Positions 1 to 64,000 of a stretch of DNA of 64,000 bases are shown piece after piece. Within the stretch, counting starts at the first letter, position 1; each line of letters opens with the position of its first letter. The notes under the pieces were generated by a model. It ran no database searches, was not told the origin of the DNA, and was given only the letters and a program-made list of their open reading frames with translations. This DNA is from Anaeramoeba ignava BMAN (lineage: Eukaryota; Protista; Anaeramoebae), in NCBI GenBank assembly GCA_028826165.1, contig JAPDFW010000057.1, positions 248,001 through 312,000 of the forward strand, in the 5' to 3' direction. The translations under genes were made by a program, and so were the position numbers.

Positions 1-489
1 TTCTTTTAATTGTAAAGCATTTTTTTTAATTTGAAAAATTTCCGAATTTTTTTGAATAATATTTTCAATCAAAGAAATAAAATCATGAAAAAAATGTTGA
101 ATATTCAGATAACGATTGTTTTTGAGTTTTTGTGAAATTTCATTAAATTGAATTTGATTTGAATTTTCTTGATTTTCTTGATTTTCTTGATTGAAAAAAA
201 TTTGAAAAGAAGGTAATGAATTTAAATTATTTATAAGTTTTAAACAGTATTGATTTTCTTTTAAAATTTTTTGCTCATTTTTTTCTTTATAATTTATTTT
301 GAGTGTTTGATTTGCTATTGTTCGATTATTTTGGGTATTATTTTTCTTTTCAATTTGATTGTTTGATCTAAAATTGGTTTTTTTTTATTGATTTTTTGCA
401 AGTAAAAAAAATTTTTTTATTAATTTTTAGAAACAAAAAAAAAGAAAGAAAATAAAAGGAAAAATCAATAAATACAAATTATTTTGCAT
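1..489 (-). CDS. Bromodomain-like protein, 5' part (runs off the window start); exons 489-476 and 367-<1
   Basis: Manual translation: MQNNL|SNNQIEK...YCLKLINNLNSLPSFQIFF...IQFNEISQKLKNNRYLNIQHFFHDFISLIENIIQKNSEIFQIKKNALQLKE. This matches the bromodomain pattern (I..KL....Y.....F..DF.L...N....N....I...A..L). The GT-AG intron 475-368 keeps the frame. Confidence 0.55.
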
Positions 490-600
490 TTTTTGTCTTT
501 TTAATATTTAAAGAAAAGAAAAGAAAAAAGAAGGAAAAAAATGATTTTTAAATTTTGGAAAAAAAATTTTTTCAAATCAAATTTAGAATGGAAAATGGAA

Positions 601-1230
601 TATAAATATTTAAATATTTGAATAAATATTAAAATAAATATTAAAATAAATATTAAAATAAATATTAAAATAAATATTAAAATAAATATTTAAATAAATA
701 TTAAAATAAATATTAAAATAAATATTAAAATAAATATTAAAATAAATATTAAAATAAATATTAAAATAAATATTAAAAATAAATATTAAAATAAATATTA
801 AAATAAATATTAAAATAAATATTAAAAATAAATATTAAAAAAATAAAACAAAAAATATTAAAAATAAATATTAAAATAAATATTAAAATAAATATTAAAA
901 ATAAATAAAATAAATATTAAAATAAATATTAAAATTAAATAAATATTAAAAATAAATATTAAAAATAAATATTAAATCAAATATTAAAATAAATATTCAA
1001 ATAAATATTAAAATAAATATTAAAATAAATTTTAAAATAAATATTAAAAATGTTAAAATAAATATTGAAATAAATATTTAAATAAATATTCAAATAAATA
1101 TTAAAATAAATATTAAAATAAATATTAAAATAAATATTTGAATAAATATTAAAATAAATATTAAAATAAATATTAAAATAAATATTAAAATAAATATTAA
1201 ATTAAATATTTAAAAATATTTAAAAATATT
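601..1230. repeat. ~12-bp AT-only tandem repeat (AAATATTAAAAT)n, intergenic between divergent genes
   Basis: Directly visible tandem array. Confidence 0.9.
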
Positions 1231-1288
1231 TAGATTTTTGGAAAATCATTTTTTCATTTTTTTTTCATTCGTTCTTCTCAAATAAAAA

Positions 1289-2895
1289 ATGTCCAATGAA
1301 AAAATAGAAAGCAAAGTAGCCATAGAAACAAGAAAAACAAAACGGTTTGTTATATCCAACGAGGTTGGATTACCAATATTTTTTGAGCCATTAGAAATAC
1401 AATTTATTAATAAAAAAAACTGGGATATCAATAAAATAAGATATGATGCGATTCCACTGTCATTTATATTTGGGAATCAAACCATGTTAGAAAATATTAA
1501 GGACAGAATACATTCAATTCATTCAAGTGACCTTACAATGGTTACAAAAATGGATCCATTTAATGCAATGACTTTTTTTGTATTTTCTTCACAAAACGAT
1601 TCTGTCTTGTTTTTAAACCACCAATTAGTCATGCTGCAGAAATTATTATTATTTAGATTTGGAGAAGGTTTTTTTATTGATTTGGCTCAAACTCCTGGTT
1701 TTTTAGGAGATGAACAAAAGAAAAAAATATCAGAAATGATTATTCCTTTCCAAAAACTTTTTGAATCAGAATTCCCATTTAAATTACATTGTTTAGAATC
1801 AATTCCAAATCAAAATTTAACCAATTCCGTTCAATTTGAATTAAAATCTATTCTTTTTCAATTAAATTTTGTTATTCAAGCTTTTGTTTTTTCTTCAAGA
1901 AAAATTGTTGGTGTTTTTCAATCGAGTGATTATTCTAATGTTTTGATTAAAACTAGTGATTTGATTCATTTAATTATTTATTTAGAATCTCAATTTAAAT
2001 CTCCACAAAATTCAAATTTTTCAAGTGATGAAAATGCTAAGTATATTATATATTTTGAAATTAAAATTAAAATCAAAATTTAAAATTAAAATTAAAATTA
2101 AAATTAAAATTAAAATAAAATAGAAAATCAAAAAAGAAAAATAATTGGGATCTCATTTCAGATTCTGAAAAATTAACAGAAATAACAACAGATATTTTAG
2201 AAACATTACATTTTGACTTAAAACAAGTCACACCAATTGGAGTTTACTCAGCAAAATTAACAGAATCATTATATTTTTCATTATTAGTTGATATGAGTGA
2301 AATTACAGAACAAGAAAATAATATTCTTTTTTTTAGAGCAATATCACAACAATTAAAATATCAATTACGACATTATTTAAATATTTTCCCAGTTACAGAA
2401 CTTAAAATGTCATCATATTATATCAAAGAATTCCCAGGTTTGGTTCATTTTATGCTTGTTAATCGAACCAAAAATCGCATTTTAAAACCCAAAATTTCTA
2501 AATTTTCATTTCAAGAAAATCAAGTGAAAAAAATTCTATTAACAAAAAATCAAATTCAACAGCATTTTATTCATGTTATTAAAGAAGCTCAAGTTCATTT
2601 ATTTGAAGGATGCTTAGAATTTGTTAAAAATCATGGCGATTTATTCTATTCACATTCAATTTGGTTTGAAAATCAAAATGGAGAAATTATTCCAAAAATT
2701 CCAAAACTTGAATTTAATCAAAAGAAAAATCTTTCTTTACCAGAAATTTATCGAAAAATTATGAAAAATATTCCTGATGAAAAAAATATGGTTTGCTATG
2801 AAATTTATAGTTTATATTATGGACTTTCTTCTACTTCAATGGTTGCTCATTTAAATTCTTTATTAACAAAAAAATTGAAATCAGTGTTTTATTAA
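1289..2895 (+). CDS. HPS1: HPS1-like BLOC-3 subunit (longin-domain Rab GEF family); exons 1289-2040 and 2124-2895
   Basis: FPGLVHFMLVNRT (HPS1 FPGLVHFIYVDRT), YSHSIWFEN and C-terminal CYEIYSLY motifs. A GT-AG intron at 2041-2123 joins the two ORFs in frame. Confidence 0.8.
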
Positions 2896-2899
2896 AAAT

Positions 2900-4185
2900 T
2901 GAAAATTTAAAATCAATTAAATTAAATTAAATCAAATCAATTCAAATTAAATTAAATTAAATTAAATTAAATTAAATCAAATCAAATCAATTTAAATTAA
3001 ATCAAATCAAATTAAATTAAATTAAATCAAATCAAATTAAATCAAATCAAATCAAATTAAATTAAATCAAATCAAATTAAATTAAATTAAATTAAATTAA
3101 TTAATTAAATTAAATTAAATCAAATTAAATTAAATCAAATCAAATTAAATTAAATTAAATTAAATTAAATCAAATTAAATCAAATTAAATCAAATCAAAT
3201 TAAATCAAAAATAAATCGAAATCAAATTAAATCAAATTAAATTAAATTAAATCAATTAATTAAATTAAATTAAATTAAATTAAATTAAATCAAATTAAAT
3301 TAAATCAAATTAAATTAATTAAATTAAATTAAATCAAATTAAATTAAATTAAATTAATTAAATCAAATCAAATCAAATTAAATTAATTTAAATTAAATCA
3401 AATTAATTAAATTAAATCAAATTAAATCAAATCAAATCAAATCTAATTCAATCAAAATCAAAACAAATTAAATTAAATCAAAATTAAATTAAATTAAATT
3501 AAATCAAATTAAATTAAATTAAATTAAATCAAATTAAATTAAATCAATTTAAATCAAATCAAATTAAATCAAATTAAATCAAATTAAATCAAATCAAATC
3601 AAATCAAATTAAATCAAATTAAATCAAAATAAATTAAATCAAATTAAATCAAATTAAATCAAATTAAATTAAATTAAATCAATTAATTAAATTAAATCAA
3701 ATTAAATTAAATTAAATCAAATTAAATTAAATTAAATTAAATTAAATCAAATCAAATCAAATTTAAATTAAATCAATAAAATTAAATCAAATTAAATCAA
3801 ATTAAATTAAATTAAATCAAATTTAAATTAATTAAATTAAATCAAATTAAATTAAATCAAATCAAATCAATTAAATTAAATCAAATTAAATCAAATTAAA
3901 TCAAATCAAATCAAATCAAATCAAATCAAATCAAATTAAATCAAATTAAATATTTAAATCAAATCAAATCAATTTAAATCAAATTAAATCAAATTAAATC
4001 AAATCAAATCAAATTAAATTAAATTAAATTAAATTAATTAAATTAAATCAAATTAAATCAAATTAAATTAAATAAATTCAATCAAAATCAAATCAAAATA
4101 AATTAAATTAAATTAAATTAAATTAAATTAAATCAAATCAAATTAAATCAAATCAAAACAAATCAAATTAAATTAAATCTAATTA
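2900..4185. repeat. Pentamer microsatellite (AAATT/AAATC)n, intergenic
   Basis: Directly visible. Confidence 0.9.
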
Positions 4186-4360
4186 GGATGAATGTTATTT
4201 TTTCTTTTATTTTGTTATGACTAAAATTTTTCAAACGAAAAATAAAACTTTTCAATTAAAATTGAAATGAAAATTTAATTCCAATTTTAATTTTAAAATT
4301 AAAAAAAAAGAAAAAAAAATTTTTTTCATTTTTCATTTTTCATTTTTCATTTTTCTTTAA

Positions 4361-6228
4361 ATGCAAAAATTAACAGAAGAACAAGAAACTAAATTTTTAC
4401 ATTTTTTAAAAGTTAATTGTGAATTTGAAGAACCAAAAACAAAATTTTATTCTTCAAAAGATATTGAAACTATTTTTTCACTTTCAGAAACTAGTTCATT
4501 AATTATTTTTGATTACATTGATAAACAAAAAGAAAGAACAATAACTTTTAATCAAATTGCAGAATTTTTAGCAATTTTTACAAATGGAGAACCTTCTTTA
4601 AAAGGAAAAGGTTAATAAAATTAAAATTAAAAATAAAAATAAAATTAAAATTAAAATTTCTTTTATTTTCTTTTTTTAGAACTTTTTCATTTATGGGATC
4701 AAAATAAAGATGGTTTTATTGATAGAAAAGAAGCTTATCAATTTATTGATTGTGTTCTTCAAATTTCAGTTTCACAACTTAAACAAGTTATTGAAGGAAT
4801 AACTTCCTCACAATCAGCAATGACTTCTTTTTTAGAAGGGTTTGAAATGGGAATGCAAATGACTTCAGAATGTATTTTAATTTTAATTTTTAATTTGAAT
4901 TTTAATTTTAATTTTAATTTTAATTTTAATTATAATTTTAATTTTAATTTTAATTTTATTAATAATTTTTTAATTATAATTTTAATTTTAATTTTAATTT
5001 TTAATTTTAATTTTAATTTTAATTTTAATTTTAATTTTAATTTTAATTTTAATTTTAATTTTAATTTTAATTTTAATTTTAATTTTAATTTTAATTTTAA
5101 TTTTAATTTTAATTTTAATTTTAATTTTAATTTTAATTTTAATTATTTTTATTAATAATTTTAATTTTAAATTTCATTAAAAAAGATCAAAATCAAAACA
5201 AAAATCAAATTAATTCAAAACAAAACCAACCGAAATTAAATGAAGAAGATGCAAAACAAATTTTAGAACAATCAATGACAACATTAAATTTACAAAATCC
5301 AGAAACAATCAATGGAGTGGTTGATGAAATGTTTAAACAAACAGACATAGATAAAGATGGATTAATTTCCGAAAAAGAATTTGTTCATCATTTTTTGAAT
5401 GAATATCATTCACCTCTTCATCAATTTTTGGAACATATTACTTTTATTTTTAAGGATGAAAATGAAATGCTTAATTTTCACCAGCAAATGACTGAATTAA
5501 TGAAAATTCCAACTAAAAATGTTGAACAAAAACAAAATCCCAAAACAGTGGAAGCTTTTAATCCTTTTGATTTTATTGAAATGGAAAATTTTAAAAAGAA
5601 ACAAAATGAAAATCAAGAAATACAAAATGAAAATCAAGAAATACAAAATGAAAATCAAGAAAATCAAAATCAAAATCAAAATCAAAATCAAGAAAATCAA
5701 AATCAAAATCAAGCTTTTGATCCTTTTCAACAAGATTTTCTTGATTCAAAATTTTATTTCCAAGCATTTCAAGAATATTCAAATGAAATTCAATTTCCAA
5801 TTGGAAATTTTCCCGAATTTGATGGAAATGCAAAAGAAAATGAAGAAATGCTAGCAGATCTTAAAGAAAAAATCAAAGAATTTGATCCAATAATTGGACC
5901 AGTTTTTTATCAATATCAAACAGTGATTTATTTTTTGATTTTCTTATTGGAAATGGGAATGTTATCAATTAATGGATGGGAAAAAGTATTTGAAGAAGGA
6001 GATCAATCAATTCGAGGATTTAGATACAAAAAAGGAGATAAAAGAATCATGGTTTATTTAAAAGATATTGAGAATGGATCTCAATCAATTCTTGCTGCTT
6101 TTGTTCCTGATCCAAAAAAACTCCCAAGTTTAGATAAAGAAGTTCCTATTCAACAAAATATTCAAAATCAAGATAATTCAGAAAAATCTCAACAAAATTC
6201 AAATACTGGTGAATGTTTGCTGATGTGA
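4361..6228 (+). CDS. EF-hand Ca2+-binding protein (NCS/calcineurin-B-like N-terminal part) with C-terminal extension and CAAX box; 3 exons
   Basis: EF loops DQNKDGFIDRKE and DIDKDGLISEKE; ends ...GECLLM*. Introns ~4611-4679 and ~4872-5185 keep the frame. Confidence 0.75.
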
Positions 6229-6496
6229 GCAATTCCTCTTTTCTTTTACTTTACTTTACTTTACTTTACTTTTCTTTTAATTTCAACAAAAATTTTCTTT
6301 TAAAAAATAAACAAGAATAAAATTCGAAATCTTAATAAAAAATAAAATTGGGAAAAATTTTGTGGAATTTATTCTTTTGTTTTTTTTTTGCCAAATCAAA
6401 AAATTCAAAAGAAAAAATTCAAAAAAGAAAAAATTCAAAAAAGAAAAAATTCAAATCAAAAAATTCAAAAAAGAAAAAATTCAAAAAAGAAAAAAT

Positions 6497-6925
6497 TCAA
6501 TTTGGGTCAATATGAATGTCATAATTTATGCAAAGAATTTCTAAACTATTATCACCAACAAGTTCAATTTGACCTGAATATTCACCAGCAGGAACATAAG
6601 CAGGAAGTGGTTCATCCAAATTTATAGTAAGTTTACCAACTTTAATTGGACAAGAAAAACCAGGAAGAGAACATAAATTTTCTTGGATTTGAAGAATTTT
6701 AATTGAATTAAAATAAACAGTAACATAAGCTGATCCTTCATCAATTTCTGTTGTTAAATTCCCATCTAATGTTATTTCAATTGGTTTTCCTACAATTGGT
6801 GGATCAGGAACTACTTGTAATTCACTTAATTCTAATGGATATTTTGTTGTTTCACAATAACTCCATTCTTTTGTTTGAATAAGTGGAAAAATTATTATGA
6901 TTAAAAAGAAGAAAATTGTTTTCAT
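6497..6925 (-). CDS. ML-domain (MD-2-related lipid recognition) protein, NPC2 / PG-PI transfer protein-like, secreted
   Basis: Signal peptide; WSYC, V.PDPP..G, NLC....SCPI..G, P...P.G.Y and final C motifs typical of ML domains. Confidence 0.85.
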   Translation of the reverse strand: MKTIFFFLIIIIFPLIQTKEWSYCETTKYPLELSELQVVPDPPIVGKPIEITLDGNLTTEIDEGSAYVTVYFNSIKILQIQENLCSLPGFSCPIKVGKLTINLDEPLPAYVPAGEYSGQIELVGDNSLEILCINYDIHIDPN

Positions 6926-7158
6926 TTTAAAAGAAAAAAATTTTTTTTTTAATTTAAATAATTTGATTATTCAATCTTTTTTTAAATTTAAAACAAAGAA
7001 ATTAATAAAATTTAAAAACAAAGAAAAATTAAAATGAAAAAAATAAAATGAAAAAATAAAATATTTTTTATTATTATTTTTTTTTAGTCAAAATTTTAGT
7101 GATTTTTATTTTTTTTGATGCTTTATTTCTTTTTTTTTTTAAAATCAAAATTACTCAT

Positions 7159-10100
7159 TTAAAAAAAATCACTATCATCTTCTTCTTCAATTTTATAATT
7201 AATTTTTTGATTTCGAAACATTTCTGCTACTTGTCTTGAATTTGTGGCTTGTTCTGGACTTTTATCTTCTCTAACTTTTAAAAATCTTGGAAAACGTAAA
7301 GCAATTCCTTTTTTTGAATTTACCTATTCAAAAATTTTTCATCAATTCAATCCAAATAAAAATAAAAATAAAAATTAAAATAAAATTAGATTTAATAAAA
7401 ATTCCAAATTATTTCTTACAAGTCCTATTCCTGCTGGATAAACTGGACTAATTGAAAGATCAGCTGCTAATATTTCCCAAACTTGACAAGGAGCAAACCA
7501 AACATCTAAATTAAAATCAATAAAATAAAAAAAAACAAAAAAATTATTTGCTTTTTTTTCTTTTTTTGCTTTTTTTTTTTACCTGGTTTAGATTTTCCAT
7601 TAGGTTCTTGATAATATTGAGGTTTTTTTGGAACAATATGCTCTTTTAATTGTTGCCAAAAAAGTTCAAGATTTTGATCTGAAAAACCTGTTCCAATTTT
7701 GCAAATAGCTTGATATTCTTCATTATCTTCATCATAACAAGCCAATAAATAACCTCCATATTTTCCACTTCTTTTCCCTCTTCCATAATAACCTCCAATA
7801 GGAACAAGATCTAATGAATCAGTTAATCCATCAAGATAATCTTTTTTGATTTTTAGCCAACGATATGATCTTTTAGATGGTTCATAAGTTGCATTTTGTG
7901 CAAGAGTTTTCACCATTAATCCTTCACAATTATTTTCAACTGCTTCATCCAAAAAATTCTTTTTTTTTTAAAAGAGCATCAAATTAATCATTTTAAATTT
8001 TAAATTTTTTGATTTTTTGATTTTTTGATTTACGGAAATATCTTCAATATCATTTGAATCCATTCTTTGAGCAAATAAAAATTTTCCTTCCAATTGTTCA
8101 AAAGAATTTTCTAATATAACTCTTCTTTCTTTCAAAGTTTTTCTAAGTAAAGACTAAATATTTTGATTTAATTTGATTTAATTTGATTTGATTAAATTGA
8201 TTTAAATTGATTTGATTTGATTAATTTGATTTGATTAAATTGATTTAATTTAATTTAATTTAATTTGATTTAATTTAATTTAATTTAATTTAATTTGATT
8301 AAATTGATTTGATTTAAATTAATTTAAATTAATTTGATTTAATTTTGATTTGATTAAATTGATTTGATTAAATTGATTTAATTTAATTTAATTTGATTTG
8401 ATTTTGATTTAAATTTGATTTAATTTTGAAAAGAAAAATGTAAATAAATTACTTCTCCATTAATATACAAAACATCAAAAACAAACAAACAAATTTGAAC
8501 TTTTATATCAACTTCTTCCACTTTTTTTCTTGCTCTTGTACTAAGAACTTGAAAAGGTAAAATTTGTTTAGTTTCTGGATTAAATGCAACAGCTTCAGAA
8601 TCAAGAACAAAAGAATTAATGTGATCTTTTTTGATTTGAGGAATCAATTTAACAATATCTGGATATTTTTCTGAGCAATCAATTGAATTTCTTGAATAAA
8701 TCTTTACTTTTTGATCTTGTAATAAATGTATTTGAGCTCTTTCTCCATCATATTTATATTCACAAGTAAATTCTAAACCAGATAATCTATCTAAAACTTC
8801 TCTAATTCCCTTTGTTGGTTTTGCGAGCATTGGTTTAACTGGTATTCCTATTATTTTCAAATTAAAAAAAAAGTATTTAAATTTGATTTTGATTGATTTT
8901 GATTTTGATTTTAATTTTGATTTTAATTTTAATTTTAATTTTGATTTTTAATTTTGATTTTGATTTTAATTTTGATTTTAATTTTGATTTTGATTTTAAT
9001 TCTGATTTAATTGATTTTAATTTTAATTTTGATATTGATTTTGATTTAGATTTAGATTTTAAATTTGAATTGATTTTGATTTTGATTTTGATTTTGATTT
9101 TGATTTTGATTTTGATTTTGATTTAATTGATTTTGATTTAGATTTTGATATTGATTTTGATTTTGATATTGATTTTAATTCTGATTTAATTGATTTTAAT
9201 TTTAATTTTGATATTGATTTTGATTTAGATTTAGATTTTAAATTTGAATTGATTTTGATTTTGATTTTGATTTTGATTTAGATTTTGATATTGATTTTGA
9301 TTTTGATTTTAATTTTATTATTGATTTAGATTTAGATTTTGATTTTGATTTTAATTTTATTATTGATTTAGATTTTGATTTTGATTTTGATTTAGATTTT
9401 GATATTGATTTTGATTTTGATTTTGATTTTGATTTTGATTTTGATTTTAATTTTGAAATTGAAATTAAGATGAATTCAAACCTGGAGTCAAAATACATTT
9501 TTGAGGTAATTCTTCTAATCCATGTTCTAAGCATAAAGGAATAATAACTTCCAATGAAGGAAGTTCACTATAAGCAGTTTTAAAAATTTGTTCTGCATGA
9601 AATAAACTTTCATCTTTAATAAAAGGAATTTTCTTTGATTTTTTGGGATTTTCAAGAAATTTGTCTCTGTGAGAATGAAGAAATAAAGCATAAGCAAGAG
9701 AAGTTAAAACCGTTTTTTCTGCCAAACCAATTCTTAATTTGCATTGTAAAGTTCGAACCAAAAATAATAATTCACATCCTTGACTATTAACAAGAAGAAA
9801 ATTGATTAACTTTTGCTTTGTTTCTTGTGAATTAGAACCAGATGCAAGTGCAATATCTTTAAGTGTTTGAAAAACTCTTTCTACTGTTAATTTTATTGGT
9901 TGAACAAGCATTGTTTGTCCTCCTTTTCTTGACTTGTTTTTTATTTTTAATTTGATTTTGATTTTGATTTTGATTTTGATTTTGATTTTGATTTTGATTT
10001 AGATTTAGATTTTGATTTAGATTTTGATTTAGATTTAGATTTTGATTTAGATTTATATTTAGATTTTGATTTAGATTTTGATTTAGATTTTGATTTAGAT

Positions 10101-12234
10101 TTTGATTTAGATTTAGATTTAGATTTTGATTTAGATTTAGATTTTGATTTAGATTTTGATTTTGATTTAGATTTTGATTTAGATTTAGATTTAGATTTAG
10201 ATTTAGATTTAGATTTAGATTTTGATTTAGATTTAGATTTTGATTTAGATTTGTTTTGATTTAGATTTTGATTTAGATTTTGATTTTGATTTTGATTTTG
10301 ATTTAGATTTAGATTTAGATTTAGATTTAGATTTTGATTTAGATTTTGATATTGATATTGATTTAGATTTAGATTTAAATTTTAATTTAGATTTAGATTT
10401 AGATTTAGATTTAGATTTAGATTTAGATTTAGATTTAGATTTAGATTTAGATTTATATTTAGATTTAGATTTAGATTTTGATTTTGATTTTAATTTAGAT
10501 TTAGATTATTACTTGTGCTACAAAACCAAGATCTCCTTTTTTTTCGTAAACTTCTTTAATCTTTTTGAGAGGTAATTCTGTTGAACGAGAAATACATTTC
10601 ATTAAAATTTGTTCACCAATTCCAAATTCAATTCCTTCAAAATCAGGAGCGACCTTTTTTTTTTCAAATTAATTAAATTTAAATTTATTACAGATTTAAT
10701 TTGAAATTTGGATTTAATTTTGAATTTTCTACTCTTGCTAAACATAAATAAACTGCTGGAAGAAGATCATTTGGATTCAAAGCTATTATTGTTCTAAAAG
10801 TATTTAAAAGAATCTCAGCGGATTTTAAACGTCCTGTTTCTTTTCCAATTAAATCAAAAGTTTTAGCAAGTAACATATAAGGAGTTCTATTTGATTTGAA
10901 TATAAAATTTTGAATATAAAATTTTCTTTTTAATTTTCAAGTTAAAATTTGGATAAATACTTTTCTCCTTTTTTATATTGAACTAATGAATTTTTATATG
11001 GATCATAATTTGCGTATTTAATTGGTTTTTTTGTAGATTTTGTAGGTTTTGAAGGTTTTGAAGGTTTTGAAGGTTTTGCTTTCCTTTTAAGTTTTCCAAT
11101 TTGATTTTCAGAAATATCAATAGTTTCAAGTTTTTTTTCAACTTCCATTTTTTTTCCTTTTCTCTTCTGAAAGTTGAGTTTTTGTTGTTTTTGATTTTCT
11201 TCAATTTCATTTTGACTATTTGATTCATTTTGACTATTTAATTCATTTTCACTATTTGATTCATTTTCACTGTTTAATTCATTTTCACTATTTGATTCAT
11301 TTTCACTATTTGATTCATTTTCACTATTTGATTCATTTTCACTATTTGATTCATTTTCACTATTTGATTCATTTTCACTATTTGATTCATTTTGACTATT
11401 TGATTCATTTGATTCATTTGATTTAGATTTAGATTCATTTGATTCATTTGATTCATTTGATTTATTTGATTTTGGTTTTGGTTTTGATTTAGATTTTGAT
11501 TTAGATTTTGATTTTGATTTTGATTTTGATTTAGATTTATTTTCGCTATTTGATTCATTTGATTTATTTGATTTATTTTCACTATTTGATTCATTTGATT
11601 TAGATTTTGATTTAGATTTTGATTTAGATTTAGATTTATTTTCACTATTTGATTCATTTGATTCATTTGATTTTGATTTTGATTTAGATTTTGATTTTGA
11701 TTTTGATTTTGATTTTGATTTATTTTCGCTATTTGATTCATTTGATTTATTTGATTTATTTTCACTATTTGATTCATTTGATTTAGATTTTGATTTAGAT
11801 TTTGATTTTGATTTAGATTTATTTTCGCTATTTGATTCATTTTCACTATTTGATTCATTTGATTCATTTGATTCATTTGATTCATTTGATTCATTTGATT
11901 CATTTGATTTTGATTTTGGTTTTGATTTTGGTTTATTTTCGCTATTTGATTCATTTTCACTATTTGATTCATTTGATTCATTTGATTTTGATTTTGGTTT
12001 TGGTTTTGATTTTGATTTTGATTTTGATTTTAGAAAACCAAGAATTTGACCTGTTCTTGTTCTTTTGGAAGCTTTAAAAACAGGATTTTCATTTTGATTT
12101 TGATTTTGATTTAAATTTTGATTTTGATTTTGATTTTGATTTTGATTTTCATTTTGATTCTGATTTGAATTTGAATTTGAATTTTTCTTTTTAATTGGAA
12201 AAAATTTACTTAAGGTTTGTTGTTTAGAAAGCAT
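7159..12234 (-). CDS. LIG1: DNA ligase I (ATP-dependent), 9 exons
   Basis: N-terminal PIP box QQTLSKFF; active site [12 protein letters not shown]; [23 protein letters not shown] and [13 protein letters not shown] motifs. All eight GT-AG introns traced in frame; stop at 7161-7159. Confidence 0.95.
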
Positions 12235-12468
12235 TTATTTATTTTAAAAAAAATAAAAATAAAAATAAAAATAAAAATAAAAAAATAAATAAAAAGTTTA
12301 AATAAAGTTTGTTTTCGTTAAATTTTATATTTTTCTCCTTTTTAAATTTTTTTTTTATTTTTCTCCTTTTTAAATATTTTTTTTTATTTTTTCATTTTTC
12401 ATTTTTTTTCTTAATTTTAAATAAAATAAAAAAATAATAAAAAAAATAAAAAAATCTGAATCAGAAAA

Positions 12469-14898
12469 ATGGAAATTTATTCGTCATATGAATTTGACAA
12501 AATAAATTCATCAAGACATTCAAAACGAAGATTATATGAAATATATCCTGGAAAGAACACATTTTGCTGCAAAGGATCTATATCAACAGGACCAGATATT
12601 AAAAAACTAATTGGAGCGTTACTTCTTTATAATTTACCAATTTTTATTTTTTTAGGACTTCAAATTTATTGGATTCACCAAAAAAATTCTCAAAATGAAA
12701 AATATATTAATTGGATTGATTCTCATTTTAATCTTAAAGCTTCCCTTTTTTTTTCTTTTTTGTTCTGGTTCTTGACTAATTTGTTTCTTTTGTTGACTAG
12801 CTTCGTAGATCCTGGTGTAATCCAAAGAAAACCCTTCTCTAATAATGTTGCTATTTATTTCCTCTCATTTTTTTATCTTATTCAATCTTTTTATTATTAG
12901 ATTTTCAATTAAAATCAAATTTAGAATTCATTTATAAAATTAAAATCAAAATTAAAATCAAAATTAAAATTAAAATTAAAATTAAAATTAAAATTAAAAT
13001 TAAAATTAAAATTAAAATTAAAATTAAAATTAAAATTAAAATTAAAATTAAAATCAAAAATTAAAATTAAAATTAAAATTAAAATTAAAATTAAAATTAA
13101 AATTAAATTAAAATTAAAATTAAAATTAAAATTAAAATTAAAATTAAAATTAAAATTAAAATTAAAATTAAAATTAAAATTAAAATTAAAATTAAAATTA
13201 AAATTAAAATTAAAATTAAAAATTAAAATTAAAATTAAAATTGAAATTAAAATTAAAAATTAAAATTAAAATTAAATTAAATTAAAATTAAAATTAAAAT
13301 TAAAATTAAAATTAAAATTAAAATTAAAAATTAAAATCAAAATTAAAATTATAATTAAATTAAAATTAAAATTAAAATTAAAATTTAAAATTAAAATTAA
13401 AATTAAAATTAAAAATTAAAATTAAAATTAAAATAAAATTATAATTAAAATTAAAATTAAAATTAAAATTAAAATTAAAATTGAAATCAAAATCAAAATC
13501 AAAATTAAAATTAAAATCAAAATCAAAATTATAATTAAAATTAAAATTAAAATTATAATTAAAATTAAAATTAAAATTAAAATTAAAATTCATTTTAAAA
13601 ATTAAAATTAAAATTAAAATTAAAATTAAAATTAAAATTAAAATTAAAATTAAAATTAAAATTAAAATTAAAATTAAAATTCATTTTAAAAATTAAAATT
13701 AAAATTATAATTAAAATTCAGTTTAAAAATTAAAAATTAAAAATTAAAATTAAAATTCATTTTGAAAATTATAATTAAAATTCATTTTATAATTAAAATT
13801 AAAATTATAAATCAAATCAAAATAACAGGGAAAAAATGAAAATGAAAATTCAAATTCAAAACCAGATTCATGTCATATTAAACATATTAAACTGGAAAAA
13901 GTTTATTGTGGTAAATAAATTTCAAAAATTTCAAAAATTTCAAAAAAATTTCAAAAAAATAATTAAAAAATAATTCAAATTAACAAAGTAACATGTAATA
14001 TTTATCGACCACCAAGAACAAGTCATTGTTCAAACTGCAATAATTGTGTTATGGTTTTTGATCATCATTGTAAATATCAAAAAAAATAAAGAAAAATATT
14101 AAAAAAAAAAAGAAATTGTATTTAATATATAATCAAAATGAAAAAAAAAAAAGGTCCTTGGGTTGGAACTGATATTGGATTAAGAAATTATAGATTTTTT
14201 GCTTCCTTTTTATTTTCCGTTTTAACAACTTCAATTTATACAACTGCACTTTGTGCTTTTTTTTTAATTTCAATTGTTTATGATTTTTTTCAAAAAAAAC
14301 ATCAACAAACTGGATATCCATTATATTTAGCTTTATCTTTTTCTCTTTCGTAGGTTTTTCATAATTTAAATTTATAAATGAATTTTAATCTTTAAATGAA
14401 CTTTAAATTAATTTCAAAAAATTTTCCCTAATTCAAGTCTTATAAGTTTAGGTTTTGGAATTTTTGGAATTTATGCTATTCTCTCTTTAGTTAAATTACA
14501 CTGTTTTTTAATATCTAAAAATTTAACAACAAGAGAATATGTAAAATTAAACTAAAAAATTTTAATTCAAAAATTAATTAATTTAAAAAAATTTCTTTTC
14601 AAATTTAAAGCTCAAAGATATTTATGTTGGAACAGATAATCCATTTGATAACGGTTGTTTATCAAATTGGAAAGAAAAATTTTGTACAAAAATTCCTCCA
14701 AAACAAATCAATTATCGAGCTTTTGCAACTCATAAAGAAATAACTTCACTTGAAAATCAACTTGAAGAAAATAGAGGAGGTTTTCTTGGTTCTAAAAAAG
14801 CAAAAGAAATATTAAAACAAGAAGCTGAAAAAATTAGAATTGAATTCGAAGTAATAGATACTCCTCATATGAATGGCGAATGGATTGAACTTAAATAA
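12469..14898 (+). CDS. DHHC palmitoyltransferase (ERF2/ZDHHC9/14/18-like), 6 exons
   Basis: [42 protein letters not shown]|[21 protein letters not shown] and NPFDNG motifs assembled across GT-AG introns. Confidence 0.9.
12900..13820. repeat. (AAAATT)n hexamer filling intron 1 of the DHHC gene
   Basis: Directly visible. Confidence 0.9.
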
Positions 14899-15082
14899 TT
14901 TTTTATTCAAAATCAATTTCGATCCACTTTTTTTAATACTTTTTTTTTTTCCTTTTTTTTTTTGACATTTTTTTTAATTTCCTTCTTTTCATTTTAAATC
15001 AAATCAAAATACAAATGAAATGTATAAACAAAAAGAAAAAGAAAAAGAAAAAGAAAATGGAAATAAATTCTTTTTTTTTAAT

Positions 15083-17304
15083 TTATTTTGCTTTTTTATA
15101 TCGATTTTCAAATTTCAAAATGATAAAAACAAAAATTAATAGAATTATAGTGAATAAAATTATTCTTATAAATTGTATAAATTGAGAAGGAAAATTCCGA
15201 TTTCTTAATTGTTGTTTTGATTTTTGTTGGTATTGCTTTAATAATTCAACAATTTCTGTTTGTTTTCTCTTTTTAACAATATCAATTGGCATCATTTTCT
15301 AATTATTAAATTGAATTTAAAATTAAATTATAGTGAAAAGTTTTTGAAGATTACTTCCTTTTGTTTTAAAAGAAATTTAAATTGGAAATTTTAAATAAAT
15401 TCTTTTGAAATATTCATTTCATTTACATCCTAATAATTAAGAGGAAAAATTGATTATTATTTTTGTTCAATTTTTTTATTTTTTGATTTTTTCCAAAATT
15501 TACATTCCAAGCAAAAATATTTGCTCCAGAATCTAAAAGTAATTTTATAACTGAAAAAGATGCTCTATTTTCACACGCATAATGTAGAGGTGTTGCGTTC
15601 TATCCATTTTGATTTTGCATTTTTCAAAATAAAATTTACAAACTAAATTGTACTTTGATTTTTTTATTAATTAATAAACGAAAAAAATACTTGCTAAATT
15701 TCGCATGTTTTTTCCATTAATTTTTAATCAAATGCTTTTGGTATTAAATTTTTTAAACTTAAACAAAGTTAAATACATTCTATATTTTTTTTTTGCAAAA
15801 AAAAGAACAATCCAAATTAGAAAAAAATTATTTCTTTTTTTTTTCTTTTGAATTTTTTTTTCAAACATTTATAGCATTCACATCTGCTCCAGATTTTATT
15901 AAAAGAGAAATGATTTTCTCTTCTTGTTGTGTAAGTAAAGCTAAATGTAATGCTATTCTTTCCTAAAAAATATAAATCAAAAAAAAAAAATTCTTTTTTT
16001 TCGAATTGTTTTTTTTCTATAAAATAAATAAAAACTTTCTAAAGAAAAAGATTATAAGTTTTTTTTCCTGTTGATTTCCATTTTAATTTTTGATAATTTT
16101 ACTTCCTATAAATTTAAATTGGTTTAGAAATTTTTTTCAAAAAAGAAAATTACTCTTATTGATTTTTTTTACATCTTTTTCATTAACATTCGCACCTGTT
16201 GAAATAAGATATTCAATAACATCTGAACTTTCTCCAAACATTAAAGCAAGATGTAAAGGAGAATAATGCTAAATAAATATAAAAAAAAGAAGAGACAATT
16301 TGTTTTTAAAATCGCAAATCGGAAAAAAAATTGAATTAAAAAAATAGCAATAAAAACTTTCTAAAAATTTAAATTTCAAAATGAGAAAATAAATCCAAGT
16401 CTAATTTCAATATTTAAAGATTTTTTACATTCTGTTTTTTTTTGATAAGAAAAGTTTTAATTTAATTTTTCAATTTAAATTTTTCTTTTTCTTTTTCAAC
16501 ATTTAATGCATTAATATCTGCCCCATTTTCTATAAGAAATTTAATAACTTCAAGAGAGTTTCCAAATCCACAAGCAAAATGCAAAGCAGTATAATCCTTT
16601 TTATTGATTAAAAAATGATTAAAAAATTATTCAAAAAAAAATTATTAACAAAAATTTACATCCTTTTTTGAAAATTAATAAAATGAAGTAATTTTGATTG
16701 AGAAAATAATTTAGAAAAAAATTCCTTTTTGGTAATATTCATAAATAATAACAACATCCTATATTTTAGCGTATTATATTTGGAAATAATTCAAATTGCT
16801 ATTTTTGTAAATATTTTATCTTGAATTTTTTTTTTTACACAAATTGCTTTAACATTTGCTCCCTTTTCAACTAAAGCACGAACAATTTGAATGCCTGCAT
16901 TGGTTAAACAAGAAACACCTAATAATGTATCATTCTAAGTATTAATTAAAATTGAAAAAAAATTGGGTAAATATTTATCATTTTTTTTTTTCAAAAAAGA
17001 ATTTATTTTATTCTTTTTTTTTTTGGTTTTAAAATTTGGAACTAATTCTTCTTTTGTTTTACATCCTAAAGAATTTATCAAAAATTTATAAGTAAAATCT
17101 TTTTAAATTATGATTCAAAAACTTTAATTTACTTTCTAAAAAAAGTTGTGATCAAACAGAATAAATTTTTCATTTTATTTTTTTTAATTTATAATTTTTT
17201 AATCATTTTTTTACATCAGTTTGATTTGGATCATATCCTTGATCTAATAATTTTAAAACTAAATCAACATTTCCAAGTTCAATCGCATCAAATAAATCTG
17301 ACAT
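15083..17304 (-). CDS. Ankyrin-repeat protein with C-terminal transmembrane anchor; 19 exons including 12 single-codon microexons
   Basis: Large exons 17304-17215, 16934-16839, 16596-16501, 16268-16173, 15962-15867, 15599-15504 (internal ones all 96 nt) and 15298-15083. Spliced protein: MSDLFDAIELGNVDLVLKLLDQGYDPNQTD|K|D|NDTLL...GANVKAIC|D|D|DYTALH...GADINALN|N|K|HYSPLH...GANVNEKD|E|K|ERIALH...GADVNAIN|N|Q|NATPLH...GANIFAWN|D|E|KMMPID...FIRIILFTIILLIFVFIILKF. Confidence 0.85.
15355..17135 (-). other. Twelve 3-nt microexons (AG|NNN|GT) in tandem pairs
   Basis: 17135-17133 AAA, 17065-17063 GAT, 16758-16756 GAT, 16662-16660 GAT, 16431-16429 AAT, 16360-16358 AAA, 16105-16103 GAA, 16038-16036 AAA, 15779-15777 AAT, 15693-15691 CAA, 15429-15427 GAT, 15357-15355 GAA. 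Confidence 0.85.
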
Positions 17305-17659
17305 TTAAAAAAAAAGAAAGAAGAAAAAAAAAATGAAAAAAAAAAATTCTAAAAAAAAAAATAATTTTTCAATAGATCAAATAAATACTAATTTTGAAAT
17401 TTAAATCAAAAACAAATTTATCTTAAAAACATTTTAAAATTATTTCAAGTTATAATTTTTTTGAATAATTCGATTTTTTTTAATTTGAAAAAATTTTTTT
17501 TTATTTGATCTTTTTTTTTTTTTTTAATTTAAAAAAATTTTTTTCTTTTTTTTTTCATTTTTTTTTTTCTTTTTTCTTTTTTCTTTTTTGTTATTTTTAA
17601 AAAAAAACAACAACAACAACAACAAAAATAATTTTAAAATTATTTTATTTTGAAATAAA

Positions 17660-20289
17660 ATGGGTTCTTGTGGTTCAAAATTAACACCAGATGAAAAAAA
17701 AGCTCAACAAAGAAACAAAAAAATTGATAAAGTTATGAAAGATGCAGAATCAACTCAACAAAAAGAAGTGAAAATTTTACTTTTAGGTAATTAATTGTTT
17801 ATTTGAAGTGGTTCTTTGCTTATTTTCTTTTCTATATTTTGCTTTTTTTTTTTTCAATCACTTTTTATTTAATTTTTGAATTATTTAATTATTTTTTTAT
17901 TTTTTTTTTAAAATTACAATTCATTTATAAATTAAAATTCATTTATAAATTAAAATTACAATTCATTTATAAATTTAAAATTCATTTATAAATTTAAAAT
18001 TACAATTCATTTATAAATTACAATTAAAATTCATTTATAAATTTATAATTAAAATTCATTTATAAATTTAAAAAGGGGCTGGAGAATCTGGTAAAAGTAC
18101 TTTATTTAAACAAATGAAATTACTTCAAGATGGACAATTTGAAGAAAATGAAGTTGATCGATTTAAAGATGTTGTTTATAGTAATTGCTATACTCAAATG
18201 AAAACATTATGTTTAGAAGCAAATAATTTAGGAATTCCAATTGAAAATGATGTATTTATTAATTTAACTATAATTTTAATTTGATTTGATTTTAAATTTG
18301 ATTTTGATTTGATTTTAATTTTAATTTTAATTTGATTTGATTTGATTTTCATTATAAATTTGATTTTAAATTTGATTATAAATTTGATTTTAAAATAAAA
18401 AGGAAACTGCAAATAATATTAAAAAATTAAAACAATTTGGTGAAATTTGGAGACCAGAAATTGCTGATTGGATTAAAATTTTATGGAAAGATCCAGGAAT
18501 TCAAGCAACATATCAACAACGTTATAAATTTCAACTTAACGATTCAGCAGCTTAGTAAAACAAAATAATTTAATTGAAAATAATTTAATTGAAAACAATA
18601 ATTTAATTGAAAACAATAATTTAATTGAAAACAATAATTTAATTGAAAACAATAATTTAATTGAAAATAATTTAATTGAAAATAATTTAATTGAAAATAA
18701 TTTAATTGAAAATAATTTAATTGAAAATAATTTAATTGAAAATAATTTATTTGAAAATAATTTAATTGAAAATAATTTATTTGAAAATAAAATTTAATTG
18801 AAAATAATTTAATTGAAAATGATTGAATTGAAAAAATTGAAAACAATAATTTAATTGAAAATGATTTAATTGAAAATAATTTAACAAAATAATTGAAAAT
18901 GATTTGAAAACAAAATAATTGAAAACAATAATTTAATTGAAAATAATTTAATTGAAAAAAAAATAGTTTCTTTGATAATATTGATAGAATCTCAAAACAA
19001 GATTATATTCCTTCTAGTGGTGATATTCTTCGTGCAAGAATTAGAACTTCAGGTATTGATGAAGCAGATTATCGAATTTCTCATCTTCAATTTAAAATGA
19101 TAGATGTTGGTGGTCAAAGAAGTGAAAGAAGAAAATGGTAAAAACAATTATAATTTAAAATCAAATTATTTTCATTAAAATATATCTATCTATATCTTTT
19201 TTTAGGATTCATTGTTTTGAACAAGTAAATTGTGTTATTTTTTGTGCTGCTTTGATTGGTTATGCTCAAAGGTTAAGAGAAGATCCAACTTCAAATCGAA
19301 TGCATGTAATGTTTAAAAATCAAAATTAAATTCCAAATTAAAATTAAAATTAAAATTAAAATCAAAATTAAATTCCAAATTAAAATTAAAATTAAAATTA
19401 AAATTAAAATTTAAATTTAAAATTTAAATTAAAATTCAAAATTAAAAGGAAGCTTTAACTTTGTTTCATGAGGTTTGCAATTCACCTTGGTTTTCAAAAT
19501 CAACTATAGTTTTGTTTCTAAATAAAAAAGATTTATTTAAAGATATTTTACAAGAACATCCATTAAGTCAAATATTTCCAGATTATCAAGGTAAATTCAT
19601 TATAAATTTCATTTTAAATTTCATTATAAATTTCATTATAAATTTCATTTTAAATTTAATTATAAAATTTATTTTAAATTTCATGTTAAATTTAATTATA
19701 AATTTCATTTTAAATTTCATTTTAAATTTCATTATAAATTTCATGTTAAAATTAAATTATAAATTTTATTATAAATTTCATTATAAATTTCATTTTTTTA
19801 AATTTAAAATTATAAATTTTTATTATGTTAAATTTCATTATAAATTTCATTTTAAATTTCATTATAAATTTATTTTAAATTTCATGTTAAATTTCATTTT
19901 AAATTTCATTATAAATTTAATTATAAATTTCATGTTAAATTTCATTTTAAATTAAATTTAATTTTAAATTTCATTATAAATTTCATTATAAATTTCATTT
20001 TAAATTTCATTATAAATTTCATTTTAAATTTCATTATAAATTTATTTTAAATTTCATTTTAAATTTCATTATAAAATTCATTTTAAATTTTATTTTAAAA
20101 GGAGGAAAAAATGAAGAAGCTGGAATAGCTTTTGTTAAATCACAATTTGAAAAAGAATATGGAACAACTGATCAATCAAAAAGAAAATTTTTTTCATTTG
20201 AAACATGTGCACTTGATACAGATAATATTAATAAAGTTTTCCAAGCCATTATTGCTTCAATAAGAGAAGATCTACTTGATAATTTGTGA
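17660..20289 (+). CDS. Heterotrimeric G-protein alpha subunit, 7 exons
   Basis: MGSC N-terminus (myristoylation/palmitoylation); LLLG|[28 protein letters not shown]|IHCFE, FLNKKD and TCALDT motifs. Confidence 0.95.
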
Positions 20290-20630
20290 TTTCATTTATT
20301 ATTTTGGATTAATCATCTCTTTCAATACTTTTTTCCTTTTTGACAAAAAAAAAATTTTTTTTACTAATCCAAAAAAATGGATTTGTTCAACAACAAAATC
20401 ATTTTCATTTTTAAAATTTGAATGATTTTCGTTTTTTTTTTTTCAATTTTTTAAAACAATTTTTTTAATCAAAAAAAAAAAAAAAAGAAAGAAAAAATTA
20501 AAATTTTCAAATTAAAAATTTTTTATTCCACTTTTTTTATTATTTTATTTTTTTTTGATTAAAATCTTGAAATGAGAAAAAGAAAAGGAAATTAAAGAAA
20601 AGGAAATTAAAGAAAAGGATTTTTTTCTTT

Positions 20631-23600
20631 CTATTTTAAAATTCTTGAACATTGATCACAAATACGAACAGGAATAAAATAATGAAGATTTGGTAAAATA
20701 AGTCGATTTTGACTACAATTTGGACAAACAATTTGTCCACATCTTTTACAATGATGTTTTTTTCTTTTGGATTTAAATTTTGATAAACATAAATAACAAA
20801 CATAAGCTTGTTTTTTAGGTGAAAAATGAGATTTTATCCCTTTTGATGGAAGTTCCCAAAGAAAAACATTTTTTGCTAAATCACATGAATAAAGTTTTTG
20901 ATTTTCTTTTGTAAAATATAAAGCAGTTATTTTAGAATTTCCTGAAGATTTCATACATTTAATTTCAAGTGAACGAATAATTTGATTTTGATTTTGATTT
21001 AGATTTTTATTTATATTTTGATTTATATTTTGATTTTGATTTATATTTTGATTTAGATTTTGATTTTGATTTTCATTTTGATTTAAATTTTCATTTATAT
21101 TTTGATTTTGATTTAAATTTTGATTTTGAATTTGATTTTGATTTTGATTTAGATTTTGATTTTGATTTAGATTTTGATTTTGATTTAGATTTTGATTTTG
21201 ATTTATATTTTGATTTATATTTTGATTTATATTTTGATTTTCAATTTCATTTATATTTATATTTTGATTTTCAATTTCATTTATATTTAAATTTATATTT
21301 TCATTTTGATTTATATTTTCATTTTGATTTTCATTTATATTTTGATTTATATTTTGATTTTGATTTTGATTTTGATTTTGATTTATATTTTTGATTTATA
21401 TTTTATTTTTTTTGATTTTTATTTTGATTTATATTTTGATTTATATTTTGATTTATATTTTGATTTATATTTTGATTTTGATTTTCATTTATATTTTGAT
21501 TTTCAATTTGATTTTGATTTATATTTTGATTTTGATTTTTTATTTTGATTTTGATTTTGATTTTGATTTATATTTTGATTTTGATTTTGATTTTGATTTA
21601 TATTTTGATTTTTTTTGATTTTGATTTTGATTTTGATTTTGATTTTGATTTTGATTTTGATTTTGATTTTGATTTTCAATTTCATTTATATTTATATTTT
21701 CATTTATATTTTGATTTATATTTTGATTTTGGTTTATATTTTCGTTTATATTTTGATTTTGATTTTGATTTTGATTTAAATTTTGATTTAAATTTTCATT
21801 TATATTTTGATTAATTTTTTGACTTCGTAAAATTTGCCAAAAACAAATAGTTCCATTTTGATGACCAGTAATATATAAATGTTCATTTTGATATTCATTT
21901 AAATTTGACATAGAAATTGCAGTAATCGAATTGCTTTTCAAATTTTCAATTTTTTTTTCAGCTAAAATTCTACCCGAAATTGTAAAAATTTTGATAGAAT
22001 ATTTGGAACAAGCAAAAATTTCTCCACTAAAATTATTGATTCTAGCAAATATAACAGGATCATTGAATCCATTAATTTCGCGTATGAAAACAAATGTATT
22101 CAAATCCCAAAGAAAACATTTGCCAGTTTTATCTGCAGAAATGATAATTGAATAAGTTTGTGATGCATAAACACAAGTTATTTTTTCCAAATGTTTCGAC
22201 AATTTGGCAAGAAAAATAAGCTGAAATTTTAAAGATGAATTATGCGATTTATTGTAGAGAATTTTCCAAACACAAACATTGCAATCATTTCCTCCGCTAA
22301 TTAAATATTTACCATTTTCTGTAACACAACATTTTGTAATTTTCCCAATATGCAAATTTTCAAATGAAGAAACAATTCGATCGCCAACTTGATTTAAAAT
22401 CCTCAAAGAGCCATCCAAATTATTCCATTTCAAAATGTTATATTGATTATTCTTATGTTGTAAGAATGTATAATTTTTCTCTACCGAAATAACTTTGTAT
22501 CCAACTTTACGAATTTCATAAACAGGCTCCATCAATTTTTTAATGTTTTGGGAATAAATATATTCGGGATAAGTGTGAATCCCATAAGGAAATGTACTGT
22601 GTTGTTCATGTCTTTGGGGATGTGGTTTTGTGAATATTTGCCTTGGTGTTTGTCCAAGACTTTGTACTTGCGAAATGATTTGTGTCATTTCCTTATAACT
22701 TGTTAAATTAAGTAAATGGTCATTATTATAAGTCAAATGACAAAATACATTCAATGCTTTTTCAGCTTCTTTTCCATTTTGTTTGTATCCAAAAATCAAA
22801 TCGATCCATTGATGTAGTTTTGATGATACTTGTTTGCTTTCAAGACATTTTATATGGGTTCGAATAAATTCATAGGGATCGTTATTAGCCCAAAAGGGCA
22901 AATGAACATTTCCAACAGGTTGATTATTTGATTTACAAATTCCAAATCCAAGATTGTTATTATTTTCCAAAAATTCTGGAAAACTGAAAAATTCTGGAAT
23001 CAATTCTTTAACATCGGATGTGCTTGCTTGACTTGATGAAATGTATTCTTCTTTGATAGATTTGAATATTCTATCTGGATAATCTAGTTTTCCTCCTTGA
23101 ATTTCAATAGAATCTTTTGTAAATGGCTGCAAGCGTATTAAATAATAAAGAATTACTAATGGAGCCGAGTAATGAGTTCCGTAAAGAAATTTAGGGATAG
23201 AATTATCGACCCAAGTTTGATATCTTTTAATAATATAATAGATATTTTTTTTTAAATAAATTAATAATTAATTAGTTAATTAAATTTTTTTTTTGAATAA
23301 TTAACCTTTCTTCAAACATATTCTTTCTTGCATCTGTTAAAGCTCCCATTGGTTTGGATAAATCTCTGTAATTTTTCTCGTCCTCAATTGATAAGCTTTC
23401 TGTTTCATATTCTGATAATATCCACGGAAACACAAAATACTGGGAATAATTATTAAAACTTCTTTCTGAAATTGTATTTAAAAACATCAAATATTGGAAA
23501 TTTGTAATTCTTCCTTCTTGCCACATTTTAGTATGAATTTCAATATCCTTTTCATCTCTATATCCTCCCAATTGTGTCATTTCGCCAAGAATGTTATAAT

Positions 23601-26600
23601 CATAATAATTATCAACTACTGAACTATAAGGAAAAGGTCTTCGGATTCTTCCTTTAATATTCCACAAGATTTTTTCCATTATTTGCTCTCTTTGTGATGA
23701 ATTTACACAAACAAAATAACTTCTTCCGTTTTCTGTAAAAATTTCCAATCCAATGTCTTGATGCGAAAAATTCCTTTTCAAAACGTTATTAATATCTTCA
23801 TTTTCCAGACACACACATTTACTGCCTATAATCCTTGATTTTCTTTTATCGAAAAGTTCATCTTCAAACAGTTCTTTTCTTTTGTTTTCCTTCTTCAAAT
23901 TTGTTTTTTTATATTTCTGAATAAATTCTTGGAAGTCTTTGTCTTGATATTTTGTATCAAATATTTTCTCCATAACCCAGTAAAAATCTGGTTTTGGTTC
24001 CAAATGAACAATTTTGCCTGCAATATCCACTCCAATATTATCCACAATAAAGACCTGATTTTGACTAATAATAAGTAATCCATTAACAAAATTCAATCCA
24101 AAAACTCTTGTGCAATTATATTTAAATAACCAATTCTCTGATTTCCCAAGAGCAACTTCCATATTTTTATGGAATAAACTTTCCTTCATTTCCTCTGAAT
24201 ACTTCCTTAATTTATCCTTCTTTTTCTTCTTGTTTTTTTTCGTCAATTTTTTTTCTTGATCCAAAAAATCAGATATCAAAACAGTTTTTTTACGGCTTGG
24301 ATGCTCCGTAAACCTCAATCTCCATTGCTTATTTTTACCGTCTAATCCTTTGATTTCTCTTAAATAATGCATTTTTTCCAAATCATATTCCACTTTGTTA
24401 AGATGAATTTCTTGGGCTTGTTTTATCAAAAAATTTCGATATCTTTCTTTTTCTTGCCTCAAAATTTCTTCATATTTTTCATCTATTGAAATGAGAAATT
24501 CCGTTTTTTCCCGATCAATATTTTGCATTTCTTCCTTTTCTTGAGCATTTGCTTTTTGAATTCGGGCTTTCCGGTTCTGCTCAATCTCGTTTCTTGTTGA
24601 TTCCCTCGAAATGACAAATTCATTTCTAATGCAAATTAATTGTGTGTTTATAATAATCTCTAATTCTTGCAGTTTAGATCCAAGAAATTGCGAAAATGAA
24701 TGTGGTGATTCCAACGAATCCAGCAATCCATCATCAAATATTGATCTTTGCTCTTGATTGATTTGCGGATAAACCAAAATCATTTTTGCCATTTTGGCAA
24801 TATTTTCATTTGAAAGTAAATTTTTCACAATCTGATAAATTTTCATTCTAATTTCCATATTGTCATACTTAAAAAAATTGGTAAATAAATAATAGAATTG
24901 GGTTCCAATCAGAAGAATATCTTGAGAAACATCCTCGTTTGTAAATATATCAATTCTTTTCTGGATTCTTGTCAATTTTGAGAGGCATGATTTTTCCAAA
25001 TTTGAGGTGTTTAATGAATTTTCTTGTTTTTCAATTAATTTTACTTGTTTTTGTTGTTTTACTTGTTTTTTCGAATCCTTTTGGTCTGTGTTAATTTCCA
25101 TCAATTCAAATTCATTCTCATCTTCGCTTAGATCTTCTTCCGTTAGAATTAGGTTCAAATTCTTATTCTTTTTCTTGAATTTCTTGAATTTCTTCATTTT
25201 ATTCTTATTGATATTTTGATCCAAATTTTCTTCGAAATCCAAAGATTTATTTATATCATTTTCATTTTGATTTTGATTTTGATTTTGATTTTGATTTTCA
25301 TTCTGATTGAAAAATTGATTTGATAGTAAATTCAATTTGTTGTCGGGATTTGAAATTAAAGAAGTGCTTTGTGAGAAATCATTCTGAATCATCCCAATAA
25401 AAACCATCAATGCTCCTTCATAAAACGACTGAATAAATTCTGCGCATTTTACTCCATGATAAACACTTTCCATCTTGCTGATATTATTGCTTTGCCCAAT
25501 TTGTATTTCTGAAAGAAGATTGCAAAAAAAATCAAAAACCTTTTCTTGTTGATAAAATCCCAAATAAAGATCACTAACCAAGATTTGGGAAAGAACCATC
25601 AGATTATTCAGCAAAAGATCATTTCGAAGACTATCTTTTTTGACAGAGTTTTGGATTTTAAAAAGTAAAATATGAACAAATTTTTCTCGAAATTCTTTTG
25701 ATAAAACTTCATTTGAAATTTTTTGTGTTTCTTTAATAATAAAGTGGAATAGCTCAATTGCTTTTGAGCTTGTTTGAAAATAGAAAACAAGGATATTCGC
25801 AAGAAGAATTGTTAATTTTTTGGAAACTGGATTTTTAATGATGATTGAATTCGAAACATTTCCCATTTTTTTGTTTGTAATTATTAAATCAATATTATTT
25901 TTGTTTTTGTTATTTTGATTTTGATTAGATTCTTCCATAAGATCCAAAACATAAACTCGATTTTTATGCAAAAGCAAATCCTCGTCCATTTTTAAAATGT
26001 ACTCAAATTTTTCCTTTTCGTTTTCTTGAAGAAAAATGGTTAAATTTTTGGTTTCAAATTTTTCAAGTAATTGTAACTTCATCTCCTGTTCGGTTAACAA
26101 ACGTGAATTTTCTAACTTTTGGATCGGGAAAATTACTTGCAATAATATTTTTGCAAATTTGGTACTTGAGGAAAATGAAAAGAAATCAACCGATTTTTTT
26201 TGTATGTTGAGAAGTGTGTTTACAATCTCGTTTGAAAATTGCAGATTTTCTTGATAATCCAAGTCTGAATCGAAAGTTCCCCCATTTAAATCATCATTTT
26301 GAATGGAATCAGATGAGAATTTGTACTTTAAATATTCTCGTTGATTTCTTTTCATCAATAGAAATAAAAACAATATCGGCTCTGGGAAATAAAAAGAAGG
26401 GAACTTTTGAGGATAAGAATTGACCAAAAATTCGAGCATTTTCTTGAGCTCTTGTTTTGTTCCCTGAAACTCAATAGGAAACTCCTCGATGCGAATTGCG
26501 AATGTAAGTGAAAATATTAATTTTGTGATAAACTGTTGATCGATTTGTGATTCTTCAAATAAAAAGTATATTTTATGCTCCATTTTGTGGAGATTTTCAG

Positions 26601-29600
26601 TGGATTTTAACGCAGTTTCATAGACTGATTTAGAATACAAAATGAGAGAAACGAATATTTTCAGTGCAATAATTTTGATGCTTTTGTATCTTTGCTTTCG
26701 GAAGATCATTAGGATCCAATCTTCGTTGAAGATCTTAAACAAAGAAAAGACTTTTTCTTTTTGCAAATTGATGCTGTTGCAAAAATGGTAAATTTCCTTA
26801 AGGAGAAGATTAGCAATTTGGATGCGAATGGGTAATTTTTGGAAAATTGAATATTCAATAATTTCGTTGCATTCAATCTCTTCTTTGTGTTCATTTTGAT
26901 TTTGGATCATTTGACTATTTTCCTGAAGGAGATGGATGCAAAAATTTGCGATTATTGACAACTCAGAGTCAAGTGCTCCATAATGAACAAAAATTCGGAT
27001 AATATATATAATTTTCAAAATGATAGGCTCTGAGACGCTATCATGCTGAAGAATCACAAACAATTTATCGAACAAATTCACTTTTCTTAATTGGTAAATA
27101 TTGAACTCCAGATATTCTTGTCCTGTTAAACACGAAAGAATGTTATCAAATACTCTTTGATAGCACTCGATTAAATGCGGGATTTCCCAAATTTCAATAT
27201 TCAAAAAAACACCAAGTTGTTCTGGATTGTTGATCACATTGGCATATTTCTGCTCGTCTTTAAAATAAACCAGTTCGAACAAGACATCCACACAATCTTG
27301 TCCAATAATATGCATTTTTTGCCTCAGAAAATGAGCCAGTATTTCAAATGCGTGATTTTGTTTCAAGGCTTGGAAATTAATTGGATTCGAATTTGAAACG
27401 TTAACAAAAAACTTCAAAAAAGTCAAAATATTAAATTTGTTTGTCATTTTCACAAAATTGACCATCAATGATCTCATCTCTCCTGAGTTAACCAACTGAT
27501 TCACAAAATCCCGAGAAGCAAAACGGATAACTTCTCCTTGCAAAGATCCATAAATGTGATTTCTGTTTGAGTTTACATTTAAGATGCATTTTTTGGATTG
27601 CTTTTCTTTTTGCAAAGTTGGATTTTTTTGCGGTTTGCGTTTTTTTGAGTAACTTGGATTGAATCCAAAAATAACTTTTTTATGGATCAATGGTGATTTT
27701 TGTTTGAGTGATTCCAAAAAATATTGGATTTCTTGTGGGTTTTTTCCTTGCGATATTAAAATTTCAAGTGATTTTGAATTTAATTGTTTTGGAAAGTGTT
27801 GGTTGAATGTTTCTTTGTTTTCCACAAATGTTCCACAATAATGTGGACCAATTAAAAATAGCCGAAGAATATTATCATCGCCAATGGTTCCATCGTAAAA
27901 ATAGATCTGGCCAATTTTCCATCCTGTGTTTTGTGTTTTGGGTTTTTTGCTATTTTCTTTATTTTCATCAATATTTTTTGGTTCATCTCCAATAATTGCA
28001 AATGATTCTCTTGAATTTGGCAGCATTTGAGGATAGGAGGTTTTTAGTGTTTGAATTAATTTCCCATCAACAAAGAATTTGGCTTCGCTTTTTTGGAGTT
28101 TATTTTTTGAATATGTGATCGCAATATGAGTCCAAGTTTGATTTTGCGAAAATTGGAATTTATCAAAACAGACAATTTCTTTGTCTGAATTGTAAATGGA
28201 AAGTGTTCTTCCTGAAACGTAAATTTTCATTCTGCTCTTTTTGTCAGTTGAAATGATTGTGAGAATATTGATTTCAGAATGGACATTCAATTTCTCGAAG
28301 AAAATCCAGCAAGTGAAAGAAAATCCTGATTGCGGAATCCAATCCTTTGAGTTGAGGTTGGAAATGACTATTCTTCCTTGTTTTTTTGCGTTTTCTTCAA
28401 ATCCGAAAAAGGGATGATTGCCTTTTTGGTCAATAATCCCTAAAAGTGTTGCGAATGAATTTTCTGAAATGTTTTGAGTTTGCAATAAAGAAGATAATTT
28501 CTTGGTTTCTTTTATAGATAAAGAGAAAGAGGTTTGTTTTTTAAGAATTGAAACGATGATTTGCTTTAATTTTTCATTTTGGTTTTCGTGCAATAAAACA
28601 TGTTCATAATTTCTTATAATTTTATCGCAAACCTCAATTTTCTTCATTTTTTCCATATTGATTTCTTTTGCTTCAATAATAAACAATATTTTTTCAAGAA
28701 ATCCAATTTGGTGATCCAGATCCAAGTTGCATTTTTCAAATAAACGGAATGCAAATTCAATAGATGTTGGATTAACGAGTTTAATTTTGCTCCAAATTTT
28801 GCTATCGTTTTTGATTTCTGTTAAAATTTTTGATGAGAAAAGCAAATCCGGATTTTCAACCGAAATGTCAAGCAAAAAATTCAAGAAATTAAATATGGTT
28901 TGCGAAGAGATTTGCTTTGGAATACTTGCTTCAGCTTGGGCAATCAAATCTTCTGTTGTTTTTTTAAATAATTTGCGATTGGAAATTGATTTTCTTAAGG
29001 CATAAATAATCACAATAACTTGGAAACGAATTAAATCATTGATTTTGTTTTGAGTTTGGGAATCATAATCTCTGGTTAAAAAATGAACAATATATGACAT
29101 GCAAACTTTAAATCCATCGCATTTCCTAAATATTCTTTTACTTCTTTTATTTCCACGCAAAATATTGGAAAGTATTCGATAAATTTCTTGCGTGTATTCT
29201 ATGTTGTCATATTGCTCTTTGTTTTGTATTTCTTGAAAAAGAAAATGCATTTCGTTGTGTTTTTGTTTTGAATCTTGTTTTATCAAGATTTCCATTAAGG
29301 AGAGTGATTTTTGCCAAAAAGGTTCAGGCATTTTAGCCAATTTTATAAGTTCAGCAAATCCTTGTTTTGTTCTGAAAATATTTTGAGTATTTTCTAAGTT
29401 TTGAAGGAAAATTTCCAAGTTGATCATAATTTGTTCGAATATTGGAATTATAGTTTGTATATTTTCATTTGGATTTGCATTCTCCATTTCTTTTGATTTG
29501 CCAATTAGCTCCATTTTTGAGACTATTTTGCTTAAAATTTTCAATGAAATGGAAAACATTTTTTCAGAGAAAAAAACTTGATATTTTTTGTTTTCATTCA

Positions 29601-31226
29601 TTAATTGGTTAGCATTTTGATAAATTAAAATCAAGGTTTGATTGGGAATTTTTTGAGTAGTTAAATTGATTATATTTTGCCAATCTTTAGACGTAATTCC
29701 AAAGTATTTTAAAGACAATCCATAAATGAATTCGAATATTTTTGACTAAAATTTCAAAAAAAAAAGAAAAAACAATTTGATTATTTGATTTTTGTTTGTT
29801 TTTCTTCTTCTTCTTCAATAAATAATTTACTCTCAAATTAAACGGAAAACGATTGAGTTGACCAAAGAATAAATCGTTGTTAAATTCTTGAAGAGAAATA
29901 TAATTGAACGCATTCATCTTTTCGATATCAATGATTTTTTCAACAACCATTTTTTGGATTTGAGAATTAAATTTTTCTTTTGATGCTAAATCAACTAAAT
30001 TCTTCAAAATAAGAAAGGCTTGAATATTTGTAATTTTGCTCTTAGAATCAGCATTTTGGGAGATTTTTTCAATCGCAAATTTTGATGGTTTAATTTTGGG
30101 TATTTCTGTGCCTTGAATAAATGAATACGATCCAAGAATTGAGATGAATTCTTCTAAATTTTGGGCTTGTATATTTGGAGAGGAAAGGAAGTTGATTGCT
30201 GTTTGCTCGAGAATACTGAATCCTTTTTGATTTAGAAATGTTTTAGCAGCATTTTTATTTTGCATCAAAAGGGACACGATAAATAAAGTTATTGATAGAG
30301 TTTTGATAGAGTTTTCGCCATCAAATGTTTGCATTTGAGATATGAATATTTTGATTAATGTTCCATTTTGGATTTTTGAGTTGATATTATTGGGCAAATT
30401 TTGGGAAGTGAGGATTTCTTGAATAAATTTTCTTAATGAAAAAAAAAGAAATTCAGAATTTGAATTAATTTTGAAATCAATAAGAAATTGAACGAGTTTT
30501 TCGATATCAATTTTGTTTTTTGTTTCTAAATCGAGATCTGATTTTTCTAAGAGTTGAATTTGAAGCGTAAATAATTGGTTTATAAAATCTGTTTTAAAGA
30601 AAAAGAAAATATTAAATAAACTTTGTTATTGATTTTTTAAAAAAGAAAAAAATTCACTTTGAAAAATCAAATTTTCATTTTTTGATATTTCTAGTAGAAT
30701 TTCGCTATTTGAAATTATAATTTGAAGGAGATTGTAAGATAAATTGAATATCTCATCATAAGAAGATGATTTTAATTGCTTATGCTTATTAATTATTGAA
30801 AGAATAATTGTTAAAATTTTAACAATTTTTTTTTCTTCAGAATTTTTTGAAAAAACTGAATAAAATTGATCATAAATATTTTGGGTATTTAAGTGAGAAA
30901 ACTGTTTAAAAATTGAGATGAATTGTTGAATAAATAATTGGAGAAGTTCTTCTGTTTTTGATTGACTATTTAATTTGATTCAAAAAAAATTTTTTTGTTT
31001 AATTTTATTATTTTTAACTTAATTTTTAAATTTTTTTTTACTCTTGAAAAATATTTTGAGAATCTTTTTTTGTAAAATGTTCTTCACATAAACTTGTTAA
31101 ATTCAAAATAATTTCTTCATAATTTTGGATTTCTTTTTCTTTTGTTATTATTGTAAATAATCTTCTTATTTCTAAGATGTTTGTTAAATCATCCCATTGA
31201 ATTCTTGTTTCTTTTGAATTTTTCAT
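20631..31226 (-). CDS. Large BEACH-domain protein with ConA-like, PH, BEACH, WD40 and C-terminal FYVE domains (WDFY3/ALFY/LvsA-like), multi-exon
   Basis: BEACH motifs [56 protein letters not shown] and LHQWIDLIFGYKQ; WD repeats; FYVE KKHHCKRCGQIVC...RICDQC. Confidence 0.9.
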
Positions 31227-31319
31227 TTATAAAAACAATAAAAAAAATGAAAGAAAAATGAAAATGAAAAAAAATCGAAAAAATTTAAATCCAATTTTTA
31301 AATTCAATTTTAAATCGAA

Positions 31320-34255
31320 ATCAAATATTTAAATCAAATATTTAAATCAATTATTTAAATAAAATATTTAAATCAAATACTTAAATCAAATATTTAAATC
31401 AAATATTTAAATCAAATATTTAAATCAAATTTAAATCAAATACTTAAATCAATATTTAAATCAAATATTTAAATCAAATATTTAAATCAATATTTAAATC
31501 AAATATTTAAATCAAATATTTAAATTAAATATTTAAATCAAATATTTAAATCAAATATTTAAATCAAATATTTAAATCAAATATTTAAATCAAATATTTA
31601 AATCAAATATTTAAATCAAATATTTAAATCAAATATTTAAATCAAATATTTAAATCAAATATTTAAATCTAATATTTAAATCAAATATTTAAATCAAATA
31701 TTTAAATCAAATATTTAAATCAAATATTTAAATCAAATATTTAAATCAAATATTTAAATCAATATATTTAAATCAAATATTTAAATCAAATATTTTAAAT
31801 CAAATATTTAAATCAATATTTAAATCAAATATTTAAATCAAATATTTAAATCAAATATTTAAATCAAATATTTAAATCAAATATTTAAATCAAATATTTA
31901 AATCAATTATTTAAATCAAATATTTAAATCAAATATTTAAATCAAATATTTAAATCAAATATTTAAATCAAATATTTAAATCAAATATTTAAATCAAATA
32001 TTTAAATCAAATATTTAAATCAAATATTTAAATCAAATATTTAAATCAAATATTTAAATCTATTTAAATCAAATATTTAAATCAAATATTTAAATCAAAT
32101 ATTTAAATCAAATATTTAAATCAAATATTTAAAATCAAATATTTAAATCAAAATATTTTAAATCAAATATTTAAATCTAATATTTAAATCAAATATTTAA
32201 ATCAAATATTTAAATCAAATATTTTAAATCAAATATTTAAAAAAAATATTTAAATCAAATATTTAAATCAAATATTTAAATCAAATATTTAAATCAAATA
32301 TTTAAATCAAATATTTAAATCAAATATTTAAATCAAATATTTAAATCAAATATTTAAATCAAATATTTAAATAAAATATTAAAATCAAATATTTAAATCA
32401 AATATTTAAATCAAATATTTAAATCAAATATTAAAATCAAATATTTAAATCAAATATTTAAATCAAATATTTAAATCAAATATTTTAATAAAATATTTAA
32501 ATCAAATATTTAAATCAAATATTTAAATCAAATATTTAAATCAAATATTTAAATCAAATATTTAAAATTTAAAAAAATATTTAAATTATTTTTAAATCAA
32601 ATATTTAAATCAAATATTTAAATCAAATATTTAAATCAAATATTTTAAATCAAAATATTTAAATTAAATATTTTAAATCAAATATTTAAATCAAATATTT
32701 AAATAAAAATATTTAAATCAAATATTTTTAAATAAATATTTAAAAAATATTTAAATCAAATATTTAAATCAAATATTTAAATCAAATATTTAAATCAAAT
32801 ATTTTAAATCAAATATTTAAATCAAATATTTAAATCAAATATTTAAATCAAATATTTAAATCAAAATATTTAAATCAAATATTTAAATCAAATATTTAAA
32901 TTAAATATTTAAATCAAATATTTAAATCAAATATTTAAATCAAATATTTAAATCAAATATTTAAATCAAATATTTAAATCAAATATTTAAATCAAAAATA
33001 TTTAAATCAAATATTTAAATCAAATATTTAAAATATTTAAATCAAATATTTAAATCAAATATTTAAATCAAATATTTAGATCTAAATCAAATATTTAAAT
33101 CAAATATTTTAAATCAAATATTTAAATCAAAATATTTAAATCAAATATTTAAATCAAATATTTAAATCTCCAATATTTAAAAAATATTTAAATCAAATAT
33201 TTAAATAAAAAATATTTAAATCAAAATTATTTAAAAAATCTAATATTTAAATCAAATATTTAAATCAAAATATTTAAATCAAATATTTAAATCAAATATT
33301 TAAATCAAATATTTAAATCAAATATTTAAAAATCTATTTATTTCAAATTTAAAATATTTTAAATCAAATATTTAAATCAAATATTTAAATCAAATATTTA
33401 AATAAATAAATTTTAAAAAATATTTAAAATTAAATCGAAATTTATTTTAAATCAAATATTTTAAATTAATATTTAAATCTAAATATTTAAATCAAATATT
33501 TAAATAAAATATTTAAAAAAAATATTTAAATCAAAAATATTTTAAATCAAATTATTTAAATTTAAATTAAATATTTAAATCAAATATTTAAATCAAATAT
33601 TTAAATCAAATATTTAAATAAAATATAAATTTAAATCAAATATTTAAATCAAATATTTAAATAAAATATTTAAAATCAAATATTTTAAATCAAATATTTA
33701 AATCAAATATTTAAATCAAATATTTAAATCAAATATTTAAATCAAATATTTAAATCAAATATTTAAATCAAATATTTAAATCAAATATTTTAAATCAAAT
33801 ATTTAAATCAAATATTTAAATCAAATATTTAAATCAAATATTTAAATCAAATATTTAAATCAAATATTTAAATCTAATATTTAAATCAAATATTTAAATC
33901 AAATATTTAAATCTAATATTTAAATCAAATATTTAAATCAAATATTTAAATCAAATATTTAAATCAAATATTTAAATCAAATATTTAAATCAAAATATTT
34001 AAAATCTAATATTTAAATCAAAAATTTTAAATCTAATATTTAAATCAAATATTTAAATCTAATATTTAAATCAAATATTTAAATCTAATATTTAAATCAA
34101 ATATTTAAATCAAATATTTAAATCAAATATTTAAATCAAATATTTAAATCAAATATTTAAATCAAATATTTAAATCAATTATTTAAATCAAATATTTAAA
34201 TAAAATATTTAAATCAAATATTTAAATCAAATATTTAAATCAAATATTTAAATAA
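31320..34255. repeat. ~2.9 kb 13-bp satellite (ATATTTAAATCAA)n between divergently transcribed genes
   Basis: Directly visible, highly homogeneous tandem array. Confidence 0.95.
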
Positions 34256-34500
34256 AATTTTTAAATAAATTTTGAGAATAGAAAAATCAAAAAATTATGC
34301 TCAAAAATATTTTAAAGAAAAATAAAATCAAAAAATTGTTAAAAATTTTTCACTATCAAAAAAAAAATAAGATCAAATAAAGAAAAAAAAAAGTCTAATT
34401 TATCCAAAACTCTACAATTTTTTTGATTTTATTTTTTGTTATAGAAAGTAAAAATAAAATCAAAAATACTTAGATCAATAAATCCATTTTTTTTTTACAA

Positions 34501-36346
34501 ATGAATAATTTGAATATGATTTTACTTTTATTAATTTTGTTTTTAAGTAGTTTTTGTTTAGAGAATCAATGTAGGTTTCAAGGAAATCCTCCTCTTGTTT
34601 GGGAAAAACCACCACAACCTTATAATTTGACAAATTTAGCTTGTTTTGAATATTATGATTATTTTGATGGTCATGTTTGTTGTAATGCAAGCCAAGCTCT
34701 TTTTTTTAAAGAAAATTTTGCTGAAGCCGTTTCTTTCTTTGGATCTTGTTCTGCTTGTTTAAAAAATATTTACTTCACTTGGTGCAATTATGCTTGTCAT
34801 CCAAATCAATGTAATTCAAATCAAATCAAATATTAAATTCAAATTCAAATCAAATATCAAATTAAATTAAATTAAATTAAATTAAATTAAATTAAATCAA
34901 ATCAAATTAAATTAAAATTAAATATTAAATCAAATATTAAATCAAATATTAAATCAAATATTAAATCAAATATTAAATATCAAATTCAAATTAAATTTAA
35001 TCCAAATCAAATATTAAATCAAATTAAAAATTAAATATCAAATTAAATTAAATCAAATAAAATTAAATATCAAATCAAATCCAAATCAAATTAAATCAAA
35101 TATTAAATTAAATATTAAATTAAATATTAAATTAAATTAAATTAAATCAAATTAAATCAAATTAAATCAAATATTTAATTAAATCAAATTAAATCAAATA
35201 TCAAATTAAATCAAATTAAATATCAAATTAAATCAAATCAAATTAAATCAAATCCAAATAAAATTAAATCAAATCAAATCCAAATCAAATATTAAATCAA
35301 ATATCAAATTAAATTAAATTAAATCAAATCAAATTAAAAAATTAAATTAAATCAAATCAAATCAAATATCAAATTAAATTAAATATCAAATTAAATCAAA
35401 TCAAATTAAATTCAAATTAAATTCAAATATCAAATTCAAATTCAAATTAAATCAAATCAAATATCAAATTAAAATCAAATATCAAATCAAATTAAATATC
35501 AAATTAAATCAAATCAAATTAAATATCAAATCAAATATCAAATTAAATTAAATCAAATATTAAATCAAATTCAAATTAAATTAAATATCAAATCAAATAT
35601 CAAATTAAATTAAATATCAAATTAAATCAAATATCAAATATTAAATATTAAATTAAATATCAAATTCAAATCTTAAATATTTGAATCTAATATTTAAATA
35701 AAATATCAAATCAAATTAAATATCAAATTAAATATTAAATTCAAATTAAATTTAAATCCAAAAAATTTAATCCAAAAAAGCTGATTATGTTAATAGTTCA
35801 AATCATGTTAATGGAGAACCTTTACAAAATCCTACGTTTAAAATATGTAGAAGATGGGCTAAACAAGTTTATGAATCTTGTCAGTTTGTTCCTTTTGTAT
35901 CTGCAATGTGGCCAACTTATGTAGCTTTTTGGTTAACTCAAGCAGCATCAGCAATTCCAGTTCCAGTTACTTTAGAATTTCCTCCAAGTAAATAATCAAA
36001 AATCAAAAAATCAAAAAATTAAAAAATCAAAAATTAAAAATTCAAAAATTCAAAAATTCAAAAATTAGATGATCAAGATGATGATCCAAATTATTGGTGT
36101 CCTTTAGATAAAATTAGACCATGTCAAGATGAATGTGATTGTTTAGTTTGTCCTTCAGCTTGTGAAGGAACAAATGATATTTCTTATATAGATAATGATT
36201 GTAAAGTTGGAAAACTCTCTTGTTTTACTTTTTATTTAATTCTTGGTTGTTCTTTTATTGGTTTTGCTTTTTTATTTTCAATTATAAGAAGAATAATTTT
36301 TCGGAACAAAAAAGTTGGATTTGAGAAAAAACCCATTTTAAATTGA
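34501..36346 (+). CDS. Stand-alone NPC1 N-terminal (sterol-binding) domain protein with a single TM helix and short tail; 3 exons
   Basis: Signal peptide; CCNASQ...FFGSCSACLKNIYFTWCNYACHPNQ|SDYVN...VYESC...CDCLVCPSAC...CKVGKLSC follows the NPC1/Ncr1 NTD Cys pattern; then a TM helix and ...EKKPILN*. Confidence 0.75.
34812..35780. repeat. AAATC/AAATT/AAATATC simple-repeat-filled intron
   Basis: Directly visible between GT (~34811) and AG (~35780). Confidence 0.85.
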
Positions 36347-36613
36347 AAAAAAAAAAATTACAATAATAAAATTAAAAACTAAAAAATTTTCCTTTTTAAT
36401 TTTTTTCCCTAATTCCAAAAAAAAAAAAATGATTTAATTGAATTTCATTGGATTGAATCAAATCAATACATCTTTCAAGGAATTTATTGATGCGATTCTT
36501 AGAAAAATAAAAAGAAAATAAAATAAACTGAAAAGAATCAATTCTTTTTTATTCTTTGATTTTTTTTTGATTTTTTTTTGATTTGATTTTGATTGTGAAT
36601 TTTTCATTTAAAA

Positions 36614-39600
36614 TCAACAACAACCTCCACCTGTTCCTTTTTGTTGTTCTCCATTTTTTGGTGATTCATCGAGAACTCGAATTGATTTTGTTTTCTGAAG
36701 CTGTGGTTGTTTTTGTTTTGAAGTTATAGGATTTTTTTCATCATTCTTTTTGTAAATTTCTATAAAAACAAATTTTATTATAAATTTTGTTTTAAATTTC
36801 ATTTTAAATTTCATTTTAAATTAATTTTTGGATTTAATTTTAAATTTTGTTTTAAATTTCATTTTAAATTTCATTATAAATTTCATTATAAATTTCATTT
36901 TAAATTTCATTATAAATTTCATTTTAAATTTCATTATAAATTTCAATTTAAATTTCATTTTAAATTTTATTATAAATTTTGTTTTAAATTTCATTATAAA
37001 TTTTGTTTTAAATTTCATTTTAAATTTCATTTTAAATTTCATTATAAATTTCATTATAAATTTCATTTTAAATTTCATTATAAATTTTGTTTTAAATTTC
37101 ATTATAAATTTTGTTTTAAATTGTTTTAGTTGATAATAAATTAATAAATTACCAGCAGCAAGGTTTTATAAATAACTTTTAAATTTTTTATAAGTTTTTG
37201 TTTTAAATTTCATTATAAATTTTTGTTTTGAAATTTCATTATAAATTTCATTTTAAATTTATTTCAAATTATATTAAATTTTTTCTTAAGCATTTTTTTA
37301 TAAACAAGTCTTTTTTAAATTATAAATTTTGTTTTAAATTTCATTTTAAATTTCATTTTAAATTTTACTAAATTTTATTATAAATTTTATTATAAATTTT
37401 ATTATAAATTTCATTTTTAAATTTATTTTTAAATTTCATTATAAATTTCATTATAAATTTCATTTTAAATTTCATTATAAATTTCATTTTAAATTTCATT
37501 TTAAATTTCATTATAAATTTTATTATAAATTTTATTATAAATTTTATTATAAATTTCATTATAAATTTCATTTTAAATTTCATTTTAAATTTCATTATAA
37601 ATTTCATTATAAATTTCATTTTAAATTTCATTTTAAATTTCATTATAAATTGTTTTAAATTATTTTAGTTGATAATAAATTAATAAATTACCAGCAGCAA
37701 GGTTTTCAAATAACTGTGAAATATTTGAACCAGTTTTTGTCGGAAGTATATATATGAGGAGCATTTATACTTTGAGCATATCTAAAAATATAAAGCAATG
37801 AAGAAATGAATATACTCAAATTATATTGAAAAATAATTAATTTACTCTAAAGCATCTTTTTCAGAAACAAGTCTTTTTGTTAAATCAGATTTATTTCCTG
37901 CAATAATAAGTACAACATCATTTCCAATCATTTGAATTAACTCTTTAACCCAATCTTTAACTCTCTTAAAACTGTTCTCATCAGTGACATCATAAACAAG
38001 AATAGCTCCTATAATTAAATTTCATTATAAATTTCATTATAAATTTCATTTTAAATTTCATTATAAATTTCATTTTAAATTTCATTATAAATTTCATTTT
38101 AAATTTCATTTTAAATTTCATTATAAATTTCATTTTAAATTTCATTTTAAATTTCATTTTAAATTTCATTTTAAATTTCATTATAAATTTCATTTTAAAT
38201 TTCATTTTAAATTTCATTTTAAATTTCATTTTAAATTTCATTTTAAATTTCATTTTAAATTTCATTTTAAATTTTATTATAAATTTCATTTTAAATTTTG
38301 TTTTAAATTTCATTTTAAATTTCATTATAAATTTCATTTTAAATTTCATTATAAATTTCATTTTAAATTTCATTTTAAATTTCATTTTAAATTTCATTTT
38401 AAATTTCATTTTAAATTTCATTTTAAATTTCATTTTAAATTTCATTTTAAATTTCATTTTAAATTTCATTTTTAAATTTCATTTTAAATTTCATTTTAAA
38501 TTTCATTATAAATTTCATTTTAAATTTCATTTTAAATTTCATTATAAATTTCATTATAAATTTCATTTTAAATTTCATTTTAAATTTCATTTTAAATTTC
38601 ATTTTAAATTTCATTTTAAATTTTAAATTTTGTTTTAAATTTTGTTTTAAATTTCATTTTAAATTTCATTTTAAATTTCATTTTAAATTTCATTTTAAAT
38701 TTCATTATAAATTTCATTTTAAATTTCATTTTAAATTTCATTTTAAATTTCATTTTAAATTTTGTTTTAAATTTTGTTTTAAATTTCATTTTAAATTTTG
38801 TTTTAAATTTCATTTTAAATTTTGTTTTAAATTTCATTTTAAATTTCATTTTAAATTTCATTTTAAATTTCATTTTAAATTTCATTTTAAATTTCATTTT
38901 AAATTTCATTTTAAATTTCATTTTAAATTTCATTTTAAATTTCATTTTAAATTTCATTATAAATTTCATTTTAAATTTTGTTTTAAATTTCATTTTAAAT
39001 TTCATTATAAATTTCATTTTAAATTTCATTTTAAATTTTATTTTAAATTTCATTTTAAATTTCATTTTAAATTTCATTTTAAATTTCATTTTAAATTTCA
39101 TTATAAATTTCATTTTAAATTTCATTTTAAATTTCATTTTAAATTTCATTTTAAATTTCATTTTAAATTTTATTTTAAATTTCATTTTAAATTTCATTTT
39201 AAATTTCATTATAAATTTCATTTTAAATTTTGTTTTAAATTTTGTTTTAAATTTCATTATAAATTTTGTTTTAAATTTCATTTTAAATTTATAATTAAAT
39301 TTCATTATAAATTTCATTTTAAATTTCATTTTAAATTTTATTATAAATTTCATTTTAAATTTTGTTTTAAATTTTGTTTTAAATTTCATTATAAATTTCA
39401 TTTTAAATTTCATTTTAAATTTTGTTAAATTTCATTTTAAATTTTCATTTTAAATTTCATTTTAAATTTCATTTTAAATTTCATTTTAAATTTCATTTTA
39501 AATTTCATTATAAATTTCATTATAAATTTCATTATAAATTTCATTATAAATTTCATTATAAATTTCATTATAAATTTCATTATAAATTTCATTTTAAATT

Positions 39601-40120
39601 TCATTTTAAATTTTGTTATAAATTTTATTTTAAATTTTGTTTTAAATTTCATTTTAAAAAAATAATACCTTTTGCTTCACGATAATACATTGGATTTACT
39701 GCACGAAATTGTTCTTGTCCAGCTGTATCCTAATTAAAAACAATAGAATAAAATTTTTTGATGAAAAAAAAAGAGAAAAAAATAGAAAAAAGATTTTTTA
39801 CCCAAATTGAAAGTTTTATTTTGTTTTTATTGTATTCAACTTCTTTTTCCATATAAGATGCATGTTTTGTTCTTGGAATATCTGTTTCAAAAGAATTATT
39901 CATATATCGAAGAAGAATACTTGTTTTCCCAACTCTTCCTTTTAAATTATTTATTTTATATATTATTATTTTATTATTTTATAAATTTTTTTTGGATTGG
40001 ATTTTAAATCAAAATTAAATTGAAAATTTGGATATTTTGATTTTGTATTTTTGTTTTATTTTGTGTTTTTGATAAAAAAAATTTACCTTCACCTAATAAA
40101 ACAACTTTATAAGCAATCAT
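36614..40120 (-). CDS. RAB21: Rab GTPase, Rab21-like; 6 exons; apparent +1 frameshift near 37740
   Basis: YKVVLLGE|GRVGKTS, IW|DTAGQEQF...YYREAK|GAILVYDVT, IAGNKSDL and TS(A)KTG.NI motifs; C-terminus GGGCC. Confidence 0.8.
38012..39660. repeat. 12-bp tandem repeat (AAATTTCATTTT/AAATTTCATTAT)n filling a Rab intron; same unit at 36780-37650 and in G-alpha intron 6
   Basis: Directly visible; the MKFK ORFs in the track are translations of it. Confidence 0.9.
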
Positions 40121-40212
40121 AAAAAAGAAAAAAAAATGGAAAAAGAAAAAAATAACAAAAATTTTTTTTTCATTTTTTTTTCATTTTTTTTTTCATTTTT
40201 TTTTTTATAAAT

Positions 40213-41985
40213 ATGAGACGTACTGGTAAAAAAGGTCCTTTGTTTGGTATTAATCTAGATAATAATTCAACTAGAATTCCTATTGTTATTCAAGATACTG
40301 TTGAACATTTAATGAAAAATGATAGTAAATCAAATTCTTTTTTTTTTTGAAATTTTTTTCTCCTTTTAAATTAAATAAAATGTATTTTAATTGAAAACAA
40401 ATTTGCAAAAAAAAAGATATTGATGCAGAAGGAATTTTTCGAATTTCAGGAAGTTCAATTCAAATTCAAGAACTTAAACGAAAATATGATAACGGTATTT
40501 AATTTAATTTTAATTTTTAATTTAATTTTATTTTTATTTTTAATTTTATTTTTAATTTTTTAATTTTATTTTAGGGAAAACACCAAATTTAGATAAAGTT
40601 TCAAGTCCTCATATTGTTTCTGGTTTATTAAAATTATTTTTAAGAGAATTACCTGAACCTCTTCTTTCTTTTGAATTATATGATGTTTTTGTTGCTGTTC
40701 ATTGTAAAAAAATTAAATTAAAAATAAATTAAAATTAAATTAAATTTAAAATTCATTTTAAAAAATAATTCAATAGCAATTAATGATGCTCAACAAAGAC
40801 TTGATAGAATTAAAAAAGTTCTTCATGAAATGCTTCCAATCGGTAGACAAGCTTTATTAAAATATTTGATGAATTTTCTTTGTAAAAAAAATTAAAAAAT
40901 TAAAAATTAAAAATTAAATTAAAAAATTTTATTTTTAATTTTAATTTTTATTTATATTTATAAAAGATAATGTATCTCAACGTGTTGAAGCAAATAAAAT
41001 GAGTGCAGCTAATTTGGCAATTGTTTTTGGCCCAAATATTTTAAGACATGAAAAAGATAGTATGGAAATTATGATAACAGAAACTCCAGCTGTTACTGGA
41101 ATAACTTTTACATTTATTGAACAATATCATTTTATTTTTGATGTAAAAATTAAAATTCATTTATAAATTTAAATTCATTTATAAATTTAAATTCATTTAT
41201 AAATTAAAATTCATTTATAAACTAAAATTAAAATTCAATTATAAACTAAAATTCATTTATAAATTTAAATTAAAATTCATTTATAAATTTAAATTAAAAT
41301 TCATTTATAAATTTAAATTAAAATTCATTTATAAATTAAAATTCAATTATAAATTTAAATTCAATTATAAATTTAAACTAAAATTCATTTATAAACTAAA
41401 ATTCATTTATAAATTAAAATTAAAATTCATTTTAAATTAAAATTAAAATTCATTTTAAATTAAAATTAAAATTCATTTATAAATTAAAATTCAATTATAA
41501 ATTTAAAATTCATTTAAAAATTAAAATTCATTTATAAATTTAAATTCAATTATAAATTAAAATTCATTTATAAATTTAAATTCATTTATAAATTTAAATT
41601 CATTTATAAATTAAAATTCATTTATAAATTTAAAATTCATTTATAAATTAAAATTAAAATTCATTTATAAATTTAAAATTAAAATTCATTTATAAATTTA
41701 AATTATTATTGAATTTTTAAGTCAATGGAAATTCCAGAACCTCCAAAAGAAAAAACAAAGAAAGAATTAAAAAAAGAAGAAAAATTATTAAAAAAACAAG
41801 AAAAGAATGAAAAACGAAAGAAAAATGAAGAAACAAATGAAATTCCACAAAAAACAGCACCAAGTCTCCCAAAAAAACCACCACAACTTCCATCAAGACC
41901 TCCTGAAATTAATTTAAAAATTTTATCGTTAATTAATGATATAGAAAAAAGAAATCGTCCTTTACCTCCTGATCCAATATTTTGA
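40213..41985 (+). CDS. RhoGAP-domain protein with Pro-rich C-terminal tail, 6 exons
   Basis: LFGI.L...IPIVI, EGIFRISG (arginine finger), GLLKLFLRELPEPLL and NKMSAANLAIVFGPNIL motifs. Confidence 0.9.
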
Positions 41986-42293
41986 TTCAATATTTTAATC
42001 CAATATTTTTTTTGCTTTTTGCTTTTTGAATTTTGCTTTGCTTTTTTTTAAAAAATATCACAAATTATTTGTGAATCGAAATCAAAAAGAAAAAAAAATT
42101 ATTTAAATTTATGTTTTATGTTTTATGTTTTATGTTTTATGTTTTGTTAATGTCTTTTTTTTTTTATTTTTTTTTTGAAATTTGTAAATGTCATTTTTAT
42201 TTAAAAAAAAAAATGGAACAAAATAAATTCCACTTTTTTTGTTTTTAATTCATTTTTCTTTTTTTTTTTCTTAAATAAAAATTTAAAGAAAAG

Positions 42294-44129
42294 ATGTTAA
42301 AACTATTCAAAATTTTTTCTAAAAATAAATCTTTAAATCAAATTTGGTAAAAGAAAAAAAAACAATTTTAATTTTCATTTTTTTTTCATTTTTTTTTCAT
42401 TTTTTAAAAAAATAGGAAATTAGGAAATTCTCAATATAAACATTCTACAAATATAATTAGAAATTTAAAAATTTCAATTTCAATGTAAAAAACAAAAACC
42501 AAAAATTTAATTTTTAATTGAATTAATTTTTTTAAAAAAAAAAATAAAAAGAGAAAAATTAAAAATCAAAAATTTTAATTGAATTAATTTTTAAAAATAA
42601 AAAGAGAAAAATTAAAAATCAAAAATTTCAAAAATATTATTCAATTAAAAATATTTCTTTAATTAAAAATTTTATTCAATTAAAAAAATTTTATTCAATT
42701 AAAAAAATTTTATTCAATTAAAAAAATTTTATTCAATTAAAAAAATTTTATTCAATTAAAAAAATTTTATTCAATTAAAAAAATTTATTCAATTAAAAAT
42801 AGACAATATAAACAAAGCATTAAAGAATATAACAAATTTAGAAGAAGATTTAAAAACCAAAAACTTAAAAAGAACAAAAAGAAAAGCAAAAAAAAATACA
42901 TTTCTTGAATTGGATCAACAAAATCAATTTAGTCAATTATCTCATTTAAATTTAAATTTTAATTTAATTCAAGAACCTTTATTTATTACAGAGAGTTCAA
43001 CTAATGTAAAGAAAAAAAATTAAAATTATTTTTAATGATTAAAAATTTATTCAATTTATTTTCTTATTAAAAAAAAAAAAGAAAAAAAAAATCCAAGCTA
43101 AAAAAGAAGAAATTACTCTTGATGAAGAAAATCAAGAAATAGAAATCAATTTAAATAATTTAAACAATGAAAATTATCAAATTGATTCTTTAAATACAGT
43201 AATTTTCAATGAAGAATTAGAAGAAGTAAATGGAATTTTATTTGAAAATGATGGTAAAAAAAATTTAGAAAATAAAAAATATTGGAATTTTAAATTTATT
43301 TTAAACAAAAACAAAAATAAAAAGAACCTTTTGAAACTCAAAGAATTTATTTAGAAAATCCTTTTAGAATTAATCAAATTGAAGAAGAAATTTTTGATTC
43401 ATTTTCTCAAATGAATGAATTAGATTTTGAAGACGAAAATGATAATAATTTAGAAAGAAAAAAAAGAAGAAAGAAAAACAAAAACAAAAAGAAACAATTT
43501 CAATTTCTTGATAAAGAAAATAATTTAGATTCAAAATTTATTAAAGAAATGATTGAAAATACAAAAGATATTGTTATTAATAGAATAGAAAGAGAAATAA
43601 GAAGGAAAAACAATTTAGATTTAAAAATTTTTATAAAACCATTTAATGAAAATTTATGGCCAAAAAAAGTAGGAGATTTTTTGAATATTTTTTATGAAGA
43701 TTTAGATGATAATTTAAATGAAGATTTAATTGAAAATGAAAATTTAAATTTAGATGATAATTTAGATGATAATTTAAATGAAAATGAAAATTTAAATTTA
43801 ATTGAAGATGATAATTTAATTGAAGATGAAAATGATAATTTAAATTTAATTGAAGATGATAATTTAATTGAAAATGAAGATTTAAATTTAATTGAAATGG
43901 AAATGAAAATTCTTGGAAAGAAATTTTACAAGTTTTTCAAGATTCAAAAGATTCAAAAGATTCAAAAGATTCAAAAGATTCAAACCAAATTTATTTTTCA
44001 GAAATTGTAAATGGAATGTCAAAATCAAAAGTTTCTTATTTTTTTTATGAAATTTTAGTTTTGAAAAATTTAGAGAAAATAGATTTAATTCAAGAAGAAC
44101 CATTTCAAGAAATAAAAATAATTCTTTAA
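42294..44129 (+). CDS. Rad21/Rec8-family kleisin (cohesin subunit), divergent; frame problems at ~42480-42800 and ~43896
   Basis: C-terminal winged-helix signature FSEIVNGMSKSKVSYFFYEILVLKNLEKIDLIQEEPFQEIKI, read in a shifted frame; N-terminal LNQIW|KLG resembles Rad21_Rec8_N. Confidence 0.65.
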
Positions 44130-44153
44130 AAAAAGAAAAAAGAAATTTTTTTT

Positions 44154-46690
44154 TTAAATCAAAAAAACAAAGAAAAAAATGAAAGAAAAAATGGATTGAA
44201 TGAGAAAATTTGCTTTTGAAGCATCAATTTTTTGGATTTGATATTGAATTTGAAAAACATCAGAAGAATTTTCACTGTTTGTTAAATTGATAAACAAAAT
44301 ATCAAAATCACCTTGAATTCCAACTCCACTTGTTATGACTTGAAAATTGGTTAATTGAGATTCAATTAGTGATTGAGTTCCTGAAAGAGTAATGTTTTGA
44401 GTCTGAGAAATTGATGCTGATTTCATTTCGAAAGAATTGAGTTGAAGATCAAGTTGCAAAGTTTGGTTATCAGGATTATTAATAACAAAATTGAGAATGA
44501 AACTACTTGATGAGAAAACAAATTTATTTTGTTGATTTTGGCAATTTGATGAGCATGTTGCATAAATTGAGGCTTGATCGTATTTGTTTTCAACGAAAAA
44601 TGATAAGGTTTTATTGAAGGAAACAAGATCATTTTTCACCATGAATTCCAGTTGCAAATCACCACTTAAATTGCCTTTAGGTTCAATTGAGATTTCAAAA
44701 GGACTTGCGCTATTGAGTGCACTTGAAGAACCTGAAGTGATTGTGTCACCAACAAAAATATTGCTTTCATTCACTTTGATTTGTGTTCCTGTCATTGGAT
44801 CTCCGATCCAAACAATCTCCCAATTTGAGTCAAGATTTCCTGATAGAGAGTCTTCGAAAATCAACTCAACTGATACAAATTCATCTTCTTTTAAATTAAC
44901 TGAATTATAAGTGAGATTTATGTTGGAATTGTTTAAATTCAGGTTGACCATATTGGATATTGAGTTGGAACTTGTGGATCGCAAAGTAAACAGAAAACTG
45001 GCAGTAAAATCACTATCGTTATTGGAGAAATCCATCAAGTACTTGAAATCAAGAGTTCCTGTTTGTGCGGGAGAGACTATATCGATGGGAACTCCGTTTT
45101 CAACTTGAGTTTCATTGTAAAAAAGTATACCATCAATAAGACCAACTGTAAAATTTGTAACTTGGAATCCAGATTGATCCTCGTAATTGAGAGTGAATGT
45201 AACATTTTGAATACTTGACATGTACAGATCGAATTCATTAGGGAAGAAGTTGGGGCCATCCACAGAAGAGTTTATAACTATGGCGAGGAAAGTGCCATTT
45301 TTTTCCCAAGTTGAATCATAATTAAGATCAAGAAAGAAAATATTATAATCAATTGTGCAGTTGATAGTTTCTCCTGGACTATTAGGTGTTTGTATCCCGA
45401 TAGTCGTCTCATTGATATCGAGAGTGTGAGGAAATGATATCAGTAGTGGTGGATCCCCTGCATAGATACTGCAACCAGCTCCATTACTTGAAGTGTTGAG
45501 TAGTTCTATTTGGTGAATAGAAGAATTTGTAAATGAATAAAGATCGTTGAAATCGAATGAATGATAATATCCTGAATTGTATGTTTTATTATTAGAAATT
45601 TGAGCACTCCAGCCTGGAATTCCAGCGAGATAATTATCTAATATTTCTGATGGTGTGAGGATTCTATCATAAGTTCCAACGTAATAAGCGTTGTGTTTCA
45701 TGATCAGCAAATCACAAGGAAAAAAATAATCAATTGTTGAATTGAGAGTAGTTGAACCAATATAAACAGAATTGAGATAAAGACTCTGATTTCCAGGTTG
45801 CCAATTGATTAAAAGATGTTTTGGAGTAGTTCCTATAATTCCACCGGGCATATATATCGATCCACTTTCTAATTGTGTTGATCCTGAATATACTTCAGTG
45901 TAAATTGAGTTTCCATTTGATTCAATTTGTGGATAAATGTGAACGTATGCTGGATCGCTTAAATCTCCAATTAATATTTTTGGGTTAACTCCTGAATTAG
46001 ATACCCATATTTCAATTGAAAATGTTGAATTTTCTTGATAATTGCTATTAAGGTATTGAGCTAGAGGTATTGAACTTTCTGTTACTGATATTCCTTTTTT
46101 GTTAAATATTAAATTAAATATTAAATTAAATATTAAATTAAATATTAAATTAAATATTAAATATTAAATTAAATATTAAAATAAATATTAAAATAAATAT
46201 TAAAATAAAAATTAAATATTAAATTAAATATTAAAATAAATATTAATATTAAATATTAAAATAAATATTAAATTAAATATTAAAATAAATATTAAATTAA
46301 ATATTAAATTAAATATTAAATTAAATATTATATTAAATATTAAATTAAATATTAAAATAAATATTAAATTAAATATTAAATTAAATATTTAAATAAATAT
46401 TAAATATTAAATATTAAATATTTAAATGAGAATAAATATAAGAATAGATCAAAAAAAGGGGAAAAAATAATACCAGCTGTAGTTTGAGAATTTGTAATAT
46501 AATTCCATAAAGGACCTTGAGCAAGTGCAGTTACATTAAATTCTGTATTACCAGATAAAATACAAGAAAGTTTAGAATTATATTGTCTTTGAAATGTATA
46601 AGCATAAGTTGCTGGTTTAACTCGTGAACAAAAAATCATTCCCATTATGGAAATTATTAATAAAATTTGTGATAAAATATTTTTTACCAT
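44154..46690 (-). CDS. Secreted/surface glycoprotein with LamG/ConA-like domain and GPI-like hydrophobic C-terminus; 2 exons
   Basis: Signal peptide; FSIEIWV...KHLLINW...LYLNSV...YDRILTPSEILDNYLAG (LamG3-like); many N-X-S/T sites; terminal hydrophobic stretch with no cytosolic tail. Confidence 0.65.
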
Positions 46691-47112
46691 TTTTATCTTT
46701 GTTTTTATTGTTTTCTTTTTTTAAAAAAAATAGCAAAAAAAAAATGAATTTTGAAATAAATTTTGAAATAAATATTGAAATAAATTTTAAAAATAAATAT
46801 TAAAAATATTTATCAATAAATTTTAAAATAAATTTTTATAAATAAATTAAATTTTGAAATAAATATTGAAATAAATTTTAAATAATAAATTTTAAAATAA
46901 ATTTTAAAAATAAAAATAAAATAAATATTAAATTTTAAAAAATAAAATTTTTAAAATAAATATTAAATTGAAATAAATTTTGTAATAAATATTAAAATAA
47001 ATATTAGAATAAATTTTAAAATAAATTTTAAAATAAATATTAAATCGAGAATAAATTTTGATCAAAAAAAAAATAATAAATAAATTTTGAAATAAATTTT
47101 TGTAATAAATTT

Positions 47113-47368
47113 TAAAGGACCTTGAGCAAGTGCAGTTACATTAAATTCTGTATTACCAGATAAAATACAAGAAAGTTTAGAATTATATTGTCTTTGAAAT
47201 GTATAAGCATAAGTTGCTGGTTTAACTCGTGAACAAAAAATCATTCCCATTATGGAAATTATTAATAAAATTTGTGATAAAATATTTTTTACCATTTTTA
47301 TCTTTGTTTTTATTGTTTTCTTTTTTTAAAAAAAATAGCAAAAAAAAAATGAATTTTGAAATAAATTT
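47113..47368 (-). pseudogene. Near-identical truncated duplicate of exon 1 and upstream region of the 46690 gene
   Basis: Matches ~46508-46760 but stops before the donor site and runs into repeats. Confidence 0.7.
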
Positions 47369-48250
47369 TGTAATAAATTTTGAAACAAATTTTGTAATAA
47401 ATTTTGAAACAAATTTTGTAATAAATTTTGAAATGGATTTTGAAATAAATTTTGAAATAAATTTTGAAATAAATTTTGTAATAAATATTGAAATAAATTT
47501 TGAAATAAATTTTGTAATAAATTTTGAAATAAATTTTGTAATAAATTTTGGAATAAATTTTGAAATAAATTTTGTAATAAATTTTGTAATAAATTTTGAA
47601 ATGGATTTTGAAATGGATTTTGAAATAAATTTTGGAATAAATTTTGTAATAAATTTTTAAATAAATTTTGTAATAAATTTTGAAATAAATTTTGTAATAA
47701 ATTTTGTAATAAATTTTGAAACAAATTTTGTAATAAATTTTGAAATAAATTTTGGAATAAATTTTGAATAAATTTTGTAATAAATATTGAAATAAATTTT
47801 GTAATAAATTTTAAATGAATTTTGAAATGGATTTTGAAATGGATTTTGTAATAAATTTTGTAATAAATTTTGAAATAAATATTATATTAAATTTTGAAAT
47901 AAATATTGTAATAAATTTTGAAATAAATTTTGTAATAAATTTTGAAATAAATTTTGTAATAAATTTTGTAATAAATTTTGAAATAAATTTTGAAATAAAT
48001 TTTGAAATAAATTTTGAAATAAATTTTGAAATAAATTGTAATAAATTTTGTAATAAATTTTGAAATAAATTTTAAATAAATTTTGTAATAAATTTTGTAA
48101 TAAATTTTAGAATAAATTTTGAAATAAATTTTAAAATAAATTTTGTAATAAATATTGTAATAAATTTTATAATAAATTTTGAAATAAATTTTGGAATAAA
48201 TTTTGAAATAAATTTTGGAATAAATTTTGAAATAAATTTTGAAATGGATT
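47350..48250. repeat. 12-bp repeat (AAATAAATTTTG/TAATAAATTTTG)n
   Basis: Directly visible. Confidence 0.9.
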
Positions 48251-48281
48251 TTGTTTTTGAATTTTGATTTGAAAATGGAAT

Positions 48282-50237
48282 TTAAAATCGGAAAAATTTT
48301 TGTAATTTTTCGCGAAGTTGATTATCATTTAAATTTTTCAAATTATTATTCTTTTTCTTTTTTGGTTTTTCAATTTCAATTCCATTTTCATTCTCTTTTT
48401 CAATTTCAATTTGATTTTCAATTTCAATTTCAATTTCAATTTCTTTTTCATTTTGATTTTCTTTTGGTAATTTTTTGAAATGAATTTCAGGAATTTCAAC
48501 ATTTTTTAAATCAGAATAATTTTCAATAATTTGATTTGAAATCAAACCAAGAGTTGGAACATTATTTGCACCAAAAGAAACATAAATACGAGAAGCAGGA
48601 GCTAAACGGAGTTCAACTAATGATTTGTTTTTCTCACCATAATATTTGTTTACTGGTGGAGAGGTATATAAATAAAAGAAAATATTCTTAAATTCTTGTC
48701 GAAAAATTTGATCTTTTAAAAAAATGGATAAATCTTGAAAAGTTTCAAAGGGTAAAAAACTTGCTTGGATTTGATATTGATCAGGAAAGAAAAAACGAAT
48801 CATAACTTCTGAAAATTTCATTGTTGATTCTTCTTCCATTTCTTTATTTATTGCTTTCTTTTTGGATTTTTGAAGTTGTTTTTCAAGTTGATGAAATTGT
48901 TCTTTAAAATCTTTTTTTGTTGGAATAAAAAATTCATCATCAAGTTCAAATTCTTCTGTTTCTGTTATTGTTTTAGGTTGAATCAGAACTATTTTTCGAT
49001 CAAATTTATTAATTAATTCTTGTTTTCTTTGTTTTTCTTCTTCTTCTTCTTTCTTCATTTTTTCAAGAAATTCCTTCATTTCTTTTTCTTCTTTTTCTCT
49101 TTGTTTTTCCTTTTCAAGTCTTGCTTTTTCTTCGTTTTCTTTTTCAATTTGTTCAATTTGTTGTTGAATTTGTTTTTCTTGTTCTAATAATCTTAAAGCA
49201 TTTTCGTTTTCAAGTCTTTGAGTTTCTTCAATTTGCATTTTGATTTTTTCGAGTCTTTCATTTTCATCTAGAAATTCATTTGAATTTTGATTTGAATTTT
49301 GATTTGAATTTTGATTTGAATTTTGATTTGAATTTTGATTTGAATTTTGATTTGAATTTTCATCTAGAAATTCATTTGAATTTTGATTTGAATTTTGATT
49401 TGAATTTTGATTTGAATTTTGATTTGAATTTTGATTTGAATTTTCATTTGAATTTTCATTTGATTTTTGATTTGATTTTTGATTTGATTTTTCATTTAAA
49501 TTTTCATTTGAATTTTGATTTGAATTTTGATTTGAATTTTGATTTGAATTTTGATTTGAATTTTGATTTGAATTTTGATTTAATTTTTCATTTGATTTTT
49601 CATTTAATTTTTCATTTGATTTTTCATTTGATTTTTCATTTGATTTTTCATTTAAATCTTCAATATTCAATTCATTTAATCTAAACCTCTTTTCTGCTTC
49701 TTCCAAAGTTATATCAGTTTTCTTAAACATTAATCTAAACATGAAATTTCCAGATGTAATACCAATACTCTTTAGTTGAGTTTTTCTCATTAAATCAGGT
49801 CCTTCAATGGGTTTGTTCATATATATAATAATAGGTTGATTCCATTTTTGTTCATTTTCATTTAAATCAAATTTTCGATGAAAAATATTATAATCCTTTT
49901 CGAATGAATAAAGAACTTCAAATAAAGTTTGAGTTGGAAAAAAATCCATAGAAACTCTTTTTGAATCAATTTGTAAAGCAATTTTAATTGACTTTTTTGT
50001 AGTTATTGATTTTTCGTCAATTATAAGTTCCAACTTTGCTTTATTTGGAATGTTTGTCATTTTAAAAGGAACACTAGAATCAATAATTTTGTCCTGATAT
50101 TTTAATTGGTATGATTGTTTTAAGTTGTTTTGTTTGCAAATCATATCAATTATTTTAGATAATGATTCATTTGCTGAAATTTCAATTTCGATTGAATTTT
50201 TAGGATTAATTTGAATAATTAATTGAGTTTTTTGCAT
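48282..50237 (-). CDS. ASPSCR1: TUG/ASPL-like UBX-domain p97 cofactor
   Basis: N-terminal TUG-UBL1 (LKYQDKIIDSSVPFKMTNIPNKAKLEL); IKIALQ second UBL; EEFELDDEFF; UBX IRFFFPD...QASF.P.ET...FYLYTSPP...SLVELRLAPASRIYV. The likely start is MQKTQ at 50237. Confidence 0.8.
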   Translation of the reverse strand: MQKTQLIIQINPKNSIEIEISANESLSKIIDMICKQNNLKQSYQLKYQDKIIDSSVPFKMTNIPNKAKLELIIDEKSITTKKSIKIALQIDSKRVSMDFFPTQTLFEVLYSFEKDYNIFHRKFDLNENEQKWNQPIIIYMNKPIEGPDLMRKTQLKSIGITSGNFMFRLMFKKTDITLEEAEKRFRLNELNIEDLNEKSNEKSNEKSNEKLNEKSNEKLNQNSNQNSNQNSNQNSNQNSNQNSNENLNEKSNQKSNQKSNENSNENSNQNSNQNSNQNSNQNSNQNSNEFLDENSNQNSNQNSNQNSNQNSNQNSNQNSNEFLDENERLEKIKMQIEETQRLENENALRLLEQEKQIQQQIEQIEKENEEKARLEKEKQREKEEKEMKEFLEKMKKEEEEEKQRKQELINKFDRKIVLIQPKTITETEEFELDDEFFIPTKKDFKEQFHQLEKQLQKSKKKAINKEMEEESTMKFSEVMIRFFFPDQYQIQASFLPFETFQDLSIFLKDQIFRQEFKNIFFYLYTSPPVNKYYGEKNKSLVELRLAPASRIYVSFGANNVPTLGLISNQIIENYSDLKNVEIPEIHFKKLPKENQNEKEIEIEIEIENQIEIEKENENGIEIEKPKKKKNNNLKNLNDNQLREKLQKFFRF

Positions 50238-50360
50238 TTTTAAAAAAAAAAAATAAAACGGAAAAAATGAAAATGAAAAAATGAAAAAATGAAAATGATA
50301 AGTTCTTAATTTTATTTTTTTTTTAATTTTTTTTTTCATTTTTCATTTTTTTTTTTAAAA

Positions 50361-52385
50361 ATGTTTTCAATTCTTTTTGAAGTTTCTGATCAAACATTTC
50401 AAATAAATAGATCTTTAAATCAACAAATTGAAAAGTTTTCAAATGATTTTTTTGGGAATGGAAATGGAAATTCAATTAATTTATCTATAAAAACAACAGA
50501 AGAAGAAAATTCAAAAATAATAAGAAATTTAAAAAAAAGTAAAGAATTTTCAGTTGAAAAAATGAGTGAAAATCCTATTATTTCAATACCAAAAGGAACA
50601 ATAAGATTATTTCAAAAATTAAATGATGCAGATAAAGATACAAATCATTTAAATGAAGATTCAAGTCAAAATTTAAATGAAGATTCAAATAAAAATTTAA
50701 TTGAAGATTCAAGTCAACATTTAATTGAAGATTCAAATAAAAATTTAATTGAAGATTCAAGTCAACATTTAATTGAAGATTCAAGTCAAAATTTAATTGA
50801 AGATTCAAATAAAAATTTAATTGAAGATTCAAGTCAAAATTTAATTGAAGATTCAAATAAAAATTTAATTGAAGATTCAAATAAAAATTTAATTGAAGAT
50901 TCAAGTCAAAATTTAGTTGAAGATTCAAGTCAAAATTCAAGTGAAAATTCAAATCAACAAAAAGTTGTTTGTGTTCTTGGTATTCCTTCTAAATTTTCTC
51001 CTCAAAATTTTTTTAAGAAAATTTCAAATCATTTCTCAAATATTTCTAAAATTCGTATTTTGCAGTAGGAAAAAATTAAAATTCATTTAAAAAATTAAAA
51101 TTCATTTAAAAAATTAAAATAATTTATTAGAGATTCAAAAACTTATAGATACGTTGTTATTATTCGATTTAAAACAAGTGAATTTGCAAATTTGTTTATC
51201 ACTGAATTTAATGAAACAACTTTTGGATTGAATTTTAAGGAAAAAATGATTGCTATTCTAATTAGTAATGTTGGTTTTATTGATTCATCGTTAATTAAAT
51301 CTTCAACTTTATCTGTTGAACTTCCAACTTGTCCTGTTTGTTTTAGTAGATTGGATTCAAAAATAACAGGATTATCAAATCAAGAAGTAAATATTGGCAA
51401 TGAAGAATGGATTGGAAATGATTGTTTTGCTTGTCAGTATGGAATTGAACCAAATTAAAAAATTTACGTTTAAATTGAAAAAATCTCAAAAAAATTCTTT
51501 CAAAAAATAAAAATAAAAATAAAAATAAAAATAAAAAGATGCCTGAAAAATAACATTCCAATTCAATGCAGAGCATGTGGAAAAACAGAGAAATTATGGA
51601 TTTGTTTAATTTGTGGAGAAGTTGGATGCGGAAGATATATTGGAGCACATGCACAAGAACATTATGAAAAATCAGGACATTCATTTGCATTGGATATGGA
51701 ACTTCAAAGAATATGGAATTATAGAAATGATTGTTTTGTTCACAAAGCAAATGTGGAACAAAAAAATCGGAACAATTTGTTGCAAAAAAAAACCGCTTTT
51801 ATCCAAAATCATCCAAATGCAACAAATGAAGCACTTCTTTTATATGAATTTTATCAAAATGATGAAGATGATTTTTATTCGGCAAAATTGGCTAGTCGAA
51901 GTGAAGCTATTCAAACTGAATATAATCATGTTTTGACAATTCAATTAAAAACTCAACAAAAATTGTATGAAGAAGAACTTAATTCTTTCCGTCAAAAAAT
52001 TGAAAAGGAATATTTGGATTCGATTGACTTGTTAATGAAAGAAAATATCGAATTGGAAAACCAAGTTAATAGAATCGAGCAAGAAATCAAGAAAACAGAA
52101 GAAAATAAAACCACAATTTCAAAAGAAAATGATGTTTTAATTGAAAAGCAAAAAGAGTTTAATACTTTGAAAAAAAATAAAGAAACTGAGATGGAAAATT
52201 TGGTGATCCAAAAAAATAAAGAAATTCATGATTTAGAAGATCAAATTAAAGATATTAATTTTTTTATGAATACTCAACAAGAAGTCCAAAAAAGCAAAAA
52301 GAAAAATGAAATTCAATCAGGAAGTATTGTTGTTTCTGCTGTAAAAAAACAAAATAAGAGAAGGAATAATAGAAAAAAGAAATGA
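50361..52385 (+). CDS. BRAP: BRAP2/IMP/ETP1-like protein (BRAP2 domain, degenerate RING, zf-UBP, coiled coil); 3 exons
   Basis: VCVLGIP, IRIL..., ELPTCPVC, zf-UBP LWICLICGEVGCGRY..AHAQEHYEKSGHSFALDMELQRIWNY.NDCFVH and DLEDQIKDINFF motifs. Confidence 0.85.
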
Positions 52386-52432
52386 ATAAAATTAAAAAAT
52401 TAAAAAATTAAACATTTTTCTTTTCTTTTTTT

Positions 52433-54212
52433 TTAATTTTGATTATTAAATTTGCTAATTAATAAATCAAATAAATTTGGATTTGTTTGATTTAATTGAA
52501 AATAATCAATTCCAATTTGAATTTCATCAATGATTTCTTGTGTAATTTGAATTTCATTTTTAATTTGATTTGAATAAATCCAATATTCAAATATTTGAAA
52601 TGATTTATTACTTAATTCACTATAATCTGTAACTTTATTGGATGTATCTTTTGTAACAGATAAAAACATTCCTCGATATAATTCACTTCTCATTATTAAT
52701 ATTAATTTAGGGAATTTATATTGTTTTTCTTTTCTTTCAATAATAAAATCTTTTTCATTTTCATTTTCATTTAAATAAATTCTTTTCATTGTTTCTTCAA
52801 TTTTTTCATTTAAATTTATAATTTCTTTAATTTCAGAATATAATTTTGGATTTATTTTGGAATTATTTGAATAAATCATTTCAAATATTTGATTTGATTC
52901 TTTAATTGATTTTTTTGAAATAATTTCTTGAAGTTTTTCAATTTCATTTTCATTTTGATTTTGATTTAATCTATATTTCAATATTAATTTATGAGCTTCA
53001 ATTATTTCTCCATTTTCTGTTTTAAATGAAATATCACAAAATTCTTTTCTTTAAATAGTTTTATCAAATCTTCTTCAAGATTAGAAGAAGAAAGAGTAGA
53101 ATAATAAAGAAATGAATCTCCATCACCACAATAAACATGATAATTAGAAATATCTTCATTAAATCTTAATTTAGAAAGTTCAATTTGAATTGGAATTAAT
53201 TGATCATTTTGTATCTTCAATTCCTAATTGGCCATATTCATTTATTCCAAATACTATTAATTTTGGATTGGAAGTTAAAATCAAAGTATGATCAAATCCA
53301 ACAGAAAATTCAATAATATCATCATTTTCAAATAAAGATGATTTGATTTCAGTAAATTCATAAGCATCTTCGTTTTGTCCAAGTCCATTATATGGATGAT
53401 ATCCACATGAATAAAGTTTTCTTTTTGGATTTTCATTTTCATCTTCGATCAACATTATTGAATGAGCACTTCCGTATTGAATATCAATTATTTTACATTT
53501 TGGAATATTTTCGGATTTTGGTTAATTTTTGGATTTTTGTTTCTTTTTTTCTTGATTCTCCTAATCCAAGTTGACTAGAATAATTATATCCACATCCAAA
53601 TAATTCTTGATTTGAATTTAAAAGAAAAACATGATTTGAATAAATTCCCGAAAATATTTTAGAAACATTTTTCATCATTAAAATTGGTTTTTCTGTTTTT
53701 TTGAAGTGTTTTAGAATCAAAACCAAGTTGACCATTTTCATTTGAGCCAAATCCATAAACATTTTGATTTGAAGTTAATAAATAAATTGAATGAGCTCCA
53801 GAAACAATATCTTGAATTATTCTATCATTTTTATCTTCAATTAATGATGAAATATTGATAAATTTATTTGGATTATTTGGATTAATATCATATCCTTTGG
53901 CAAATACATTTCCTTCTATTGTTAAAATAGCTACATTTTCAACACCAACAGTTACTTTTTGAATATTTTCTTCAATTTGGATTTTTGAGGATTTTGTTTT
54001 GAATTATTTTCATTTAAATATTCTATTGCTTTTCCATTTTTAAAAAGGAAAATTGTTGAATAATAACTTGATGAAATTTGTTTAATTTGTTTTTCATTTT
54101 CATTTTCATTTTCATTTTCAAATTTAAATTGAATTGGTTTTATTATTATTTCTGGTTCATTTTTTATAAGTTTTTGTTTTTCATTTAAACCAAAAAATAT
54201 AATTTCATTCAT
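52433..54212 (-). CDS. RCC1-repeat + BTB protein, tandem copy 1 (several frameshifts; stop before CAAX)
   Basis: RCC1 repeats (GCGYNYSSQLGLG, FSVGFDHTLIL) and BTB-like parts (AHKLIL, LIMRSELYRGMF) spread over several ORFs. Confidence 0.75.
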
Positions 54213-54254
54213 TTTTAAAAAAGAAAAAAAATGAAAAAATGAAAAATTAAAAAA

Positions 54255-56187
54255 TTAAAAAATTAAACATTTTTCTTTTCTTTTTTTTTGATTTTGATTT
54301 TGGATTTGATTTTGAATTTGATTTTGATTTTGATTTTGAATTTGATTTTGATTTTGGATTTGATTTTGATTTTGATTTTGAATTTGATTTTGATTTTGAT
54401 TTTGATTTTTAAATTTGCTAATTAATAAATCCAATAAATTTGGATTTGTTTGATTTAATTGAAAATAATCAATTCCAATTTTAATTTCATCAATTATTTC
54501 TTGTGTAATTTGAATTTCATCTTTAATTTGATTTGAATAAATCCAATATTCAAATATTTGAAATGATTTATTACTTAATTCACTATAATCTGTAACTTTA
54601 TTAGATTTATCTTCTGTTACAGATAAAAACATTCCTCGATATAATTCACTTCTCATTATTAATATTAATTTAGGAAATTTATATTGTTTTTCTTCTCTTT
54701 CAATTATAAAATCTTTTTCATTTTCATTTTCATTTTCATTTAAATAAATTCTTTTCATTGTTTCTTCAATTTTTTCATTTGAATTTATAATTTCTTTAAT
54801 TTCAGAATATAATTTTGGATTTATTTTAGAATTATTTGAATAAATCATTTCAAATATTTGATTTGATTCTTTAATTGATTTTTTTGAAATAATTTCTTGA
54901 AGTTTTTCATTTTCATTTTGATTTTGATTTAATCTATATTTCAATATTAATTTATGAGCTTCAATTATTTCTCCATTTTTCGGTTTTAAATGAAATATCA
55001 CAAAATTCTTTTCTTCGAAATAGTTTTATCAAATCTTCTTCAAGATTGGAAAAAGAAAGAGTAGAATAATAAATAAATGAATTTCGATATCCACAATAAA
55101 TATGATAATTAGAAATATCTTCATTAAATCTTAATTTAGAAAGTTCGATTTGAATTGGAATTAGTTGATAATTTATGTTATCTCCAGTTCCTAATTGGCC
55201 AAAAGAATTATCTCCAAATCCAATTAATTTTGGATTGGAAGTTAAAATCAAAGTATGATAAAATCCAACAGAAATATCAAGAATATCATCATTTTCAAAT
55301 AAAGATGATTTTATTTCAGTAAATTCATAACTATCTTGATTTTTGCCAAATCCATTACATTTATAATCTCCACATGAATAAAGTTTTCTTTTTGGATTTT
55401 GATTTTCATTTTCATTTTCATTTTCAATTAACATTATTGAATGAAAATTTCCACATTGAATATCAATTATTTTGCCTTTTGGAATATTTTGGATTTTGGT
55501 TAATTCTTTGGTTTTTATTTCTCTTATTGATTCTCCTAATCCAAGTTGACTAAATTGATTATATCCGCATCCAAATAATTCTTGATTTGAATTTAAAAGA
55601 AAAACATGAGATGAAGAATTTCCTGAAAATATTTTAGAAACATTTTTCATCATTAAAATTGGTTTTTGTGTTATTTTAAGTGTTTTAGAATCAAAACCAA
55701 GTTGACCATATTCATTTGAACCAATTCCATAAACATTTTGATTTGAAGTTAATAAATAAATTGAATGAGCTCCAGAAACAATATCTTGAATTATTCTATC
55801 ATTTTTATCTTCAATTAATGATGAAATATTGATAAATTTATTTGGATTATTTGGATTAATATATCTTCCTTTGGCAAATACATTTCCTTCTATTGTTAAA
55901 ATAGCTTCATTTTCAAAACCAACAGTTACTTTTTGAATATTTTCAATTTGGATTTTTTGAGGATTTTGTTTTGAATTATTTTCATTTAAATATTCTATTG
56001 CTTTTCCATTTTTAAAAAGGAAAATTGTTGAAAAATCGCTTGATGAAATTTGTTTAATTTGTTTTTCATTTTCATTTTCATTTTCATTTTCAAATTTAAA
56101 TTGAATTGGTTTTTTGATAACTGAATCAATTTTATATTTGATAAGTTTTGGATTTTCATTTAAACCAAAAAATAAACAATCATTCAT
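54255..56187 (-). CDS. RCC1-repeat + BTB protein, tandem copy 2 (one frameshift at ~54980), ends in KKRKEKCLIF CAAX
   Basis: ORFs 54961-56187 and 54255-55001 overlap at a homopolymer. Confidence 0.8.
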
Positions 56188-56244
56188 TTTTAAAAGGAAA
56201 AAAATGAAAAAATGAAAAAATTAAAAAATTAAAAAATTAAAAAA

Positions 56245-58083
56245 TTAAAAAATTAAACATTTTTCTTTTCTTTTTTTTTGATTTTGATTTTGATTTTGAT
56301 TTTGGATTTGATTTTGATTTTGATTTTGATTTTGATTTTGATTATCAAATTTGTTAATTAATAAATCAAATAAATTTGGATTTGTTTGATTTAATTGAAA
56401 ATAATCAATTCCAATTTTAATTTCATCAATTATTTCTTGTGTAATTTGAATTTCATCTTTAATTTGATTTGAATAAATCCAATATTCTAATAATTGAAAT
56501 GATTTATTACTTAATTCACTATAATCTGTAACTTTATTAGATTTATCATTTGTTACAGATAAAAACATTCCTCGATATAATTCACTTCTCATTATTAATA
56601 TTAATTTAGGAAATTTATATTGTTTTTCTTTTCTTTCAATTATAAAATCATTTTCATTTTCATTTAAATAAATTCTTTTCATTGTTTCTTCAATTTTTTC
56701 ATTTGAATTTATAATTTCTTTAATTTCAAAATATAATTTTGGATTTATTTTGGGATTATTTGAATAAATCATTTCAAATATTTGATTTGATTCTTTAATT
56801 GATTTTTTTGAAATAATTTCTTGAAGTTTTTCATTTTCATTTTGATTTTGATTTAATCTATATTTCAATATTAATTTATGAGCTTCAATTATTTCTCCAT
56901 TTTCGGTTTTAAATGAAATATCACAAAATTCTTTTCTTCGAAATAGTTTTATCAAATCTTCTTCAAGATTGGAAGAAGAAGGAGGAAAATAAAGAAATGA
57001 TTTGAAATATCCACAAAAGACATGATAATTAGAAATATTTTCATTAAATCTTAATTTAGGAAGTTCAATTTGAATTGGAATTAGTTGTGCTTCTGTTATA
57101 CCATTCCCTAATTGACCATAAGTATTATCTCCAAATCCTATTAATTTTGAATTGGAAGTTAAAATCAAAGTATGATCAAATCCAACAGAAAAATCAAGAA
57201 TATCATCATTTTCAAATAAAGATGGTTTTATTTCAGTAAATTCATAAGTATCTTCATCAAAAATGCCAAGTCCATTATATTTGTTATGCCCACATGAATA
57301 AAGCCTTCTTTTTGCTTGAAATTCAACCAACATTATTGAATAATAAAATCCTGTTTTAATATCAATTATTTTGCCATTTTGGAATATTTTGGATTTTGGT
57401 TAATTCTTTGATTTTTGGTTCTTTTCTTGATTCTCCTAATCCAAGTTGACTAGAATAATTATATCCGCATCCAAATAATTCTTGATTTGAATTTAAAAGA
57501 AAAACATGATTTGAATAATTTCCTGAAAATATTTTAGAAACATTTTTCATCATTAAAATTGGTTTTTCTGTTTTTTCAAGTTTTTTAGAATCAAAACTAA
57601 GTTGGCCAGAAGTATTTGAACCAATTCCATAAAGCATTTTGATTTGAAGTTAATAAGTAAATTGAATGAGCTCCAGAAACAATATCTTCAATTATTCTAT
57701 CATTTGTATCTTCAATTAATGATGAAATATTGATAAATTCATTTGGGTTTTTGGATTAACTTCTTTTCCTTTGGCAAATACATTTCCTTCTATTGTTAAA
57801 ATAGCTTCATTTCCAAAACCAACAGTTACTTTTTGAATATTTTCAATTTGGATTTTTTCAATTTTTTGTTTTGAATCATTTTCATTTAAATATTCTATTG
57901 CTTTTCCATTTTCAAAAAGGAAAATTGTTGAAAAAAAACCTATTGAAATTTGTTTAATTTGTTTTTCATTTTCATTTTCATTTTCATTTTCAAATTTAAA
58001 TTGAATCGGTTTTTTTATTATTTCTGGTTTATTTTTGAAAAGTTTAGGTTTATCATTTGACCAAAAAATATAATTTCATTCAT
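56245..58083 (-). CDS. RCC1-repeat + BTB protein, tandem copy 3 (several frameshifts), ends in CAAX
   Basis: Paralogous to copy 2 throughout; ATG at 58083. Confidence 0.75.
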
Positions 58084-58141
58084 TTTTAAAAAAGAAAAAA
58101 ATGAATTTTAATTTTTCATTTTTTTCATTTTTTTTTTCAAA

Positions 58142-60189
58142 ATGTTAAATAAATTTGAACAAGAATCTCTTTTAAAATCTGTAATGCAAAATGATCTTTT
58201 GAAAGTGGTCGAATTTTTAAAAATAGATGATTCCTCACTTCTGAAAGAAACTGATTCAAATGGAAATACAGCTTTACATTGGGCAATTCGAAATTCAAAT
58301 CCAGAAATTTTTCACTTATTAATCTCAAAAGAAATTTTCATCAATTCTCAAAATTTCTTTAAAGAAACTCCTCTTCATTTTGCTTGTAAATTTGATAATG
58401 CAACTTTTGTGTATCATTTATTAAAAAAATCTGCAAGTCTTGAAATTGTATTTCTTTTCATTTCATTTCTAAATAATCTTTAAATTTAAAAAACAAAAAA
58501 AAATTTTTATCAAAATTGGATTAACGAAAAAATTTTTTAAAGAAAGAAAAAAAATTTTTTTTTCCACAAAAAAATTTTTAAAAAAAATACAAAAACCAAA
58601 TCAACTAATTTTTGTTTTGTATTTATTTAGGAAGATTCTTCTTTTTTGCTTCCAATTCATATTGCTGCTAAATCCAACTCTGTTTTATCTTTAAAATTGA
58701 TCCTTGAGCATTCACCAAATATGAAAAATTTACCGCAAAAAAAAACAAATAGAACACCTCTTCATTGGGCAGCTCTTTCTAGTAAAATAGACGCAGCTAT
58801 TGCTTTAATAGAAGCAGGAGCGTTGATTGATATGCAAGACAGTAACGGAAGCACTCCTCTTCATCTAGCCGCAAAAACAGGATCGCCAATGGTTGATTTA
58901 CTGATGATGGCTGGAGCCGATCCAAAAATCACAAATCAAAATGACAAAACACCACGGGATATTGTCGTTGAAAAAAAACACTTTCCATCAAGGATTGTTA
59001 TCGATTCCATATTGCGAACTCGTGCTCGATTCCCAGAGCTTTCTTTGCCAAAAAACAGGGAAGATGTTGAAAATAGCCACGTGGAAATTAATCAAGAAGT
59101 GGAACAAAATCGAATACTTCAAGAATTCAAAAAAAGAAACCGAAAAAGAGGAGAAAACTTATCATTTTTGTTTTTTTTGATGACACCCATCTTGTTTCTT
59201 TCGGTGCATTTTATATATGGATTGCTACCTTTTTATTTATCCGGTATTTTAATAACTGGAAGCTTTGTTATGGTCAATATTTTTGTTATAAATAATTGGA
59301 GAGCAAGAGGAAGACTTTTTCTTCCCAAAAATTCTTTCAATTTTTCAATTACATTCACGCTTATGAGCTTATTATTATTTACTCATTGGTTTTATGCATT
59401 TGGAGCGACATTCAATTCACATCCAATTTTAAATATTATTCTATTTGGAATTGAGATTGTTATTATTTTTTCAATTAAAAACACTGTACTTAGAAATCCA
59501 GGAAAAATTGAAGGAGAAAGTGAATCATTAGAAGTAAATTTAATGAAAATATTTTAAATAATAATTAATAATTAATAATAATATTTAATTTTAATAATAC
59601 TTAATAGAACGCAATCCAAAAATATTCTATTGTAACCCAAAAAGAATATTGTTATACTTGCAAAATGAGAAAACCTTTAAGAAGTAAACACGATACAACT
59701 CTTGGTTATTGTGTTGCTCGTTATGACCACTATTGCTCTTGGATGTACAACGTAATCGGCTTTGATAATCACAGAGAATTCATTAGTTCGATCATCTCTT
59801 CAACTTTAGCAACAATTCTTTTGTACATCTTAATTTTTTTTGATTTATTTGATTCTTTTGGAAAACTTGAACAAAACGGAACAGAAAAAATTTCACTCAT
59901 TTCTTTTTTTGCAAACCAATATCAATGGTGTTCAGGCTTATTTCTAATTTGTATTATTTATTTCTCCTGGCTTTCTCTGCTTGTTTTTGGTCAATTAAAT
60001 TTGATTAGTAAAAATTTGACAACAAACGAAAGAATCAATTTTAAAAGATATTTCCCTTTAGGAAAAAATCCTTATAATCTTGGTACATTCAATAATTTTG
60101 CTCAGTTTTTCCGTTGGAAAAATTTTATTGATTGGAAAATTGCTTTTCCATATTCAACTTTTCCAAATAGAATGAGAAATGATTTTTAA
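58142..60189 (+). CDS. AKR1: Ankyrin-repeat DHHC palmitoyltransferase (Akr1/ZDHHC17-like), 3 exons
   Basis: Ankyrin repeats (GNTALHWA, RTPLHWAA, GSTPLHLAA), TM helices, KPLRSKH...CVARYDHYCSW (DHYC variant as in yeast Akr1) and NLTTNERIN. Confidence 0.85.
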
Positions 60190-60269
60190 TTACAATTTTG
60201 AATAAAAAAAATTTTTTCACTTTTTTTTTCATTTTTCTCTTTTCTTTTTTATTCTTTTTTTATTTAGAA

Positions 60270-62221
60270 ATGAACCCCTTTTTTTTAACAACTTTTCTTT
60301 TTATATTTGTTTTTGCATTTTTTTTGATCAAATTTAGAAAAAGTAAGTAAATTTAAAATTAAAACCCAAATCCAAAATAGATTGAGAAATTTAAATTGAC
60401 TTTCTCAAAAAAATTAAAAAATAAAAAATCGAAAATTTTGTTTCACTTTTTTTTTAATAGAGTTTTTTCAAAAAAAAGAAAACCGAAGCCCTGAACAAGC
60501 TTTAGTTAATTCAATAATTCATGGAACTAAAGATTATATTGAATTAATTAAAAAGGGAACAAGTCCAAATATAAAATGTGAAAAAGTAAAACAAAAATTT
60601 AATTTAAAATTTAATTTAAAATTTAATTTAAAATCATGATAATTATTTTAAGGGCTTTCCTGCTTTAGTAATTGCTGCTATGCATAATAGACCTGAAATT
60701 GTCAAAAATTTAATCAATTTAGGAGCAAATATTGAAGAAAAAGATAAAGTGATTTTTTAAAATGTTTTTTTTATTTTGAAATTAAATTTTTTCTTCTCAA
60801 AAAGTGGGTAAATTTTTGTTGAGAAAAAATGAACCTTTCTTATTTTTCTTTCTTTAGGGAATAACTCCTTTAGGTTGGTGTTGTTTTTTTGGAATATTTG
60901 AATCAGCAAAAATTTTGATTGAAAACGGAGCCAATATTAATTTTAAATCAATTGTAAAACAATTTCTTATTCAAATTAAAAAAATAAACCAAATTAATAT
61001 TTGAATCTCTCCTTTTTCTTCATAAATCAAAAAATCAATTTGAATTTAGTATGTAAATTTAAAGAAAAAACAAAACAAAAGAAAAGGTAACAATTCTTAC
61101 CATTTCTTTTTTTTTGTTGAATAAATCAAAAGGGGAATAATAGTTTGATTTTAACTGCAAGAAAAGGAAATTATCAATTATCAAAATATTTAGTCGAAAA
61201 TGGAATCGAAGTTCATTCTCCAAATTTAGTAACTTTTAAGAATCAAAAAAAAAAAATTTGTAATATTATTATATTGATTTATTAGACTGTAAATTTTGTT
61301 TCCATTTGAATTCATTTTCAACAGAAATTAATTCATTGATTCATTTCAAATTAGAATTCTACAGCACTTCATTGTGCTTGCATTGCTGGATCTTTTGAAT
61401 CTGTGCAATTATTTGTGGAAAATGGAGCTCAATTGGATATCATTGATTCAGTAAAGAAAAAATAATCAAAAAAAAAAGGAATTGTTTATTGATTTTTGAA
61501 TAAACAAAAAAAAGGATGTAAAAGAAGAAAAAGGATAAATAAATTTTGAATTTAATATTCTTTTTTTTTTTTTTTGATTAGGGAATGACTCCTTTATTTT
61601 TTGCTGTGAAATTACAACATATTCCGATTACTGAATATCTTTTAAGTAAAGGAGCTAATCCAAATATTGGTCGAAGAGTAAAAATTAATTTCATTCCATT
61701 TTTTTTTCTTTTCAAAACAAAATCAAATAATTTTCAATCAAAAAAATTACTAGAAAAATTCTCCTCTTGGATCTGCTTGTAAAAAAGGGAATTTGCAAAT
61801 TATTGAAGATTTACTTAAATATGGAGCAAATGTGAATTTTGAAAATTCGGTATTTTTCTTTTAATAACACAAACAATCAATACAAAATTAATAAAAAACT
61901 TCCATTTCATTTTAGAAAGTAAATTAATTAATTTTGAATAAGAAGGAATATTTTTTTTAAATTTTTTATTTTTGATTTAAAAAAGGGATTTGTTCCACTT
62001 TTTTTGGCAATTCAGAACAAAAAAATTGATGTTATAAAATTATTAATTCGATATCACGCAAAACTTCCACTTTCAAATGTTTGTCTTTTTTTTTTTTTAA
62101 TAAATCAAATAACAAATCTTTTCATTTTTTTTTTTTTGATTAAAAATTTTAGGAAACAATTTTGGATGAATTTTTAAAAGATTCTCAAATAGCAAATCTT
62201 TTATCTGATCTTGAAAAATGA
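60270..62221 (+). CDS. Ankyrin-repeat protein with N-terminal signal/TM anchor; 15 exons including five single-codon microexons
   Basis: MNPFFLTTFLFIFVFAFFLIKF...GTSPNIKCEK|GFPAL...GANIEEKDK|W|GITPLG...GANINFKSI|Y|GNNSLI...EVHSPNL|T|NSTALH...GAQLDIIDS|D|GMTPLF...GANPNIGRR|KNSPLG...GANVNFENS|K|GFVPLF... Confidence 0.85.
60805..61918 (+). other. Five 3-nt microexons (AG|NNN|GTAAA)
   Basis: 60805-60807 TGG, 61050-61052 TAT, 61286-61288 ACT, 61515-61517 GAT, 61916-61918 AAA. Confidence 0.85.
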
Positions 62222-62408
62222 AAAATGAAAAATGAAAATTAATTTTGATTTTAATTTTAATTTTGATTTTAATTTTAATTTTAATTTTAATTTTAATTTT
62301 GATTTTGATTTTGATTATTAAATTTGTTAATTAATAAATCAAATAAATTTGGATTTGTTTTATTTTGATTTTAATTTTTAATTTTTAATTTTAATTTTAA
62401 TTTTAATT

Positions 62409-64000
62409 TTAATTTTGATTATTAAATTTGTTAATTAATAAATCAAATAAATTTGGATATGTTTGATTTAATTGAAAATAATCAATTCCAATTTCAATTT
62501 CTTCAATTATTTCTTGTGTAATTTGAATTTCATTTTTAATTTGATTTGAATAAATCCAATATTCAAATATTTGAAATGATTTATTACTTAGTTCACTATA
62601 ATCTGTAACTTTATTTGATTTATCATTTGTTACAGATAAAAACATTCCTCGATATAATTCACTTCTCATTATTAATATTAATTTTGGAAATTTATATTTC
62701 TTTTCTTTTCTTTCAATAATAAAATCTTTTTCATTTTCATTTTCATTTAAATAAATTTTTTTCATTGTTTCTTCAATTTTTTCATTGGAATTTATAATTT
62801 CTTTAATTTCAGAATATAATTTTGGATTTATTATTCTGTTTGAATAAATCATTTCAAATATTTGATTTGATTCTTTAATTGATTTTTTTGAAATAATTTC
62901 TTTAAGTTTTTCATTTTGATTTTGATTTTGATTTAATCTATATTTTAATATTAATTTATGAGCTTGATATTATTTCTCCATTTTCGGTTTTAAATGAAAT
63001 ATCACAAAATTCTTTTCTTCTGAAATAATTTTATCAAATCTTCTTCAAGATTGGAAAAAGAAGGAGGAGAATAATAAAGAAATGATTTGTTTTCTCCACA
63101 AGAAATATGATAATTGGAGATATCTTCATTAAATCTTAATTTAGGAAGTTCAATTTGAATTGGAATTTTTTGATTCCAATTTGTATTTCCAGTTCCTAAT
63201 TGACCATACCAATTACTTCCAAATCCTATTAATTTTGAATTAGAAGTTAAAATCAAAGTATGTTCATTTCCAACAGAAAAATCAATAATATTATCATCAT
63301 TTTCAAATAAAGATGATTTGATTTCAGTAAATTCATAAGTATATTCATTTTTGCCAAGTCCATTATATCGATAATCACCACATGAATAAATTTTTCTTTT
63401 TGGATTTTCATTTTCATTTTCATTTTCATTTTCATTTTCATTTTCAATCAACATTATTGAACAAGAGCTTCCACATTGAACATCAATTATTTTGCCTTTT
63501 GGAATATTTTGGATTTTGGTTAATTTTTGGATTTCTGTTTCTTCTTTTCTTGTTTTTCCTAATCCAATTTTACCATATCCATTATTCCCGCATCCAAATA
63601 ATTCTTGATTTGGATTTAAAAGAAAAACATGATTTGAATCAGTTCCTGAAAATATTTTAGAAACATTTTTCATCATTAAAATTGGTTTTTCTGTTTTTTT
63701 AAGTGTTTTAGAATCTAAACCAAGTTGGCCATATTGATTTGAACCAATTCCATAAGCATTTTGATTTGAAGTTAATAAGTAAATTGAATTGTATCCTGAA
63801 ACAATATCTTCAATTATTCTATCATTTGTATCTTCAATTAATGATGAAATATTGATAAATTCATTTGAATTATTTGAATTAATATCTCTTCCTTTGGCAA
63901 ATACATTTCCTTCTTTTGTTAAAATAGCTTCATTTTCAAAACCAATAGTTACTTTTTGAATATTTTTAATTTGGATTTTTTCAGGTTTTTGATTTGACCA
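62409..64000 (-). CDS. RCC1-repeat + BTB protein, copy 4 (5' end beyond the window; frameshifts at ~62965-63020; no CAAX)
   Basis: Paralogous to the 52-58 kb array. Confidence 0.75.

Follow-up and report, generated by a model that had tools for sequence, protein, structure and literature searches.

Single-codon exons in ankyrin-repeat genes are already known. The Drosophila gene sowah (FBgn0036302) contains the microexons ME119, ME3, ME2 and ME19, and in the available tables of the source its 3-nt exons ME2 and ME3 stand on the constitutive list, which corresponds to PSI = 1 by that paper's definition (PMC8042270, Tables S4 and S5). In truffles (Tuber), extensive alternative splicing of mini-exons that number in the tens and have the size of a codon is described for nank, an expanded NLR family (Iotti 2012, as cited in PMC4986451 and PMC13449251). 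In the LRR-ROCO and NB-ARC-TPR receptors of brown algae, each repeat occupies its own in-frame exon, and no single-codon exons are described in the available part of that source (PMC13449251). Conserved small coding microexons of plants, for which the accessible text of PMC8831610 mentions neither ankyrin repeats nor pairs of exons per repeat, have been missed by annotation, and wrong protein models resulted, as is also the case for the public protein P0122 at the present locus. For Anaeramoeba, no report of microexons was found in the literature, bioRxiv supplements being outside the scope of the search, and the words microexon, ankyrin and splicing have no occurrence in the main text of PMC11550330, 4 of whose 15 supplements were outside that scope.

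The gene described here (gene 1) belongs to Anaeramoeba ignava, an anaerobic, metamonad-related amoeba, and lies in a window of 64,000 nt, which is the whole stretch of DNA that was analysed. Its coding sequence of 822 nt is predicted to contain twelve exons of one codon each, which makes it an extreme and very regular case. Consecutive 3-nt exons also occur in the fly gene sowah, with two in one gene, when the genes are compared as layouts only. There, however, the available description gives one short chain in a gene with kilobase introns, whereas the introns of gene 1 are 56-128 nt long. The Gly and Tyr codons of the sowah exons suggest positions 4 and 5 of the repeat, whereas gene 1 isolates positions 2 and 3 at every junction, and its consecutive units complete a loop of fixed length. 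By this comparison, gene 1 most likely works like sowah, with no membership in that family claimed.

The likeness to nank, as far as the citing papers describe it, consists in exons the size of a codon within the ankyrin-repeat genes of a microbial eukaryote, with 12 units in gene 1 and 5 in a second gene of the window (gene 2). A surplus of codon exons over loop places, which is our reading of "tens of" mini-exons in those papers, is absent in gene 1, where two units serve two places. Unlike nank, gene 1 carries a membrane anchor and no NACHT domain; caps, repeats and anchor take up its whole 273-aa frame and leave no room for a ROC-COR or NB-ARC domain. With the brown-algal receptors it shares the arrangement of one repeat per symmetric exon, in this case a 96-nt phase-0 exon. 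Unlike those receptors, in the part of the source available, it lacks ROC-COR and NB-ARC domains, spare intronic repeats and near-identical repeats.

The layout of gene 1 is real and unusual, within a class of exons that has precedents. It means that the spliceosome must join one-codon exons correctly between introns with lax signals. The presence of one codon per slot also offers a clean test of whether such exons start as neutral and constitutive and are later turned, in some lineages, into generators of diversity. At the units, the public model of gene 2 is incorrect, and searches of the protein collections did not find the last exon of gene 1; therefore, more such genes may hide in Anaeramoeba annotations.

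Architecture of gene 1

The positions of the features are given in Table 1. The splicing of both genes was inferred from DNA, and the exon models are predictions. The model of gene 1 has 19 predicted exons and 18 introns, all of phase 0. The exons comprise a first one of 90 nt, five of 96 nt, a last one of 216 nt and, each between AG and GT as predicted splice signals, twelve units of 3 nt; together they give a 273-aa frame without internal stop. The span 15299-17214, which the original prediction had singled out, extends exactly from the first donor to the last acceptor of this gene.

Table 1. Predicted features of the two ankyrin-repeat genes in the window.
Feature	Position	Strand	Description
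Gene 1, ankyrin-repeat gene	15083-17304	-	273 aa, Anaeramoeba ignava
Gene 1 exon 1, 90 nt	17215-17304	-	start codon, N-terminal capping repeat, no signal peptide (hydropathy)
3-nt unit, junction 1, position 2	17133-17135	-	Lys; AG/GT flanks
3-nt unit, junction 1, position 3	17063-17065	-	Asp; AG/GT flanks
96-nt repeat exon 1	16839-16934	-	divergent; alone no Pfam match; alignable to the four others
3-nt unit, junction 2, position 2	16756-16758	-	Asp; AG/GT flanks
3-nt unit, junction 2, position 3	16660-16662	-	Asp; AG/GT flanks
96-nt repeat exon 2	16501-16596	-	Pfam Ank 37.5 bits
3-nt unit, junction 3, position 2	16429-16431	-	Asn; AG/GT flanks
3-nt unit, junction 3, position 3	16358-16360	-	Lys; AG/GT flanks
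96-nt repeat exon 3	16173-16268	-	Pfam Ank 28.7 bits
3-nt unit, junction 4, position 2	16103-16105	-	Glu; AG/GT flanks
3-nt unit, junction 4, position 3	16036-16038	-	Lys; AG/GT flanks
96-nt repeat exon 4	15867-15962	-	Pfam Ank 24.3 bits
3-nt unit, junction 5, position 2	15777-15779	-	Asn; AG/GT flanks
3-nt unit, junction 5, position 3	15691-15693	-	Gln; AG/GT flanks
Thirteenth AG-NNN-GT	15640-15642	-	Phe codon, at junction 5
96-nt repeat exon 5	15504-15599	-	Pfam Ank 31.3 bits
3-nt unit, junction 6, position 2	15427-15429	-	Asp; AG/GT flanks
3-nt unit, junction 6, position 3	15355-15357	-	Glu; AG/GT flanks
Gene 1 last exon, 216 nt	15083-15298	-	capping repeat, C-terminal hydrophobic anchor, short basic tail, stop
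Gene 2	60270-62221	+	15 exons encoding 316 aa; signal-anchor at the N-terminus, six repeat exons of 96 nt and five 3-nt units
Gene 2 single 67-nt intron without unit	60586-60652	+	both hairpin residues on upstream exon
Gene 2 3-nt unit, position 3	60805-60807	+	Trp
Gene 2 3-nt unit, position 3	61050-61052	+	Tyr
Gene 2 3-nt unit, position 3	61286-61288	+	Thr
Gene 2 3-nt unit, position 3	61515-61517	+	Asp
Gene 2 single 76-nt intron without unit	61678-61753	+	hairpin one residue short
Gene 2 3-nt unit, position 3	61916-61918	+	Lys

The Gly position of the motif D-x-x-G-x-TPLH opens each 96-nt exon of gene 1 and the Asp position closes it, so that two residues are missing from the large exons at each of the six ankyrin-repeat junctions, and every one of these junctions holds two 3-nt units. 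Because the large exons stop at Asp and resume at Gly, the units encode ankyrin positions 2 and 3, a mapping that rests on alignment to DARPin chains. The isolated codons are therefore the two residues after Asp at 6/6 junctions, as had been predicted. Taken alone, all but one of the five 96-nt exons score above the Pfam cut-off of 21.1 bits for the ankyrin repeat (PF00023), with scores of 24.3-37.5 bits. A second GT lies 3 nt past the first unit of junction 2; these tandem donors (16753-16758, minus strand) could add an in-frame Val.

The C-terminal anchor lies at about 15116-15172, with a 19-residue hydropathy of 3.23, and the short basic tail behind it (15083-15115, minus strand) resembles that of tail-anchored proteins. 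The product is predicted to be a tail-anchored ankyrin protein with a cytosolic binding surface. Hydropathy gives one terminal hydrophobic stretch in each of the two proteins, in agreement with the earlier claim of a terminal anchor. Gene 1 lacks a signal peptide and basic residues stand beside the anchor of gene 2, on which basis both ankyrin domains are predicted to be cytosolic. This orientation argues against recognition of prey at the cell surface, which had been proposed as a possible function.

In searches with the last exon of gene 1, none of 88 candidates scored and no match was found among 1.84 billion representatives; its Atlas matches consisted of short clusters bearing no name or of weak leads to ankyrin, and recognition stayed under the threshold. 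The profile of the repeat exons retrieved long ankyrin proteins, of which 8 of 120 among the matches listed were from A. ignava, gene 1 itself being absent. By exact look-up, one of ten ORFs of the window was present in the protein collection.

The AG-NNN-GT units and their splice sites

The window is very A+T-rich eukaryotic DNA, and an A+T content of 80.65% is given for the A. ignava genome in the part of PMC11550330 consulted. The six intervals between the large exons of gene 1 contain 13 AG-NNN-GT (2, 2, 2, 2, 3 and 2 per junction). In 5000 dinucleotide shuffles of these intervals, the mean was 0.94 and the maximum 5, and no shuffle had at least two AG-NNN-GT at all six junctions. Spacers of 0, 2, 4 or 7 nt between AG and GT do not occur in the gene-1 junctions. 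The control introns, drawn from four ordinary genes, contain no AG-NNN-GT (12 introns were located, with 1,728 nt in all; a 13th was not located and contributed nothing). In gene 2, five units were found in eight intervals against a null mean of 0.49, and none of 3000 shuffles reached five. The shuffles and the control introns rule out chance as the origin of the unit pattern. A general excess of 3-nt spacers is likewise ruled out, the window-wide count showing no excess of spacer 3 between AG and GT.

The thirteenth AG-NNN-GT of gene 1 is probably due to chance, about one being expected. As a spare exon it is rejected, since it would need introns of 48 and 40 nt, whereas the shortest of the 32 modelled introns has 50 nt. 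Most of ten further AG-NNN-GT sites inspected in the window lie inside ordinary exons or non-coding DNA. An isolated AG-AAA-GTAAAA at 34445-34447 (plus strand), which follows a long repeat-filled stretch and precedes an NPC1-like exon by about 100 nt, may be another 3-nt exon.

The introns beside the units are of ordinary length: the 32 modelled introns have a median length of 69 nt; several ordinary introns measure 68-92 nt, and ordinary introns of about 150-410 nt also occur in the window. Kilobase arrays of 5-13-nt A+T repeats (31279-34270, 36770-39658 and others) lie in many cases inside the introns of ordinary genes; the introns of both microexon genes all stay at 50-128 nt. The length of the interval between large exons follows the number of units, with 67-76 nt for none, 109-179 nt for one and 205-280 nt for two.

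The splice sites of the units look like those of the large exons and are not weaker: GTA donors are found at 14/17 units vs 11/15 large exons, and TAG acceptors at 12/17 vs 11/15. Splice signals are lax at 15299-17214, 60343-62152 and 40325-40966, where many of the acceptors are rich in A, carry AAG and lack a pyrimidine tract, and where GTT and GTG donors are found beside GTA. Similarity among introns of one class does not exceed that among the others (mean z 0.47 vs 0.59), which rules out recent intron duplication. The 96-nt exons of gene 1 are 46-66% identical to each other, and those of both genes 39-66%.

Gene 2 and its public protein model

The 96-nt exons of gene 2 end one residue later than those of gene 1, and a single unit supplies position 3. 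Five junctions require one unit and carry it, another requires none and carries none, and the last junction is degenerate and lacks a unit. At the junction of 61678-61753, a 3-nt unit and one intron appear, from the sequence, to have been lost. All three of the 96-nt exons tested (of six) reach the PF00023 cut-off. The two genes, otherwise divergent, have two intron positions in common within the same 64-kb window. The expectation that the hairpin residues lie on exons of their own thus extends to gene 2 for position 3 at five junctions, but position 2 is never isolated there, and two hairpin junctions besides the degenerate last one have no unit. All introns in the repeat regions of both genes are of phase 0, as had been stated; only the first intron of gene 2, outside the repeats, is of phase 1.

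The public protein P0122, which its source assigns to A. ignava, matches an exon of the window at 100%. It is a fusion (58142-62221, plus strand) of an ankyrin-DHHC palmitoyltransferase gene (58142-60189) with gene 2, and it omits the first exon and most of the 3-nt units of the latter. At three unit-bearing junctions it joins the large exons directly, and at the other two it runs into introns; P0122 says nothing reliable about unit inclusion. The fold of its ankyrin part, computed from the single sequence with most units absent, has a mean pLDDT of 66 and a pTM of 0.65. In this fold, which has no included-form control, the 10-residue blocks at the skipped junctions score 63, 70 and 68/65, the naturally short junction scores 76, and residues 188-192 fall below 50.

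The ankyrin-DHHC gene beside gene 2 has no intron at the hairpin positions. Both microexon genes adjoin a DHHC palmitoyltransferase gene (about 12469-14898 and 58142-60189, both on the plus strand), gene 1 lying tail to tail with its neighbour and gene 2 just downstream of its own; this may be coincidence or common history. The region 52433-64000 also contains, on the minus strand, several tandem RCC1-BTB gene copies, some with broken frames, which are pseudogenes or reflect homopolymer errors.

Inclusion, skipping and origin of the one-codon exons

Judged from the sequence, the units are probably constitutive microexons that became fixed at an indel-tolerant loop and were spread by old repeat duplication. 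All twelve would be included each time, and a single normal 273-aa protein would result, with some low-level skipping expected as noise. Each intron of 56-128 nt would be recognised alone, by intron definition, so that exon size would be no barrier and a 3-nt exon would be what remains between two independently recognised introns. As to their origin, an intron may already have been present before the hairpin Gly, and one or two more may have arisen one codon upstream, through capture of an AG-NNN-GT inside the intron or through duplication of intron and codon with one codon lost afterwards. Events of this kind could survive at the hairpin because it tolerates a change of one residue, and the unit would afterwards have multiplied through old repeat duplication and been maintained by purifying selection. 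It would be because variable loops tolerate intron turnover, and not because splicing varies them, that the codons stand at variable positions. The introns retain no surviving trace of this proposed origin.

At all six gene-1 junctions, the units present are the residues needed. With both units, the linker from GAxxN to TPLH has 7 residues, as in 261/306 natural repeats, a set obtained by motif search in the 112 top matches to gene 1's own profile and hence favouring canonical repeats. In the same set, 18/306 linkers are one residue longer and 12/306 are shorter, 7/306 by one residue; without units, the linkers would have 5 residues (4/306) or 6 (7/306). Eight A. ignava proteins were counted apart, with 15/17 linkers of length 7, and P0121 and P0122 were left out. 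The AG and GT of all 12 units have remained intact while the surrounding introns diverged, which implies use, and short flanking introns ease microexon inclusion according to the available part of PMC8378409. Old intron gain amplified by repeat duplication, which the original prediction had named as its alternative, fits these results better than the recognition repertoire that it preferred.

The codons themselves are uniform. All 12 unit residues of gene 1 are D, E, K, N or Q, compared with a background of 62% and 46% at those positions (naive p about 6e-4, with no correction for A+T bias or common descent). A is the middle base of all 12 codons, vs 51/160 codons in the large exons, and the need for polar residues accounts for this only in part. 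These positions had been described as hypervariable; across the five repeats of gene 1, however, the unit columns have mean BLOSUM62 scores of 2.0 and 1.1, and nine large-exon columns, with scores below 0, vary more.

Against constitutive inclusion stands the gene-2 hairpin that has no unit and is one residue short, which indicates that a skipped state can be tolerated and leaves room for functional skipping. Among the internal microexons of the fly, moreover, 283/411 are alternative, and of the first 10 listed exons of 3 nt, 7 sit on the alternative sheet in the tables available (PMC8042270), so that the prior for exons of this size is not "constitutive". Skipping of codons, either regulated or stochastic, with re-pairing when a whole repeat exon is left out, could yield a set of hairpin variants that stay in frame and tune binding, for instance to proteins of symbionts or of the host at a membrane. 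Phase-0 introns throughout the repeats keep any skip in frame, as had been pointed out, and give four states per junction, or 4^6 = 4096 by arithmetic. Positions 2 and 3 lie on the binding face (PMC4308713, in the part available), Trp and Tyr are among the residues of the gene-2 units, codon-sized exons yield such variants in truffle nank genes in the accounts of PMC4986451 and PMC13449251, and A. ignava houses bacterial symbionts, as stated in the available text of PMC11550330. Nevertheless, this explanation is unlikely. There are no spare codons, and deletion is possible but substitution is not within an intact repeat array; skipping would produce hairpins of rare lengths, and re-pairing would change little among twelve polar turn residues. 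Splice sites no weaker than the others also speak against it. Positions 2 and 3 are indeed randomised in the ankyrin library, as had been noted, but the library described in the same part of PMC4308713 also randomises 5, 10, 13 and 33, and these four of the six lie on large exons. Together with the lack of recent exchange, these results do not support the combinatorial binding repertoire that had been envisaged.

A bolder version, which we rate as no less doubtful, would make every gene-1 hairpin a two-codon splice switch that reshapes a cytosolic binding face on a membrane of a symbiont-housing amoeba, and would make the layout a precursor of truffle-type surplus arrays through tandem duplication of intron and codon. 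If this were true, the three states found in gene 2, where a junction needs no unit, has one or has lost it, would show this turnover at different moments.

Diversification could also act in evolution, with the introns allowing single codons or whole repeats to recombine between repeats or paralogues. The symmetric phase-0 modules and the intron positions common to two divergent genes of one window are consistent with this, and brown-algal receptors exchange one-repeat exons according to the available part of PMC13449251. Such shuffling is nevertheless very unlikely here: the introns show no similarity that would speak for exchange, exon identity across both genes is limited to the range given above, the unit columns vary less than the nine large-exon columns, and no close paralogue of the last exon of gene 1 was found in searches that are weak for a biased 71-aa query. 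It is more improbable still that the units are relics and that each interval of 205-280 nt is removed as one intron, with the hairpins of the protein shortened. P0122 does join large exons directly at three unit-bearing junctions, and ordinary introns of comparable size exist in the window. However, unused AG-NNN-GT would decay, yet 12/12 are retained in introns that are unrelated otherwise; the length of the interval goes with the unit count; and all six linkers would be reduced to the 5-residue length seen in only 4/306 repeats.
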